Virus record (IMG/VR): IMGVR_UViG_3300047323_000678
DNA length: 64,000 nt
Strand: one strand, 5' to 3'
DNA from: a virus
Taxonomy: Duplodnaviria; Heunggongvirae; Uroviricota; Caudoviricetes
The notes under the pieces are model-generated. The model was not told where the DNA came from. It did no database searches and saw nothing but the letters and a program-made list of their open reading frames with translations. The position numbers and the translations under genes were made by a program. The number at the start of each line of letters is the position of its first letter. The stretch's first letter is position 1. Of this stretch, positions 1-64,000 are shown piece by piece.

Positions 1-687
1 TTATAATTTATTCTTCTTATTTTTACGATTTGTATCTGTTTCTAAAGAATCTCTTAATTCTTTTGCTAAATAATAAATGTCAATTGCTTTATCTCTTTCA
101 ATCTTGTCAGGAAAATTAGCCCAATAAGGTAAAGGAGGTGGTAATTCATTATTTTCTGTTTTATTGGTAGATGGCATAAATTTAGTTCGGAAAAATAAAC
201 TATTAATATTATGGACACTAATAACTTTCCAATTTGAGAGATCACCAGTAAAATTAGAATCACGAAATATATCTTGCATATTTTCTACTTTAGATACATT
301 CCATTTTGATATGTCCGTATTAAATTCTGAATTTGAAAACATATCATTCATATTTTTGACACTTGAAGTATTCCATTTACTAATATCACCATTAAATTGT
401 GATGATCTAAACATTGCTCTCATATTTTCTACTTTAGAAACATCCCAATTAGATATGTCACCATTAAATCTAGAATTACTGAACATCCCTTCCATATTGA
501 TAACATTCGATACATTCCATTTACTAATGTCACCAGTAAATTTACGATTATCAAATAATCTGTGCATATCTGTAATATTAGAAACATCAATATGATTTAA
601 ATCGCAGTTCCCACCTTCATATGATATTTCTTCATAAACAAGTTTAATTAAATGATTTCTATCTTTAGCTATGATTGTAGGTTTCAT
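1..687 (-). CDS. DUF285 / BspA-like repeat protein
   Basis: Repeats of F[19 protein letters not shown]; C-terminal basic tail ...KNKKNKL. Confidence 0.9.
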
Positions 688-819
688 AATTTAATATTAG
701 AAGTTGTTATTATTTTACTGGGTAGAAATAAATAATCAACAATTAAGTTATATTTTTCTTTTCTAATTAGTATTCGAAGTGTTATAATCAGATGACAAAT
801 ATTTAAAATAGAGGTATAT

Positions 820-996
820 ATGAAAGCATACGGACATTCTCGGACTGATAAACAAGAGTGCAAATATGGTTGCTGCACTTCTAAATCTGGTTCCAAGAAA
901 AACTGTCGTGAAGTCGTTGATCGTGCTAATCGTAAAACTGCACGGCAAATTTCTAAAAGCGAAATCTTGGAAAATCGTATGGTTATTTTGGATTAA
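820..996 (+). CDS. small basic Cys-containing protein (58 aa, not in ORF track)
   Basis: GAGGT RBS at 811-815, TATAAT at 783-788; MKAYGHSRTDKQECKYGCC...RANRKTARQISK...ILD*. Confidence 0.75.
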   Translation: MKAYGHSRTDKQECKYGCCTSKSGSKKNCREVVDRANRKTARQISKSEILENRMVILD

Positions 997-998
997 GC

Positions 999-2027
999 AT
1001 GAGTGCTTATAAAAGAATAAAATTTAATAAAAATGAAGATCAAAGAATTTATTTAGAAAAATTTTTAATTAAAGCTATCCCATTGGTTGCTAGTATTATT
1101 TTACTAGTCTCATTGGGATTTAATTTTTATTTATTCAATAATCATACATTCAGTCAATATTGGTATATTTTTTCAATATTAAGTTTTTTATACATATGCT
1201 ATTTGGGATTAATAAGCATACGATTCTTTTTAGGCTTATCAGGATCATTTAAATTAGTATTTTCAAATATAATATATCGTCAAGTAATAAAATTTTATAT
1301 CTATAAATATATTCATAAATCAGATAATTTAATAGAAAAGAAATATAAGATTTTATTTCTTCATCTTTGGTTTTTAAGTGAAGATATATTTCTTCATACA
1401 AGTACTCCTGAACATTATTTTTGGAAAAAAATAATTGAAAGAGTTGATCAGGAGCTTTATAAAAACCTATTAGGTTCAGGTCTTGCTTTATTATATGATA
1501 AATATGAAAGAGAAGATTTTTTTTATTTCTTTAATGAAGATATAAGTAATAAAGAAATATTTAATATAATAAAAAAAATTTATAAAGATTATGAATGCTG
1601 TGGAATGGTGATGAAAAAAGCATTTACAGATAATCGTATTCAGGTAAATGATGCTGAATCAATCTTAATTATTCAAGATTATTCATTAACTTCTGCTGAT
1701 ATTGATATGATTAAATTCATATCAGAACAGATTAATTCTTATTCTTATATTGATTTTAATTTTAATACAGAAATATTTAATGAAATTGTAAATAAAGAAG
1801 ATAGAACAGACATTTTACTATTGTTAAAAGATATGCTTACTAAACTAAAGAATGAGAGCACTCATTTTTTTATAATGAGCACGATAAATGCTTATAATCA
1901 AAATAGAACTCATGGAGATCATAAAATCGATTTATATATGAAAATAGTTGATAGGAAAATTGAATATTTAACGATGAAATCTGAACTTGGAAGAAAAGAT
2001 GTTGTAAAGAAAATAAATAAGATTTAA
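999..2027 (+). CDS. hypothetical membrane protein with C-terminal basic tail
   Basis: 342 aa ORF, two N-terminal hydrophobic segments, ends MKSELGRKDVVKKINKI. Confidence 0.7.
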   Translation: MSAYKRIKFNKNEDQRIYLEKFLIKAIPLVASIILLVSLGFNFYLFNNHTFSQYWYIFSILSFLYICYLGLISIRFFLGLSGSFKLVFSNIIYRQVIKFYIYKYIHKSDNLIEKKYKILFLHLWFLSEDIFLHTSTPEHYFWKKIIERVDQELYKNLLGSGLALLYDKYEREDFFYFFNEDISNKEIFNIIKKIYKDYECCGMVMKKAFTDNRIQVNDAESILIIQDYSLTSADIDMIKFISEQINSYSYIDFNFNTEIFNEIVNKEDRTDILLLLKDMLTKLKNESTHFFIMSTINAYNQNRTHGDHKIDLYMKIVDRKIEYLTMKSELGRKDVVKKINKI

Positions 2028-2032
2028 GACAA

Positions 2033-2062
2033 AAAAATAGCTGTCATCTGACAGCTATTTTT
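2033..2062. terminator. bidirectional intrinsic terminator
   Basis: AAAAATAGCTGTCA-TC-TGACAGCTATTTTT between convergent genes. Confidence 0.85.
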
Positions 2063-2073
2063 ATTTTTGTTTT

Positions 2074-2280
2074 TCATTGCCAATTACATTTAAACCAGCC
2101 TAATCCCAAGGAGTAAAAAGCCTCTATCTCTGCAATGCTAATTTTAGCAAGTTTAGATTGTCCTATATCTACCATTCTAAAACTAGCATTTCGTACATCA
2201 TCAGAAATTACAGCCTCACATCCATTTCTTAGTTTTACCCTGGTACAAACTTTAAGCTCTGGATTGATGAAAATAGCCAT
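2074..2280 (-). CDS. hypothetical protein
   Basis: 68 aa ORF directly downstream of the zinc-finger gene. Confidence 0.65.
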   Translation of the reverse strand: MAIFINPELKVCTRVKLRNGCEAVISDDVRNASFRMVDIGQSKLAKISIAEIEAFYSLGLGWFKCNWQ

Positions 2281-2282
2281 GT

Positions 2283-2726
2283 TTAATATCCGCGATTAGG
2301 GTCATCAAAAACACCAGCTTCAATTAGTCCGACAGCTTTTTTAATAGTTTCTACACTAAAATTACCAAGATGACATTGTTGAACTGGCATTCTCATAATT
2401 CTAGCCAATCGTGAATATGCTTTGTTTTTTGCACTATCACCATATTCATCAAGTAAATACTTGCGAGGTGGATTCCATTTGGGGTCAAAAATATCACGAA
2501 ATTTTTTTCTCCAGGCTCTTAGCTCAGCATTTGCAAGTCTACCTAAAGGAATATAAGTTCCTCGTTTACAACCTATATAGGCATCACATGGTTGACAGAT
2601 ATAAATTGGCCCATAATCTTTCCCATGATAAACAGATTTTGAATCGTATTGAAAATTTGCGGGACTCTTGCAGTAAGGACATATGAGGCTACGAACTACA
2701 TTTGCATGAGCAGAATATGGGTGCAT
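2283..2726 (-). CDS. DUF3268-like zinc-finger protein
   Basis: CPYC...YICQPCDAYIGC..GT..PLGRLANAELR..R...FDP.W, CHLG motif. Confidence 0.85.
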   Translation of the reverse strand: MHPYSAHANVVRSLICPYCKSPANFQYDSKSVYHGKDYGPIYICQPCDAYIGCKRGTYIPLGRLANAELRAWRKKFRDIFDPKWNPPRKYLLDEYGDSAKNKAYSRLARIMRMPVQQCHLGNFSVETIKKAVGLIEAGVFDDPNRGY

Positions 2727-2944
2727 AATAATCCTCTTATGTATGTTCTATGCTTAATTATGAATAATGTTTTTATTATAACATTGTAAAAAATTTTTGT
2801 CTTGATGTGATTCAATAAGAAAAAGTACAATGATGGTATATGAAGATGTTGCTATAAGGAAAAAATGCAAAGATTAAACTTGTTGAATTAAATAATAAGG
2901 AGAGTTAGAATAGTTTATTAATCACTAAAACTTAGGATTATAAA

Positions 2945-3247
2945 ATGGCTATTCCATATACTGATAAAGAAATGCACGAAATGGGATTTACCAATTGGCG
3001 TGAACTCCCAGATGGAACTATCTTAGCAGTAGGCCCAATGCTGCATAACAATGGTCGTCTTTTTGTGAATATTAATCGTTATGGATATGAAGATTGCTAC
3101 TGCTACGACTCATTAGAGTTAGCTAACAAAAGTATGATGGAATTTAATCCAGAAGTGGATAAGGAACCTGAGGGTTGGAAGCGCCATCCTACAACTGGTC
3201 GCCGCAGAAAGAACGGAGATCCATCCACTGAAGAAATATGGCGATAG
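2945..3247 (+). CDS. hypothetical phage-like protein
   Basis: 100 aa ORF with AGGA RBS; EPEGWKRHPTTGRRR motif; followed by terminator. Confidence 0.75.
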   Translation: MAIPYTDKEMHEMGFTNWRELPDGTILAVGPMLHNNGRLFVNINRYGYEDCYCYDSLELANKSMMEFNPEVDKEPEGWKRHPTTGRRRKNGDPSTEEIWR

Positions 3248-3251
3248 AAAT

Positions 3252-3282
3252 AAAAAAGAGCAGTTTTAGCTGCTCTTTTTTT
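3252..3282. terminator. bidirectional intrinsic terminator
   Basis: AAAAAAGAGCAG-loop-CTGCTCTTTTTT. Confidence 0.85.
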
Positions 3283-3295
3283 ATAAATGTAGATA

Positions 3296-3823
3296 TTACT
3301 TATTTTTGCTTATAAGTTTTTGATTTAAGCCAATAAGTTGAGCATTGCGATTAATAAGTTCTTTATGTCTTTTTATATTATCTAGGGATTTTTTGGTCAT
3401 TAAGGTTGTGATACCTTTTTCTAAAGCTTCAGAGCATTTCATTATTTTTTGTTCCTCTGTCATACAAGTAGAACTAATACTTAATCCCAAAGACCCCTCC
3501 AACAATTTTATAATATTCTGATTTTTGCAATAATGAACTTTCATTATTATTTTATCTTTTTCTTTCCATACTGCATGTAGCTCATGATGACTAGATAAAA
3601 CCTTAATAGAAATTTGGTTTGATGCATCATCAAAAACATTAGTGTCTAATTTATTTAGTCCCATACTATGACTCCTTCTTGATCCTAGTATAGTAAAATT
3701 TAAACAATTACACACCGGAAAAGTTTCTGTGAAGAAATTGTTGAGTGAATCATCGTTTTTCATATAAAACAAGTCTTTCATATCAACATTAAAAATGCTC
3801 AACAAATGACTAATGTTGTTCAC
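3296..3823 (-). CDS. hypothetical protein
   Basis: 175 aa ORF, start uncertain. Confidence 0.55.
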   Translation of the reverse strand: MNNISHLLSIFNVDMKDLFYMKNDDSLNNFFTETFPVCNCLNFTILGSRRSHSMGLNKLDTNVFDDASNQISIKVLSSHHELHAVWKEKDKIIMKVHYCKNQNIIKLLEGSLGLSISSTCMTEEQKIMKCSEALEKGITTLMTKKSLDNIKRHKELINRNAQLIGLNQKLISKNK

Positions 3824-4047
3824 TATTAGTCAAATTTCTCATTGACATAACACAAGCAAACCAATCATTTTTAACAAGAAAGCATAACTTAAACTCTGCT
3901 TGATGGCAAATTTTGCATGTTCAATATTTAACAAAATTTTTATATAAAACAATGACTTAGGTAATGATGTGAATGTGACATCTAAAAAATTTTTAAGATT
4001 GATGCAAGAAAAACAATGAAATAAAGAAATATTACTTTAAATAAAAA

Positions 4048-4070
4048 TAAACCCACATCAAGTGGGTTTA
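4048..4070 (-). terminator. intrinsic terminator after tyrS
   Basis: TAAACCCAC-ATCAA-GTGGGTTTA with T-rich tail on the minus strand. Confidence 0.7.
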
Positions 4071-4136
4071 TGTAATGCAATCTTTCTCTCTAGCAAGAAA
4101 TTAAGGAAGGTATCTATTCACTTCCCTCAAAGCAAC

Positions 4137-5369
4137 TTAAATTACAAGAGCAAAATGCTTTTTACCTTTTTTAATTAGGATTGGTTTTGAAAACTGAAAC
4201 TCTTTCATATCTTCGGTAATCTTTACTGCCTCTTTACCAAGTTCAAGAACATTGACTGAGTTTTCTTTAATTGCTTGAGTAGCTTTTGTCATTGAACCCA
4301 GCAGTTCAGTTTCAACCAATACTTGTTTAAGCTCTTGAATATTAGTCAGATTTTTTTCAGATACAGGAATAATAGCTTTTAGAATATTAATACCTGTATC
4401 GGACAATTCAAACTTTTTACCCGAAAACAGCAATTCAGCAACTTCTTGAACACTTTGGCACATTTCTGCTCCATGAATCAGAGTGGTCATTTCTACTGCC
4501 AAAGCTTTTTGAGCCGCACGAAGTTCAGGACGATTAATAGTGCTATCTTCAAGCTCCGAAATTTTTTCATGAGACAAGAAAGTGTATAGCTTCAATAACT
4601 TAACAACATCAGCATCAGCAGTATTAAGCCAAAATTGGAAAAACTCCCAAGGTGAAGTTTTATTTGCATCTAGCCAAACAGAACCTTTTTCACTCTTGCC
4701 GAATTTAGTTCCATCAGATTTAGTCAGCAATGGGAAAGTCAGTGCAAAGCCTTCTTTCTGATTACGACGAAGAAGGTCAAGACCTGAACACATATTACCG
4801 AATTGATCTGAACCACCAATTTGCAATTGGCAATTAAACTTTTTTGCGAGATGCAAGTAGTCATTGCCTTGGAAAAGCATGTAGCTGAATTCTGTAAAAG
4901 AAAGACCATCACCATTTAGGCGAGAACTTACTGAATCGCGTGCAAGCATAGCACCGATAGAAAAATTCTTACCAATATGACGCATAAAGTCGATAACGGA
5001 CATATTTTTAGTCCAGTCAAGATTATTAACAGTTTTAACTTGAGTGATAGATGCAAGTTGCTTACCAATAGCTTCACTATTATGCAGGACAACCTCTTCC
5101 ATTAAAGCAACACGCTCTTGAGACTTACCGCTTGGATCACCAATAAAGCCGGTAGCTCCACCAATAAGAGCAAGCGGGTTGTGACCATGCTGCTTAAAGC
5201 GCATGAGTGAAATCATTGGAATAAGGTGGCCAACATGAAGAGAGTCGGCAGTAGGATCAAAACCGCAGTAGAGGGTAATACTTTCAGAATCTAAAAGTTT
5301 ATCAAGCTCTTCTTTATTAGAGCATTGATGAATCAACCCACGCCATTCCAAGTCATCAATAAGTTTCAT
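4137..5369 (-). CDS. tyrS: tyrosine--tRNA ligase
   Basis: LYCGFDPTADSLHVGH (HIGH), QIGGSDQFGN, KFGKS (KMSKS), C-terminal KKGKK S4-like end. Confidence 0.97.
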   Translation of the reverse strand: MKLIDDLEWRGLIHQCSNKEELDKLLDSESITLYCGFDPTADSLHVGHLIPMISLMRFKQHGHNPLALIGGATGFIGDPSGKSQERVALMEEVVLHNSEAIGKQLASITQVKTVNNLDWTKNMSVIDFMRHIGKNFSIGAMLARDSVSSRLNGDGLSFTEFSYMLFQGNDYLHLAKKFNCQLQIGGSDQFGNMCSGLDLLRRNQKEGFALTFPLLTKSDGTKFGKSEKGSVWLDANKTSPWEFFQFWLNTADADVVKLLKLYTFLSHEKISELEDSTINRPELRAAQKALAVEMTTLIHGAEMCQSVQEVAELLFSGKKFELSDTGINILKAIIPVSEKNLTNIQELKQVLVETELLGSMTKATQAIKENSVNVLELGKEAVKITEDMKEFQFSKPILIKKGKKHFALVI

Positions 5370-5615
5370 ATCTTTTTATCCTATAAATATTTCATAGTAA
5401 ATTATATCATAAGATTGTCATCTATGTCGATAAAATACTTTGAAAAATATATTTAATTAAAAAAATTTTAATTGGAATAATTTCAAACTAAAACAAATAA
5501 AATACTAAAATCAAACAACATAATAAGTAAAAATATATTGCATTATAAGAAAAACTCTTCTATTATAAGTTGTGTTTAGGATGACAAAATTTTATTTGTT
5601 AATATCTGTGCATTG

Positions 5616-5880
5616 GTCAATAACCCCTGCCTTCAGGCAGGAGCTTGAAAAAGCTCAAATTGACCAGACCAAGTTAAGAAATTAACTTAAACGATAGTTA
5701 GGAATATATAGGTACCTGCGGATATCGCCTTAGTCTACTGCTCTACGGTTTGTTATTAAAAGTTCTGTGAGGTAGGAACAGTGTAACAAACATTGAAAAC
5801 CCTAGCATATCTGGTCGAAAGGAAGTCGTAATTTATTATTGGTAAAAGATAACATTTTACGCATTACATCGCAAGATGAT
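5616..5880 (+). ncRNA. IscB-associated omega RNA (HEARO-like); boundaries approximate
   Basis: Starts GTCAATAACCCCTGCCTTCAGGCAGGAGCTTG...TTGACCAG with multiple hairpins and a ...CTGGTCGAAAGG segment, directly upstream of iscB. Confidence 0.8.
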
Positions 5881-5927
5881 AAGTTTTATTTTAACTTATA
5901 AAATTAATTGTTTTATTGGAATTAAAA

Positions 5928-7166
5928 ATGGTATATGTTTTAAATAAATGCGGTAAACCTCTAATGCCTTGCTCAATAAGAAAGGCTAGGATTCTTCTAT
6001 GTCAAAATAAAGTAAAAGTTGTTAGTAAAACACCATTTACCATTCAGCTTTTACATGGTGCTACTGGTTATAAACAAAAAATCATTGCTGCACTTGATAC
6101 AGGTTCTGTTGTTGTTGGTTGTGCAGCAACAGCTAATAATATGGTCATTTATCAGTCAGAAGTCACACTCCGTAACGACATTTCTAAAAAACTTAAAGAA
6201 AGAGCAATGTATAGGAGAAATCGGCGTAGTAAGAAAACTAGGTATCGCAAAGCTCGATTTAATAATCGTTCTGCTTCTTTTAGAAAAGGCCGTTTAGCAC
6301 CGTCTATTAAATCTAAAATTGATAGTCATTTAAGAGAAGTTAATTTTGTTAATAGTATTTTACCGGTAACTCAATGGAACTTTGAATTGGCTTCTTTTGA
6401 CATTCATAAAATAACAAATCCTAATGTTGTTGGAGTTGATTATCAAAATGGTCCACAAAAAGGTTTTTATAATGTAAAAAGTTATATTTTACATCGAGAT
6501 AATTATAAGTGTCAGTCTGGACAAAAAATTACTCATAGTAAAAAGTTACATGTTCATCATAAACACTTTAAGTCAAATGGTGGTTCAGATACTCCAAGTA
6601 ATTTAATTACATTATGTGAAACTTGTCACGAAGACTTACATAAAGAAAAATTTGAATTAAAAGGCAAAAGATCTAAAACAAAACATGCCACAGAAATGGG
6701 TTTGATTAAGTCCCAATTAAGTAAATGCTCAGTAAAACACAATTTGACTTTTGGTTATGAAACTAAATTCAAAAGAGAACAATTTTTAAAATGGGATAAA
6801 ACTCATGCAAATGATGCAGTTGCAGCTTGTTTAAAAGATGGTCAGATAGTTAAGCCTATGGCAATTATACTGATTAAAAAACATATATCTAAAGGTGATT
6901 ATAAACAAACATTTGGTTCACATAGCCAACTTAAAATACCAACAGGTAAATTATTTGGATTAAGAAAAGGTGATAAGGTAAGAACACCAAGAGGTATTGG
7001 TTTTATTAAAGGAAAAAGAAGTCGTGGTTATTTTTCCATCTCAGATTTGGATAATAATGTAATTCATTTAACTGAAAAAGTACAAAACTGTGTAAGACTT
7101 GCAGCAAGAACAACAACACAAGTCGAAGAACTTAATTTAATCGTATTAATTTCAAGAAGAAAATAG
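5928..7166 (+). CDS. iscB: RNA-guided endonuclease IscB (IS200/IS605 OMEGA)
   Basis: GKPLMP N-terminus, RuvC-I ALDTGS, RRNRR bridge helix, RuvC-II FELASFD, HNH VHH...NLITLCETCH, RuvC-III HANDA; ATG 5928 preferred over TTG 5916. Confidence 0.95.
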   Translation: MVYVLNKCGKPLMPCSIRKARILLCQNKVKVVSKTPFTIQLLHGATGYKQKIIAALDTGSVVVGCAATANNMVIYQSEVTLRNDISKKLKERAMYRRNRRSKKTRYRKARFNNRSASFRKGRLAPSIKSKIDSHLREVNFVNSILPVTQWNFELASFDIHKITNPNVVGVDYQNGPQKGFYNVKSYILHRDNYKCQSGQKITHSKKLHVHHKHFKSNGGSDTPSNLITLCETCHEDLHKEKFELKGKRSKTKHATEMGLIKSQLSKCSVKHNLTFGYETKFKREQFLKWDKTHANDAVAACLKDGQIVKPMAIILIKKHISKGDYKQTFGSHSQLKIPTGKLFGLRKGDKVRTPRGIGFIKGKRSRGYFSISDLDNNVIHLTEKVQNCVRLAARTTTQVEELNLIVLISRRK

Positions 7167-7320
7167 GAATAATAAATACAAAGTGAAAAATAGCACAAGA
7201 AAAATAAAAGCACACTATTATAAAACAAATATTTTAATATTTTTAGAAGAAAAAATGTATGCTTTAGTTAGATTTTAAGAGTATAATAGAGCTTTCTAAA
7301 TAATCATTATAGAGGAAAAA

Positions 7321-7581
7321 ATGAAAAACAATGTTGTCACAAATGATTATATGAATAAAGCCAACAATAAAATTCCTGGTCAGCCTTACCAAAAACAATG
7401 GTGGATGAGATATTGGGATGTTGAAATAGAAAATCAATCAGGACAAATTAGTAAAGTAAAAGCAAGATTCAAAAAAAACCGCTTTATTGGAACAACTTAT
7501 GTTTTTCGCTTTAACTGCAAACCAACTGGAAATCGCTGGAATGAGCCTGGCTATGGTTGGGGGATCTGGGAAAAGCTTTAA
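7321..7581 (+). CDS. hypothetical protein
   Basis: 86 aa ORF, GAGG RBS, upstream TATAAT. Confidence 0.7.
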   Translation: MKNNVVTNDYMNKANNKIPGQPYQKQWWMRYWDVEIENQSGQISKVKARFKKNRFIGTTYVFRFNCKPTGNRWNEPGYGWGIWEKL

Positions 7582-7585
7582 ATAT

Positions 7586-8065
7586 TTAAACTATTCGGCC
7601 ACGAGTGCCACGCTCTTCATTAATTTCCATTTTTCTTAAAATTTCTTTTTCTAAATTAACACCCTCACGAGAAGAAATTTCAATAACACGCTTTACAACT
7701 CTTCCCATATAAAAGCCAAAATCTTCATTAAGAGTAGCTTTTCTAGCAGTATTAATCCAGTTAGCTAAATCAACCATTATTTCCGCAAAATCTTCCAATA
7801 AGTTTTTACTTCTCCATTGAATCACAGCTTGGTCAGTTAATTTTTGCAAGTCATAACCTTTGTCATATGAAAGATCAGCTATTCTTAAAACTATATCAGA
7901 TAGCTCTTCACCAAATTCTTTAGTAGGACTAGAACCAAAACATTCTTCAGCAGTTTCCCCAACTTCTGAAGCAATTAAAGCAAGAGCTTCTAGAACTGTT
8001 TTGTTATGCCATCCCATTCTTTCTACCCAATCAAATTGTTTTTCTGCGATTGTATTTAAATCCAT
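7586..8065 (-). CDS. MazG-like NTP pyrophosphohydrolase with a second degenerate repeat
   Basis: ALIASEVGETAEE...EELSDIV motif, ends KMEINEER; start ATG 8065 inferred. Confidence 0.75.
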   Translation of the reverse strand: MDLNTIAEKQFDWVERMGWHNKTVLEALALIASEVGETAEECFGSSPTKEFGEELSDIVLRIADLSYDKGYDLQKLTDQAVIQWRSKNLLEDFAEIMVDLANWINTARKATLNEDFGFYMGRVVKRVIEISSREGVNLEKEILRKMEINEERGTRGRIV

Positions 8066-8133
8066 ATTATTAACCATTAAGATATTGAACAAAATAATTA
8101 ATTGATTTTGTTCAATAAAGCAATAGATAGGAT

Positions 8134-8319
8134 TTAATTAGACAAATTTTGTTGTAAATTTGGAGTGTTTTCTTTTATTAAAGAGCTAACACACTGTAAG
8201 CAACATCCACAACGCAAAGCAACTCCAAGATTCATTTGAAGGTCATCAAAAGAGGAACCATTTTTAATTTCTTGGATAATTTTTGTATCAGATACATTTT
8301 TACAGACGCAGATAATCAT
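8134..8319 (-). CDS. bfd: bacterioferritin-associated [2Fe-2S] ferredoxin
   Basis: MIICVCKNVSD..I...LGVALRCGCC. Confidence 0.9.
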   Translation of the reverse strand: MIICVCKNVSDTKIIQEIKNGSSFDDLQMNLGVALRCGCCLQCVSSLIKENTPNLQQNLSN

Positions 8320-8325
8320 AGTAAT

Positions 8326-8340
8326 TGAGAATAGTTATCA
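8326..8340. promoter_or_regulatory. Fur box-like 7-1-7 inverted repeat upstream of bfd
   Basis: TGAGAAT-A-GTTATCA versus consensus TGATAAT-N-ATTATCA (2 mismatches). Confidence 0.6.
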
Positions 8341-8523
8341 ATACAGTTTCATATAATTATAATTTTTTGTCAAACTAAATAAATTTTTTAATTATATAAG
8401 TTGTGTAAAGTTAACATTGTTAAAATTATTTAGGATATTGCAAATATCAGAATTATGTAAAAATAAGTGACAAATTTTTAATATTCAGTTATTATCAAGA
8501 ATTAAATATTTAAAGGAAAAACA

Positions 8524-9522
8524 ATGCCTACTTTCTTTCGTAAAAATGAGCTTACTGAAGAACAAAAAAATAATTGGGATAGTGCGATTGCCAATTACAA
8601 AAAAGTGTTGGAGTTAAATGCTTTACGAGAATTAAATAGCATGAATCAGGAACAGAAGGTGAAATTCATGGGCGATGATATGAAAACCTTTACGGATCAA
8701 GATATTAAAGAAAAATTAATTAAGATGGGCATGATGATGGGAAATCCACCAGGTCATGAAAAAAGTTCTTTATTTTTCAGGCTGTTGTCTGGTAAAAGAA
8801 TTTTAAAAAATCCTCCTCCAACATCGTATTCATATCCAGATTATGAAATTATTGAATTAGATAATGAGCGTGAGCTTATGTTAGATGAACAAACTGTTGA
8901 TGAATTAATCAAACAATCATCTTCTTTTATTTCATATCCACATGTGAATATTAATCAAAGTGCTTGGCGTGTATTAAATGTTATTTCTCCAACTAAATTA
9001 GAAGTCACACATGATCGTTGGAAAAATGAAGGCTTTGTTTGGGAAATCGAACTAAAAGAGATTACTGCTGAAGAATCGAAATGTTCTCTTTGCGGTAGCT
9101 TCAATCCATCTATTAAGAAGCTAACAACTTATGAACAATTGTTAAAAGAATGTTTGCACACTGCTAACGAGCATTTTTATTTATTAAAAATTGCAATAGA
9201 TACTGAAGAATATAAGAAATATGAAGAAAAAATTATTTCTAAATATCCGAAGGAAAAATTAGAAAATGGAATTAGTGTATTTTTACAAAATCAATTAAAG
9301 CATACTTTAGAAAAAGCAAAAAATATGTTAAATGAGCGAATCAATAATGGTTTGCCAATTGAACCAAGTGAACAAGAAATTCAAGAGTATGCAAAAGAAA
9401 CAGAAAAAAGTTATTTAGGCAACGATTATTTTGAAAAAGATGGCCTACTCTACAAAAAAGCATGGATGATGAAAAGAGTAGCTCCTATTGTTCTAAAAGA
9501 AGATCATTACCTAGAAATTTAA
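8524..9522 (+). CDS. hypothetical protein
   Basis: 332 aa ORF, AAGGA RBS, followed by hairpin at ~9527-9561. Confidence 0.75.
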   Translation: MPTFFRKNELTEEQKNNWDSAIANYKKVLELNALRELNSMNQEQKVKFMGDDMKTFTDQDIKEKLIKMGMMMGNPPGHEKSSLFFRLLSGKRILKNPPPTSYSYPDYEIIELDNERELMLDEQTVDELIKQSSSFISYPHVNINQSAWRVLNVISPTKLEVTHDRWKNEGFVWEIELKEITAEESKCSLCGSFNPSIKKLTTYEQLLKECLHTANEHFYLLKIAIDTEEYKKYEEKIISKYPKEKLENGISVFLQNQLKHTLEKAKNMLNERINNGLPIEPSEQEIQEYAKETEKSYLGNDYFEKDGLLYKKAWMMKRVAPIVLKEDHYLEI

Positions 9523-9613
9523 TTTCAATAAGTGAATTAGTTTGGTGCTAGTTCACTTATTTTTGTATGCTCTAAAAATATTTTAAAAAATTTGAATATT
9601 TTTAAAAAAGCAC

Positions 9614-9641
9614 TGTACAAAATAAATGATTAAGCTATAAT
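9614..9641 (+). promoter_or_regulatory. TGTACA-N16-TATAAT promoter
   Basis: TGTACA 9614-9619, TATAAT 9636-9641, followed by AACTACATC. Confidence 0.7.
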
Positions 9642-9677
9642 AACTACATCCCAACCACACTTATAGAGGTAAATAAA

Positions 9678-9833
9678 ATGCAAGGTTCCAAAACTGCTAA
9701 TTTCGTAAAATCGGTTAAGCGTTCGAAGGCTTTTGATGATGGTTACGGTAGCCGTAGCACTAAGAAAAACAATCATCACAAGCAAGAGCGTGCCAAAGCT
9801 AACAAGCAGCGTGTAGAATACGACTCGCAATAA
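9678..9833 (+). CDS. small basic protein MQGSKT family, copy 1 (51 aa, not in ORF track)
   Basis: GAGGT RBS, own promoter and terminator; MQGSKTANFVKSVKRSKAFDDGYGS...; paralog at 13618. Confidence 0.8.
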   Translation: MQGSKTANFVKSVKRSKAFDDGYGSRSTKKNNHHKQERAKANKQRVEYDSQ

Positions 9834-9853
9834 AAAATAAAATTTTTTAAAAG

Positions 9854-9878
9854 AAGCCACTTGAAGTGGCTTTTTTTT
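9854..9878 (+). terminator. intrinsic terminator
   Basis: AAGCCAC-TTGAA-GTGGCTTTTTTTT. Confidence 0.85.
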
Positions 9879-9908
9879 ATCCTACAATTAATTTAAGGAA
9901 ATTCATTT

Positions 9909-10199
9909 ATGTTCGGCTATCAGGAAAGTTTTTATAAAATTGAAAAAAAAGCTTCTATTCAGACTAGAAATGGAGAACAAATTGTTGAAATTCGTGTAGA
10001 TGAATATTCAAAATATATTTCTATTTATGGAAAAGCTATTGACATTATTTTTCTATATAATAATGAAGAAGATATGAATAAAGATTGGCAACGAATAATT
10101 TCTGAGCCAGAGGTGAAAGTTAGTGAACTGCTGTGGCATGAAAAAATCATTAGTCACAGCACTGGCTATACTAAAGATGGATGTGTGATTATGTATTAA
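9909..10199 (+). CDS. hypothetical protein
   Basis: 96 aa ORF with AAGGA RBS. Confidence 0.65.
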   Translation: MFGYQESFYKIEKKASIQTRNGEQIVEIRVDEYSKYISIYGKAIDIIFLYNNEEDMNKDWQRIISEPEVKVSELLWHEKIISHSTGYTKDGCVIMY

Positions 10200-10444
10200 T
10201 AAAGAGGAAAAAAGTGAGTGAATTTAAAATAACAAGAAAAATAGATATATTAGAAACAATTTCAGTACTTAGTTTTTGTTTCGGAGCCACAACAATTCTT
10301 TATTTTTTAATGAATTCATTAAACACAAAGACAGTAAATTGGGTTCAGTTTGATGATTTCTTTGTTCCAGGAGCTTCCTTATTGCTAGCAGCAGTATTAG
10401 CAAATAAATGGGCAAATGATGAGTTGGTTAAAATCTGTAGATGA
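10181..10444 (+). CDS. small two-TM membrane protein (start may be GTG 10214)
   Basis: Two hydrophobic segments; GAGG RBS before GTG. Confidence 0.6.
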   Translation: MCDYVLIKRKKVSEFKITRKIDILETISVLSFCFGATTILYFLMNSLNTKTVNWVQFDDFFVPGASLLLAAVLANKWANDELVKICR

Positions 10445-10496
10445 AGTTGAAAAAAATGCCTAGTTAAACTAGGCATATGTAAATTAATTTAAGTAG

Positions 10497-11489
10497 TTAA
10501 TCCGTGTTGTCTAATTCAGATTTCACTTGGTAATCCTTTTGTATAATGCCTTTGTTTTTATTCCCTCGTCCATGTTCATTCCACCAAAATACACCTGTTG
10601 AGCGAACCTTGAAGTGTCCCATAACAGTTCCCCATCTTCTATCTGAAGACAGATTATCAAAGTGTTTTTGTAAAGCACTATAATTAACTTTTTTTCTATC
10701 TAAACGGCTTCCTGACTCACTAACAAAGATATCTAAAGTGAGATATTCAAAAAAAGGTGGTTTTTTATTCTTTTCGCGCTTTTTATTAAGTTTTGTTGGT
10801 GCATCAATAGCTTTAACAATTTTTAAGTTTTTTGTATTAAACATTAAACATGCGCGAACAGACATAGCAGTTTCATCAGCTACATCGTTCATAAGTGCGA
10901 TTGTTTCTTGTTCTTTGGAGATTTTTCCATACATTCTTTTTGCACATTGGTCTAAAATTGTATAAACATCCATTTTCGTTTGGATACTCTTATTATCAAT
11001 AAGCATGTGCCCAAAATCATCAGCCATATGTTTATCTATATATCCAGCACCAAAACTACAATTCCAAACTTTATCTGCATCTAAGTAGTAAAGACTTATG
11101 ACTAGAATTCCATCAGCATCTTTGGGCATACGACCTGTATCTTTTAGCATTTTTACTGGTCCTGCATTTTTAGAGCAATCATATGCAAGAGCAATTCTTT
11201 TTGTACTTTTTGCTGTAATAACAGACTTTAATCCTTTTATGGGTTCATCTCTTGCTGATGGGCAAGAATATTCAAATGCACAGATAGGATAAGGGAGTTT
11301 TAGAAGATTCAGTGATGAGGCTGTTACTTTCACATTCATCTTATCTGGTGGAGGAATAAGAAATTTTGTAGCAGTCATCAAGTCACTCATAACGGCGTTT
11401 AATGACATGGCATCACGATGCATGCCAATAGCTTCCATTGTGTAGCGTGACATAGGAAGATGTTCCAAACATTCAGTAGAGTAATTCAT
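10497..11489 (-). CDS. hypothetical phage-like protein
   Basis: 330 aa; LKLPYP near N-terminus, LNKKREKNKKPPFFEY..L and GHFK.R.TGVFWW..H.RG near C-terminus. Confidence 0.75.
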   Translation of the reverse strand: MNYSTECLEHLPMSRYTMEAIGMHRDAMSLNAVMSDLMTATKFLIPPPDKMNVKVTASSLNLLKLPYPICAFEYSCPSARDEPIKGLKSVITAKSTKRIALAYDCSKNAGPVKMLKDTGRMPKDADGILVISLYYLDADKVWNCSFGAGYIDKHMADDFGHMLIDNKSIQTKMDVYTILDQCAKRMYGKISKEQETIALMNDVADETAMSVRACLMFNTKNLKIVKAIDAPTKLNKKREKNKKPPFFEYLTLDIFVSESGSRLDRKKVNYSALQKHFDNLSSDRRWGTVMGHFKVRSTGVFWWNEHGRGNKNKGIIQKDYQVKSELDNTD

Positions 11490-11848
11490 AAACTGCTCCC
11501 CATGTTCTAGAAGAGAGTAGGTTACTACTATATGGTTAAGAATGCAACAAGATTATATAGGGCGCATAGGCTTGAAAAGCCTCTATAATTTTCCTGAACC
11601 ACTAACCACTCATATATCTACAAATAGTATTTAATGAAAATTTAAACTATTTATTAATAAGGTTTTATTGCAATTATTTTATTGTACTATAACACATTCG
11701 CCAATGTGGTCGACCAACCACAAGAATGCGGAAAAATTTATATTGATTAAAATAAGTTTGTTAATAATTTTTGGTTGATTTTAATTAAAGAATAAAAATT
11801 TAATAATTATATAATAGTTATATTAAAATTTAATTGAGGAGAAATATC

Positions 11849-11992
11849 ATGGCTAAAGTTTTTATAATTTGGATAGTTTTTTCTTTAGTGGCTTTTCTGT
11901 ATCAAATTTATACTAAGCGTAACTGGAAAATAGCTATTCAGCAAAGCACTATCCAGGGATTTGTTCTCTCAATTTTTGTGATGCTTCCGTAG
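11849..11992 (+). CDS. small membrane protein (47 aa, not in ORF track)
   Basis: GAGGAG RBS; MAKVFIIWIVFSLVAFLYQIYTKRNWKIAIQQSTIQGF... Confidence 0.7.
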   Translation: MAKVFIIWIVFSLVAFLYQIYTKRNWKIAIQQSTIQGFVLSIFVMLP

Positions 11993-12029
11993 CAAATTTA
12001 AAAATAAATACGCTATTAACTCAAATATC

Positions 12030-12058
12030 TGTACATTCTTTTAAAATCATCTTATAAT
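12030..12058 (+). promoter_or_regulatory. TGTACA-N17-TATAAT promoter
   Basis: TGTACA 12030-12035, TATAAT 12053-12058. Confidence 0.7.
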
Positions 12059-12088
12059 GTAGTTTGGACAGCTTAGTAGGAGTTAAAA

Positions 12089-12235
12089 ATGATCAATAAA
12101 GCAGCAATGTTGTAGTTGGGACTGATAATTACTAATTTTTTGTATCAGACAATCACCAATAGGAATTGAAAAAAAGCGGGTAAAATTTCATTTTTCCAAG
12201 CAGTGGTATTTGGAATGTTTATCGTAGCTAATTAA
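12089..12235 (+). pseudogene. small membrane protein paralog with two in-frame stops
   Basis: AGGAG RBS; MINKAAML*LGLIITNFLYQTITNRN*KKAGKISFFQAVVF...; TAG 12113, TGA 12167; aligns with 11849 and 12600 ORFs. Confidence 0.7.
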
Positions 12236-12255
12236 TATTATATTCAAAAAATATT

Positions 12256-12435
12256 ATGCGTACTTATCTAATTAATATTTTGACATCTTTAATCCTTAAT
12301 TTGTTGATTTTTAAGGTCATTTTTAGTAATGATTGGCTCTCTACTATTCAAATAGGCATCTTTAATACCCTAATCATTATCTTGATAACCTACTTTGAAA
12401 AATATTATAAAAACTTAGATGAAAAAACGACTTAA
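12256..12435 (+). CDS. small membrane protein (59 aa, not in ORF track)
   Basis: MRTYLINILTSLILNLLIFKVIFSNDWLSTIQIGIFNTL...; distantly similar to neighbours. Confidence 0.5.
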   Translation: MRTYLINILTSLILNLLIFKVIFSNDWLSTIQIGIFNTLIIILITYFEKYYKNLDEKTT

Positions 12436-12522
12436 AATTTTAAAAAATTACAATGTTTTAGTGCATTCTAGAACTTAAAAGAAGCTCTTACACGAAGCTT
12501 TTTTTATTTTAGAGTAAAAAAC

Positions 12523-12551
12523 TGTACATCATTTTAAAATAAGACTATAAT
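12523..12551 (+). promoter_or_regulatory. TGTACA-N17-TATAAT promoter
   Basis: TGTACA 12523-12528, TATAAT 12546-12551. Confidence 0.7.
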
Positions 12552-12599
12552 TATTTTAGTTAAAACACTTTTACTAAAATAATCAACAAAGGAACTAAT

Positions 12600-12773
12600 A
12601 TGATTAATCGAGCTATTTTTATTTCACTTGGTTTCGTGATGGGTAATTTTTTGGTTCAAATGTTTGGGGAACATCATTGGGGAATCGCTCTTGAAAGGAG
12701 TTTTTTCCAAGTTTTTGCTATTTGGAGTTTTGTCTTACTGTGCAATAACAAGTTTGTTGGAATTCAGAAGTAA
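12600..12773 (+). CDS. small membrane protein (57 aa, not in ORF track)
   Basis: AAGGA RBS; MINRAIFISLGFVMGNFLVQMFGEHHWGIALERSFFQ... Confidence 0.75.
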   Translation: MINRAIFISLGFVMGNFLVQMFGEHHWGIALERSFFQVFAIWSFVLLCNNKFVGIQK

Positions 12774-12805
12774 AGATAACTTAGTAATTCCATAAAGGAT
12801 ATATC

Positions 12806-13033
12806 ATGAAACGAAGCTTAAAAAAAGCCTTAAAATTTTTTGGTTGGGCATTTTCAGTTTCATATGCTTTGATGCTTATTTATGGTATTGGTGAAATCGG
12901 TTTAGCCAAGATGCAGCCGTGGATCTTTTTGGGTGTTCAACTTATTGTTGTAACTGTGGCAATCAAAACCCAACTAATCTATAACGATCTCAATAAAATG
13001 TATAAACGAGAAGATTTTTATGGTAAAGGTTAG
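12806..13033 (+). CDS. small two-TM membrane protein
   Basis: 75 aa, AAGGA RBS. Confidence 0.7.
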   Translation: MKRSLKKALKFFGWAFSVSYALMLIYGIGEIGLAKMQPWIFLGVQLIVVTVAIKTQLIYNDLNKMYKREDFYGKG

Positions 13034-13036
13034 AAA

Positions 13037-13261
13037 ATGAAAGACTTTATTGTATTTTTAAAATGTTTAGCAGCATCTGCATTTATCTTTTATACATTTT
13101 TTATCTTCTACGGAATATATAAGCTAGATGTAAAAACAATGATGCCTCTAATTAAAATAGAGTTTGGTTTCATTCTCATTATTGTAATGCTTGTAATCCG
13201 TCATTTTTTAACTAAGCTAGAAGAAAAATTGATGAATTTTGCTAGGCAAAAACAACAGTAA
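13037..13261 (+). CDS. small two-TM membrane protein
   Basis: 74 aa, same size and topology as neighbours. Confidence 0.7.
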   Translation: MKDFIVFLKCLAASAFIFYTFFIFYGIYKLDVKTMMPLIKIEFGFILIIVMLVIRHFLTKLEEKLMNFARQKQQ

Positions 13262-13281
13262 AGTTTAACTTGTTAAAATAC

Positions 13282-13309
13282 TGTACAACATTTTAAAATA
13301 CAGTATAAT
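13282..13309 (+). promoter_or_regulatory. TGTACA-N16-TATAAT promoter
   Basis: TGTACA 13282-13287, TATAAT 13304-13309, then AACCTCATC. Confidence 0.7.
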
Positions 13310-13343
13310 AACCTCATCAAAATCCTCTCCGAAAGGAAAGTAA

Positions 13344-13568
13344 ATGAAACGATTCCTACAACTGATTTTAATTTTTACTACGGTTTTTATTGCAAGTGGT
13401 TATTTCACTCTTCTTTTTCGTGCCTGGGAAACCCAAGAATTAGTTAAAATTTGGCCTGTAGTTACTTTTGGATTGGGTGGAATTGTGGTTGGTAGTCTTT
13501 TCACAGCTTATATTGCATTAGAAAAAATAAAAACAACAGTAAACTGTAATTCCTTAAAAACTTCTTAA
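13344..13568 (+). CDS. small two-TM membrane protein
   Basis: 74 aa, AAGGA RBS. Confidence 0.7.
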   Translation: MKRFLQLILIFTTVFIASGYFTLLFRAWETQELVKIWPVVTFGLGGIVVGSLFTAYIALEKIKTTVNCNSLKTS

Positions 13569-13617
13569 AATACGGTATAATAATTTCATCGCAACCAAAT
13601 CCTAAAGGGGAAATAAA

Positions 13618-13776
13618 ATGCAAGGTTCTAAAACTGACAACTTCGTTAAATCGGCAAAGCGTTCGAAAAGTTTTGATGATGGATACAGTGGTCGTCAAGG
13701 TGGGAAGAAGAATGATTTCCACCGTCAATCTCGCAGCAATGGCAACAAAGCAGGAAAATACCAAAAACAAGATTAG
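13618..13776 (+). CDS. small basic protein MQGSKT family, copy 2 (52 aa, not in ORF track)
   Basis: AAGGGG RBS, upstream TATAATAATTTCATC; MQGSKTDNFVKSAKRSKSFDDGYSG... Confidence 0.8.
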   Translation: MQGSKTDNFVKSAKRSKSFDDGYSGRQGGKKNDFHRQSRSNGNKAGKYQKQD

Positions 13777-13795
13777 TGAATAAGCGAGCATACTT

Positions 13796-14044
13796 ATGAA
13801 AAAGTGCTTAAAAAAAGCTATTAATTCTCGTGTAATGCTTTTGATAGCTTGTTTAATTTTTTCAATGTGGATTGTGACTAGTCAAACAGAAATTGGGATT
13901 GCTTGGAAAAAAGAGCTTCCTGAGATTGTTGCTGACTGCATGTATCCATGTCTTTTTCTAAGCATGCTCGTTGGCTTTTTTACATCTTTAATCCTGTGGA
14001 TTGAAGAAAGTATTGAAAAAAGTAATAATAAATTTGTTATTTAA
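13796..14044 (+). CDS. small membrane protein
   Basis: 82 aa, two hydrophobic segments, followed by terminator at 14043-14069. Confidence 0.65.
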   Translation: MKKCLKKAINSRVMLLIACLIFSMWIVTSQTEIGIAWKKELPEIVADCMYPCLFLSMLVGFFTSLILWIEESIEKSNNKFVI

Positions 14045-14082
14045 AAGCCACTGATGTGGCTTTTTTTTTAGAGGAATCAAAT

Positions 14083-14454
14083 ATGAAAAAAATATTCTCT
14101 ATCTTCATCTTTGCTCTTGCATTTAATGTGCCAGTTTTTGCACAGACTGATATGCTCAATACTGTAAATATGATTAACAACACTATGTTAATGGTGGCAG
14201 CATCAGAACAACAAAATCAACAACAGGCACAAGCTCAAGCAACACCTATTGTTGTTAACATTCAATATGACTCAGAAGGTAAAATGGTGGTTACATCACC
14301 TAATGCTGAAGTCAAATATCAATCAGAGATGCCAACACAAGCTAATCAAGTAGTTCCTGTAGAAGACCATAAAACAGGCGAAATTTTTTTAGCTTTTATT
14401 TTTGGATGTTTTGTAGGTTGGATTATAATGAAAATTTTTTCACCAATTAAATAG
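14083..14454 (+). CDS. exported protein with C-terminal membrane anchor
   Basis: GAGG RBS before ATG 14083; signal peptide MKKIFSIFIFALAFNVPVFA; C-terminal TM; N-terminus resembles 38350 ORF. Confidence 0.7.
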   Translation: MKKIFSIFIFALAFNVPVFAQTDMLNTVNMINNTMLMVAASEQQNQQQAQAQATPIVVNIQYDSEGKMVVTSPNAEVKYQSEMPTQANQVVPVEDHKTGEIFLAFIFGCFVGWIIMKIFSPIK

Positions 14455-14550
14455 AAAAGGGGCTGATGCCCCTTTTGTTTATTTATATCAATACAATCAT
14501 TAAATAAGTACCTATAATTAAAATAAAGTTTACTGAAAGAAAGTATTGAT

Positions 14551-14808
14551 ATGAAAAAATTATTTTTTATTAATTCATTTATCCTTATTGTATTTATCTT
14601 TAGTGCAGAAATAAACGAATATCTTACTAATTATTATTATCAATTACATAATTATTTTTACAATTATTATTTCCATCTATATAATTACTTCTATAATTGG
14701 TCTATATTAAAACTTTTACTTACTTTTTTAGTAGTGATAATAGTAGTTGGGTTTTCCACTGGAATTATTAGTAATATATATAAATTAAAAATAATCAATA
14801 AAAAATAA
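14551..14808 (+). CDS. small membrane protein with 11-aa Tyr/Asn tandem repeat
   Basis: NYYYQLHNYFY / NYYFHLYNYFY between two TM segments. Confidence 0.5.
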   Translation: MKKLFFINSFILIVFIFSAEINEYLTNYYYQLHNYFYNYYFHLYNYFYNWSILKLLLTFLVVIIVVGFSTGIISNIYKLKIINKK

Positions 14809-14828
14809 AAAGGGGCTACTGCCCCTTT
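14808..14828. terminator. bidirectional terminator ending the minus-strand operon
   Basis: AAAAGGGGC-TACT-GCCCCTTT. Confidence 0.8.
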
Positions 14829-14834
14829 AGTTTT

Positions 14835-15248
14835 TTAATTTTTTGCAATTTGTTGAACTTCAACAATCAATGCATCAAATTTCTCTCTTGTAATTAGTTC
14901 TTTAAATGGTTCATAAAGAAGATTGCTATAATATTGATTAGGATAGTTACTGGTAAAAAAACTTAGAGCAGTGAGATAGCCTACAGTATGCTCTATAAAT
15001 CCTCTTGATAATGGCTTGCCTCTAACAATATTATAAAGAATATGATGTTCAGGATGTAAAAATCCTTTAACTTTTACTTTATGAATTTTAGATTCATATT
15101 TTCTAGTATTAGGATTATAAACTTTAATTTCTTCTTCTTTATAAATTGGCTTTCTTCTCTTATCATTGCTAGCAGTCTTCCACATAGCAATAAATTCTTG
15201 TTTAGTAATAGTTTGTATCTGTTTAATTTCATTGTTAATAGTTTCCAT
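14835..15248 (-). CDS. hypothetical protein (HHILYNIVRGK motif)
   Basis: 137 aa, AAGGAG RBS. Confidence 0.8.
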   Translation of the reverse strand: METINNEIKQIQTITKQEFIAMWKTASNDKRRKPIYKEEEIKVYNPNTRKYESKIHKVKVKGFLHPEHHILYNIVRGKPLSRGFIEHTVGYLTALSFFTSNYPNQYYSNLLYEPFKELITREKFDALIVEVQQIAKN

Positions 15249-15323
15249 AATAATCTCCTTAAGTTGTAAATGGAATTTTTTAATTTTTACTTCTATTTTT
15301 AAACATTCACTACTTAATAAAAA

Positions 15324-15350
15324 TTATGGTGGTTTAAAGATCTACAACAT
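15324..15350 (-). other. RBS-led minigene ATG TTG TAG ATC TTT AAA CCA CCA TAA (putative leader peptide)
   Basis: AAGGAG RBS 6 nt upstream; first 11 nt identical to the start of the Pth2-like gene at 17828. Confidence 0.6.
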
Positions 15351-15366
15351 ATTATTCTCCTTGATA

Positions 15367-15531
15367 TTATTTATTTATTTTTTGATTTTTTAATGCAGCA
15401 ATGTACCCTGCTTTAAAATAATCCCAAGATAACAGCCATTCATAAGTATCTCTGAAATGATCATTTTCTTTTTCCTTTGACCAAAATTCATAAATTTGTA
15501 GGTCTAAATCTTCTTCATCTATCTCAGACAT
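15367..15531 (-). CDS. hypothetical protein (54 aa, not in ORF track)
   Basis: MSEIDEEDLDLQIYEFWSKE...WDYFKAGYIAALKNQKINK*; overlaps the upstream stop and fills an operon gap. Confidence 0.65.
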   Translation of the reverse strand: MSEIDEEDLDLQIYEFWSKEKENDHFRDTYEWLLSWDYFKAGYIAALKNQKINK

Positions 15532-16045
15532 TTTCATTACCTGTAGCTTGATTTTCCGCTTCTTCTTTTTTCTGTCTATCTACATCATCAGAAAATTCTT
15601 TCCATAAGCGCTGTCCTTCAGCCTTACCCCACTTAACAGTGCTAGTAATTCCAAATAATTCTTCGGCATGACATCTAGAGCAAGAACTAGGAAAGCCAGT
15701 GCAATCACCACTATGAATGTCAGATAATCCATATATATAAACGGTTTTAAACCAATCATTATCTACAAAAGCTTCAATAATGTCATCATTCCATCTATTC
15801 ATGTATTTATTCCATCTTTCAATCGACCTTTCTGCTTCTTTTTCTACCATTTCTTTTGTGTAAGGATAGCTTGGTTCTTTCCCTTTAGTTAATTCATAAT
15901 GCTGAATAAGAAAATGTATCATTTCCCAAATATTATTTTCCATTGCATAGCGAGCTTTAGCTAATTTGATTTCACTTTCTGATGGCTCATAAGCTGGCGG
16001 ATTTAAAATTTCTTGATTTTTATATTTATACATAATATTCTCCAA
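15524..16045 (-). CDS. hypothetical protein with HxGDCT..C..CHAE metal-binding motif
   Basis: HSGDCTGFPSSCSRCHAEELFGI; related to next ORF. Confidence 0.75.
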   Translation of the reverse strand: MENIMYKYKNQEILNPPAYEPSESEIKLAKARYAMENNIWEMIHFLIQHYELTKGKEPSYPYTKEMVEKEAERSIERWNKYMNRWNDDIIEAFVDNDWFKTVYIYGLSDIHSGDCTGFPSSCSRCHAEELFGITSTVKWGKAEGQRLWKEFSDDVDRQKKEEAENQATGNENV

Positions 16046-16047
16046 AA

Positions 16048-16641
16048 TTAGTTTTCATCTTTAAAATGTTCATTTTTATAATTAACTAGCCAATCATGTG
16101 CTAATTTAGCGTCAGCCATCCAACGCGGAACATATTGCTCATATCCACCTAATTTTTTCCATGCTTCACTAGTATAATGAGCAGGATTAATTTCATAATT
16201 AGCCAAATAAGCAATTGCTTCATCTATGCTTTTTTCATTATTTTTGCCAAAAGCCCCACCAAACTTATTAGCAGCATGTTTTCCTAATCCTGGAATGGTA
16301 TCAATTCCAAGCAAATATTCAGCATGGCACTTAGAGCAAGAACATGCAACACAAGTGCAATCTCCAACATGATTCCCTTGTAATTCAGTAATATAATGCT
16401 CTAACAATTGATCACATCTTTTATCAATATCTGATTTTTCATCAGTACAATAATATTCAGGATCGGCCGATTTTCTAGCAGATTCCAAGTCAAAATGTTT
16501 TCCTTCTTGCAAATTAAAATGAATATCAAAAAGTAATTCTTCCATCTGTTCTAATTTAATTTTTAACCACATTTCTTTTTTATTATGTTCATCCAAATCT
16601 ACAGTGGTATAAAGCGGATTTTTGTGATAATTAATTTTCAT
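16048..16641 (-). CDS. hypothetical protein with HxGDCT..C..CHAE metal-binding motif
   Basis: HVGDCTCVACSCSKCHAEYLLGI. Confidence 0.75.
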   Translation of the reverse strand: MKINYHKNPLYTTVDLDEHNKKEMWLKIKLEQMEELLFDIHFNLQEGKHFDLESARKSADPEYYCTDEKSDIDKRCDQLLEHYITELQGNHVGDCTCVACSCSKCHAEYLLGIDTIPGLGKHAANKFGGAFGKNNEKSIDEAIAYLANYEINPAHYTSEAWKKLGGYEQYVPRWMADAKLAHDWLVNYKNEHFKDEN

Positions 16642-16652
16642 TTTATTCTTCC

Positions 16653-17024
16653 TTAATTATATTGTTCGTTTTTCTTTTCTGCTTCAAAAATTTCTTCCCA
16701 AGTAAAAGTATGATAAACACAATTCCAATGTTCTTCTGCTTCCCAAGAAAGGTGAATTCCTTCATGACTTACTCTTGCTTCATCATGTTCTAAATGATTT
16801 CCACTTCTAGAATATGGTGCAATGTTTTGTTCTTCAGATAATTGTTGTGCAATTTCTTTATACTTATCAGTTATTTTTCTTAAATTTTCTTTATGCCATG
16901 AGGTTTCATTATAATAATCGCGGTCAGCTTTAGTCTTGATTTCTGAACGCTTATTTTTTGCTTTTGAAATTTCTGTAATAGATTGCTGAATATTAGTTTT
17001 GATATCTTCAATTTTGTCATTCAT
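16653..17024 (-). CDS. hypothetical protein
   Basis: 123 aa, GGAG RBS, in operon. Confidence 0.75.
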   Translation of the reverse strand: MNDKIEDIKTNIQQSITEISKAKNKRSEIKTKADRDYYNETSWHKENLRKITDKYKEIAQQLSEEQNIAPYSRSGNHLEHDEARVSHEGIHLSWEAEEHWNCVYHTFTWEEIFEAEKKNEQYN

Positions 17025-17040
17025 TTTATTCTCCCAATAA

Positions 17041-17490
17041 TTAATTATATTTAGCCATTAAGCGTGCAAGTTCAGCTTTTTCTGCATCTTCTTGACGCTG
17101 TTTTTCACGAAGTCGAAATGCTTCCTGATCTTGTAATTTACGCTCAGCAATTTCCTTATCTTTCTTTTCTTTTTCAGCTTTTAATTTTGCATAAATTTCA
17201 GTAGCTAATGTTTCAATGTCAGAAGCATGCGAAATTAATTTATCTTGATCTTCATTGCTTAATGAATCATGTAAATCATTTGCATTATGTCCATTAATAA
17301 GAAGAGTGATTTCGGCATCAGAATTAGTAAACATAGAATAGCCATAATGCTGAACAAGATCATTTCTCTCCATATCACTAAAGTGTCGAATTTCAAGATT
17401 GGAATCTTGTCCAGTATGGTAATCACCACAACGGTCATGCCAACCTTGTTCGCCAGGAGTATAAACAATAAGGGTATAAAGTGTTTTCAT
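17041..17490 (-). CDS. hypothetical protein with C-terminal coiled coil
   Basis: Start reassigned to ATG 17490 (AGGAG RBS, TAATG overlap with the upstream gene's stop). Confidence 0.75.
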   Translation of the reverse strand: MKTLYTLIVYTPGEQGWHDRCGDYHTGQDSNLEIRHFSDMERNDLVQHYGYSMFTNSDAEITLLINGHNANDLHDSLSNEDQDKLISHASDIETLATEIYAKLKAEKEKKDKEIAERKLQDQEAFRLREKQRQEDAEKAELARLMAKYN

Positions 17491-17828
17491 TATTTGTTCT
17501 CCTGTTTTGGATGCCAAAGCTTGAAATTTTTAAAAAGATGGCGATGCTTTTCAGTAATAGGCTTAGTAGCGAATGCAGTTAAACCTGTATTCTTATAAGG
17601 CTCAAAAAATGGATAGCAATCAATTTGCGGACGAAATTCTGCCAGCAAAGATTCTAATTCTTCTTTGTTTTTAGTACCGAAAATAATAATGGAATTTGCT
17701 TCGCTAGATGCTGAGTTTGCTAACCCAGATTCATGAGCGGCATGAGAAGCTTGAACAAGCTGCTGAGGGATTGAAATATCTTGACGGACGAAGATATAGA
17801 CATATTTTTTTTCAGCAATCTACAACAT
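17490..17828 (-). CDS. peptidyl-tRNA hydrolase type 2 (Pth2/PTRHD1)-like protein with in-frame TAG at codon 3
   Basis: AGGAG RBS, ML*IAEKKYVYIFVRQDISIPQQLVQASHAAHE...FFEPYKNTGLTAFATKPITEKHRHLFKNFKLW...*; 113 codons; not in ORF track. Confidence 0.75.
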
Positions 17829-17863
17829 AATATTTCTCCTAATAAAGTTAAGTAAGTGAAGCT

Positions 17864-17893
17864 ATTGTAGACTTAAACAATCTTTTATGTCAA
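17864..17893 (-). promoter_or_regulatory. sigma70 promoter of the minus-strand operon
   Basis: TTGACA-N18-TACAAT on the minus strand. Confidence 0.65.
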
Positions 17894-17916
17894 GCACAAT
17901 TTTAAAAATATTTAAA

Positions 17917-18630
17917 TTAAATTTTAAGTCGTTTTTTAGAGCGATTAGGTTCTTTTTCTTCATTAATTGATAAATTTGTGACTAGATCATTTTTCAATAA
18001 ATTATTGTCCAAAAATGGTTTTGAATCCTGTGTTAACTTTACTCTTATATGATGTGGATTAAATCCTACATCTTTAAGGAAATAATATTGCGGATTAATT
18101 TTAAAATTCAAATGCTCTTGAGACAAAAAGAACTTAACTACAGGATCATTAGAAGATTTGGCAGCTAAATCAAATTCATTAAGCATGGCTTCATTACCTA
18201 TCGTTTCACAAATATGAGGATATGAAGTCAAAAGAATAATATTATCTATATGCCCAAATTTACAAGATAAAGAAAATCCGCGTTTGTAAGGTGGATTAAA
18301 TTTAATAGCTGTAGCATGATGAATTAAAACTTTTAAACTTTTAAATAAATTGTTTTTACAAGCATGAAGAAAAAAATCATTTAATTGTGAATACGGATTA
18401 GGTTTAATATTTTCATATGGCATCAAATAATCAACAATTTCATGGTGATCATTATTTAATGCTTGCATGAGTCCGTTATAACCATATTCATGCAAATTTA
18501 CATTATGTTTGAGGCTTTTGTCATGCATAAAATATTTTACAAAATCTAACCTCCCCCTTATACAAGCTTCAATAAATATATCTTCAACCTCTCCTTGGGA
18601 GTAATCATCTTCATTTATAATATTTTTCAT
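17917..18630 (-). CDS. ankyrin repeat protein with C-terminal basic tail
   Basis: ACIRGRLDFVKYF, ALNNDHHEIVDYL, SCKFGHIDNII repeats; ends KKRLKI. Confidence 0.75.
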   Translation of the reverse strand: MKNIINEDDYSQGEVEDIFIEACIRGRLDFVKYFMHDKSLKHNVNLHEYGYNGLMQALNNDHHEIVDYLMPYENIKPNPYSQLNDFFLHACKNNLFKSLKVLIHHATAIKFNPPYKRGFSLSCKFGHIDNIILLTSYPHICETIGNEAMLNEFDLAAKSSNDPVVKFFLSQEHLNFKINPQYYFLKDVGFNPHHIRVKLTQDSKPFLDNNLLKNDLVTNLSINEEKEPNRSKKRLKI

Positions 18631-18814
18631 ACTTAGATGTAATAATAGTTGTCTATATTCATTTTATTTAATTTTAAGTAGAAATCCAAATTTATATATA
18701 TTTTTAAATGTATTTTATGGCTGAACACAGTAGAAAAATATATAAAACATTTTAAAAAATCACGCTATAATCATTACATAAATCAGGAACACATATATTA
18801 AAGTGTTTTAAAAC

Positions 18815-18909
18815 TGTCGGGAATTTTTACAGTAGTTAAGAAGTGAAAACCGACAGTATATGTAAGTCATTGATTGGATTGGTTTTCTTGTGGTTGGCAC
18901 GAATTTTGC
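18815..18909 (+). promoter_or_regulatory. sigma54 promoter with enhancer and IHF site
   Basis: TGTCG-N6-TTTACA 18815-18831; IHF-like TAAGTCATTGATT 18863-18875; TGGCAC-N5-TTGC 18895-18909. Confidence 0.8.
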
Positions 18910-18970
18910 TACATATCTAGTGTTTCGTAAAATTTAAATTTTCTTCTTAATCCAAAACTTGGAGGTTCTA

Positions 18971-19651
18971 ATGGTTACTAAATTCAAAACTCTGCTGGCT
19001 ACTGCAATGATCGCTTTCTCCTTCTCGGCTCAAGCGGGTATTATTTTGACCCAAGGTACTGCGGTTACTGATCCTTCGCATACTGAAAACTTTGAAAGTG
19101 GTACTGCGGGTAATAACATCACTGACCAATTTTCTGCCAATGGTCTGACTTTCAAAACTTTGGGCGATGCAGGTATTGCTTTGGTTGGTAGCAATGTCTG
19201 CCCCAATACCAATGGGGTATCAGGTAAATATCTTGCAATGGGTATGCGGTACCCATGCACTCAAAATACTGCACTGAATGCAGTTTCGATGATGTTTGAT
19301 GGTGATGTTGAAGCACTGTCTTGGACTGGTTTCAGCCGCACTATTGGTAATGGCTTTAAAGTTGAGTTTTGGAAAGATGGTCAAATGCTTGATAGTAATA
19401 GCACCTTTTATGACAGCTTCAATAAGTTTGAAAACAAAACTGTCCTCGTAAGTGGTGGGGTTTTCGATGAAATCCGTTTTATCGAAGCGAGTGGTTTCCA
19501 AGGTTTCTTTACTATTGACAACATGGCATGGAAAATGGCTCCTGTTGTAGTTGAACCGCCTGTTTCGGATGTTCCTGAGCCTAGCATTGCTCTGCTGTTC
19601 GGTGCAGGTATGATTGGTATGGGCTTCATGCGCAAGAAAAAGGCAGTTTAA
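18971..19651 (+). CDS. PEP-CTERM exosortase substrate protein
   Basis: GGAGG RBS, signal peptide ...SAQA, C-terminal VPEPS-TM-RKKK. Confidence 0.92.
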   Translation: MVTKFKTLLATAMIAFSFSAQAGIILTQGTAVTDPSHTENFESGTAGNNITDQFSANGLTFKTLGDAGIALVGSNVCPNTNGVSGKYLAMGMRYPCTQNTALNAVSMMFDGDVEALSWTGFSRTIGNGFKVEFWKDGQMLDSNSTFYDSFNKFENKTVLVSGGVFDEIRFIEASGFQGFFTIDNMAWKMAPVVVEPPVSDVPEPSIALLFGAGMIGMGFMRKKKAV

Positions 19652-19668
19652 ATTGGCAATAATCTGAG

Positions 19669-19697
19669 AAAACCTAGCCAAGAGGCTAGGTTTTTTT
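19669..19697 (+). terminator. intrinsic terminator
   Basis: AAACCTAGCC-AAGA-GGCTAGGTTTTTTT. Confidence 0.85.
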
Positions 19698-19741
19698 GTA
19701 TTTAAAATTTGGAAAAATGATTTTCTACCGAAAATTTTAAT

Positions 19742-19835
19742 TGTCGATATTCTTTACATCAACAATGTAAATATAGAAATAGAATATATAAGTGATTGAT
19801 TTCATTATAAATACTGTACTTGGCACAGTATTTGC
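19742..19835 (+). promoter_or_regulatory. sigma54 promoter with enhancer and IHF site
   Basis: TGTCG-N6-TTTACA 19742-19758; TAAGTGATTGATT 19789-19801; TGGCAC-N5-TTGC 19821-19835. Confidence 0.8.
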
Positions 19836-19891
19836 TCTATAATAAATACAATTTAAAGTAGTTTCTATCAATGTTCAAAAGAGGGGATTCC

Positions 19892-20575
19892 ATGATGACT
19901 AAATTTAAAGCACTGATTAGTGCAGCATTGTTTGCTGTTTCTTTCTCGGCTCAAGCCAATATTATTCTTAATGGTGATAAAGGACTAACCAATACCAATC
20001 ATTTTGAAAATTTTGATAATGGTTCTGTAGGAAATAATGTATCAGAACAATTTGCAAGTAATGGAATTAATTTTGATACTTGGGGCAAATCGGGTATTAC
20101 TTTGACTACCAATAGTGTCTGCAACAATGCTGATGGTGGCATGTCAAATCAATACCTCATGATGGGTATGGCTTATCCATGTGCTAAAGACAATAAAAAA
20201 GTCAGTATGGTGTCACTGATGTTTTCAGAAAATGTTTCGGAACTGTCTTGGTTAGGCTTTAATCGTGCGATTGGCAAAGGTTTTACTATTCAGGCTCTTT
20301 ATGATGGCATGATTGTTTCAGAGCTTGATTTTGATAATAAAAATCAATTTGAAAACAAGTATGTAAACATCTCAGGTGATATTTTCAACGAACTACGCTT
20401 CATTGAAAACGGCAACTGGACTGGTTCGTTTGGTATTGATAACATGGCTTGGAATGTAACTACAGCAGTTCCAAGTGGTGAAGTTCCATTGCCTGGCTCT
20501 GTAGCCTTGATGGGCATTGGTATGCTTGGATTAGGTTTCATGCGTAAAAGGTCTAATCAGGTTAATCGTAACTGA
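19892..20575 (+). CDS. PEP-CTERM (VPLP variant) protein, paralog of previous
   Basis: Signal peptide ...SAQA, C-terminal VPLPGS-TM-RKR; shares ENF, RFIE and IDNMAW motifs with 18971 ORF. Confidence 0.9.
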   Translation: MMTKFKALISAALFAVSFSAQANIILNGDKGLTNTNHFENFDNGSVGNNVSEQFASNGINFDTWGKSGITLTTNSVCNNADGGMSNQYLMMGMAYPCAKDNKKVSMVSLMFSENVSELSWLGFNRAIGKGFTIQALYDGMIVSELDFDNKNQFENKYVNISGDIFNELRFIENGNWTGSFGIDNMAWNVTTAVPSGEVPLPGSVALMGIGMLGLGFMRKRSNQVNRN

Positions 20576-20581
20576 ATCAAG

Positions 20582-20610
20582 AAAACCTAGTCTTTTGGCT
20601 AGGTTTTTTT
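20582..20610 (+). terminator. intrinsic terminator
   Basis: AAAACCTAGTC-TTTT-GGCTAGGTTTTTTT, near copy of the 19669 terminator. Confidence 0.8.
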
Positions 20611-20666
20611 ATTTGTAGAAAACAAAAAAGCACCCTAAGGTGCTTAGTAAATTTTAGAGTAGACAA

Positions 20667-20864
20667 TCATCCATCAGAGTTATTGTAAGCTTCCTCATAT
20701 TCACCTTGTTGGAATGATTCATTTTGAAATTGATTAACCATATCAACAGCTTCTTGTTCAGTTTTGCCTGATGCAATCAATGCTTTGACAAATTCTGTGC
20801 CAAGATATTTTAAAATTTTAGTATCGGAGTCCCAATAGGTCTTAAAACGGAAATCATATAACAT
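20667..20864 (-). CDS. hypothetical protein
   Basis: 65 aa, AGGAG RBS, flanked by hairpins. Confidence 0.65.
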   Translation of the reverse strand: MLYDFRFKTYWDSDTKILKYLGTEFVKALIASGKTEQEAVDMVNQFQNESFQQGEYEEAYNNSDG

Positions 20865-20947
20865 GATGAAACTCCTATAGATTAATTAAAGAAGTATATC
20901 ATAAAAAAATCCCTCCGAAGAGGGAATTTAAAAGAACTATAAAATAA

Positions 20948-23158
20948 TTACAATTTTACTTTTTTAGCTTTAGTTGTTACATTTGGCTTATCTAATTCTG
21001 TATGAAGATCAGTATAAAATAAATGCTCTTTCAAATGTTCTTCGTATTTACTTTTTACACCTTGATTTTCAAAGAATTTAGTGACAAAAGATGGAATATC
21101 TTGATGAGGAAAAAAGTTTCTATCCATTAGTTTTGCAAATCCTAATGCAAATTTGGCATTAGTAAATAATTCTTGTGGAATATCTTTAATATCCTCTTTA
21201 TTTTTAGTTAAGCATAAAAGTGCAATATCACAATTATATGCAACAGAAGAATCTAATTTACTGTATGGAAGCTTACCTAATTCTAGAAGTTTATAAACTA
21301 TTGATTTTTCTTTTTTAAGATGACTAGGTAATGATTCATAAAATAGTCCAGATAAAAATTTATAATTATTAAATCCATGCTCTTTAACTTTTTCAAAAAT
21401 TTCAAACACCTCTTGAACAGTAGTTATTTCGCTTAAAGATTTCTTTTTAAACTCTGTACTTCTAGAACCATAATCATCTTTTTGATAAAACAAAAATTCA
21501 GGTTTATGGTATTTTTCCTTAAGTTTATTTAAATCGTCACCTGTAACTCTTAATTCATAATAGAAGTCATCAATAGCTCGCTTTTCAATAAGAAAAATAA
21601 GTTTTATACGCTCAATTTTTGGATCATGATCTAAGTATAATAAAGGAAGCATTGCTTTTTCAGATATATAACTTGGGCTTAATCCCCCTTCTAGTGCAGC
21701 AACAGTAATATCGTTATCATAAGCATACTTGTTTAATTTATCATATTTTTGTCCATTAATTGAATCTAAAAATGATTTATTAACTTTAGCCAAATTTTTA
21801 ACAAATTCTTTATCAATATCTTTGTCTTGATAAAAAGTAGAAATCCAATCAGCTAATTTCCATGAACTCATATTTTTAGCACATGACAAAAGGAATTGTT
21901 TGTCTTTTAAAATTGGAAAATCACCTTTATAACTTAAAGATCTTTTAACTTTTGCTGTATCAACATGTTCAATCACAGATGAAAGAACGAAAGGTTCATT
22001 AAATAAGGCTGACTCTAATCCAAAAATAATATCTTCATTAACACTAACATAACCATTATCATGTTTCTTTAATGCTAGTTGAATACATTTTTTAGCAATA
22101 TCATGATTTAAGCGTTTATCTTTATCCAGAAACCTATAGGCAGAAGCTAAGGTAAACTGATTTGAAGCATTTCTAAATATATCGTCATTAGTAAAATTCT
22201 GATTAAGTAAATAATCAATAGTTTCTGGTTGATTAAAAAGGTATTCAAAATCAATTGTGTTTAGTAGCCTTTTGCTTATTTTAGATGCATCCTCATTATC
22301 ATATTTTCTTTTGTAATCTCCAAAAGAATTAAATAATTGTTCTAATAAATCAAAATGCCTATTTTTAACTTGCTCCAATAGTTTTTCTTTGAATATAGGT
22401 TGAGAATAATCAATAGAATAAATATCTGGATTGTTTTCATTGTAACGCTTAATAAAAAATTCATTTAATGAGTGTGAATTTAAATCCATAAGAGCTAATT
22501 TAAACTCATCTGAGTGAGCAAATTCAGGATTAATCTTATCTAATAAATTTTTGAATAATTTATCATAGTTATCATCAGAAGATTTTCTTCTTACATCAAA
22601 TATTTCAGATACTTTTTCTAATACATAATTTAAATCTCCATACATATCTGAATTTAATTGTTGCCAGGTTACTTGTCCTCTAGTTTTTTTAATTTTTTCA
22701 GGATTTTCACTTAAGGCAGATGCAGCAGTAGAGTAATGCATATCTTCAGCATCAATAATATTTAGTTCTTCAGATAAAGGAGATAAGTTATTGCCTTTAA
22801 TTAGTAATAAATTATCGCCGTTTTCTGGTAATTGAATATAAGATTTTTCATCATTATTGTAAACATTCTTAATATATTCAAATAGACCTTTTCCTGATTC
22901 AAAAATAGATGGACTACCCAAATCTAAATGAATTAGATTTGATTCATTCCCAGCATTAATAATATAAAGTGCTAAATTTTTGTGAAGATCTTTCTCAAAA
23001 TCTCCAGTAATAGCAAATACATGATGTTTTTTTGGATTTTCTATATATTTCTTTAAATCTTCAAAATTTATTTTTACTTTTTGATTATTATAAATAACAT
23101 CATCCTTAGTTGGATCAACTAATTTTAAAAGCTCACTTGTTAATATTTCTGTTTTCAT
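20948..23158 (-). CDS. large hypothetical protein with DUF4116-like repeats and basic tail
   Basis: 736 aa; paralog of 23179 ORF (MKTEI, DLHKNLALYIIN, GQVTWQ, IPSFxTKFFENQ); ends KKVKL. Confidence 0.75.
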   Translation of the reverse strand: MKTEILTSELLKLVDPTKDDVIYNNQKVKINFEDLKKYIENPKKHHVFAITGDFEKDLHKNLALYIINAGNESNLIHLDLGSPSIFESGKGLFEYIKNVYNNDEKSYIQLPENGDNLLLIKGNNLSPLSEELNIIDAEDMHYSTAASALSENPEKIKKTRGQVTWQQLNSDMYGDLNYVLEKVSEIFDVRRKSSDDNYDKLFKNLLDKINPEFAHSDEFKLALMDLNSHSLNEFFIKRYNENNPDIYSIDYSQPIFKEKLLEQVKNRHFDLLEQLFNSFGDYKRKYDNEDASKISKRLLNTIDFEYLFNQPETIDYLLNQNFTNDDIFRNASNQFTLASAYRFLDKDKRLNHDIAKKCIQLALKKHDNGYVSVNEDIIFGLESALFNEPFVLSSVIEHVDTAKVKRSLSYKGDFPILKDKQFLLSCAKNMSSWKLADWISTFYQDKDIDKEFVKNLAKVNKSFLDSINGQKYDKLNKYAYDNDITVAALEGGLSPSYISEKAMLPLLYLDHDPKIERIKLIFLIEKRAIDDFYYELRVTGDDLNKLKEKYHKPEFLFYQKDDYGSRSTEFKKKSLSEITTVQEVFEIFEKVKEHGFNNYKFLSGLFYESLPSHLKKEKSIVYKLLELGKLPYSKLDSSVAYNCDIALLCLTKNKEDIKDIPQELFTNAKFALGFAKLMDRNFFPHQDIPSFVTKFFENQGVKSKYEEHLKEHLFYTDLHTELDKPNVTTKAKKVKL

Positions 23159-23178
23159 ATTTCCTCAATATTTTTTTA

Positions 23179-25428
23179 TTATAATTTTATGCGTTTATTT
23201 TTAACTTGAGTAGGGGCATCTAAATCACCTTGCATTTCTTTATAAGATAAATGCATTTTTAAATAATTTTGATAATCACTAGTAACTTCTTGATTTTCAA
23301 AAAATTTAGTAATAAAGCTAGGTATGTCTTTCTCTTCAAATAAATGTTGATCCATTAATCCTGCAAATTTAATTGCAAAATTAGAGCTACTAAAGAATTC
23401 TTGTGGAATCTTTTTTAAATCTTCAGGTGAACTCGCTAAACATTTAATAACGATATCAGTGTTATATGCTAAATTTTCATCTAAAGATGAATAACTAATA
23501 GGACCCATCTCTAAAATACGAGTAATAATTTGTTTATCTTTTCTAAGAGGCTTATGTAATGAATTATAGAAAAAATTAGCATTAAAGTTATAATCAAAAG
23601 AATTGCTATCTATATTATTCAATATTTCTAAAATATTTTCAGCTTTTTTAAATTTTGCTAATAGCTTGCTTGCATGATCATATTCAGAATACCAATCATC
23701 AACTTTATAAAACATATATTCTACTTTTTCATATTTCTCTTTAACTTTTTCAACTTCTTCAGGGCTGTATCCCATATGTTTAAATCTACTTACAATATCT
23801 ATAATATCCCGGTTTTCAATAAAGTATCTAATTTTTAAATCCTCATATTTTTTTTCATGATCTTCTAATAGTAAGTCATACATAATGTGAGAGCTAATAT
23901 TTTTTAAAATTGTTCCCCCTTTTATTGCAATTGAAATTATTTCCATATTTTTTGCAAATTCTGGCCAATTTTCACTTAAAGAATTATAAAACCCTGGTTT
24001 ATTAGCTATAAGCTCTTTAAAAAAATCTTTAGTTAACATACTTTTATCTAAAAAATTTTTAATCCAAGATTTTAATTTATAACCATTTACACCATGATTA
24101 GATAATATAAATTCTTTATCAGCTAAAACTGTCGGTTTTATTTGATTTTGTTTCAAAAATTTTTTCAATTCTTCAAAATCCACAGCATCTATAATATTAC
24201 TTAAGAATTCTTTTTCATTAAATAATTCAGGTGGTAATTTAAATAATTTAGTTCTATTAATACTTCTTGAATCTCTTCCATTTGAATCTGTAATCAATCG
24301 TAAATATTTTTTAATTATTTCAGAGTTATTTTTATTTGTTTCATTAAGTAAACCATAAACTGAAACAACATCAAAATCAGTATCTTTACGAGAATAACTA
24401 GAATTATATTTATCAATCAAATGCTTGACTGTTTCAGGTTGATTAATAAGTAATTCAAAATTTATATTAGAAGTTGGTTTTGCAGAATTACCACGATATG
24501 ATGTCGTTTGTTCATACATGCTAAGTTCAGATAAATAAGGTGCAATTAATTTTTCTAATAAAGTAAAATTATCAGTTTTTATTAACTGCATTAATTTATC
24601 TTGAAATATGTCCTCAGAAAAATCAATATAAAATAATCTTTGAGTTTTTTCTTTAGCATAAAATCTATTAACCAAATCGCTATTAATAGATTTTTTATTC
24701 ATATCAATAAGTGCCAATTTGAAACTATCAGAATTAAGGACTTTAGCATCAGCCATTGCAATAATTTTATTAAAATCATCCTTAAATGAATCAACTGAGT
24801 TAGTTGAATATCTAGATTGTCTTGAATACTCTGCATCTGAACCTGCAATATTTTTAATTTTTTCTAATACATAATCCAAGTTAGCATAGTTGTTGTAATT
24901 ATCTTCTTGCCATGTAACTTGACCTTGATTAGTCAATTTATCATTTTTTAAAGTATTAAGATCAATTTTGGTCATATCTGAAAACAAAGAGCCGATACTT
25001 GCATAATGAGTATCAATAGCACTATTAATTGCACCAGAATTTGAAAGAGGTTCTAGTTTTTTACTTTTAATTAAAAGAAGATTATCTCCTACTTCATCAA
25101 GATTAATGTAGCAGGTTTTATTTTTGTTATATATGCATTTAATATATTCAAATAATCCTTTTCCTGGTTCAAATATATATTCATTATTTAAATCAATGTG
25201 AATAATATGCGAATCATCAGTAGAATTAATAATATAAAGAGCTAAATTTTTATGTAGATCATTTGTTAAATCACCATTGAGATTAAAAACCTCATTTTTC
25301 TTTGGCTGATCAACAAATTCTTTTAATTTTTTAAAATCAATTTGTACTTGCTGATTTTTATAACTTATTTCTTCTTTTATAGGATTGACAATCTTTAAGA
25401 GGTCACTTATAGAAATTTCTGTTTTCAT
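23179..25428 (-). CDS. large hypothetical protein, tandem paralog
   Basis: 749 aa; same motifs; ends KRIKL. Confidence 0.75.
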   Translation of the reverse strand: MKTEISISDLLKIVNPIKEEISYKNQQVQIDFKKLKEFVDQPKKNEVFNLNGDLTNDLHKNLALYIINSTDDSHIIHIDLNNEYIFEPGKGLFEYIKCIYNKNKTCYINLDEVGDNLLLIKSKKLEPLSNSGAINSAIDTHYASIGSLFSDMTKIDLNTLKNDKLTNQGQVTWQEDNYNNYANLDYVLEKIKNIAGSDAEYSRQSRYSTNSVDSFKDDFNKIIAMADAKVLNSDSFKLALIDMNKKSINSDLVNRFYAKEKTQRLFYIDFSEDIFQDKLMQLIKTDNFTLLEKLIAPYLSELSMYEQTTSYRGNSAKPTSNINFELLINQPETVKHLIDKYNSSYSRKDTDFDVVSVYGLLNETNKNNSEIIKKYLRLITDSNGRDSRSINRTKLFKLPPELFNEKEFLSNIIDAVDFEELKKFLKQNQIKPTVLADKEFILSNHGVNGYKLKSWIKNFLDKSMLTKDFFKELIANKPGFYNSLSENWPEFAKNMEIISIAIKGGTILKNISSHIMYDLLLEDHEKKYEDLKIRYFIENRDIIDIVSRFKHMGYSPEEVEKVKEKYEKVEYMFYKVDDWYSEYDHASKLLAKFKKAENILEILNNIDSNSFDYNFNANFFYNSLHKPLRKDKQIITRILEMGPISYSSLDENLAYNTDIVIKCLASSPEDLKKIPQEFFSSSNFAIKFAGLMDQHLFEEKDIPSFITKFFENQEVTSDYQNYLKMHLSYKEMQGDLDAPTQVKNKRIKL

Positions 25429-25466
25429 AATTAGTCATATTGTAATATAACTTTAATTATAGGAAA

Positions 25467-27071
25467 TTAATTTATACTTTTCCAATAATTAATGAAATCT
25501 TTTTCTAAAAGTGGTTTACTAAAGTAATAACCTTGGACTTGAATCTTACCCTTTTCTTGGAACCAATCTAATTGTTTTTTATTTTCAACACCTTCAACAA
25601 CAACATTTAATCCAAGATTTTGTGCTAAATTAATAATATTAGAAATAACAATACGATCTTTATTGTCACTAAGAACATCTTTGGTAAATGATCTATCAAT
25701 TTTTAATTCATTTAAATCAAATTTTCGTAAATAACTAAGTGAACTATATCCAGTTCCAAAATCATCAATAGAAATTTCAAAGCCACAATTAGATAACTCT
25801 TTTAAAATACTATGTGAGCCATCAATGTCTGTCATCATAGTGCTTTCTGTTATTTCAATAATAATTTGTTTTGGTGAAACATTATAGCTTCTTAAAATTT
25901 TTAAAAAATCACGAGCTAAATTAATATTACTTAATTGATGAACAGATAAATTGACTGCCATTTTTATTGATTCAGGGCTACTTTTATTCCAACCTGATAA
26001 TGTTTTAATTGCTTCTTCAAATACCCAATGACCTATTTTACGCATTATTCCAATATCTTCAGCTAAAGGAATAAAATCATTAGGAGAAATTTCTCCGATT
26101 TTTTCATTATGCCATCTTAATAATGCCTCTGCACCAATAAGTTTGAAATTGTTACCAATATGCTCAATTTTAGGTTGGAACATTAAATAAAATTCATTGT
26201 TATCTAAAGCATTAAGAAGTAAGCTTTCCATTAACTTTTTATACTTAATTTTTATACCCATTTCTTCAGAATAAAAAGCATAATTGTTTTTACCATTTAT
26301 TTTTGAATCATAAACTGCCAAATCACTATTTTTAAAAATTGCTTCAGCAGTTTCCCCATTAGAAGGATATTCTGCAATACCAATATTTAATGCAATAGTA
26401 TAAGTTTCTTTATTAATTAAAAAAGGTTCATTAATAATATTAATTATCTTCTGAGCAATAAACTCTATTTTTTCTTTACTATATTCATAATTTTCATTTG
26501 TGACAAAAACAGCAAATTCGTCACCACCAATTCTATAGATTAAATTAGTTTCTCCGTTAAGAACATCTGAAAGTCGAGAAGTAAAAGTCTTTAATACAAA
26601 ATCACCAGCACTATATCCAACAACTTCATTAATTCTTTTAAAACCACCCAGGTCTAAATTAAGTAAATATCCTTTTTGATTTGGATTTTGTTCAATATAG
26701 TTATTTAAATCTTCCCAAAATGCTTTCTTATTTAAAATATTTGTAAGAGGATCAATGTATACAAGATTATTGAATTCTTCATTAATATGGGTGAATGTAT
26801 TATTAGTTAAATGTTTTGTATACCATCTATGAATTAATAAAAGGGATATAATAAAAATACCTGAAAATATAAGCTCAAATAAATGAAATTCAGAATTAAC
26901 AAAGCTAGTTGTAAAATTTGAAGTTTTCGCTTTTAAGATAAAAGACTTATTAACTTTATATAGTAAAAAAGATGCAACAGAAAATGCTGAAAAAGGCAAT
27001 ATGACTTTAAATACGATTTTTAAAGAAAGTAGTTTTTTAAACTTATTTATTATATTGACTTTAAATAACAT
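25467..27071 (-). CDS. membrane-bound diguanylate cyclase/phosphodiesterase (GGDEF-EAL)
   Basis: 2 TM; DPLT, RIGGDEF; EALLRW, DDFGTGYSSL, EGVE, QGYYFSKP. Confidence 0.95.
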   Translation of the reverse strand: MLFKVNIINKFKKLLSLKIVFKVILPFSAFSVASFLLYKVNKSFILKAKTSNFTTSFVNSEFHLFELIFSGIFIISLLLIHRWYTKHLTNNTFTHINEEFNNLVYIDPLTNILNKKAFWEDLNNYIEQNPNQKGYLLNLDLGGFKRINEVVGYSAGDFVLKTFTSRLSDVLNGETNLIYRIGGDEFAVFVTNENYEYSKEKIEFIAQKIINIINEPFLINKETYTIALNIGIAEYPSNGETAEAIFKNSDLAVYDSKINGKNNYAFYSEEMGIKIKYKKLMESLLLNALDNNEFYLMFQPKIEHIGNNFKLIGAEALLRWHNEKIGEISPNDFIPLAEDIGIMRKIGHWVFEEAIKTLSGWNKSSPESIKMAVNLSVHQLSNINLARDFLKILRSYNVSPKQIIIEITESTMMTDIDGSHSILKELSNCGFEISIDDFGTGYSSLSYLRKFDLNELKIDRSFTKDVLSDNKDRIVISNIINLAQNLGLNVVVEGVENKKQLDWFQEKGKIQVQGYYFSKPLLEKDFINYWKSIN

Positions 27072-27178
27072 CGGAATCTCATACTTTGTTAGTAAAAAAA
27101 TACTATAACAAAATTATTAAAAAAAAAAAGGAAAAATCGAAAAAAAATTAAAAAAAATGTAATTTTACAAAAATTATT

Positions 27179-27517
27179 CTATTTTAGTGAAGAATTAGCT
27201 AAAAAAGCTGCTTTTAATTTTTTCAGTTGTCGTTCTTCACATCTAGCTTCAGAATATAAAAGATGAGATGCAATTAAATTACCTACAGAAGCAATAAGGA
27301 AAACAAAGAAAATTGAAGGATGATTTATAGCAGATTGATTTAAGAAAAATCCTAAAATTTGTCCTTGATTAAGTTTTATCTCTAATGCAAGGAAAAAAAG
27401 AAAAATCCCTAAAGAAGCTAATAAAACAGATTGAATTTTTATATCTTTAATATACTGGTCATCATTTTCATATTCAGATAATGATGATATATCTTCTAAA
27501 ATATTATTATCTTCCAT
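27179..27517 (-). CDS. hypothetical membrane protein
   Basis: 112 aa, two TM segments. Confidence 0.6.
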   Translation of the reverse strand: MEDNNILEDISSLSEYENDDQYIKDIKIQSVLLASLGIFLFFLALEIKLNQGQILGFFLNQSAINHPSIFFVFLIASVGNLIASHLLYSEARCEERQLKKLKAAFLANSSLK

Positions 27518-27683
27518 AGTTTAATATTAAAAAATTGTTTATTAGTAAATAATAATAAAATTCTAACAAACTAAATCTAAATTTCAAGTATGAAAAACAA
27601 TGATTTAAAAAGAAAAAACAATATTTGACAACAAGAAAAGAGTCTATTATTAATATCTACTAATTTTTTATCAAGGATATTAT

Positions 27684-28097
27684 ATGAAAAAGGTTTTAGC
27701 TTTATTAGTATTGGCTTCTTCCTCTGCGTTTGCACAGATAGCCGTTCCTATTAATTCTGCTGGTGGTGGTCAGGTTGATGTATTAAGTAATGGAGTAAGA
27801 GTTATTCACTCTATACCAGGGGTGGGAGCTTCTCCACAATTGAACTCGACAGTTCAAGTTTTATATGAGGGAAAATTTGTAGATGGAAGGGTGTTTGATA
27901 AATCTGCTCAGCCAATAGAATTTCCTCTGAATCGCGTAATTCCTTGCTGGACTACAGGTTTACAAAAAATGAAAGTAGGAGAAACTGCTAAATTAGAATG
28001 TCCTGCTGCTACTGCTTACGGTGCAAATGGTGCAGGAAACACAATTCCTCCTAATACACCATTAAATTTTACTGTTAAACTATTAAGTATAAAATAA
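27684..28097 (+). CDS. exported FKBP-type peptidyl-prolyl isomerase
   Basis: Signal peptide; YEGKFVDGRVFD, FPLNRVIPCW, AYG, IPPNTPLNF. Confidence 0.93.
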   Translation: MKKVLALLVLASSSAFAQIAVPINSAGGGQVDVLSNGVRVIHSIPGVGASPQLNSTVQVLYEGKFVDGRVFDKSAQPIEFPLNRVIPCWTTGLQKMKVGETAKLECPAATAYGANGAGNTIPPNTPLNFTVKLLSIK

Positions 28098-28120
28098 AAA
28101 AAGCCCTGAAGGGGCTTTTC

Positions 28121-29002
28121 TTATTCAAAATAAACAATAGGATGAACTATAGATTTTTTTATTGCATTTTTAAATTTTTCAATACATAAAAATATTTCTT
28201 GTTCCCTATACTCATAATCAGAGTTACCAATCATTCTAAATTCAAAATATCTTTTATTACTAGGACTTTTTTTCTCCGCTACAGCAATGTTCTTTTTTAC
28301 ATTACATAAAGAAGAAAGAAATGCTGTTTTAATCATTTCATAAGAATTTTTTTTATTATCAAAGAAAATTTTTGCTCTTTTCTTCTGTCCATCTAACTTA
28401 AAATTAGAAAACTCATATGTAGTGACAAACATTGAATCTTTATGTATATGACCTAACCATTCATGAAATGTTTTTGGAACTGTTCTGCGCTTATTAATAG
28501 TAAGAGGAAATCTTCTATGATAAGTAGATTGGCAATAAACATTATTTATGCGATTGAATTGAGAAAGAATTTCATCTTGAGGTGTGTGATGAAGGATAGA
28601 AAAATAATCTAAGTTTTTATTAGTTTTTCTATCAACACAACTAATATTAACATGGAATGCACAAGTGTCATTAGTCATGACATTGGTCGTTTTCTGCATC
28701 CAAGTTAAAATATTTCTTAAAAGATTGATGGAATCTATTTCTTTTAAAGGCTTAGTAATAATCTCTACACCAAAATGCCCATTTCTAAAATTTTTATTAA
28801 ATGTAATAGATGGGTCATCAGTAATATATTCAATAAACTTATATTGAACACCTAAAAATTTTTTAAGACTAGCTTTAACATCCATAAAAATGAACTGTTC
28901 AAAGTATTTTATTTTATTGATGTTTTTAGATTTTTTAGGTTTATCTATCTGTTCAATAGGCTCCCATCCAAATTCAAACTCATAACCAATTAAAAAATCC
29001 AT
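28121..29002 (-). CDS. putative amidoligase (COOH-NH2 ligase-type) protein
   Basis: IGYEFEF, VEIITKPL, NDTCAFHVNIS, YFEFRMIG motifs. Confidence 0.7.
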   Translation of the reverse strand: MDFLIGYEFEFGWEPIEQIDKPKKSKNINKIKYFEQFIFMDVKASLKKFLGVQYKFIEYITDDPSITFNKNFRNGHFGVEIITKPLKEIDSINLLRNILTWMQKTTNVMTNDTCAFHVNISCVDRKTNKNLDYFSILHHTPQDEILSQFNRINNVYCQSTYHRRFPLTINKRRTVPKTFHEWLGHIHKDSMFVTTYEFSNFKLDGQKKRAKIFFDNKKNSYEMIKTAFLSSLCNVKKNIAVAEKKSPSNKRYFEFRMIGNSDYEYREQEIFLCIEKFKNAIKKSIVHPIVYFE

Positions 29003-29134
29003 ATTAATTCCGAAAGTGTATCGGAATTATATACTATTTTATTAATAAAAATAAAGTTTATTTTTAGAAATAATTAGAGTGTCTAAATATTGTCCATAAA
29101 AGAAAGCCCCTAGAAAGGGGCTATTGTAAATCAC

Positions 29135-29455
29135 TTAAACTGCAAAATCGTCTTTATTGCCACCTTTAGACAGAATGGTTTGCATCCATTTTGGGGTCTT
29201 CCCACGCCCGGTCCAAGTAGCACCAGTCTCAGGGTCTTTAAACTTCACATCGGGCTTTTTACGGCTATGGACAACCTTTTGTGGCTGATAATCCGAAAGA
29301 GCTTCTTCATCAAAAAGGTCTTGAGGGGAAATACCATATTGTTGAATCTTAGCTTTCATTTCATCAATGACCTCCCCGATGCGAAGCATATCAGCTTGCT
29401 TACGGAGCTTTTCAATCTGAGTCATCAGAGTTTCGTAGCTAATATTATTTCCCAT
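29135..29455 (-). CDS. hns: H-NS family nucleoid protein
   Basis: KFKDPETGATWTGRGKTPKW; N-terminal LMTQIEKLRKQA...IQQYGISPQDL coiled coil (Betaproteobacteria-like); GGAG RBS before ATG 29455. Confidence 0.9.
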   Translation of the reverse strand: MGNNISYETLMTQIEKLRKQADMLRIGEVIDEMKAKIQQYGISPQDLFDEEALSDYQPQKVVHSRKKPDVKFKDPETGATWTGRGKTPKWMQTILSKGGNKDDFAV

Positions 29456-29916
29456 AATAATCTCCAGTCTTGGTTTAATTAAAAACAAATAAATTTAAAA
29501 TAATCGGAACTTAAAAATTTTTTACTGTAGAGCTTGGACTCAGCACAATTTAATTAGTTCCACTTAATGCGATAATTATTTTAACTAAAAAGCTACTCAA
29601 TGTTGCGCGAGGTATGTGGCCATTATAAGTAAAAATATCTACATCGCCCCCCCTAGTAGGACTATACCTACTATGAATATGTAGTCTCTAGACGACATTG
29701 TGTAGGACTGAAAATTTATCAAAATCATCAAAAAAAGTACATTAAATTTTAAATTATTTGTATGTTTTAAGGATATTTTATGTAAGTCGTTGATTAGAAA
29801 GGATTTTTCTCAAATAAAAAAATTGGATTTTAGCATTAAAATGCTTTTCCTATTGGAAATTTTGAGTTATAATGAGTCCATTAGGAAATAAAATTCAATA
29901 GAGAAATAATTTAAAT

Positions 29917-30726
29917 ATGCAGATTCAGTTTAATCCTACAAAAGCAAGCGAACTTTCGGAAATGCTTCTGATACACTCCTTTGATGTGTATCGTGGCTTT
30001 ACTTCGAAATATCGTGGTTTTGAGGTTCCGAATCTGACAGAAGAAGTTAAAATGAAGATTCTACATAAGCTGAGTCCTTCAAATTATCTTAAAATCCCTC
30101 CGTTTGAACAGTTTTGGAATTGGTTTAAAAAAAATCACGGAATGACTTTGGTTGCACAAATGTGCGAATTTCTCTTCCCAGAAGATGAAGAAGAATGCCA
30201 AAAAATGATTAATCGTGTTCGTAGCAATAAAGACCACTCATTTTGGAAGCATATCAAAGCACGCATTTATAAAAAATGGTGTTCCATTGTCACCGAAGCT
30301 CAGTGTGTATATGCTACTGTGCAGGGTGTAGAGTCAACCAAAAAAGACTGGAAAGTATTTGCAAGTGCTGAATTGGATGCAATCGGTATCGACTTTGTGG
30401 TTGTGAATGATAAAGAAGTAGTTCCTATCCAAGTGAAAAAGGATAGTTTCTCTGCTTATTCAAAAAATAAAAAGAATACCGATGAAAATCTAAGCCGTTA
30501 TAGCCTTACTAAAAAAGCGACTAAAATTCTTGAAAAAGAAATGGCTAAAAATAAGGTTGAAAAACCTATTGGTCAAGGTTTGCTACTAAAATACGGCTTG
30601 ATGAATAGTGGCTCTTTGCCTTATGAATACTTGGCTCAATACAACAATGGCTTTGTGTATTTTAAAGGTGAGAAACTGGTCAATACTCTATTTGGTTGTT
30701 TTAATGAAGTAGTAGAAACAGAGTAA
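29917..30726 (+). CDS. putative PD-(D/E)XK nuclease-fold protein
   Basis: ELDAIGIDFVV...VPIQVKK motif. Confidence 0.55.
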   Translation: MQIQFNPTKASELSEMLLIHSFDVYRGFTSKYRGFEVPNLTEEVKMKILHKLSPSNYLKIPPFEQFWNWFKKNHGMTLVAQMCEFLFPEDEEECQKMINRVRSNKDHSFWKHIKARIYKKWCSIVTEAQCVYATVQGVESTKKDWKVFASAELDAIGIDFVVVNDKEVVPIQVKKDSFSAYSKNKKNTDENLSRYSLTKKATKILEKEMAKNKVEKPIGQGLLLKYGLMNSGSLPYEYLAQYNNGFVYFKGEKLVNTLFGCFNEVVETE

Positions 30727-31117
30727 TTTTTTAGATAAATTTAGGGAGTTATAGTGGAAAGCTTTATAAGCTAAAACCATTATAACTCTCTTTTCTTTTA
30801 TCTAATAATAAATTTTAAGCTATCATAACAATAGTTTCTTGGAATCAACTCCATAAAATATTTTAATATACAAATTAGATAGATATAGTCTATCAGTTTT
30901 AGCTTATATAGATATAAGATAATCTTAATCGTGCATACAAAATCAATAGTGTTTACTCATGGAAATTTATAACTAAATAAGAAAATTTTAATTGCTTTTA
31001 TGGTAATTTGATAAAGCTATTTGAAATATTTAAATTAAATAAATAGTTAAGCCTATAATCCGTTGACAAAAAATTGTTTTTAAGTAATCTCGTCTTATTA
31101 TTTTTATTGTTTACAAG

Positions 31118-31894
31118 ATGAGAAAAAAAGTACTGATTTCCTTAGTTTTTAGTGTTTCTTTGAATATTCCTATTGTTGCATTTGCTCAGCAACCAGGAAG
31201 ACTAACAGCAAATATTCCTGCCATTCGTGGTTTAGTATTAGAAGAAGTGCAATTTGACTGTGCGGAATTCAAACCAAATTTAATTACAAAATTTCTTTGG
31301 AAAGAAGGTCCAACTCGTGGATTGCTGTATAAAAAGTGTTTAGAGCAAACTCAAGATGATGAAAAATTTGAGAAATATAATGAGTCAATGATTAATGATT
31401 CTAATATTGGAGACTTATCAAATGATATTAAAAATGCTCAAACAAAATTAACCATATTAACTTTAACTACTGCACTTAAAAATTATTTAATGGACCCAGA
31501 AACTAATGAGGATAAAATGGTTTTAATTAAAAACGCAGTAGAAAATTTTAAACAACATTATGTTGAGAAAAAGTCTTTAATTGATAATGAAATAAAATCC
31601 ATGAAAAATAAAGAAAACAGGCGTGGTTTAGAACTTGTTTCAATTATTGAAGAAAATGAAACTGAGCTAGGTGAAAATATTGATTCTACAATTAAATATA
31701 TGGAGTTTGTTTTAAAAGATAGACATGCATATGTTGCAGCACATAATAAATTTTTACCTAAGATTTATGTTGACCCTAAACATTTCTTAGATGCAAATCT
31801 TTCTAAGTATGAATGTGAATTTCTTAGCATAAATATTGGAGAAAATTGGAATCGTATGAAAAAGGGCTTGCAAATTACTTGTGGTAAAAAATAG
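31118..31894 (+). CDS. exported hypothetical protein
   Basis: Signal peptide ...VAFA; TTGACA promoter upstream. Confidence 0.7.
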   Translation: MRKKVLISLVFSVSLNIPIVAFAQQPGRLTANIPAIRGLVLEEVQFDCAEFKPNLITKFLWKEGPTRGLLYKKCLEQTQDDEKFEKYNESMINDSNIGDLSNDIKNAQTKLTILTLTTALKNYLMDPETNEDKMVLIKNAVENFKQHYVEKKSLIDNEIKSMKNKENRRGLELVSIIEENETELGENIDSTIKYMEFVLKDRHAYVAAHNKFLPKIYVDPKHFLDANLSKYECEFLSINIGENWNRMKKGLQITCGKK

Positions 31895-31981
31895 ATATTA
31901 TTTAACAAGATTGATTATTAAATTATAAATAGCTATACTATTGCATTGCACCATACTTTATAGATAGGACCTAGTTTTTTT

Positions 31982-32116
31982 ATGAAAATCAAACAAATTC
32001 TCAAATATTTGGTTTTTTACTCATTAGGTCTTACTCTGCTAGGACTAGCAGTTCTTCAAATTATATTAGCAGATTCTGCTGTGGGATTCCAGAGCATGCC
32101 TCTTTGGACACCTTAA
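31982..32116 (+). CDS. small membrane peptide (44 aa, not in ORF track)
   Basis: MKIKQILKYLVFYSLGLTLLGLAVLQIILADSAVGFQSMPLWTP*. Confidence 0.5.
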   Translation: MKIKQILKYLVFYSLGLTLLGLAVLQIILADSAVGFQSMPLWTP

Positions 32117-32141
32117 TTATGCTAAGAAATAATGCCAAGAA

Positions 32142-32378
32142 TCAATCTTGGCATTTTATTTTTTGTAGCATATTATATGCTTCATTTTTATTTTCAAAAA
32201 TAATTGGGCGTTTTTCCGCATCTAAAATTGGTACATTTTTGTTAGCAAACCAAAATAATTTTTTTGGAAACACAAGAACAAATTTTGCCATATCTGGTTG
32301 CCAAAATTTTAATCTCTTTTTTTGTTCCAAAGTCAGTTGAGACAACAAAATTGTTTCATCTAGATTCATGTCGTTCAC
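32142..32378 (-). CDS. hypothetical protein
   Basis: 78 aa ORF. Confidence 0.55.
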   Translation of the reverse strand: MNDMNLDETILLSQLTLEQKKRLKFWQPDMAKFVLVFPKKLFWFANKNVPILDAEKRPIIFENKNEAYNMLQKIKCQD

Positions 32379-32527
32379 CCAGTATTTTTTTATTTATAAA
32401 TTATTTTTCTTAAAAACTCAAATTTAGCCGTATAATTAGAGTCTTAATAATAACATATAATTAGGATTTTTTCATTTCTATGTTATACTACCTATATCAA
32501 CCAACAACCTAAGTTCTAAGGAAAAAT

Positions 32528-32785
32528 ATGCAATCCACAAGATATATTGATAAAGAAAAAGTTCTTCAATTCCAAGAATTGGTTAAAGCTTTTGATCTGC
32601 GTTTTATTGGAAATCCAATTTATACTGGAGAGAAAGCATTAGTGACTATTGATGGTAATGGTCTTCCAATGGAACAGTGCAATCAATTTTTTGCTGCTTG
32701 GAATAGGGTAAACACTCCAATTCGTGAAATTCCTAAAAAGACAAAACTGCAAAAACTAACCAAGAAATTGAAAGGTTGGTTTTAA
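32528..32785 (+). CDS. hypothetical protein
   Basis: 85 aa, AAGGA RBS. Confidence 0.7.
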   Translation: MQSTRYIDKEKVLQFQELVKAFDLRFIGNPIYTGEKALVTIDGNGLPMEQCNQFFAAWNRVNTPIREIPKKTKLQKLTKKLKGWF

Positions 32786-33169
32786 ATGGATAATTTTGAC
32801 CATTTCCTTAATTTTGAAGGCTCATTGTCAATTGAACAGATTGGTAATGGTCTAACAAAGTATGGAGATGGTAAATTCTATCTTGATCATGGAACAGTTT
32901 TTATTGAGCTTGATGGATATAATCATTTCAATGAAATGACAAATAGAACAGAATTTATCGGAATTGTTGAAGTTAAAACATCAGAAATTCAGAAAATGTT
33001 TGAATTAGTATTACTTCCTAATCCTGCAATGGATGAATTTGAAGTATATGTTAATCAACAATTCAAAGAACTAGATATTATATTAAAAAAAATACAATTA
33101 GAAAAAGAGCTTAATCAAGAACTCAAGCAAGATCTAGAACCTAATAAAAATAAATATTTAAAACTGTAA
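32786..33169 (+). CDS. hypothetical protein with basic tail, tandem paralog 1
   Basis: 127 aa; LNFEG...KYGDGKFYLDHGTVFIEL; ends KYLKL. Confidence 0.75.
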   Translation: MDNFDHFLNFEGSLSIEQIGNGLTKYGDGKFYLDHGTVFIELDGYNHFNEMTNRTEFIGIVEVKTSEIQKMFELVLLPNPAMDEFEVYVNQQFKELDIILKKIQLEKELNQELKQDLEPNKNKYLKL

Positions 33170-33172
33170 ATC

Positions 33173-33556
33173 ATGGAAGAAATTCTAAATTATCAAGGTA
33201 AAGTCCTAATCAGGCAAGACAGTTTTGCAAATGAGATTGTTCGTTATGCAAATGGTTATTTTCATATGAATAATGGTGAATTATTTGTTGAACTACTTGA
33301 AAAATCCCCATTTAAAAATTTTCAATTTAGTAAAAGTCGTTTTATTGCTCAAGTAGAAATACAAGAGCCTAATTTATTTAGAATTTTTGATTTAAATCTT
33401 GAACCAACTGAAATGAAATTTTTTGAACAAGAAATTCTACAATTTAAAGTAGAAATAAATAATGATTTTAAAACATTTAAATCATATTTGGAGAAAAAGC
33501 AGTTGGAATACGAACTAAATATTAATAAAGAGAAACATAAAGTTAAAAAAATTTAG
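33173..33556 (+). CDS. hypothetical protein with basic tail, tandem paralog 2
   Basis: 127 aa; LNYQG...RYANGYFHMNNGELFVEL; ends KVKKI. Confidence 0.75.
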   Translation: MEEILNYQGKVLIRQDSFANEIVRYANGYFHMNNGELFVELLEKSPFKNFQFSKSRFIAQVEIQEPNLFRIFDLNLEPTEMKFFEQEILQFKVEINNDFKTFKSYLEKKQLEYELNINKEKHKVKKI

Positions 33557-34497
33557 TTGCTTTTGATTGGGACTTGAATTTTCACAATTACACCTGTTGG
33601 CTCATTAGGTGCCATAATAAATTCAGCATTTCCATCATAAAGCATTTGTAATCTATTCTTAATATTATTAAGTGCCATACCATTACCAGAATTTTTGGTA
33701 AATCCTAAACCTGGTCCTGTATCTTTTACACTCATTTCTAAAAATCCATCAATTTTTTGAGCAGATAGAGTAATAACTCCACCATTGATAGATTCCTCAA
33801 TACCATATTTAATGGCATTTTCAACAATAGGCTGAAGCATCATTGTAGGGAAATGCTCAGATTTGAGTTCATTACTAATATCATATTCTACTCTTAAGCG
33901 TTCTCCCATTCTGATTTCCATGATATCCAAATATGCATGGATATTTTCAATCTCTTTACCTAAAGTATTAAAAGGTAAGTTTTCACGAGCTTGAGGTAGA
34001 GAATATCTTAAATATGTTGTTAAATTCATCAGCATTTGAGAAGCTTTTTTCTGATCAGATTCAATTAGAAAATGTAGAGATGAAAGTGTATTGAATAAGA
34101 AGTGTGGCTCAATTTGTGCTTGCATGACTTGAATTTTAGCTTCTACTAATTGACGCTTAAGTGTTTCTTTTTCAGCATCTACTTTAGCAATTTGAACTTT
34201 TTTATCTGCATCAATTTTAGTTTTAGCAAAAATTTTAAGTCCAATAGATAGCCAAATAAATATAACCGTTAGATTGTTAATAATATTTTGCAGGAAAGTG
34301 CGTGAAAACATATTTCCAACAGCGTCACTAATAATACTAAATAGAATAATAAAGATTACAAATTTTTTCCATGAAAGACTATTAATCCAAACAGAGAATG
34401 CTTGGAAATCTTTTTTGCATTGTTCCTTGAAACAAGGCATTCTCTGTTCAATCCATGTAGTTAACTTGGCGATTAATTCTTTATTTCTAAAATGCAT
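33553..34497 (-). CDS. LytS/YehU-family sensor histidine kinase
   Basis: QAQIEPHFLFNTL H-box, LQPIVENAIKYG N-box, DTGPG, GNGMALNNI; 2 TM. Confidence 0.93.
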   Translation of the reverse strand: MHFRNKELIAKLTTWIEQRMPCFKEQCKKDFQAFSVWINSLSWKKFVIFIILFSIISDAVGNMFSRTFLQNIINNLTVIFIWLSIGLKIFAKTKIDADKKVQIAKVDAEKETLKRQLVEAKIQVMQAQIEPHFLFNTLSSLHFLIESDQKKASQMLMNLTTYLRYSLPQARENLPFNTLGKEIENIHAYLDIMEIRMGERLRVEYDISNELKSEHFPTMMLQPIVENAIKYGIEESINGGVITLSAQKIDGFLEMSVKDTGPGLGFTKNSGNGMALNNIKNRLQMLYDGNAEFIMAPNEPTGVIVKIQVPIKSN

Positions 34498-34540
34498 ATA
34501 TTACTCTTTCTTGCCAATTTTATTTTCACTACGCTATATA

Positions 34541-34792
34541 TTATTCAACTGTTTTAAACTTTCTATTATTAAGTAATTTAATACCAATTGAAATAAAAGC
34601 AAGTAGTGCAGCTAAATTATCAAAGAAGTTATGTCCGCCAGTAAGATCTCCAGTTAAACCACCAACTATCATAAGAATAAGTAAAAAGATTAAAAATTTT
34701 CCTGTAGTTAGTGTATTTAAAAAATCAGTATAATTAATTAATGATTCTTTAAACCAAGCTGAAAAGCTATTGTTATTATTATTATCTGACAT
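34541..34792 (-). CDS. small membrane protein resembling the kinase N-terminal TM domain
   Basis: FKE...KFLIFLLI...DNL...ISIGIKL aligns with kinase FKE...KFVIFIIL...NNL...LSIGLKI. Confidence 0.7.
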   Translation of the reverse strand: MSDNNNNNSFSAWFKESLINYTDFLNTLTTGKFLIFLLILMIVGGLTGDLTGGHNFFDNLAALLAFISIGIKLLNNRKFKTVE

Positions 34793-34822
34793 GATATGTC
34801 TCCTTTTATAGTTATTTAATAA

Positions 34823-35053
34823 TTATGATGATGCCTTTGGTAATTTCTTACCTACTACATATACTGTAGCAATTTTGGGATTAATTCCATTTGTTGCTAC
34901 TGCCTTAACCTGTGGAATTTCTTGTTGCATTGTTTGGCTTATATTTTGAGTGTGTGCTTCTTTGCTACCAAAGGAAGTCACTATCAAAATTACGAAAGTT
35001 GCAAAAAGAGTTGTGAAAAATTTGTTTTCAGTATTTTGTGTATTCATGTTCAT
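34823..35053 (-). CDS. small exported/membrane protein
   Basis: 76 aa, GGAG RBS, TM then IATVYVVGKKL. Confidence 0.7.
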   Translation of the reverse strand: MNMNTQNTENKFFTTLFATFVILIVTSFGSKEAHTQNISQTMQQEIPQVKAVATNGINPKIATVYVVGKKLPKASS

Positions 35054-35510
35054 TTAAAATCTCCGTTTAAGTTTAGTTAATATTATATTAGGTGCTTTGC
35101 ATTAGATAATCTAGTGCTATGCGATGTACTGCGCAATTCGAGGTATAAAATGCAAATATCAAGGATAGAATGCGTGAGATACTGCATTGCAACAAATTGA
35201 ACACCCTATTAAATAGGAAAAAAACAAAAATGCAAGTGTAAATTAATACATTTTTTCTCTATATTAGGGTTCAAATAAATATTAATATTTTAATTTAAGA
35301 ATAAAATTAATATTTGAACCTTTTAATCAAAATAAAATATGTAGGTAATAATAATTGTTAGTGATAAATTGCTTTATGATGTATTTTTGTAAAATTTTGT
35401 AGCTGAACTAAAGTTTTTGATAAATATCAAAAAAAATCCCCATATTAATTTTGTTGTGTTATACTGTGTTCCTCAAAACATTGTTTAAAACTCAAATAAG
35501 GAAAAGAATC

Positions 35511-35996
35511 ATGACTACTTTGATTGATACAGTAAAAAAAGCAAAAATCCAAGCTTTCAAAGATAAAGATGAAGTAAAGAATACTCTGCTTTCTACAGTC
35601 ATTGGTGATGCAGGCACCAAAGCAAAAAATGATAAAGATCGTCCAGTTGCTGATGCCGATGTTGTAAGTGTGATGAAAAAAATTCTCACTGGTATTGAAG
35701 ATAATTTTAAAACCTTTGAGAAGTATCCTGTCACTAAGGCAGAAGATATTGCTAAGCGAGAAGTAGAAACAGTCAAAATGAATAAAGAAAAGGCTATTCT
35801 GTTGGAACTTATTCCGCCTACTCCCAACCAAATGACTGAAGATCAACTTCGTGCTGAAATTCAAAAAATCATGCAAGAGCAATCACTGGCTAGCCCTAAA
35901 GCAATGGGTGTGATTATGAAAGAACTGAAGGCCAATTTTGCAGATCAGTATGATGGTGGTATGGCATCTAAACTTGCAAAAGAACTTCTAGCTTAA
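35511..35996 (+). CDS. GatB/YqeY domain protein
   Basis: KAKIQAFKDKD..., EKAILLELIP..QMTEDQL, MGVIMKELK...DGGMASKLAKELL; ATG 35511 with AAGGA RBS. Confidence 0.9.
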   Translation: MTTLIDTVKKAKIQAFKDKDEVKNTLLSTVIGDAGTKAKNDKDRPVADADVVSVMKKILTGIEDNFKTFEKYPVTKAEDIAKREVETVKMNKEKAILLELIPPTPNQMTEDQLRAEIQKIMQEQSLASPKAMGVIMKELKANFADQYDGGMASKLAKELLA

Positions 35997-36016
35997 ATAA
36001 ATTAAGATATAAATAT

Positions 36017-36036
36017 AGGGGCTTCGGCCCCTTTTT
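36017..36036 (+). terminator. intrinsic terminator
   Basis: AGGGGC-TTCG-GCCCCTTTTT. Confidence 0.9.
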
Positions 36037-36053
36037 CATATAGAGGAGAATAA

Positions 36054-36248
36054 ATGAAAGATAATGATTTCGATAAACACATTGATTGGACAAGTCTTAA
36101 TGAAAAATTTAAAGAACATATGCCAAGAAATAAAACCTTAATTGCAGTAATGCCACAGCATCCACCAATTCGTCTTCTAAGTAATTTAACAGAAGGTATT
36201 TATCCACCAAGAGAGATGTTTTTTTTCAAAAAAAACAAAAATAAGTGA
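36054..36248 (+). CDS. hypothetical protein
   Basis: 64 aa, GAGGAG RBS. Confidence 0.6.
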   Translation: MKDNDFDKHIDWTSLNEKFKEHMPRNKTLIAVMPQHPPIRLLSNLTEGIYPPREMFFFKKNKNK

Positions 36249-36619
36249 TGAAAAAATTTATTATATTTTTATTTTTTCTAAGCTCATTGAATTTAGCTTA
36301 TGCTGAAAATCATTCTACAGCTAAAGTAAGTGTAAATGTTGTCAGTCTAAACTCTATTAATATTAGGAAGCAAGAGAACACTCTAGATAAAAACATAGAA
36401 GTATTAAGCAAATATGAAAATGAAGTTTGTCCAACAAAATTTTTTGTGAAGATAACTAAAAATAATATAACAACTCAATCTGAAACATTTGGAACATGTT
36501 CTGATATAGCTAGAATTAAGATAACTGAAAATAAAGTACTTATTTCAATGCCAAGCAGTGATGGGTCTTATGTTACTTATATATATGACACTATAAAATT
36601 AAAACTAGAAAACAAGTGA
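36245..36619 (+). CDS. exported hypothetical protein
   Basis: Signal peptide ...LAYA; CPTKF...SETFGTCSD Cys pair. Confidence 0.65.
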   Translation: MMKKFIIFLFFLSSLNLAYAENHSTAKVSVNVVSLNSINIRKQENTLDKNIEVLSKYENEVCPTKFFVKITKNNITTQSETFGTCSDIARIKITENKVLISMPSSDGSYVTYIYDTIKLKLENK

Positions 36620-36778
36620 GAGCAACCAAAAGTTTAAATCATTAAATTTCTAGTCAACTTTGGCAAAAAGACAAAACAACTTCAAGGTGATATTTTTACT
36701 TAAAATATAAAAAAGCCCTAAAGTTTCGTATTTATATGCCGATAACCGCGTACAACCACTATAAGGATCTTTGTTTTT

Positions 36779-37096
36779 ATGAAAAAATTTGTATTTGCTG
36801 TAATTATGACATTAGGTGTTGCTTCTTTTGCAAATGCAGGTAGTGCTATTATTGATAATAAAACAACTTGCAAGCCGGAATACCCTAAAGCTTCCCTTAT
36901 GAATGAAGAGCAAGGAACTGTTGTATTAAATCTTTTAGTTCATCAGGATGGAAGTGTTTCAGATTCAAAAGTTGAAAAATCTAGTGGTTTTAAAAATTTA
37001 GATAAAGCAGCCCAAAAAGCTCTTGCAGCTTGTAAATTTAAGCCAGCAGCAAAAGAAGAGTGGCAAACCATTGAATATAAGTGGACTTTAGAGTAA
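36779..37096 (+). CDS. stand-alone TonB C-terminal domain protein with signal peptide
   Basis: KPEYPKAS...EEQGTV...V..DG.V...VEKSSGF..LDKAA..A...CKFKP. Confidence 0.88.
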   Translation: MKKFVFAVIMTLGVASFANAGSAIIDNKTTCKPEYPKASLMNEEQGTVVLNLLVHQDGSVSDSKVEKSSGFKNLDKAAQKALAACKFKPAAKEEWQTIEYKWTLE

Positions 37097-37181
37097 CCAT
37101 CTACTTTTACCATAAAACCTCTAGCCTAAAACTAGAGGTTTTTTTATAGACAAAAAAAATAAATAAAATTAAAAAAAAAAC

Positions 37182-37209
37182 TGTACATTTTTTTAAAAAG
37201 GACTATAAT
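37182..37209 (+). promoter_or_regulatory. TGTACA-N16-TATAAT promoter
   Basis: TGTACA 37182-37187, TATAAT 37204-37209, then AACTACATC. Confidence 0.7.
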
Positions 37210-37266
37210 AACTACATCAGCAAATAACTGATTAAATTTAAAAACCACTAATAAGGACGAAGGAAA

Positions 37267-37470
37267 ATGAAACAATTTGATATCTACACCGAACTGAAAA
37301 AAGAAGACCGTAAGTTTGGCGAGAAATCTAGCAAGGCATCACCGAAAGACCACAAAAAGCGCATTAAGCATGCTGATAATTTCAGCAAAATGCGCCCTTC
37401 CGATATCATCGCAATGGGTGATGATCTAGGAGATGAATTTGAAGAAGAATTTGATATGGAAGCAGCTTAA
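37267..37470 (+). CDS. small charged protein (basic N-half, acidic C-tail)
   Basis: 67 aa, AAGGA RBS, own promoter and terminator. Confidence 0.75.
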   Translation: MKQFDIYTELKKEDRKFGEKSSKASPKDHKKRIKHADNFSKMRPSDIIAMGDDLGDEFEEEFDMEAA

Positions 37471-37686
37471 TAGTAATAAAGTATTACAGAGCTAAAAGTA
37501 CAGAATAATGAGCAAAGTCCCAAGCCAAGTGCTTGGGATTTTTATTTGTGCTGGCAATAAAAATAAAATTTGAAATATTTGCTTACAAAGTGTTATTGAT
37601 TTCAGATTAAATATAAGTAAACCTATAAATAAGAGTATTCGTTAATACTCCTGTAAGACACACAAATTTTAAAGGAGACATGTGTT

Positions 37687-37926
37687 ATGAAAAAAATTTC
37701 AATGATTGTTGCTTCAATGTTAGTTACTGTTGCTGCTCAAGCTGCTGAGCCTGTTGCTACCCCTGCGGTTGCTGCTACTCCAGCTACCCCGGCTGCACCT
37801 GTAAAAGTTGAAACTGCAAAACCAGTTAAGCATGTAAAACACACCAAGCATATTAAAGCAGAAAAAGCTACCCCAGCGACTCCTGCTACTCCAGTTGCAA
37901 GCACTCCTGCTCCTGCTGCTAAGTAA
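37687..37926 (+). CDS. exported Ala/Pro/Lys-rich low-complexity protein
   Basis: AAGGAG RBS, signal peptide, ATP repeats. Confidence 0.75.
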   Translation: MKKISMIVASMLVTVAAQAAEPVATPAVAATPATPAAPVKVETAKPVKHVKHTKHIKAEKATPATPATPVASTPAPAAK

Positions 37927-38034
37927 TCTAGTAAGAAATAATAAGAAAAGCCCCTTAAATGGGGCTTTTTTATTTTTATAGTAATTTAAAAAAAAGATGT
38001 TATAATAAATTTCTATTATTCTTAGGAGAAAATT

Positions 38035-38262
38035 ATGAAAAAAATGATCTATGCATTTATTTTAATGATGTTTGTCAGCTTTTCTAGCTTTGCCCAGGAT
38101 AATAGTAAAGAAAAAATTGATAAAAAGCCTGTTCAAATGGACTCTCATGAAGCATCAGCAGCAGTATTAGGCGGTGGAATTGTTATTCTTATCTTATTGT
38201 CATATGGTATTAGTGTTATTATGGAAAAGCGTGAGAAAAAGAAGTCTAAAGAAAACTCCTAA
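38035..38262 (+). CDS. small exported protein with C-terminal TM
   Basis: Signal peptide ...SFA, TM, basic tail. Confidence 0.7.
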   Translation: MKKMIYAFILMMFVSFSSFAQDNSKEKIDKKPVQMDSHEASAAVLGGGIVILILLSYGISVIMEKREKKKSKENS

Positions 38263-38277
38263 AATAATTAAAATTGC

Positions 38278-38305
38278 TGTACAAAAAATTTCGGTCTGTT
38301 ATAAT
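38278..38305 (+). promoter_or_regulatory. TGTACA-N16-TATAAT promoter (extended -10 TG)
   Basis: TGTACA 38278-38283, TGTTATAAT ending 38305. Confidence 0.7.
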
Positions 38306-38349
38306 AGCCTTACAGCAAGAAAATTTTAATTAACTCTCAAGAGAAAATA

Positions 38350-38775
38350 ATGAAAAAACTGATTTGCATGTTCTTCATCATGATTTCGGTAGCAATTCCT
38401 AGTTTTGCAGATAATGAGTTTATGTCTCAAACAGCAGTAAATATTGTTAATTCAAGTATGCTTCAATCTGCAACGCAATCTAATAATGTCCAACCTGGTG
38501 TAAAAAATGTGCCTAAAAAAGAATGGACTTGGCAACGAATTAAAGATGAATGGAATGAAGCCCCAACTCGTGAGAAAATTGGTGGTGTTCTTACTATCAT
38601 CATTTTATTGTTGTTTTCAAAAATTTGGTTAGAGGCTGTGCTTCTTGTAGGAATGATTATTTGTGCAATTATCGCATGGGTTTTTATGGGAATCGGTAAC
38701 ATAATTTTAGGAACTTTACTTGGCATTGTATCAGTCATCAAACGAACTGCCATTTATCTAAGTAAAACATCTTAA
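38350..38775 (+). CDS. membrane protein with signal peptide
   Basis: 141 aa; N-terminus similar to 14083 ORF (TVNMINNTML versus AVNIVNSSML). Confidence 0.7.
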   Translation: MKKLICMFFIMISVAIPSFADNEFMSQTAVNIVNSSMLQSATQSNNVQPGVKNVPKKEWTWQRIKDEWNEAPTREKIGGVLTIIILLLFSKIWLEAVLLVGMIICAIIAWVFMGIGNIILGTLLGIVSVIKRTAIYLSKTS

Positions 38776-38878
38776 AAAAAGTATGCAATAAAAAGAAAAG
38801 CTCCTTCTGGAGCTTTTTTGTTATCTATTCATTTACTTTTAGCCCTAATACTTTATGATATATATATTGAGGATAAAT

Positions 38879-40102
38879 ATGAATACCAAAATAATAACAG
38901 AACATTTTGCTAAAAAAGAAGGAAATAGCGATGTTTTTTCATCAATAAAATTAGCATTACAATCTTATTTTGTAGCAGATATTTCTCAAGAAAATGCATT
39001 AAATGTTGTTAAAGAATTAAATGAAATATTGCAAATTTATCCATATCCTCTTGTAAGTGAACATGTTGGTGATGGAGAAATTCGGATTAGTTCTCCAGTT
39101 GAGGAAATGTATCATAAATTAAATACATTAATGTTATTATATCCTAAAGAAGAATATATTAAAGAGTATTTAGATAAGTTAATGGAAGTATATCAAAAAA
39201 CTGATGAATTTTATTATTATTCACAAGAGAAAGAAAATTTTTTTAAATATATATACGATTTTGAATCTTTTACAGAAATTCATGCAAATTTAATGGAGAA
39301 TTATTTTATAAAGAATAGTATTCCATTTCATCCAAGTTTATCTATTTTTAAGAAGTTTGAAATATTGGTAAATGAAGTTAACTTAAATCCTAAAAAATTT
39401 GAAAAATTACAAAATTTTTGGAAAGAAAACTCAAAAGCACTTACAACTTCATGTGACAATCCAAATAATTGGACAATTCCTGAATTGTATAAATCTTTAA
39501 CAACTAATCCAGAAATTATTGAAAATATAGATAAAGTAAATAATTTAATGATAATAGAAACAAGAATAAGAATTGCTAAAGGAATATTTCAAAATTTTTT
39601 AAATCATCCAGAAAACCAAGATGAATTATCTGATAAATTTCCATTGTTTTTTAAATTTGCATCTTGGATGAAACCAATTGATGTTAAAAAATTTTATTAT
39701 CAATTTGAGGAAAAACATATTGATATATTAGCTAAATATAAAAATAGAGCAGGTTATAAACAATATATTGAAAATAGCTTTAATATTAATATAGATGAAC
39801 ATAAAAATTATGGTTTACTTCTCCATAAATTAGCACAAAAGGCATCTCTATTTACGAAATTATTTGATACTCATGAAGAAAATAATAAACTGTTTGTTGA
39901 GTGTTATTCATTAAGTGATTTATTAAAAAAAATTAGACCAACAAAGTTAGATAATCGAACCTATGGTTTTAAAAATTACCAAGAAAAAAATGAACAATTT
40001 ATGAAATTTATTGCAAAATTAATAGTTGAAGCAGAGCATGATGAATTACAGAAATATTTACCAATAAATAATGGTGAGAACATCAAAAGAATAAAATTAT
40101 AA
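38879..40102 (+). CDS. hypothetical protein with basic tail
   Basis: GAGGA RBS before ATG 38879; ends HDELQKYLPINNGENIKRIKL. Confidence 0.75.
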   Translation: MNTKIITEHFAKKEGNSDVFSSIKLALQSYFVADISQENALNVVKELNEILQIYPYPLVSEHVGDGEIRISSPVEEMYHKLNTLMLLYPKEEYIKEYLDKLMEVYQKTDEFYYYSQEKENFFKYIYDFESFTEIHANLMENYFIKNSIPFHPSLSIFKKFEILVNEVNLNPKKFEKLQNFWKENSKALTTSCDNPNNWTIPELYKSLTTNPEIIENIDKVNNLMIIETRIRIAKGIFQNFLNHPENQDELSDKFPLFFKFASWMKPIDVKKFYYQFEEKHIDILAKYKNRAGYKQYIENSFNINIDEHKNYGLLLHKLAQKASLFTKLFDTHEENNKLFVECYSLSDLLKKIRPTKLDNRTYGFKNYQEKNEQFMKFIAKLIVEAEHDELQKYLPINNGENIKRIKL

Positions 40103-40116
40103 AAGGAAATTGTAAC

Positions 40117-40572
40117 TTAATTTATTTGGTTTAATGTTGCAAATAATCTTGGATAAATTGGCCAAAACCCAATAAATATAGTAAAAATGATAGTTTCCAA
40201 TATTTCTCTAAATGCAGAAAATTTTAACTCATAATTTCTAACATAAGTAATAACCATGCCAACTGTAACTCCTGAAGCACATAGTAAATAGGGAAATAAA
40301 ATTTCGTATGATGCTCTTGCATTATATCCTTTATAATAAAATAACCAACAAAGCATAAAGCAATATGATAAAGCACCAGTTGATACAATATTAGGTTTTA
40401 CTTTATACAAAAGCATAGACGAAATAGATAAGAGAATGAATGCAAAAATAAAGAAAGAAGAAATATTCTCATCCATTATTTTAAAATGTATTGCAATATA
40501 AATAGAAAATGAAATAAACAAATAAACCCATTCATATTTTCTATTTTTGATATTTAAGTTTTCTAGTAACAA
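40117..40572 (-). CDS. multi-pass membrane protein
   Basis: 151 aa, about 5 hydrophobic segments, GAGGTGG RBS before TTG. Confidence 0.65.
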   Translation of the reverse strand: MLLENLNIKNRKYEWVYLFISFSIYIAIHFKIMDENISSFFIFAFILLSISSMLLYKVKPNIVSTGALSYCFMLCWLFYYKGYNARASYEILFPYLLCASGVTVGMVITYVRNYELKFSAFREILETIIFTIFIGFWPIYPRLFATLNQIN

Positions 40573-40696
40573 GTTTCCACCTCAACAACATATTTCCTAA
40601 ACATAAAACTAATTATCAAATCTGTCAAAAATTGTTAAATGCATAATTAACAATTGACAACTACACTTTCTGCCACTTCTACCCACAATTTCACAC

Positions 40697-41578
40697 TCAT
40701 CCTTTATTATTAATCAAACAATTCATTATTTGTTTGGAAATTGAGTCAATAACAGGAACAGCAACAGAGTTTCCTAGTTGCTTCATTGCTTGGCTTTTAG
40801 ATACAGGAAAAACGAAGCTGTCAGGAAAACCTTGCATCTTTTTGGCAGTCTCAGGTGTAAGGCGAACTTCTTTACCATCAACAATATAACCATCCCAATT
40901 TCTTCGATCTGTAATTGGAGAACCTCTTCCACCCACTCTAAGAGTAAATCCGACTATTCTTGAACATGGTGCTTCAAAAATATCACTCATAGTTTTTCTC
41001 AGTTTTACAGGTTGAGGAAAATTAAATTGTATATTTTTATCTTTAAAGCCAACCATATAAAGTCTAGCACGATGTTGAGGGCAATTAAAATCACTAGCTT
41101 TAATAATTTTATGATAGAAAGAATATCCTAAATTTTCTAAAGTTTCTTTAATAACCTTAAAGGTTTTACCATTATCATGAGTGTAAAGATTTCTTACATT
41201 TTCTAAAAAGAAAGCATCAGGTTGTTTAACTTTAATAATCTCAGCAATATTAAAAAATAAAGTTCCACGAGTATCATTAAATCCTAATTTTTTTCCAGCC
41301 TGGGAGAAAGGCTGACATGGGAATCCAGCACAAAGCACATTAAAGTCAGGAATGTTACGAGGATTTATTTTTGTAATATCTTCATTTAAATCAAATCCTA
41401 AAATATTTTCACCAGGTTTTTTAAAATTTGAAATATAAGTTTTTCTCGCAAATTGGTCTTTTTCACTTGCAAATACACATTGGAATTTATTATTCGTCAT
41501 ACCTAAATGAAAACCACCTATGCCTGCAAACAAATCTATAAAAGTGAATTTATTATTCTTCTTCTTCTTATAATCCAT
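40697..41578 (-). CDS. dcm: DNA (cytosine-5) methyltransferase (orphan)
   Basis: DLFAGIGG, GFPCQPFS, LENV, PQHRAR, QLGNSV motifs. Confidence 0.95.
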   Translation of the reverse strand: MDYKKKKNNKFTFIDLFAGIGGFHLGMTNNKFQCVFASEKDQFARKTYISNFKKPGENILGFDLNEDITKINPRNIPDFNVLCAGFPCQPFSQAGKKLGFNDTRGTLFFNIAEIIKVKQPDAFFLENVRNLYTHDNGKTFKVIKETLENLGYSFYHKIIKASDFNCPQHRARLYMVGFKDKNIQFNFPQPVKLRKTMSDIFEAPCSRIVGFTLRVGGRGSPITDRRNWDGYIVDGKEVRLTPETAKKMQGFPDSFVFPVSKSQAMKQLGNSVAVPVIDSISKQIMNCLINNKG

Positions 41579-41708
41579 TGAATATCCTAATTTTCAACGA
41601 ATTATAAGAAAAAAACTTACAAAAACAATATAATTTAACAAAAAATCTATTGATTTTTTAATGTTATTAAGCGTATTGTATAAACTATTGTTTCACGAGG
41701 AAAAAGAA

Positions 41709-42695
41709 ATGAAGAATATAGTGGGGGTTTTAACATGTTTGGCAATCTCAAGCAGTGGTATCGCATTTGCTCAAAATTTCCACAAGCAGTTAGATGTGCC
41801 TTTAGTTGCAAATAATAAAAATAATATTGTAAAAGGTATGGAAAACCGTAATTTTGGAAGATTTATTGGAGAGTCTCAAAATCTAAAGATAGAAGTAAAT
41901 AAAATTAATCGACAGTATATAGAATATAGTGCACCAGATATAAATGAAGTTAAAGATTATAAAAATAAAGATTTAATGGTTGTTTTACATGGTGAAAAAA
42001 GTAGTGCTGAAAAAATGAAGAACCAAACTATTTTTGCAGATTTAGCAAAGGGTAATAATTTAGTACTAGTTTTTCCAGAAAGCTTAGAACATCTTTGGAA
42101 TGATGGAAGAGCAGGATATAATTCTGAAAGCGATGTTTTATTTATAAAGATTATTGTAGAAAAATATAAAAAGCTTGGCGTAAAAAGAGTAATGGTAACT
42201 GGTTTTTCAAGTGGAGCAATTTTAAGCTTACGCTTAGCTTGTGAAAACATACCTTCAATTACTTATTTTGGTGCAGTGGCTGGCTCTCTTTCTGCAAACA
42301 TGGATTGCAAATACAGTGCAGGAAAGAATATTTTAATAATGAATGGAACAGATGATAATTTTATCTTATGGGAAGGTGGAATTATTGCCAACAATGAAAA
42401 AGTAGCAGGTAGTGGTCGTTTATTGCCAGTAGAAGAAACAGTTGATATATTTTCTAAAAATAATAATTGTATTGCAAATAAATCTCAAACCATTGATATA
42501 AATTTTAACGATAGGTCATCTGTAGAAAAATATAATTATCAATGCAAAAAAGGAAGTGTTTTATTCTATAAAGTAGAGGGTGGCGGTCATACAATGCCAG
42601 GAGGAAGAGATAGAGCTACTTTGAGCAATATGATAGGAAATACTAATAGAGATATTTCTGCTGAAAGAGAACTAGTTGATTTTTTGAAAAAGTGA
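41709..42695 (+). CDS. exported alpha/beta hydrolase (LpqC / PHB-depolymerase-like esterase)
   Basis: VVLHG, WNDG, GFSSG nucleophile elbow, NGTDD, GGGHTMPG. Confidence 0.85.
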   Translation: MKNIVGVLTCLAISSSGIAFAQNFHKQLDVPLVANNKNNIVKGMENRNFGRFIGESQNLKIEVNKINRQYIEYSAPDINEVKDYKNKDLMVVLHGEKSSAEKMKNQTIFADLAKGNNLVLVFPESLEHLWNDGRAGYNSESDVLFIKIIVEKYKKLGVKRVMVTGFSSGAILSLRLACENIPSITYFGAVAGSLSANMDCKYSAGKNILIMNGTDDNFILWEGGIIANNEKVAGSGRLLPVEETVDIFSKNNNCIANKSQTIDINFNDRSSVEKYNYQCKKGSVLFYKVEGGGHTMPGGRDRATLSNMIGNTNRDISAERELVDFLKK

Positions 42696-42704
42696 GAATA
42701 ACAA

Positions 42705-42947
42705 ATGATTGACCCATTTATAGCATTATCAATATTTTTAGTAACTGGTTTAATGGATGCATTGCATGCTGTTTATACTAAAGCAATTGGAGATAATAAG
42801 CCAGCAATGGCAGCTACCTCTGGCTCGGTAATATATTTAATAAGTGCTTATGCTGTTATTCAATACACTCAGAATTGGTGGTATCTTTTATTTATGGTGG
42901 CAGGATCTTGGGTTGGCACTTACTTAACAGTTAAGTATAAAAAATGA
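42705..42947 (+). CDS. small three-TM membrane protein
   Basis: 80 aa, ends GSWVGTYLTVKYKK. Confidence 0.7.
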   Translation: MIDPFIALSIFLVTGLMDALHAVYTKAIGDNKPAMAATSGSVIYLISAYAVIQYTQNWWYLLFMVAGSWVGTYLTVKYKK

Positions 42948-42949
42948 AA

Positions 42950-43468
42950 TTAGTCCTCACTCTTTTTTTCGAGTGAGACTTTATTTTTTTGTTCTTTTGC
43001 AGCCTTTTTCTCCATTTTTTTCTGGACACGCTTAGTATATTTTTCGTCACTAGCTTTTCTTTTATTTTTTGAACCACAATCGGGAATATCACAACATTCA
43101 GCAAAATCACATAAATCGCTTGGAGAATCGCAAGGACTATCACAACTTGGCAAATCACAATGTGGAACATCACAACCACCACAATCTACAAAACCACCTT
43201 GTGAGCCAAATTTTGGATGAACAATTCTTTTATTTACAGGCTTCTGTATAAAATCTTTTTTTAGTTCTTCGCTAGAACATTTGCATTCTTCAAACCGTCT
43301 TTGTAAAAGTGAATAACCAGTTTTAAATCCAAAACGAGAAATTACTTTTTTCCCATATCCAGAACAACCAATTTCACCAGTAGCAACTCTATAAGCACAA
43401 TTGAAACCTTTATATGGACTAATGTATTTTTGGTAAAAATTAATTAGGAAAAGGGAAAGATTTTTCAT
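42950..43468 (-). CDS. yidD: membrane protein insertion efficiency factor YidD-like, with Cys-rich extension
   Basis: INFYQKYISPYKGFNCAY...CSGYG...I.RFG...RRF..C, then DCGGCDVPHCDLPSCD... Confidence 0.8.
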   Translation of the reverse strand: MKNLSLFLINFYQKYISPYKGFNCAYRVATGEIGCSGYGKKVISRFGFKTGYSLLQRRFEECKCSSEELKKDFIQKPVNKRIVHPKFGSQGGFVDCGGCDVPHCDLPSCDSPCDSPSDLCDFAECCDIPDCGSKNKRKASDEKYTKRVQKKMEKKAAKEQKNKVSLEKKSED

Positions 43469-43539
43469 TATATTTGCCATTAATGGATTTTATCTTAGAA
43501 TATTATTACAATATTCTTATTATTACCAGAAATTTTTTT

Positions 43540-43932
43540 ATGAATATAATTTTTAATGAGCAACCTAATATATCTTATTTTTTCAGCTTAGATGATCTTC
43601 AAGAGGAGTTAGAACAAGGTTATGCAATGCCTATTGAGTCATCAGGTAAAAAATCTGTATTAGTTTTTCAAAATGTTGATGATCATCGTGATGGAAATGG
43701 CTTGGCTGTTTTATGGTTGATAAAAGGCAAAGGAAGGTTTTATTTGGATAGCGAACCTATTGAAATGAAAGTTGGAGATGTTTTAATATTTAATGACAAA
43801 ATCGAACATGGTTTCGAATCCGACGAAGTTTGTGTAGCAATAAATGTTCTTTTAGAAAAAGAGTATAACTTAGATGAAGTTAAAGCATTAATCAAAGAAT
43901 TAAATAAACCACAAAGAAAAATTAAGCCTTAA
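43540..43932 (+). CDS. cupin domain protein
   Basis: DHRD...LWLIKGKG.F......MKVGDVLIF....EHG. Confidence 0.7.
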   Translation: MNIIFNEQPNISYFFSLDDLQEELEQGYAMPIESSGKKSVLVFQNVDDHRDGNGLAVLWLIKGKGRFYLDSEPIEMKVGDVLIFNDKIEHGFESDEVCVAINVLLEKEYNLDEVKALIKELNKPQRKIKP

Positions 43933-46559
43933 TTAGTTTTTAGCTTATTCTCATCAGATAATATAGGATATGCTAAAGTTCCATTAACTTTATATCTATA
44001 TTTAACAACTTCAGGAAGTGGAATAACTTTTTCTAAAATAGTGCCTCCAAGTAAAAATAAAGGATTAATTACAGAAGCTGCTGTAACAGCAGTAAAGACA
44101 ACACTATTCGTTAATTTAGGAGTAACTGTTAAGCCTAAATTTAATTTTTGCTCTTTAATATCAATATATCCAGTTAAATCAACATCTGAAATTTTTGATT
44201 TAATATCTAGTTTTCCAATATTTAGGTTTCCTTTATTCAAATATAAATTACCATTAATTTTGTCATAATTTAAATTATTATTAAATACATTACCAAATTG
44301 AAGTGAAGCTATATTAGGTATTGTTTGAAAACTTAAAAGATTAAGCAAAAAACCACCATTAGAATCCATTTTTGTAAACTCACCATTTTCACTATTTAAA
44401 TCAATTTTACCTTCACTATGATCAATAATTGAATTAACATTAAAATCTTTGATATCTATATTAATAGTTCCAGATGCTTTTAGATCAGCATTTCTAATCG
44501 TATCTTCTAAATGGTATCTTTCATTAAATTTTTGTAAATCATCAATTTTTAATGAAAAATTATTGTCAATTTTAGATTTTTCGCTATCTAACTGACTATT
44601 TATTTTTAATTCCGTTGAATCATTAACTAAGACAGTTTCAATATGGTAGTTATTTTCATCTTTTTTAATAGACTGTAGATTAATTGTGCCTACATCTATA
44701 CCATCAATATTAATATCATGTGCAAATAATTCCAATCTTTTCGGTAACATTATTTTTTGATTGTTTTCAGTATTATTACTGCAAAAAGAAATATTATTTT
44801 TAGAATTATCTTTAAAACTAAAATTAGCTTTTTGTATATTTAACTTTAAAGAGTCAAGATTGGTATCATAATTAAGAGAACCTGATAAATTAGGTATTTC
44901 AACATTACTAGAAATAATATTGTTTTTATAGTTACCATTTAAATGAAGTGAAGAAATAAAATATTCATCTTTCTGAATTTTATCAGCTTGAATATTAAAT
45001 GAATCCACAGCATTATTTGAAAATGCTATTTGTCCTTTAACATTGGAGGCTACATAATTAGAATTTGAATAACTAAAAGAAATATCGTTGCCTGCTACAT
45101 CAACTAAACCATTATAAGTATAAATATTATTTTTATGATCAAGTTTAAGATCAAGCTGTACTAAGTTTTGATCATTTAATAAATCAATATTGAAAGGAAC
45201 ATAGTACTGCTTCTTAATATGTGAAAAAATAGGTTTGTCAGTATTTAACTTAATATTTAAATCAAAGTTATGGTTTTCTAAATCATAGTTAAAAATACCA
45301 GTTTGCAGTTTCTGATTTAATTGTAGAGTATTAAGAGAAAGTTTAGAATTTTCTAAAGTTCCTTTAGCCTCCATTAAAACATCATCAACTTTAAGTGATG
45401 CATCTCCAACAACCTTATAACTTATGTGCCATTTATTCTGACTATCTGCTTTAAACACAACATTAAAAAATCCGTTTTTAATAATAGTTTGATTATATGG
45501 TTTAGGAATATCCAAGACACCTAAACGATTAAAATAATCCAAATCAACAATATTAAAATTAACTTTTATTTCTTTTTCTTTAGTATTTTCAATAAATTTA
45601 TTAGAGAATATACCATGATAATTTAATTGTTTTGATTGTATTGAAACATGCTTTATGTTTTTGAAGTTAGAATCGGCATTAATTGAAATTGTCTTAATAT
45701 TAAAAGGAACATTATTCACTTTAATATTATTAGTAAATTCTAGATTGAGTTTTTTATTTGAAAAATCATTCTTAACTTTAAGATTGTTTACTTTTATAGG
45801 CTTATTAAATAGATTAATTTTAAGATTATTAATTTCGCTTAAACCAGATAGTTCAACTTTATTATCATTAATTTTAATTCTTTCATTAACTTGAATTTCA
45901 CCATCATCCAAAATAAAATAGGGATTATCAAATAATTGATTGAATTGTTTTAATTCAATTTTATTTGAAGTGGTCAATATATCAGCATTAATTTTATTTA
46001 ACTTTAATGCTTTATAAAGATTAATAGTTCCTTTAGAGTGAAGTTGATTATCTTTATAATTCGCAATTGTATTAAAATATAAATATTCATCTATTTTTTC
46101 AAAAATAGTTTTATCAATAGTAAGGAAATCAGAGTAAGTAATTTTATCAATCTGAAGAGTTCTCATTCCTTTAATGTAATTTAAATAAATAGAATAATCT
46201 TCATTATTTTTTTCCTCAAAAATTAATTCTTTATTAGGTAAAATGTTTAAACTATCTATGTGAACACTTCTTACTAATTTATTAGGATTGAAGCCAAATA
46301 GGAAAGATTTACTTGGAACTACCTCAATATTATTGATATGTATAGAGCCATTTTTGTTTGTATATGTAGCTTCAGATAAAGTCAAATTTGTGAAAGATAA
46401 ATGGATTTTACCTAATTTAATATGCTGTTTAGTTTTTTTCTCAATAAAAGATTCTATTTTTTCTTTATTTTTATTAATAGAATAATTCACCAAATCATAC
46501 ATATAGACTGGTACTGAAAAAACACACAGTAATGTCAAAGTGTATAATCTAGTTTTCAT
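43929..46559 (-). CDS. YhdP / AsmA-like lipid-bridge protein (divergent)
   Basis: N-terminal TM, long beta-rich body, C-terminal LLNLLSFQ...YDKING...GYID....L...VTP.L...YKVNGTL.YP. Confidence 0.7.
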   Translation of the reverse strand: MKTRLYTLTLLCVFSVPVYMYDLVNYSINKNKEKIESFIEKKTKQHIKLGKIHLSFTNLTLSEATYTNKNGSIHINNIEVVPSKSFLFGFNPNKLVRSVHIDSLNILPNKELIFEEKNNEDYSIYLNYIKGMRTLQIDKITYSDFLTIDKTIFEKIDEYLYFNTIANYKDNQLHSKGTINLYKALKLNKINADILTTSNKIELKQFNQLFDNPYFILDDGEIQVNERIKINDNKVELSGLSEINNLKINLFNKPIKVNNLKVKNDFSNKKLNLEFTNNIKVNNVPFNIKTISINADSNFKNIKHVSIQSKQLNYHGIFSNKFIENTKEKEIKVNFNIVDLDYFNRLGVLDIPKPYNQTIIKNGFFNVVFKADSQNKWHISYKVVGDASLKVDDVLMEAKGTLENSKLSLNTLQLNQKLQTGIFNYDLENHNFDLNIKLNTDKPIFSHIKKQYYVPFNIDLLNDQNLVQLDLKLDHKNNIYTYNGLVDVAGNDISFSYSNSNYVASNVKGQIAFSNNAVDSFNIQADKIQKDEYFISSLHLNGNYKNNIISSNVEIPNLSGSLNYDTNLDSLKLNIQKANFSFKDNSKNNISFCSNNTENNQKIMLPKRLELFAHDINIDGIDVGTINLQSIKKDENNYHIETVLVNDSTELKINSQLDSEKSKIDNNFSLKIDDLQKFNERYHLEDTIRNADLKASGTINIDIKDFNVNSIIDHSEGKIDLNSENGEFTKMDSNGGFLLNLLSFQTIPNIASLQFGNVFNNNLNYDKINGNLYLNKGNLNIGKLDIKSKISDVDLTGYIDIKEQKLNLGLTVTPKLTNSVVFTAVTAASVINPLFLLGGTILEKVIPLPEVVKYRYKVNGTLAYPILSDENKLKTN

Positions 46560-46672
46560 GAAGATCCTTTAATTTAAAGCCGAATCATCATTATAAGAAA
46601 ATAAATTTGAAATAGTCAATTTCTAGTTTTTTAAATAATTTTTGTTATGATAATAGTATTGGAGATAAAAAT

Positions 46673-47771
46673 TATGGCTTTTGCACCGACTTATTCACCT
46701 ACAAATAATTTAAAAAGAATAAAATCAAGTGGTGAATTACTAGAAAAAATAGATGAAATGAGAGATATAGATATAACATCTTTAGTTGGATCTATAGATG
46801 ATGCCCCAATAAGAAAAGAAATTGCTGTTATTATGGGACAAGCTGAAAATAAAGCAGTATATTTAAATCAACAATTATTAAATGATATAGATAAAGAATT
46901 TTATAATAATATACAGCTTTATGGATTTATGGTTAACAATAAAATAGAAAAAAATTACTTTCCATTTTATGATTGGCTCAAATACATGAAAGAAGTAGAG
47001 GAGGAAAGCAATTTAAAATTAAATATGAAGTATCAAAATGTATTTGATATGATTTTAGATATTTCAGAAACAGATGTAAGTTTAGCCAAAGGTAATCTAG
47101 CTTATTACTTATCAAAATTACCAGGAAAAATTAAAAACTATAATACTTTTTTTCCTGAATTGGAAAAATTTATTAAAGAGAATTTTACTCAAGCAAGCTT
47201 TCTTGATATGTTATGTGGAGAAGATACTTATAATGTGCATAAAGGTTTAGTTGGTAATCATGTTCCTTTATCAGATAAATCAGAATTGATATATGCATAT
47301 GCAGTTTCAATTCCGAATAGTAGTTGGGCATTTAAAAATAAAGATTTTGATGGTGGGTTAAAAATAAGTTTTTCAACTTCTGACTATAACGAAATTTATG
47401 AAGAGTTTGCAAAAACAGAAGTTTGGAAAAGAATTAATGTTTCTCATGAATCTAGAAAAAAATTTGTGCAAGAAATTTTTAATGCAGATTTAAAAGAAAA
47501 CCCTTTCTATGAAGAATACCAACCAGTAACTGGATTCTTAGGTATTCGTGAAATTAAATGGGATAATTTAAAAGCCTTTGTTAATCACCTTGGAAAAGAT
47601 GATGTAGAGTTGGCTGAATTTATGATGGATGGAATTTTAAATAAAGTATTTGGAGATAAAAAAGAAAACTTTGCATCTCAAGCCTTACAAATTATCAATC
47701 TAGCTCTAGAAAAAGAATTGCAAAAAGATTTACCAGTAGCAGAATTAAAAGAAAAAAAGATGAAAATATGA
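46673..47771 (+). CDS. hypothetical protein with basic tail (start approximate)
   Basis: GGAG RBS before MAFAPTY; ends LEKELQKDLPVAELKEKKMKI. Confidence 0.7.
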
Positions 47772-48943
47772 AAAATGAAATTAATTTAATAGATGTTAAT
47801 TTATATAAGCAAAATCCAAAAATGTTGGAAGATGCAAGTTATTTAAGAAACAACTTAAAAGAATTACATGAAAGCGGATTAAGGTTTATGGATTTTCCGG
47901 AAAGTGTGAGAAGAAATCCTATTTTTGTAACTGAATATTTTTCAAAAATTGAAGCCACCAAAAAAGAATATAAATATATTCCTGAAGAATTATTAAAAGA
48001 TCAATTTTTTATTAGTGCATGTTTAATATTAAATCCTGACATTTATTTACTAGCAGATGTTAGCTGCCATACAGATTTTGCATTCAAAACACTTAAAAAA
48101 TATCAAACTGAAAAATATCTAAAATATGCTAGTGATTCTAACTTAAAAGATAAAGAATTTTGTAAAGAAGCATTAGGTGCAAATGTTGAGAATTTTCAAT
48201 ATATGCCAAAAGAATTTAGAGAAGATAAAGAACTAATTCTAAATAATTTATCAGAAAAATTTTATTATTCTAATAAATATGAACGCGCAGAACAAATAGT
48301 GAAATATATTCCTGAGCATGTTTTTGAAGACAGAAAATTTGTAATAGATATGTTAGATAAAAATATGGAAGTATTTAAGTTTTTGCCAACTAAATATAAA
48401 TCAGATTCAACTATTGCATATAATGTAATATGTAATGATTCATCCTTTTTTAGTTATGCTGATATAACATTAAAACAAAACAAAGAATTTGTTTTTAAAT
48501 TACTTGAATATGGTGAGCAAGCAAATAACAGATATTGGGCAAATAATAGAAAATTTTATAATACTCATATAATTGAAGAATTAGATGAAACTTATTTTAC
48601 AAGAGAATTTTGTGAAAAATATAGTTTATCTATAAGAAAAACTTATGAAAAAATGAATAAAAAAGTAAGAGGAAATTTAGAAATTGTAAGAGCAGTATAT
48701 TTATTTAATCTAGAAAATACAATTGATGGTGAATATTATCAAGCAAAATTTATAAATAAAATACCTAATGAACTTTTAGTTAGAGAAATAAAAGATTTTG
48801 TAGCAGCATCTAATTACAAAGATTTATATCAAGAAGTTGGACATACAAGATTAGTTAAATTAATTGAGACTTTTCAATTAAGAAAAGATTTAAATTCAGA
48901 GTTATCATCAAATACTCCAACTAGTAAAAAATTGAAATTATAA
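47768..48943 (+). CDS. DUF4116 repeat protein with basic tail
   Basis: Repeats like FQYMPKEFREDKELIL, YASDSNLKDKEFC; ends KKLKL. Confidence 0.75.
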   Translation: MKNEINLIDVNLYKQNPKMLEDASYLRNNLKELHESGLRFMDFPESVRRNPIFVTEYFSKIEATKKEYKYIPEELLKDQFFISACLILNPDIYLLADVSCHTDFAFKTLKKYQTEKYLKYASDSNLKDKEFCKEALGANVENFQYMPKEFREDKELILNNLSEKFYYSNKYERAEQIVKYIPEHVFEDRKFVIDMLDKNMEVFKFLPTKYKSDSTIAYNVICNDSSFFSYADITLKQNKEFVFKLLEYGEQANNRYWANNRKFYNTHIIEELDETYFTREFCEKYSLSIRKTYEKMNKKVRGNLEIVRAVYLFNLENTIDGEYYQAKFINKIPNELLVREIKDFVAASNYKDLYQEVGHTRLVKLIETFQLRKDLNSELSSNTPTSKKLKL

Positions 48944-49017
48944 ACAATTAGGGCAGTTTAATAGTAAAAAATAGAATCCCTTGTTAGGAGATTCTATTTT
49001 AAGTTAGTTAAATGGTT

Positions 49018-49653
49018 TTAATTTGGTATTGAAACAGCACCACTACGGGCTGCATAAAAAATCATAGCTTCCATAGCACGAATTTGTGTAACAGGATAGC
49101 CAAACCAAGCTTTTGCCCACTCTTGTGCGGATTCTTTAAGTTCAATTGATACTGCATCTAATCCAGTTTTGTATTCAAAATAACGCTGTTGAGCGATATG
49201 TGGATAAGCCATTCTTGAAGTCGTATTGGGCCAACACCATGATTCAGTATTTGAATCAGCAATCGGATAAATTTCAGGCTTGTAAAAATGGAGAAATTTT
49301 GATCCAGCTACCAAGGAATTACTTACAATTTGACAAGCAACAGGCACCAACTCAACAGGATTTGCTTGTTCATTTAATAAGTTAGGCAAAGATTCCAAAA
49401 GATTTGTTCTGAAACTACGAATAGGACTGCGCATCCATGAATAAACCGCACCTATTCCATTAACTACAGCCTCAAGATCCCAAGATTTTTCACGGCTATG
49501 GCGTTCAAATGTAGCCAAGAAAAATGGATAACTATATGTATAAAAGTCATTGGATTTGCTTTTGGGAAGAGGAGTATTGCGAATAAGTTGCTCAACAGAG
49601 GAGGTAATTTGAGAAGAATGTAAAAGATTTAGTGACATAAGAACTCCTGGCAA
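49018..49653 (-). CDS. hypothetical protein (SKFLHF..P..YPI.DS motif)
   Basis: About 205-211 aa ORF; AGGAG RBS favours ATG 49638. Confidence 0.7.
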   Translation of the reverse strand: MPGVLMSLNLLHSSQITSSVEQLIRNTPLPKSKSNDFYTYSYPFFLATFERHSREKSWDLEAVVNGIGAVYSWMRSPIRSFRTNLLESLPNLLNEQANPVELVPVACQIVSNSLVAGSKFLHFYKPEIYPIADSNTESWCWPNTTSRMAYPHIAQQRYFEYKTGLDAVSIELKESAQEWAKAWFGYPVTQIRAMEAMIFYAARSGAVSIPN

Positions 49654-49934
49654 AAAAAATTAAATGTAAATTGGTCGCCAGTGCGCCTTCCTTTCGTCAG
49701 AATTTTATTCTTTCATAGTTATGTTAACCTGTCAATAGTAGATTAATGTTTATATATTGCTTTAAAAAAATAATTAATCAACATTATTTTAAAATTAAAA
49801 CTGTTGTTAATTAATTGTATAATTTTAATTTATATATGTATTTTCATTATAATTTGGCTCAAATAGTTGCTATTGCAGAAAAAAAATATATATTAGATAG
49901 TAAATGTTCTGTCTAAATAATCTATGAGTATAAT

Positions 49935-50264
49935 ATGAAATATAATTTTAAATTAATAGCATTAATTCTTTTATTAAATAATCAAATAGTATCTGCTCAA
50001 GAACAAGTAATTGATACTAAAAAAGATAAAATGAGAAAAGTAGTGCAATTAGATTTAGATAAGGACTCAAAAATAAGTAAGGAAGAGTTTATTTTAGCTG
50101 CAAATGCTGAATTTGATAAATTAGACTTAAACAAAGATGGAGTTCTTACTAGAAACGAATTAAGGGAATTTAAATCTTTGAAAGATGAAATTAAAAACTT
50201 TAATGAGAACAGTGAAAAGCATTTAAAGCATCTCAAAAAAAAGAATAAAGTTGATATGCAATAG
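49935..50264 (+). CDS. exported EF-hand protein
   Basis: DLDKDSKISKEE and DLNKDGVLTRNE loops, signal peptide. Confidence 0.85.
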   Translation: MKYNFKLIALILLLNNQIVSAQEQVIDTKKDKMRKVVQLDLDKDSKISKEEFILAANAEFDKLDLNKDGVLTRNELREFKSLKDEIKNFNENSEKHLKHLKKKNKVDMQ

Positions 50265-50299
50265 TGTATATCAATATATTTTATTAGGTGAGTGAACAA

Positions 50300-51253
50300 A
50301 TGAAAAATAATAATAATATATTACATGGCTTTTTACTAGCCATCAGTTTAGGAGTTAGCTGTCAAGCTAATGCTCAAAATCAATCTGGAAATAATACAAA
50401 TAATTGTTTAGAGCAAACAAAAGGAAAAGGTGATTCAACTTGTTTATCTGGATTGACATATACCTCATCAACACCTCCCACAAAAAATTTTCAAGCAAGC
50501 TCAATTAAACCTTTTAGCAAACAAGGATTATCATGCACCACGCCCTGGGGACAAATAATTCAAGATAATACTGAAATAGCTGCTTATAAAACTCCAACTG
50601 GAACATATAATTATGTAACAGGAGCATATGCTGCCGATTGTATGGAAGAGCAGCGTCATTGTACAAACGGAGTTTTAAGTGGAACTTATCAATATAAGAC
50701 TTGCACAATTACACCTGTAGATGCAACCTGTGGCGTAGCAAATGGAGCTTACTATACTTATCCAACAAGTGGACCATCTTCAACTGATGAATGTAATCCA
50801 TCTTATACATATGGTGGGGTCGCTCCAGTTGATGAATCACCACCATCTGTTCCTGCTACATCTGGAGCATATTTAAATACTACTACTAATATTTATACTT
50901 GGACTTGTTCAGGTGAAGCAGGAGGTAGCTCTGCAAGTTGTTTTGCTTATAGAAGAATTAATGCTCAATGTGGTAGCTCGATAAACTCTTGTAATTTAGG
51001 AAATCTAGGAAGTAGTTCTTCATATGATGTTTATTATTCATATAGTTGTAACTGTACATCTTCATGGACTAAAGCAGGAAATCCATCAATACCCTATAGT
51101 GCAACAGATCCAAACAATAGCACTTATTCTAGTAATGGATATACACTTACTAGTTCTTGCTCAACATGTTCTGCATATGATTATACCGTTTATAACTGGA
51201 CATGTAACGGAATAAATGGTGGAACAAATTCAAATTGCTCAGTAAATCAATAA
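50300..51253 (+). CDS. exported Cys-rich repeat protein, paralog 1
   Basis: Signal peptide; CTTPWG...C.EEQRHCTNGVLSG and CG.ANG...WTCSG..GG...C modules. Confidence 0.8.
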   Translation: MKNNNNILHGFLLAISLGVSCQANAQNQSGNNTNNCLEQTKGKGDSTCLSGLTYTSSTPPTKNFQASSIKPFSKQGLSCTTPWGQIIQDNTEIAAYKTPTGTYNYVTGAYAADCMEEQRHCTNGVLSGTYQYKTCTITPVDATCGVANGAYYTYPTSGPSSTDECNPSYTYGGVAPVDESPPSVPATSGAYLNTTTNIYTWTCSGEAGGSSASCFAYRRINAQCGSSINSCNLGNLGSSSSYDVYYSYSCNCTSSWTKAGNPSIPYSATDPNNSTYSSNGYTLTSSCSTCSAYDYTVYNWTCNGINGGTNSNCSVNQ

Positions 51254-51466
51254 AAATTAATTAATATTCAGTATTATTGTAAGGCAGATTTTTAAGGGTC
51301 TGCCTTTTGATTATTAAAATCAAAAAGAGAATAAATAAATATATATAAACTAAAATAGTTTATTAATTTAATTCGAGTATAGTTATATTATTAGCCAAAT
51401 ATTTGACTCAAGTAATAATAATTATTATATTTAATATGCTCAACTAGAATAAGGTAAGAGGTAGTA

Positions 51467-53155
51467 ATGAAAAAAGGAATATTAAGTAATAAAAAGTTAA
51501 TATGTAGTTCATTATTAGCTTTAAGTTTAGGATTATGTGGTAATTCAATAGCTCAAACAAATGTAGAAAACTCAGTAAAAAAAGGATCAGCAGATTCAAC
51601 TTCTATAGCAGTGATAGGATTAGGTACAACAACACCTCCCACAAAAAATTTCCAGGCAAGTTCAATTATGCCATTTAGTAAACCCGGTTTAACATGCACC
51701 ACTCCGTGGGGACAAGTAATTCAGGATAATACTGAAGTGGCAGCTTATAAAACTCCAACAGGAACATATAACTATACAACAGGAACATATGCAGACGATT
51801 GTATAGAAGAACAACGCCATTGTACGAATGGAGTGTTAAGTGGAAGTTATCAATATCAGACTTGTACAATTAAGCCAGTAAATGGAACTTGCGGCATAGC
51901 CAATGGAGCTTATTACACTTATCCAACAAGTGGACCAGCTTCAACCGATCAATGTAATCCAAGTTATACATATGGTGGGGTTGCTCCGTCTGATGAATCT
52001 CCACCATCAGTCCCTGCTACATCTGGAGCATATTTAAATACAACTACCAATGTATATAATTGGACTTGTTCAGGTGAAGCTGGCGGTGGTTCTGCAAGCT
52101 GTTTTGCTTATAGAAAAATTAATGGTCAATGTGGTTCATCGACAAATTCTTGTAATTTAGGGAATTCGGCTAGTCCATCAACAACCGATAATTACAATCC
52201 TAATTATAAATGCTCATGTAGCACAAATACCTCAGGAGTAACTACCTGTACCGCAAATGCATCAGGAAATCAAACTTGCACAGGTGGATATAGAGATACT
52301 ACTTATGCATGGAATTGCATGGGAATTAATACAGGAGCAAATGCTTCATGCAGCAATAATGTTTATATAAGCAGTAAAGATACACAACCAGCACCACCAT
52401 GTGGAGCTACAAGCCAGGCACAATCTTCTAGCTGTCCAAGTGGTTATAATGGAACTCAATCTAGAACTAATACAGTGGATTCTTGCACAGGCACTATTAT
52501 TGCCTATGGTTCTTGGAATACTTCAAGCTGTACTCTTGCATGCACAAATAGTTATTCAACCCAATCAGCTAGTTGCCCAAGTGGTTATAGTGGAACTCAA
52601 TATAGGTCAGTAACTACAAATTCTTGCACAGGGACTTCTTATGGTTCATGGGATACTTCAGGTTGTACATATAATGCACCAACCTGCACAACTAGTTCAT
52701 CAACTGAATCAGCTAGTTGCCCAAGTGGTTATTCAGGAACTCAATATAGATCAGTTAATTATAATAGCTGCACTGGGACTACTTACGGCTCATGGAATAC
52801 TGCTGGTTGCACTCCTGTTCAAACCTGCACAACTAGTTCATCAACCGAATCAGCTAGCTGCCCAAGCGGTTATACTGGAACTCAAACTAGAACTGTGACT
52901 ACAAATTCTTGCACTGGTACCACTTATGGTTCATGGAATACTTCAGGTTGTACTCCTGTTCCAATGTGTGGAATTAAAACTTCACAAGAGACACAACGCT
53001 GTAGTGGAGCGGGTGTAAGTGGTAGTCAATATAGAACAGTCACTACCAATACATGCACAGGAACTACATCATATGGAGCTTGGGATACTTCAGGTTGCTG
53101 TGGTGGAACAACTAAAAGCCCAGGCGGTGCAATTTATTATAATGCTTGTAACTAA
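51467..53155 (+). CDS. exported Cys-rich repeat protein, paralog 2
   Basis: Same N-terminal modules plus 5 copies of a ~45-aa C..SCPSGY.GTQ.R.V..NSCTG..YGSW.T.GC repeat. Confidence 0.85.
   Translation: MKKGILSNKKLICSSLLALSLGLCGNSIAQTNVENSVKKGSADSTSIAVIGLGTTTPPTKNFQASSIMPFSKPGLTCTTPWGQVIQDNTEVAAYKTPTGTYNYTTGTYADDCIEEQRHCTNGVLSGSYQYQTCTIKPVNGTCGIANGAYYTYPTSGPASTDQCNPSYTYGGVAPSDESPPSVPATSGAYLNTTTNVYNWTCSGEAGGGSASCFAYRKINGQCGSSTNSCNLGNSASPSTTDNYNPNYKCSCSTNTSGVTTCTANASGNQTCTGGYRDTTYAWNCMGINTGANASCSNNVYISSKDTQPAPPCGATSQAQSSSCPSGYNGTQSRTNTVDSCTGTIIAYGSWNTSSCTLACTNSYSTQSASCPSGYSGTQYRSVTTNSCTGTSYGSWDTSGCTYNAPTCTTSSSTESASCPSGYSGTQYRSVNYNSCTGTTYGSWNTAGCTPVQTCTTSSSTESASCPSGYTGTQTRTVTTNSCTGTTYGSWNTSGCTPVPMCGIKTSQETQRCSGAGVSGSQYRTVTTNTCTGTTSYGAWDTSGCCGGTTKSPGGAIYYNACN
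52399..53100 (+). repeat. intragenic tandem repeat (~135-144 bp units)
   Basis: Recurrent AGCTAGTTGCCCAAG(T/C)GGTTAT...GGAACTCAA...TCTTGCAC...GGTTCATGG; also at ~54255-54810. Confidence 0.85.
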
Positions 53156-53164
53156 GCTTTAATT

Positions 53165-53190
53165 AAAAGGAACCTTCGGGTTCCTTTTTT
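53165..53190 (+). terminator. intrinsic terminator
   Basis: AAAAGGAACC-TTCG-GGTTCCTTTTTT. Confidence 0.9.
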
Positions 53191-53327
53191 ATTTATATAT
53201 CTCAATTAATCATAATGGTATTAAAATTAGATGAGTATTATTACCTATTGAATTAAATAAAAATTAATATATTATTTACCATGCATAATTATAGTCTAAT
53301 ATGCATAGAGATATAAAGTAATGGAAA

Positions 53328-54965
53328 GTGATGAAAAAAGAAATATTAAGTAATAAAAAGTTAATATGTAGTTTATTATTAACGATAAGTTTAGGGTTAA
53401 GTTGTAATTCAATAGCAGAAACAAACACATTAAAGAAAGGTTCAGCAGATTCAACTTCTATAGAAACAATAGGATTAAGTTCAACAACAACACCCACAAA
53501 AAATTTCCAGGCAAGTTCAATTAAGCCATTTAACAAACTAGGATTAACCTGCACCACTCCGTGGGGACAAATAATTCAAGATAACACTGAAATTGCAGCT
53601 TATAAAACTTCCACAGGAACATATAACTATACAACAGGAACATATGCAGACGATTGTATAGAAGAACAAAGACATTGCACGAATGGTGTTTTAAGTGGAA
53701 GTTATCAATATCAGACTTGTACAATTAAGCCAGTAAATGGAACTTGTGGTATAGCCAATGGTGCTTATTATACTTATCCAACAAGTGGGCCGGCTTCAAC
53801 TGATCAATGCAATCCAAGTTATACATATGGCGGTAATCCACCAGCGGACGAATCACCACCATCAGTCCCAGCTACATCTGGAGCATATTTAAATACAACT
53901 ACCAATGTATATAATTGGACTTGTTCAGGTGAAGCAGGCGGTAGCTCTGCAAGTTGTTTTGCTTATAGAAGAATTAATGGTCAATGTGGTTCTTCAACAA
54001 ATTCTTGTAATTTAGGGAATTCAGCTAATCCATCATCAACCGATAATTATAATCCTAATTATAAATGTAGTTGCACAACAAATACCTCAGGAGTAACAAC
54101 TTGTTCTGCTAATGCATCAGGAAATCAGACTTGCACAGGTGGATATAAAGATACTACTTATGCTTGGAGTTGTATGGGTATTAATACAGGCACAAATGCT
54201 TCATGCAGCAATAATGTTTATATAAGCAGCAAAGATACTCCTGTTGCACCACCATGCGGGGCTACAAGTCAGGCACAATCTTCTGCTTGTCCAAGTGGTT
54301 ATAATGGAACGCAATCTAGAACCAATACAGTAGATTCTTGCACAGGAAGTGTTATTATTTATGGTTCTTGGAATACTTCAAGCTGTACTCTTGCATGCAC
54401 AAACAGTTATTCAACTCAATCGGCTAGTTGCCCAAGCGGTTACAGCGGAACACAATATAGATCAGTAACTACAAATTCTTGCACAGGAACTTCTTATGGT
54501 TCATGGGACACTTCAGGTTGTACTGCTGTTCCATCATGCACAAATAGTTATTCAACGCAATCAGCTAGTTGCCCAAGCGGTTATTCAGGAACTCAATATA
54601 GGTCAGTAACTACAAATTCTTGCACTGGCACTACTTACGGTTCATGGGATACTTCGGGTTGTACATATAATGCACCATCATGCACAACTAGTTCATCAAC
54701 TGAATCAGCTAGTTGCCCAAGCGGTTATACTGGAACTCAAACTAGAACTGTAACTACAAATTCTTGCACTGGTACCACTTATGGTTCGTGGAATACTTCA
54801 GGTTGTACTGTTGCTGCTCCAAGTTGTTCAGGAGCATACAGAACTATGAACTCTGGAGCATCTTGTTGGGGTGAACAATATCTTTCAAATGGTAGTGGAG
54901 GATGTTCTTGGCAAAAAACAGGAGATACTGGGGTTTGGTCAGCCGGTTTCTGTAGGTGGAGATAA
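53328..54965 (+). CDS. exported Cys-rich repeat protein, paralog 3
   Basis: Nearly identical to paralog 2, with 4 repeats and a different C-terminal tip. Confidence 0.85.
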   Translation: MMKKEILSNKKLICSLLLTISLGLSCNSIAETNTLKKGSADSTSIETIGLSSTTTPTKNFQASSIKPFNKLGLTCTTPWGQIIQDNTEIAAYKTSTGTYNYTTGTYADDCIEEQRHCTNGVLSGSYQYQTCTIKPVNGTCGIANGAYYTYPTSGPASTDQCNPSYTYGGNPPADESPPSVPATSGAYLNTTTNVYNWTCSGEAGGSSASCFAYRRINGQCGSSTNSCNLGNSANPSSTDNYNPNYKCSCTTNTSGVTTCSANASGNQTCTGGYKDTTYAWSCMGINTGTNASCSNNVYISSKDTPVAPPCGATSQAQSSACPSGYNGTQSRTNTVDSCTGSVIIYGSWNTSSCTLACTNSYSTQSASCPSGYSGTQYRSVTTNSCTGTSYGSWDTSGCTAVPSCTNSYSTQSASCPSGYSGTQYRSVTTNSCTGTTYGSWDTSGCTYNAPSCTTSSSTESASCPSGYTGTQTRTVTTNSCTGTTYGSWNTSGCTVAAPSCSGAYRTMNSGASCWGEQYLSNGSGGCSWQKTGDTGVWSAGFCRWR

Positions 54966-55080
54966 ATTAATATAGCCTAATAAAAAAGTCACAAACCTTC
55001 ATGGAATGTGGCTTTTTTTAATACTAATGAATTTTAAATTATGTTATAATCAACGATAAATAAATCACGGGAAGAATTAA

Positions 55081-55584
55081 ATGAAATATACTGTTAAAGA
55101 AGATGTGTGGGAAGACTTAATTACTGGTCAGACATACATCAGGAATTATGCATTTAGTCCTATTGTGGCCTTTGATAATAATGGAAATGTAATTAAAGGA
55201 TATACTTATAAACCTTATTCTTTCGTTGGAGAAGATGGTTTATCATCAATGGATTCAGAAAAATTCGGATATCGAGCATATTGCCTGACACAAAATTTGT
55301 TCTTGACTGAGGAACAATCTAAACAGCGGTTTAAATATCTTGGAAAATTAGAACGCCAAGAAGATATTGATGAAAGCATTCGTCATTATTCTGAAGAAAA
55401 TTGTGATTTTAATAATTTTGCTTGGTTAGCGGAACTGACAATGCGTGATTTAACCAGTAAAGATGCTGGAGGTTTAAGCCAATGTGTTCAAGCAAAACTG
55501 CTAGAATTTTTATTCAAACATGCTGAATCATCAGAAAAATTTGAGGAAGTAAAAAAAAGATATTTTAATAATAAAGGAAATTAA
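55081..55584 (+). CDS. hypothetical protein
   Basis: 167 aa, extended -10 TGTTATAAT upstream. Confidence 0.7.
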   Translation: MKYTVKEDVWEDLITGQTYIRNYAFSPIVAFDNNGNVIKGYTYKPYSFVGEDGLSSMDSEKFGYRAYCLTQNLFLTEEQSKQRFKYLGKLERQEDIDESIRHYSEENCDFNNFAWLAELTMRDLTSKDAGGLSQCVQAKLLEFLFKHAESSEKFEEVKKRYFNNKGN

Positions 55585-55950
55585 ATGGGACTATTATTCC
55601 AATTAGGTCTGATGCTTGGCACAGTTATAATGATTAAATTTAATCTTATAATTGGAGTTGCATTAATGTTTATCGGTAATAAGATTGGTGGTTTAGGTGT
55701 TGTATTAGAAGCCATAGGGTTAGGATATTTAGTTATTTTCGTTATTTCTCATACCAGATGTTCTTATGTAGTATTTAGTGAAATGCATGATCCTAATCTA
55801 TTAGGAAAACCAATTACAGAACCAGAAAATGTAAAGGAAGCAGTAAGTATCAAAAAAAATCAGCTACTTTTAGGTTTTATTTGGCGTCTTAGTAGAGAAA
55901 TAGATTTTATTAAGAAAACTTTTAAATTAGATTTTAAATCTACAAATTAA
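55585..55950 (+). CDS. membrane protein
   Basis: 121 aa, N-terminal hydrophobic segments. Confidence 0.65.
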   Translation: MGLLFQLGLMLGTVIMIKFNLIIGVALMFIGNKIGGLGVVLEAIGLGYLVIFVISHTRCSYVVFSEMHDPNLLGKPITEPENVKEAVSIKKNQLLLGFIWRLSREIDFIKKTFKLDFKSTN

Positions 55951-56031
55951 AATATTAATTGTACTTAATTAGAAATAGGCTTATAATATCTTTTGGATAT
56001 TATAGGTCTATTTTATTTTATGGAGTATGAG

Positions 56032-56394
56032 ATGAAATTTACAAAAAAACTTATTGCAGTTGTGAGCTTAATGTTTTCAAATGCAGCATTTGCAGGTAGT
56101 GGAAGCAAAGTTCAATATGTTCCTGAACCTATAATTATTAATTCTACGAAACCATGTATGATTCAAATTGATAAAAATACATTTATCAATGCAAATCATA
56201 TTTCCTCTATTTATGTAGGAACGAATTCTTACTATGATAAAGAAAAAAGTTCATTTGTTGCATCCAAATATATTTATAAACCTGCCTTGATTTACATTGT
56301 AGGTAAAATAACACACTCCGTAGAATTGGATAATCCTACTGCTGAGCAAATGCGAATTTTAGAAGTAATTAATAAAACTTGTAATAAAAATTAA
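56032..56394 (+). CDS. exported small protein, Cys-pair family member 1
   Basis: Signal peptide ...AFA; CMIQID..FINANHI...INKTC; TGTACT-N16-TATAAT promoter at 55960-55987. Confidence 0.7.
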   Translation: MKFTKKLIAVVSLMFSNAAFAGSGSKVQYVPEPIIINSTKPCMIQIDKNTFINANHISSIYVGTNSYYDKEKSSFVASKYIYKPALIYIVGKITHSVELDNPTAEQMRILEVINKTCNKN

Positions 56395-56426
56395 ATTAAC
56401 CCAAAATGCCAAAAGAAAGATTACAA

Positions 56427-56759
56427 ATGAAAAAAATTAAAATTATTATTGCTATTTCTCTGCTTAGTTTAACAGGAATTACTCATGCAGGTTCGTCAAG
56501 CAATGGTCGTAGTGATGAAGGCTCAAGGCAAATTGCTTGTATGATTCCTGTGCATACAAATGATTATTACCAGTTTCTTAATGCTAACATGATTCGTTAT
56601 GTGAGAATCGCCAAAACGAATGAGGAAATGGTAAGAATTCTATATGCAGGCAATACTTCTGACAATACAATCAACATTGTATATAACACAAAAGAAGAAG
56701 CTCTAGCAGCAGCCAATCGTTTCATTACTGCAATTAATAATTGTGGAAAAAGTCAATAA
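56427..56759 (+). CDS. exported small protein, Cys-pair family member 2
   Basis: Signal peptide ...THA; CMIPV...FLNANMIRYV...INNC. Confidence 0.7.
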   Translation: MKKIKIIIAISLLSLTGITHAGSSSNGRSDEGSRQIACMIPVHTNDYYQFLNANMIRYVRIAKTNEEMVRILYAGNTSDNTINIVYNTKEEALAAANRFITAINNCGKSQ

Positions 56760-56867
56760 AAAAACTGCTAAAATAAAATCTTTAGTGTAAAATAATGATT
56801 CAGACCTAAGTGTTTTTAGCTTAAAGTTGGATACTTAAGTAAAAAAAATCAACTGCTGTTTTTTTAA

Positions 56868-57071
56868 ATGTCAAGGGAAAATATGACCATTCTGACTTTT
56901 ATTGGCACCATTATTCTGAAAATTATTCTTACATTTTTTGCTTTAGGTTTCATGGCTATGTTTTTCTTATGGCCGTCAAATGAACAACCTGTGGCTACTT
57001 CAAGAAAAGTCATGTTTGGTATTGCTTCTTTGGCATTTATCGGTTGGATGTTTAATTTTTATTTGGTTTAA
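56868..57071 (+). CDS. small two-TM membrane protein
   Basis: 67 aa. Confidence 0.6.
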   Translation: MSRENMTILTFIGTIILKIILTFFALGFMAMFFLWPSNEQPVATSRKVMFGIASLAFIGWMFNFYLV

Positions 57072-57075
57072 TCAA

Positions 57076-57696
57076 ATGGAAAAAAGAACTTGGTGTTATC
57101 TTCAACAGCCTTTTAATTTTGAAATGGCTGCCTGTGATTGCGGTAATGAAGAAACGCAATGGTCTGAGTATAAAGATCATTTATGGTGTGATAAATGCCA
57201 GAAAGATTTTATTCCCAAGCATACAGGTATTTTTAGTGGTCCTATTCCAATTATGGCATCAAGAATGCTAGGATTGCATTTTGATAGGTTTAATATCCTC
57301 ACTGAACAAGCCGAAATCTTGGATGAAGCAAATTTGCCAGACAATTTGCATTATGTTCCATGTATCAATCCTTATGTTCTTTTTAAAAATAAACATATTG
57401 ATGTAGAAGTAAAATATTTTGTAGATAATAAATTTACTTTGCAAAAAGCATTCTTGTCTTATAAAGATGGTGAAGTTAAAATTGAATTAAATGAGCCATT
57501 AAAAGAACAAAAGGCTAAAGGTTTTCATCTTACAATTAATTTTAATTATCCCGAGACAGAATCATTTTATCTAACACTTTTTATAAATGATGATTTGAAA
57601 AATTTTAGTGTGGGTGCTGATTCAAATCATATTGAATTATTGAAGTTTATTAATAAAAATGAATTAAAGTATATTTTAACCGAAGCAAATAGTTAA
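57076..57696 (+). CDS. zinc-ribbon protein
   Basis: CDCGN...WSEY..HLWCDKC; start ATG 57076 inferred. Confidence 0.7.
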   Translation: MEKRTWCYLQQPFNFEMAACDCGNEETQWSEYKDHLWCDKCQKDFIPKHTGIFSGPIPIMASRMLGLHFDRFNILTEQAEILDEANLPDNLHYVPCINPYVLFKNKHIDVEVKYFVDNKFTLQKAFLSYKDGEVKIELNEPLKEQKAKGFHLTINFNYPETESFYLTLFINDDLKNFSVGADSNHIELLKFINKNELKYILTEANS

Positions 57697-57713
57697 AAAT
57701 TTTTTCATAATTA

Positions 57714-57742
57714 TGTACAAAAATAGAAACATAGCTTATAAT
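57714..57742 (+). promoter_or_regulatory. TGTACA-N17-TATAAT promoter
   Basis: TGTACA 57714-57719, TATAAT 57737-57742. Confidence 0.65.
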
Positions 57743-57784
57743 AGCGATATGGTTTATCACGATAATTATAAATAGAGGTGAAAA

Positions 57785-57994
57785 ATGAAAATGGAACTAT
57801 TTTATATAGCCGAAATTACTGAAAAAGTTAATTTTGAAGATAATGCACCAAAAGAAAAAATTGCTAAATTTATTTCTGGTCCATTTGGCTCTTGGGATCT
57901 TGCATGTGATGCCAAACAAAAAGCTTCGGATAAAAGGTTATCCCGCTCTAATATTGAAATTGTTACACAAACAATTGAAGTAGATGTAGATTAA
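57785..57994 (+). CDS. hypothetical protein
   Basis: 69 aa, GAGGTG RBS. Confidence 0.7.
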   Translation: MKMELFYIAEITEKVNFEDNAPKEKIAKFISGPFGSWDLACDAKQKASDKRLSRSNIEIVTQTIEVDVD

Positions 57995-58011
57995 AAATAA
58001 CGGAAATTAAA

Positions 58012-58149
58012 ATGAAAAAAATTTTGAAAGTGTTGAATCCTTTCATAGCTATAATTAATTATTTTAGATACTCTGCGCATCTAGAGTCTCAAAGATTCAA
58101 TAAGAATCCTGAACCATACGATTTTAGTAAAGATATGAAATACTTTTAA
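58012..58149 (+). CDS. small protein (45 aa, not in ORF track)
   Basis: MKKILKVLNPFIAIINYFRYSAHLESQRF...KYF*; fills an operon gap. Confidence 0.5.
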   Translation: MKKILKVLNPFIAIINYFRYSAHLESQRFNKNPEPYDFSKDMKYF

Positions 58150-58158
58150 GGAATAAAA

Positions 58159-58764
58159 ATGACCAATAAAACCATTTTCAGCGTTGTATGGGATGCAGCT
58201 AAACTAGCTGACAAATATCATAGCTCACGCACTACCAGCACAATTCTTAACCATGCAATGTCTGAATTGGGTGAAACGGCCATTGAAATTAATATTGTCA
58301 AAGGTGAAAATAGCCAACCAGGACCAGATGGAATTATTGGTGAAGCACTAGATACAATTGCTGCACTGCTAGATTTAATTTATGTAGTTAATCCCAATAT
58401 TAAAGAATACGAAGTAGTTAAGATTATTGATCCATTCATGGATTACGAAACAATCTATACTGCCGTATGGGGTGAAACTAAATCGGCTGAAAAATATCAT
58501 GGATTTAGGAATGAATTCTCCATTCTAAATTATGCAATGTGCAAAATGGGGGAATTGGCAATTGAAGTCAATATTGCTAATGGTGCAAGCTATAAAAAGC
58601 CTAGCCAATATGGAGTTATTGGTAAAGCTATGAATACAATTGCTGCGCTTATGGATCTGATTCATGTAATTGATCCGAATCTAACTGAAGAAGAACTCAT
58701 TGAAAAGCTTCAACCAAAAATGAATAAATGGATTGAAAAAATTAAAGAGCACAGTGAAGCATAA
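58159..58764 (+). CDS. MazG-like protein with internal tandem duplication
   Basis: SELGETAIE...GEALD in repeat 1; CKMGELAIE...GKAMN in repeat 2. Confidence 0.7.
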   Translation: MTNKTIFSVVWDAAKLADKYHSSRTTSTILNHAMSELGETAIEINIVKGENSQPGPDGIIGEALDTIAALLDLIYVVNPNIKEYEVVKIIDPFMDYETIYTAVWGETKSAEKYHGFRNEFSILNYAMCKMGELAIEVNIANGASYKKPSQYGVIGKAMNTIAALMDLIHVIDPNLTEEELIEKLQPKMNKWIEKIKEHSEA

Positions 58765-58904
58765 CTAGCTCTAAATTTTGGTAAAATTAAAGTAAGGATG
58801 TTAAAAATAGCATCCTTATTTTGTTTAAAATAAATTATGGTTTAAAAATTATGTTATAATATTTTTACTTTGAAACATAGTTAAAACATCAATAGGAGAT
58901 AAAC

Positions 58905-59093
58905 ATGCCTAAGCGTCTAAAAGTTAAGCTTTTTTACTCAGACCATTGCGTTTCTGTAGCAGAGGCAGAAGTAAACAAATGGATTGAAAGTAATTCTGAT
59001 CTTGAAATCCAAGAGATTAAAGTAACTGGAGCAGGTTCTCAGCATGCTCAATTTATGATTTCCATTACCTATTTAGAATATTATTTGGAATAA
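58905..59093 (+). CDS. hypothetical protein
   Basis: 62 aa, AGGAG RBS; KVKLF...E.EVNKWI...I..IK pattern. Confidence 0.7.
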   Translation: MPKRLKVKLFYSDHCVSVAEAEVNKWIESNSDLEIQEIKVTGAGSQHAQFMISITYLEYYLE

Positions 59094-59167
59094 TTTTATT
59101 TATAAAAATTTTGTTATAATAATCTCACTTTAGACCTATTAAAAATCCAATTTAGGAGTTAAAAAAT

Positions 59168-59578
59168 ATGAAAAACATTAAATTTGCTGCTATTTTTTCT
59201 TTGATGATTGCTTCCCAAGCTGCGCAAGCAATTGTTATTGCTCGTGCCCCCGTTATCGTTCGTGCTGCACCGGCTGTCCATGTATCAACTCCATCAGTTC
59301 ATACTGCGGCACCATCAGCACATATTCCGACACCGGTATCTGTTGCAAAAACTGCTCCTATTCCAGTTACGGTAGCAAAAGCACCTACTCCTGTTAACCT
59401 TGCAAAAACAGCAGTTTCTTCTAAATCTGCCTCCACAGTAGAAAAGAATACAGCAATGCAAAAAAATGTTGTAATGCCTAATATTACCAATACAGCAATT
59501 ATTACTCCGAATATTATTGGCAATAGTGATAAATGTAATGAGAAAGAAAAAAATAATAAAAAATGTAAAACACCATAA
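59168..59578 (+). CDS. exported Ala/Pro/Thr-rich protein
   Basis: AGGAG RBS, signal peptide ...AAQA. Confidence 0.7.
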   Translation: MKNIKFAAIFSLMIASQAAQAIVIARAPVIVRAAPAVHVSTPSVHTAAPSAHIPTPVSVAKTAPIPVTVAKAPTPVNLAKTAVSSKSASTVEKNTAMQKNVVMPNITNTAIITPNIIGNSDKCNEKEKNNKKCKTP

Positions 59579-59601
59579 TTTATTAAATTTAGAAGAAAAT
59601 A

Positions 59602-59631
59602 AAAAAGCCCACTTCTTGTGGGCTTTTTTTT
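59602..59631. terminator. bidirectional terminator
   Basis: AAAAAGCCCAC-TTCTT-GTGGGCTTTTTT. Confidence 0.85.
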
Positions 59632-59632
59632 A

Positions 59633-60934
59633 TTAGAATTTAGGTTTGATTTTTAAATTTAAGCTAATTAGTTTTTCTTGAATTTTATTAATAAAATTAT
59701 GGGTATTTTCAGTATTGTCTCGTTCTAATAATCTAGATAAATATTCATTAATTGAATCTTTATGATTTTGTTCTAAATTATCTAATCTAGAAATATTATC
59801 AATATCTCTAAAGTGATGCTCTCCAATTGATTCATGTCTGATAGTTTCTTGCATTAAATCTGGATCTACTAAACCAAAACCATCATAAGTCATTTTTCCA
59901 TCAACAATTTTTATTTTCTTTAGAAGATCAACAATGGACCTTTCTTCAATATGATAAATCTCTTTTTGAAATGCATAATGTTTTAATAATTCTTCAAAAG
60001 AGAGATCAGGTAATTTTGGATTGAGTTTATTTTCACTGACTAGTTTTTCAACAATATAACCCTGGAGTAAATTTAAATAATATATTCCTATTGTTGACTT
60101 AACTAATTTATTACCATGAAATTCTGCAATTAAATTAAATTCATTCAGATTATCAAGTTGATATTTAACAAATTGATGATGATCATAAAGAATATCTGAT
60201 ATCCAATCGTTGACATCCAAGCCTTCTCCTCTTTCAGCCTTATACCAGTATGTTTTATCTGACTCTTTTTTGCATATAAGAATTTTAGATGCAGAAACAT
60301 CTTCAATAACATATATATTATCAAATAAAAAAGGATAATAATCTAAATCATTGTACCCTTCTATTTTGATAGCTTCAGGCAATATTTTATTAAGTTTATT
60401 AATTTCTTCATTTAATTTTTCTGAATCATTAATAAATTGGTTCAAATAATCAATATTAATATTTAAATCATTTACTTGAATTTCATTTTTTCGCAAATAA
60501 TCCATCATCAAATTAGTTTCTGTGATGATTTTATTAGATGTTGATTTTGCTTCAACTGACTCATTAAATTGTTTTTGATAACGATCTAGCATTTCTAATG
60601 CAGATGGCTTGTCAACTTTTGATAAGGCTGTAATTAAATCAATAATATGCTCTGTTTGCTGAGAGTTTATAAATAAACCTGTTCCTTTAAAATAATCAGA
60701 GTGTAAAGTATAGTTAACACTTCTATCATCATATGGGTCAATATCCCCTTTTGTTTCAAAAAAGTTCACATGATATAAAGGATTACTATAAGGATTTTCG
60801 GCATAATCATCAGTATGGAAATCATAAACAATAATCTCTCCAACTTCTTTTGTATTATGTTTAATCTGAAGAAGCTTTTTGATGTCATCTTGAGTGAAAA
60901 ATTTACCAGGTCTTGTATACATCATACTTTTCAT
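59633..60934 (-). CDS. hypothetical protein
   Basis: 433 aa, GAGGA RBS; ends LKIKPKF. Confidence 0.75.
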   Translation of the reverse strand: MKSMMYTRPGKFFTQDDIKKLLQIKHNTKEVGEIIVYDFHTDDYAENPYSNPLYHVNFFETKGDIDPYDDRSVNYTLHSDYFKGTGLFINSQQTEHIIDLITALSKVDKPSALEMLDRYQKQFNESVEAKSTSNKIITETNLMMDYLRKNEIQVNDLNINIDYLNQFINDSEKLNEEINKLNKILPEAIKIEGYNDLDYYPFLFDNIYVIEDVSASKILICKKESDKTYWYKAERGEGLDVNDWISDILYDHHQFVKYQLDNLNEFNLIAEFHGNKLVKSTIGIYYLNLLQGYIVEKLVSENKLNPKLPDLSFEELLKHYAFQKEIYHIEERSIVDLLKKIKIVDGKMTYDGFGLVDPDLMQETIRHESIGEHHFRDIDNISRLDNLEQNHKDSINEYLSRLLERDNTENTHNFINKIQEKLISLNLKIKPKF

Positions 60935-61012
60935 ATTACGATCCTCAATAATTAATACTTTAATTATATCAAAAACTTAGATGAAATAAAGCATAAAATA
61001 ATTTAAAAATGT

Positions 61013-61040
61013 TGTACAGGTTTAAATAAAAGGTTATAAT
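61013..61040 (+). promoter_or_regulatory. TGTACA-N16-TATAAT promoter
   Basis: TGTACA 61013-61018, TATAAT 61035-61040. Confidence 0.65.
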
Positions 61041-61088
61041 GGATTCTTCAGATTTAATATTATTTATTTTAATTTCTTCATAACTTAA

Positions 61089-61508
61089 ATGAAAGCTAAA
61101 ATGAAACTTTCTAAAAGTATTATTGCTATTGCACTAATGGCTTCAATGGGAATGGCTCAAGCCGTGGTTATCGTTCCTGTTGTATCTTCATATTCTAATA
61201 TGAAAAAGAAAAAAGAAGAGGAACGCAAAGAAGAACAAAAAAAAGCAAAAGAAAATAATAGTAGTTCTTCAATTCCTAAATTGGGGCAAGCTTGTTTAGT
61301 TGAAATTAGCACGAACAGGCACACTAGCTTTTACAATGTTAATGTCATTCGTTATGTTGAAATTGCAGTTAGTAAGCCTGAGGCAGTTAAAATTGATTAT
61401 TTAGGTAATAATAATCAAGACACCACTTTTACCATTAATTACGATTCAAAAGAAGAAGCTGAAAAAGCACTTAAAGAATTAGTCACCAAAATTAATCATT
61501 GTAAATAA
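61089..61508 (+). CDS. exported small protein, Cys-pair family member 3
   Basis: Signal peptide ...MAQA; ACLVEI...FYNVNVIRYV...Y.SKEEA...INHC. Confidence 0.7.
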   Translation: MKAKMKLSKSIIAIALMASMGMAQAVVIVPVVSSYSNMKKKKEEERKEEQKKAKENNSSSSIPKLGQACLVEISTNRHTSFYNVNVIRYVEIAVSKPEAVKIDYLGNNNQDTTFTINYDSKEEAEKALKELVTKINHCK

Positions 61509-61597
61509 CTTATAAATTAATTAATATGTTTACCTACATTAAATTTTGACTAGAAAAACAATACCGATTTAAATGGCATTGCTTTAATAAAAGGTAT

Positions 61598-61783
61598 ATG
61601 GATGGCTATAATTTTGCTCTAAAAAAGCTTAAAAAGGGTATGTGTGTAAAATGTTTGGTTGCCAATAGTGTAGGTCCAGATAATCATGATGATGGGTTGA
61701 GAGATGCATGCCAGGACTTTTCTCGTTTTTATTATAATAAACAAAAAAAGGATTGCACCAAAATAATGACATGTAAACATTGA
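61598..61783 (+). CDS. small Cys-containing protein
   Basis: 61 aa, AAGGT RBS. Confidence 0.45.
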   Translation: MDGYNFALKKLKKGMCVKCLVANSVGPDNHDDGLRDACQDFSRFYYNKQKKDCTKIMTCKH

Positions 61784-62034
61784 TATATATGCTAAAAAGA
61801 ATTTTTAAAATTATAAATTTTATTATTTTCATCATTGGTTGCCATACAATAGGTGGATTTATTGGCACTTCTTTTGCCTATTATAAGCACAATAATGAGC
61901 CAATTAAAAATAATGATTATAAAAAACAGATTAATGCATGCATGAAATATTTCTCAATAGATAAAAATAAGGTTGATTCTAAATTAAAGTGTATTGAGTT
62001 AAAAGATTATTCTTCAACCAAGTATTCAACATAA
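61780..62034 (+). CDS. small membrane-anchored protein
   Basis: 84 aa, N-terminal TM. Confidence 0.5.
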   Translation: MIYMLKRIFKIINFIIFIIGCHTIGGFIGTSFAYYKHNNEPIKNNDYKKQINACMKYFSIDKNKVDSKLKCIELKDYSSTKYST

Positions 62035-62073
62035 AAAAGCAGACTTTAAAATCTGCTTTTTTTATTTTACAAA

Positions 62074-63117
62074 TCACATTTTTATTTTAGATTTATTATT
62101 AAATCTTTCCAACTTATATTTATCTAAACATTGAAGTATAAATTGGTCATCATTATGAAGCACTATTTGATTAAAATGCTTAGTAGAAGCAATAAATTTT
62201 TTCGTTAATGGAGTATCAGGAATTGGTAAAATTCCTCGCCTTCTTAATAACATATCAACTTTTTGCAATGGTTGAATAGGTGCATAAAACATTAATCCAA
62301 TATCTTGACCATCTTTGTTTGTATATTTAGCATAATCATTAAAACAGTCTGCCAACATCTCTAATCCTTTAGATGTTAGTTTTCTTTGAATAATTGATTC
62401 AGAAGCAATTTTTTCAGCTTTGACTAATTCTCCATTAATATTTTTTTCAATAAAGTAAATATTAATGTCAATAGGATTATTATTGTCCACATTATCTAAA
62501 GTATCTGCTGTTTTTCGTGCTTCAAATAAGTAATAATATTGGAGTTTATTTTGTAAATTTTCAAATTCATCAAAATTAGCAAGATTAGATTTAATAGGCA
62601 ATTTAATTTCATCTAAAAAATCTTCATCACAAATTAAATTTGGAATATTTAAATATTTATCTTCTTGCCCAACAAAATCAGCCCTGGTTCTATTCGGTAA
62701 AGTTTCTTCTTTATAGATGCGCAAAATTTTTCCGGCTAATTTGTCTGCTCGCTTATTAGTTTTTCGTGGAAGATGTACAAAAAGAATATTATCAAATTGA
62801 GTTTTTAATTCAAAAATTTCTTTTTTAAAAGGATTATTTTTATCTCCATATTCAGATAACTCATCTTTATTAAAAATATTCCTAAAACTAATATAATCAG
62901 AATAACAAACCAAATCTTTAATGCCATATTCTAAGCATTTTTTTAATCCATGAATAAGTGCAAGAGATTCGTGATAACGAAATAGCTTAGAGTCAATAAT
63001 TGGTTTAGAGAATTCAAATACACAATTGCCTGAAGGATCTAATAGGTATCCTCCAATACCTGCAATAGCTTCGTCAGGTTGGTATGCACCATCAGTATAA
63101 AGTTCGTATTGTTTCAT
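62074..63117 (-). CDS. ribonuclease HI domain protein with C-terminal extension
   Basis: LYTDGA...GIGG...ESLALIHGL...YSD...HLPRKTNKRADKLA. Confidence 0.85.
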   Translation of the reverse strand: MKQYELYTDGAYQPDEAIAGIGGYLLDPSGNCVFEFSKPIIDSKLFRYHESLALIHGLKKCLEYGIKDLVCYSDYISFRNIFNKDELSEYGDKNNPFKKEIFELKTQFDNILFVHLPRKTNKRADKLAGKILRIYKEETLPNRTRADFVGQEDKYLNIPNLICDEDFLDEIKLPIKSNLANFDEFENLQNKLQYYYLFEARKTADTLDNVDNNNPIDINIYFIEKNINGELVKAEKIASESIIQRKLTSKGLEMLADCFNDYAKYTNKDGQDIGLMFYAPIQPLQKVDMLLRRRGILPIPDTPLTKKFIASTKHFNQIVLHNDDQFILQCLDKYKLERFNNKSKIKM

Positions 63118-63225
63118 ATGCTTTTTAAATAATATTTATAGTAATTATAACATATTTATTGTTAATTTAAATTGGCATAACTATAAATTTGAGTTAAAAT
63201 GAAGCGTCAACAATAGGAGGAAAAT

Positions 63226-63477
63226 ATGACAACTAAAAATGAAATTAGTGCATGGTTTGATGAAGGTCTTAATAATCCAGATAAGCCAACTCATATGATT
63301 ATTGTTTGTGACACTTATGACCATGAGGATTATCCTGTTTATGTGCTGCCAACAGAAAATGTTCACCAGGTATATAAAAACAAGGATGGAAATAATATGC
63401 AGCGTGTTACGGAAGTATATAAGCTGACAGAAGATAAAGAAAAACAAATCAATCAATCTCGTTGCTTTAACTTTTAA
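63226..63477 (+). CDS. hypothetical phage-like protein
   Basis: 83 aa, AGGAGG RBS; THMIIVCDTYDHEDYPVYV; terminator 63483-63504. Confidence 0.75.
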   Translation: MTTKNEISAWFDEGLNNPDKPTHMIIVCDTYDHEDYPVYVLPTENVHQVYKNKDGNNMQRVTEVYKLTEDKEKQINQSRCFNF

Positions 63478-63521
63478 AAGGAAGCCCCTAAATGGGGCTT
63501 TTTTAATATCTTTATCCTAAA

Positions 63522-64000
63522 CGAGCGTAAAACACCGTCCTTCAGGGGGTGATAAAAGCTCGCCAACCCAATATGGGTTGATATTTAATTATTTTAGATT
63601 AATTCAATTTAAAAGTAAATTAACACACTAGCTTATCGACAAATGTGGTTAAATTTAATAATCTGATTAACTATGAGTAAAATTATAAAACGAGCGTATA
63701 AATTTAGGTTTTATCCACAAAAAGATTTAATTATTCTTTTGGCTAAAACCTTTGGTTGCTCTCGTTTTGTTTATAATCAGACTCTCAAATATTCTGAAGA
63801 ACATTATAAAAATAAGTTTCTAGATAATCATAAATTGGTTGTTAATCCGAATTATAAGCCATTGAGTTCTACTGATAGAATTAATTATATTAAAACTCTT
63901 AAATCTAACCATGAATATTCATGGTTGAAAGAAGTTAGTTCTATTGCTCTGCAACAGTCTGTTATGCATCTTAATACTGCATATGATAGATTTTTTAAAG
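63522..64000 (+). mobile_element. IS200/IS605-family element (left end plus partial tnpB)
   Basis: Subterminal hairpin CGAGC...CACCGTCCTTCAGGGGGTG...GCTCG at 63522-63562 upstream of tnpB; no tnpA on this side. Confidence 0.75.
63673..64000 (+). CDS. tnpB: RNA-guided endonuclease TnpB, N-terminal part (truncated by window)
   Basis: MSKIIKRAYKFRFYP...LAKTFGCSRFVYN...WLKEVSSIALQQS..HL..AYDRFFK. Confidence 0.92.
   Translation, partial: MSKIIKRAYKFRFYPQKDLIILLAKTFGCSRFVYNQTLKYSEEHYKNKFLDNHKLVVNPNYKPLSSTDRINYIKTLKSNHEYSWLKEVSSIALQQSVMHLNTAYDRFFK

Follow-up and report, generated by a model that had tools for sequence, protein, structure and literature searches.

The locus described here raises the question of why an operon should carry, ahead of its last gene, a very short reading frame interrupted by an amber codon, and why its first gene should begin in nearly the same way. 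In the window (the whole stretch of 64,000 nucleotides that was analysed), the minus-strand leader reads ATG TTG TAG ATC TTT AAA CCA CCA TAA (15350-15324) and corresponds to M-L-TAG-I-F-K-P-P-TAA, an ORF of nine codons (15324..15350) with its ATG at 15350. A Shine-Dalgarno (SD) sequence AAGGAG (15362-15357), conserved in the related locus L019, precedes the start codon with a 6-nt spacer. The amber codon, hereafter the gate, is codon 3 (15344-15342), the two proline codons CCA CCA are located at 15332-15327 and the final TAA at 15326-15324. On the same strand, 75 nt further on, lies the ATG (15248) of a gene coding for a protein of 137 aa (14835..15248) from an H-x-x-L-Y-N-I-x-R-G family, called here the partner. 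On re-reading, sequence, position and spacing were exactly those of the first-pass annotation, and a search of Rfam gave no match to the leader.

The nearly identical start context that the same annotation had reported for a Pth2-like gene was also present. At 17828, AGGAGAAATATT ATG TTG TAG ATT opens a minus-strand gene (17490..17828) with a TAG at codon 3 (17822-17820), after which the frame stays open for 109 codons. By itself, ATGTTGTAG occurs three times in the window compared to 0.62 expected, a number equalled in 3 of 100 shuffles. The third copy (12107, plus strand) was rejected as unrelated; it sits in a pseudogene of a small membrane-protein family (12089-12235, plus strand; other members at 11849 and 12600) broken by two nonsense codons, TAG and TGA. 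The generic pattern SD-ATG-(1-7 codons)-TAG-(1-7 codons)-Pro-Pro, picked after the data had been seen, had a single match in the window compared to 0.025 in shuffled sequence, 5 of 200 shuffles reaching one. The case for the leader is stronger on conservation than on motif statistics.

A predicted sigma-70-like promoter, TTGACA-18-TACAAT (17864..17893, minus strand, 11 of 12 consensus positions), and a predicted intrinsic-terminator-like hairpin (14809..14828, minus strand) bracket seven genes, the first being the Pth2-like gene and the last the partner. The five ORFs between them (15367..17490, minus strand; 149, 123, 197, about 170 and 56 aa) showed no early TAG gate, and that of 123 aa is absent from L019. 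Two adjacent genes of the operon (15524-16641, minus strand), both found in L019, have in common a Cys-rich G-D-C-T...C-S-x-C-H-A-E motif and their products likely bind metal.

The window is AT-rich and codes mostly for hypothetical proteins, with annotations for TyrRS, YqeY, GGDEF-EAL and an IscB-HEARO element. The latter consists of a HEARO RNA (5616-5831, plus strand) followed by an RRXRR-HNH (IscB-type) gene (5916-7166, plus strand). The TyrRS gene (4137-5369, minus strand), about 10 kb from the operon, codes for an enzyme that might charge an amber tRNA. A short basic ORF starting M-Q-G-S-K-T is present twice (9678-9833 and 13618-13776, plus strand), and there are two tandem PEP-CTERM-type exported proteins (18959-20575, plus strand), an unusual cargo for a phage-like replicon. 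An identical partner protein is encoded on one contig of 2,230,803 bases, and no relatives of the partner or of the Pth2-like protein were found in GTDB genomes, where the single match to the leader was due to chance. Because the contig reaches about 2.2 Mb, GTDB gave no relatives and the module is otherwise viral, we infer that the source is a giant replicon, phage-like or extrachromosomal. The standard code applies in the window: the 53 ORFs of at least 125 aa end in TAA (41), TGA (8) or TAG (4), and coding density is 0.73 with code 11 compared to 0.77 with TAG open. Genome-wide TAG recoding (code 15) was rejected in view of the four long ORFs ending in TAG and the scant gain of about 3 points.

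We then considered whether the leader is kept in relatives. Loci were picked by protein similarity and their upstream DNA was read afterwards, to avoid circularity. In L019, whose partner protein is 66% identical, the flanks have drifted; the leader is kept and carries TTA for TTG, a silent change. A stop-gated Pro-Pro leader was present in all nine confident loci with upstream DNA (L019, L001, L028, L029, L043, L050 and the cultured phages XbC2, GAP32 and fHe-Yen9-03, these three being those fetched of the 10 records matched by the L001 homologue), in each case as an ATG, an early in-frame stop and, three to seven codons on, an in-frame Pro-Pro. Lacking upstream DNA, L020 was left out of this count, and no leader stood upstream of L025 and L026, which are weak partner matches within longer ORFs. 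A second partner family carried the leader in 3/3 cultured phages fetched (of 6 records). Confident partner homologues lie beside Pth2-like genes in L001, L028, L029, L043 and L050. The two-state leader proposed in the first-pass annotation is thus supported both by conservation of the leader before partner homologues and by co-occurrence with Pth2-like genes in which an early TAG is likewise present. By sequence, the leader reads as a putatively translatable upstream ORF with its own ribosome-binding site (RBS), conserved before the gene it would regulate.

The residues ahead of Pro-Pro vary (K, TG, NG, RA, RG, RS, RD), and the pair lies only 6-16 codons into the leader. Several relatives have motifs of the arrest type, RAPP in L001, RGPP in L035 and L039, RSPP in L044 and RDPP in L028; the R-[A/G/S/D]-P-P motif is absent from the window leader, which reads F-K-P-P-stop. 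Of the PP-stop or tmRNA element suggested earlier, the Pro-Pro part held; because the stop after it is present in some relatives only (others read RAPP-N, TGPP-D, RGPP-W or RSPP-S), the PP-stop is not an essential feature. In the leader at L028:1729, two successive TAG gates stand ahead of R-D-P-P, which would sharpen the response. A first exact scan for the leader gave 16 matches; 13 were discarded as members of a single unrelated family that ends in TGG, leaving 3 real ones.

The partner family includes 46 relatives by profile. The window protein gave no direct match in viral contigs or cultured phages, its cultured relatives being reached via the L001 homologue, and neither Pfam nor PHROG matched it. 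Its structure model (pLDDT 91) had no Foldseek match at E 0.001, a best Z of 3.9 in the fold comparison and no counterpart in the Atlas; this lack of a match to the model does not show a new fold. In profile comparisons of the partner groups, HIAY and SIELK were joined at 89% and HELRG and HIAY at 59%. A single partner superfamily is not established, because the window's group joins the others only via a short Y-x-x-x-R-G stretch (8-17%).

For the first gene of the operon, the AlphaFold model (pLDDT 88.9) matched archaeal Pth2 structures (1wn2, 3erj) in Foldseek with E 1e-4 and TM 0.77-0.79, so that a Pth2 fold is predicted, its first beta-strand covering residues 6-12 of the model. The window protein had no match to Pfam PTH2 (PF01981), and three of its relatives pass the cut-off of that family. 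In a weak profile alignment to 2zv3 (E 0.066), Gln and Glu stand at the archaeal Lys and Asp/Thr positions, which we take to be catalytic in archaeal Pth2, and a loop is shorter. Because of these altered motifs and the absent Pfam match, peptidyl-tRNA hydrolase activity of the window protein is uncertain.

Among 31 viral loci with homologues of this gene, 27 have an early in-frame TAG, 1 a TGA and 3 an open frame (22, 1 and 3 of 26 once five duplicates were removed), and the three ungated genes each lie directly behind a leader-gated partner. In cultured phages, 6 of the 7 loci fetched (of 27 records) are TAG-gated; no feature covers the gene in 12 of the 27 records. The start of XacN1 ORF364 is M-K-TAG behind an SD. 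An HD-like domain, scoring under the Pfam cut-off, is fused to the Pth2-like one in the gated gene of XacN1 and RAS14; RsoM2USA has an HD-like gene apart from the Pth2-like one, with an early TAG of its own. Gln occupies the gate position in the protein records P0002, P0004 and P0021, which may be real or reflect the code chosen by the gene caller. Other TAG-gated genes code for a cysteine-dioxygenase-like cupin (L052:5242), a protein of 120 aa (L029:3634) and an HD-like protein (L022:4915).

If the gate is to be read, a suppressor tRNA would be expected, and a CUA tRNA was located within 4 kb of the gated locus in 21 of the 31 viral loci (17/26 without duplicates). In whole records it also lies far from the gate, 7 to about 200 kb off, as in RsoM2USA, RAS14, GAP32, G001, G002 and G005. 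All 12 complete or near-complete records with an intact TAG gate contain it, often at a distance. It was not found in the fragments G003, G006, G009, G010 and G011 (4-69% complete, the matches of G011 being fetched in part), in Hallingskeid, a phage with no gate, or in G004, with an ATG after its TAG. The anticodon follows the gate when the stop differs, with one case each: L035/G007 has TGA in both the Pth2-like gene and the leader and a 75-nt UCA tRNA in its record, and L050 combines a TAA gate and a TAG end with a UUA tRNA. As separate observations, CUA and UUA suppressor-like tRNAs stand side by side at L295:1266-1426 (G001, a 527-kb phage), a CUA tRNA of phage Arash (L024:5307-5381) is labelled tRNA-Phe in GenBank, and another in BUCT-ZZ01 (L181:2263-2338) is unannotated there. 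In Synechococcus phage BUCT-ZZ01 and in phage DSS3_MAL1, all three of tRNA, leader and partner are present.

The DNA itself was scanned for SD-ATG-NNN-TAG-gap-Pro-Pro-stop, giving at least 120 loci in 27 of 64 parts of the data. Clean in-frame matches had a CUA tRNA in 33/71 and a Pth2-like gene in 24/71 cases, compared to 0/49 and 0/49 for the other matches. Forty of the 120 loci had short flanks; the 80 with full flanks reduced to 68 distinct sequences, in which a CUA tRNA lay within 2.5 kb of 27/42 in-frame leaders and 0/26 others (p 1.6e-8, a value that ignores relatedness). Several of the 15 in-frame leaders with no tRNA nearby are clearly chance matches. In the 64-kb window neither ARAGORN, also in relaxed mode, nor Rfam found a CUA tRNA, nor was a suppressor tRNA found in L019; the window is about 3% of the contig, and because the tRNA of relatives is often far from the gate, this absence says little. 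A CUA suppressor tRNA probably lies elsewhere in the replicon.

The 53 suppressor tRNAs collected have the anticodon loop in common, and their acceptor stem and discriminator (A 25, U 17, G 10, C 1) are not conserved, so the amino acid carried is not deducible from these sequences. Such variable ends would fit a gate sited where any residue is tolerated.

The RNA between leader and partner is predicted to fold into a hairpin whose 5' arm (15304..15332, minus strand) comprises the Pro codons, the stop and a downstream U-rich anti-SD, and whose 3' arm (15245..15272, minus strand) comprises the partner SD (15260-15255) and ATG (15248). The 15332-15240 fold has an MFE of -17.1 kcal/mol (z -3.5), and none of 200 shuffles was as stable; in L019, pairing of the SD is predicted to be retained through a different 5' arm. 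Opening the window's RBS was computed to cost 13.2 kcal/mol with the UAG masked and 2.7 with Pro-Pro masked, given an assumed ribosome footprint of 15 nt and the fact that masking more sequence lowers the cost by itself. The window exceeded all 20 shuffled spacers (mean 6.4, maximum 10.8). A first set of 12 leaders showed a drop in 12/12, with no shuffle control. In a second set of 13, overlapping the first in part, it was at least 6 kcal/mol in 8, 2-3.5 in 3 and nil in 2; 5/13 exceeded all shuffled spacers, and the hairpin switch was weak or absent in 5/13 (L029, L181, L183, L184, L185). The footprint of the pause site is thus predicted to overlap the structure that hides the RBS. In AT-rich phages (L060, L064, L068, L071, L083, L118 and L133, around position 2500), a strong leader SD stands before a partner with no SD, and in several of them the predicted hairpin pairs the start-codon region instead.

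With the leader sequence, its conservation, its co-occurrence with Pth2-like genes and the gate-anticodon matching established above, and the hairpin and its opening as predicted, we consider it probable that the leader is a translational attenuator gated by amber suppression, whose output is set by suppressor tRNA against RF1. By default, RF1 would terminate both frames at codon 3, so that no Pth2-like protein is made and the partner RBS stays paired. When the charged CUA suppressor wins, the Pth2-like frame would be read through directly via its own codon-3 TAG, and in the leader the ribosome would pause at Lys-Pro-Pro-UAA on the 5' arm and free the partner RBS. The output would depend on how much charged suppressor tRNA there is relative to RF1. 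Elongation through Pro-Pro and termination after Pro are slow; because EF-P rescues many XPP motifs, KPP might fail to arrest the ribosome in a chain of 7 residues.

The input should be post-transcriptional, because the tRNA often adjoins the gated genes on the same strand. On reasoning, build-up or activation of a stable tRNA during infection is a plausible trigger, loss or inhibition of RF1 might be the trigger as well, and some other cause seems rather unlikely. Translation rescue is suggested by what the module carries, a Pth2 fold and an HD-like domain, and by its tRNA-array setting: the purpose might be to turn on a tRNA- and ribosome-rescue set (the Pth2-fold protein, the partner and, in some phages, the HD-domain protein) when UAG read-through is frequent, and termination sensing is a possible physiological signal. 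A bolder and rather doubtful proposal is that large phages and giant mobile elements carry the tRNA purely as a reporter, competing with the host release factor at stops planted for it, and that a host defence or stress disabling termination raises read-through and turns on a non-canonical Pth2 and a new-fold partner, together an undescribed ribosome-release system. If true, the module would let a phage sense a class of defences, as yet undiscovered, that target release factors.

Other explanations of the gate have to be weighed. Met-Leu-stop might act as a terminating minigene, by drop-off of dipeptidyl-tRNA, for which the bar minigenes of lambda are a precedent, or by re-initiation, the codons after the TAG being incidental or the decayed start of a Pth2-like gene. 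Although M-x-TAG is the commonest form and the two starts in the window have 10 nt in common after the spacer, the gate position ranges from codon 3 to 10, Pro-Pro stays in frame across relatives while its third bases vary, most gated loci offer no in-frame start, ATG or GTG, from the gate to the Pth2 match, and early stops in the SD-ATG-short-stop-long-ORF cases of module loci are TAG 30, TAA 2 and TGA 1. This makes the minigene very improbable. A leader of its own, complete with gate, Pro-Pro and anti-SD hairpin and kept in four or more partner groups and in hosts ranging from proteobacteria to cyanobacteria, is also more than would be needed if steady weak suppression simply kept two harmful or scarcely needed proteins low with no switch, for which a weak RBS is a simpler route. 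Such a damper would agree with the unconserved acceptor ends of the tRNAs and with the fact that tRNA and gated genes frequently adjoin on a single strand (L054, L058, L180, L182), where transcription cannot separate them, and we regard it as improbable.

A sensor using the host only, in which near-cognate host tRNAs read the gate once RF1 runs short or is inhibited, much as in prfB autoregulation, would need no suppressor tRNA, and none was seen in the window or L019; TAG is the stop read by RF1 only, and a Pth2-fold product would suit a response to termination failure. What makes this unlikely is the match of gate codon and phage anticodon for all three stops, together with the CUA tRNA in every complete or near-complete record with an intact TAG gate; the notion of the gate as a reader of host leakiness is likewise disfavoured, since the anticodon tracks the gate codon in relatives. 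The first-pass annotation had neither the anti-SD hairpin nor the suppressor tRNA. Amber suppression by a dedicated phage tRNA is the reading that we retain. The proposed switch, its elements found also in cultured phages, would explain why standard-code phages retain seemingly idle suppressor tRNAs; the module names targets for these tRNAs, allows overlooked annotations to be corrected and draws attention to two uncharacterised proteins related to translation.

Comparable logic is known elsewhere. An early in-frame codon makes expression of prfB (RF2) depend on release-factor competition, and that of the Streptomyces bldA/TTA regulon on one special tRNA. Unlike prfB, the gate would involve in-frame read-through by a dedicated suppressor with no frameshift, and unlike bldA it is a stop codon and not a rare sense codon; in both comparisons the coupled attenuator is a further difference. 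The hairpin logic is akin to that of ermC and mifM. From archaeal and jumbo-phage Pth2 (PF01981), which its predicted fold resembles, the protein appears to differ by Q-Q-x-x-Q-x-x-H and E-P motifs instead of Lys and D-A-G-x-T and by the shorter catalytic loop, and its gene is interrupted by an amber codon and often lacks annotation.

In PMC12992588, which ties RAPP, RGPP, RSPP and RDPP to arrest and does not contain the word 'phage', the SecM, ApdA, ApdP and ApcA attenuators are likewise upstream ORFs with X-X-Pro-Pro; as with them, pausing of the ribosome would expose the RBS downstream. Here, unlike in these systems, Pro-Pro comes after only 6-16 codons, an in-frame stop bars the way to the stall site and the input would be stop suppression, not pulling force or a drug. 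In recoded phages, according to bioRxiv 10.1101/2021.08.26.457843, a CUA or UCA tRNA overrides a host stop as a proposed gene-expression timer; a phage suppressor tRNA acting on a host stop is common to both, whereas the module genomes are standard-code, place the stop near codon 3 of one to three genes and within the leader, not across late genes, and show no fixed acceptor identity. Other studies propose a ribosome-rescue role for jumbo-phage PTH2 (PMC7824862, section 3.4.9), report no targets found for the CUA tRNAs of XacN1 (PMC5852040) and, for crAss-like phages in 2025, ask why phages retain 'non-functioning' suppressor tRNAs (PMC12386605). A search of the openly accessible literature gave no published description of this leader-Pth2 module, which would work like a stalling attenuator joined to a tRNA-gated regulon, with a dedicated suppressor in a standard-code genome as input. 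New here are the gate counts at Pth2-like genes, the TGA and TAA matches, the tRNAs far from their gates and a case from a replicon of megabase size.
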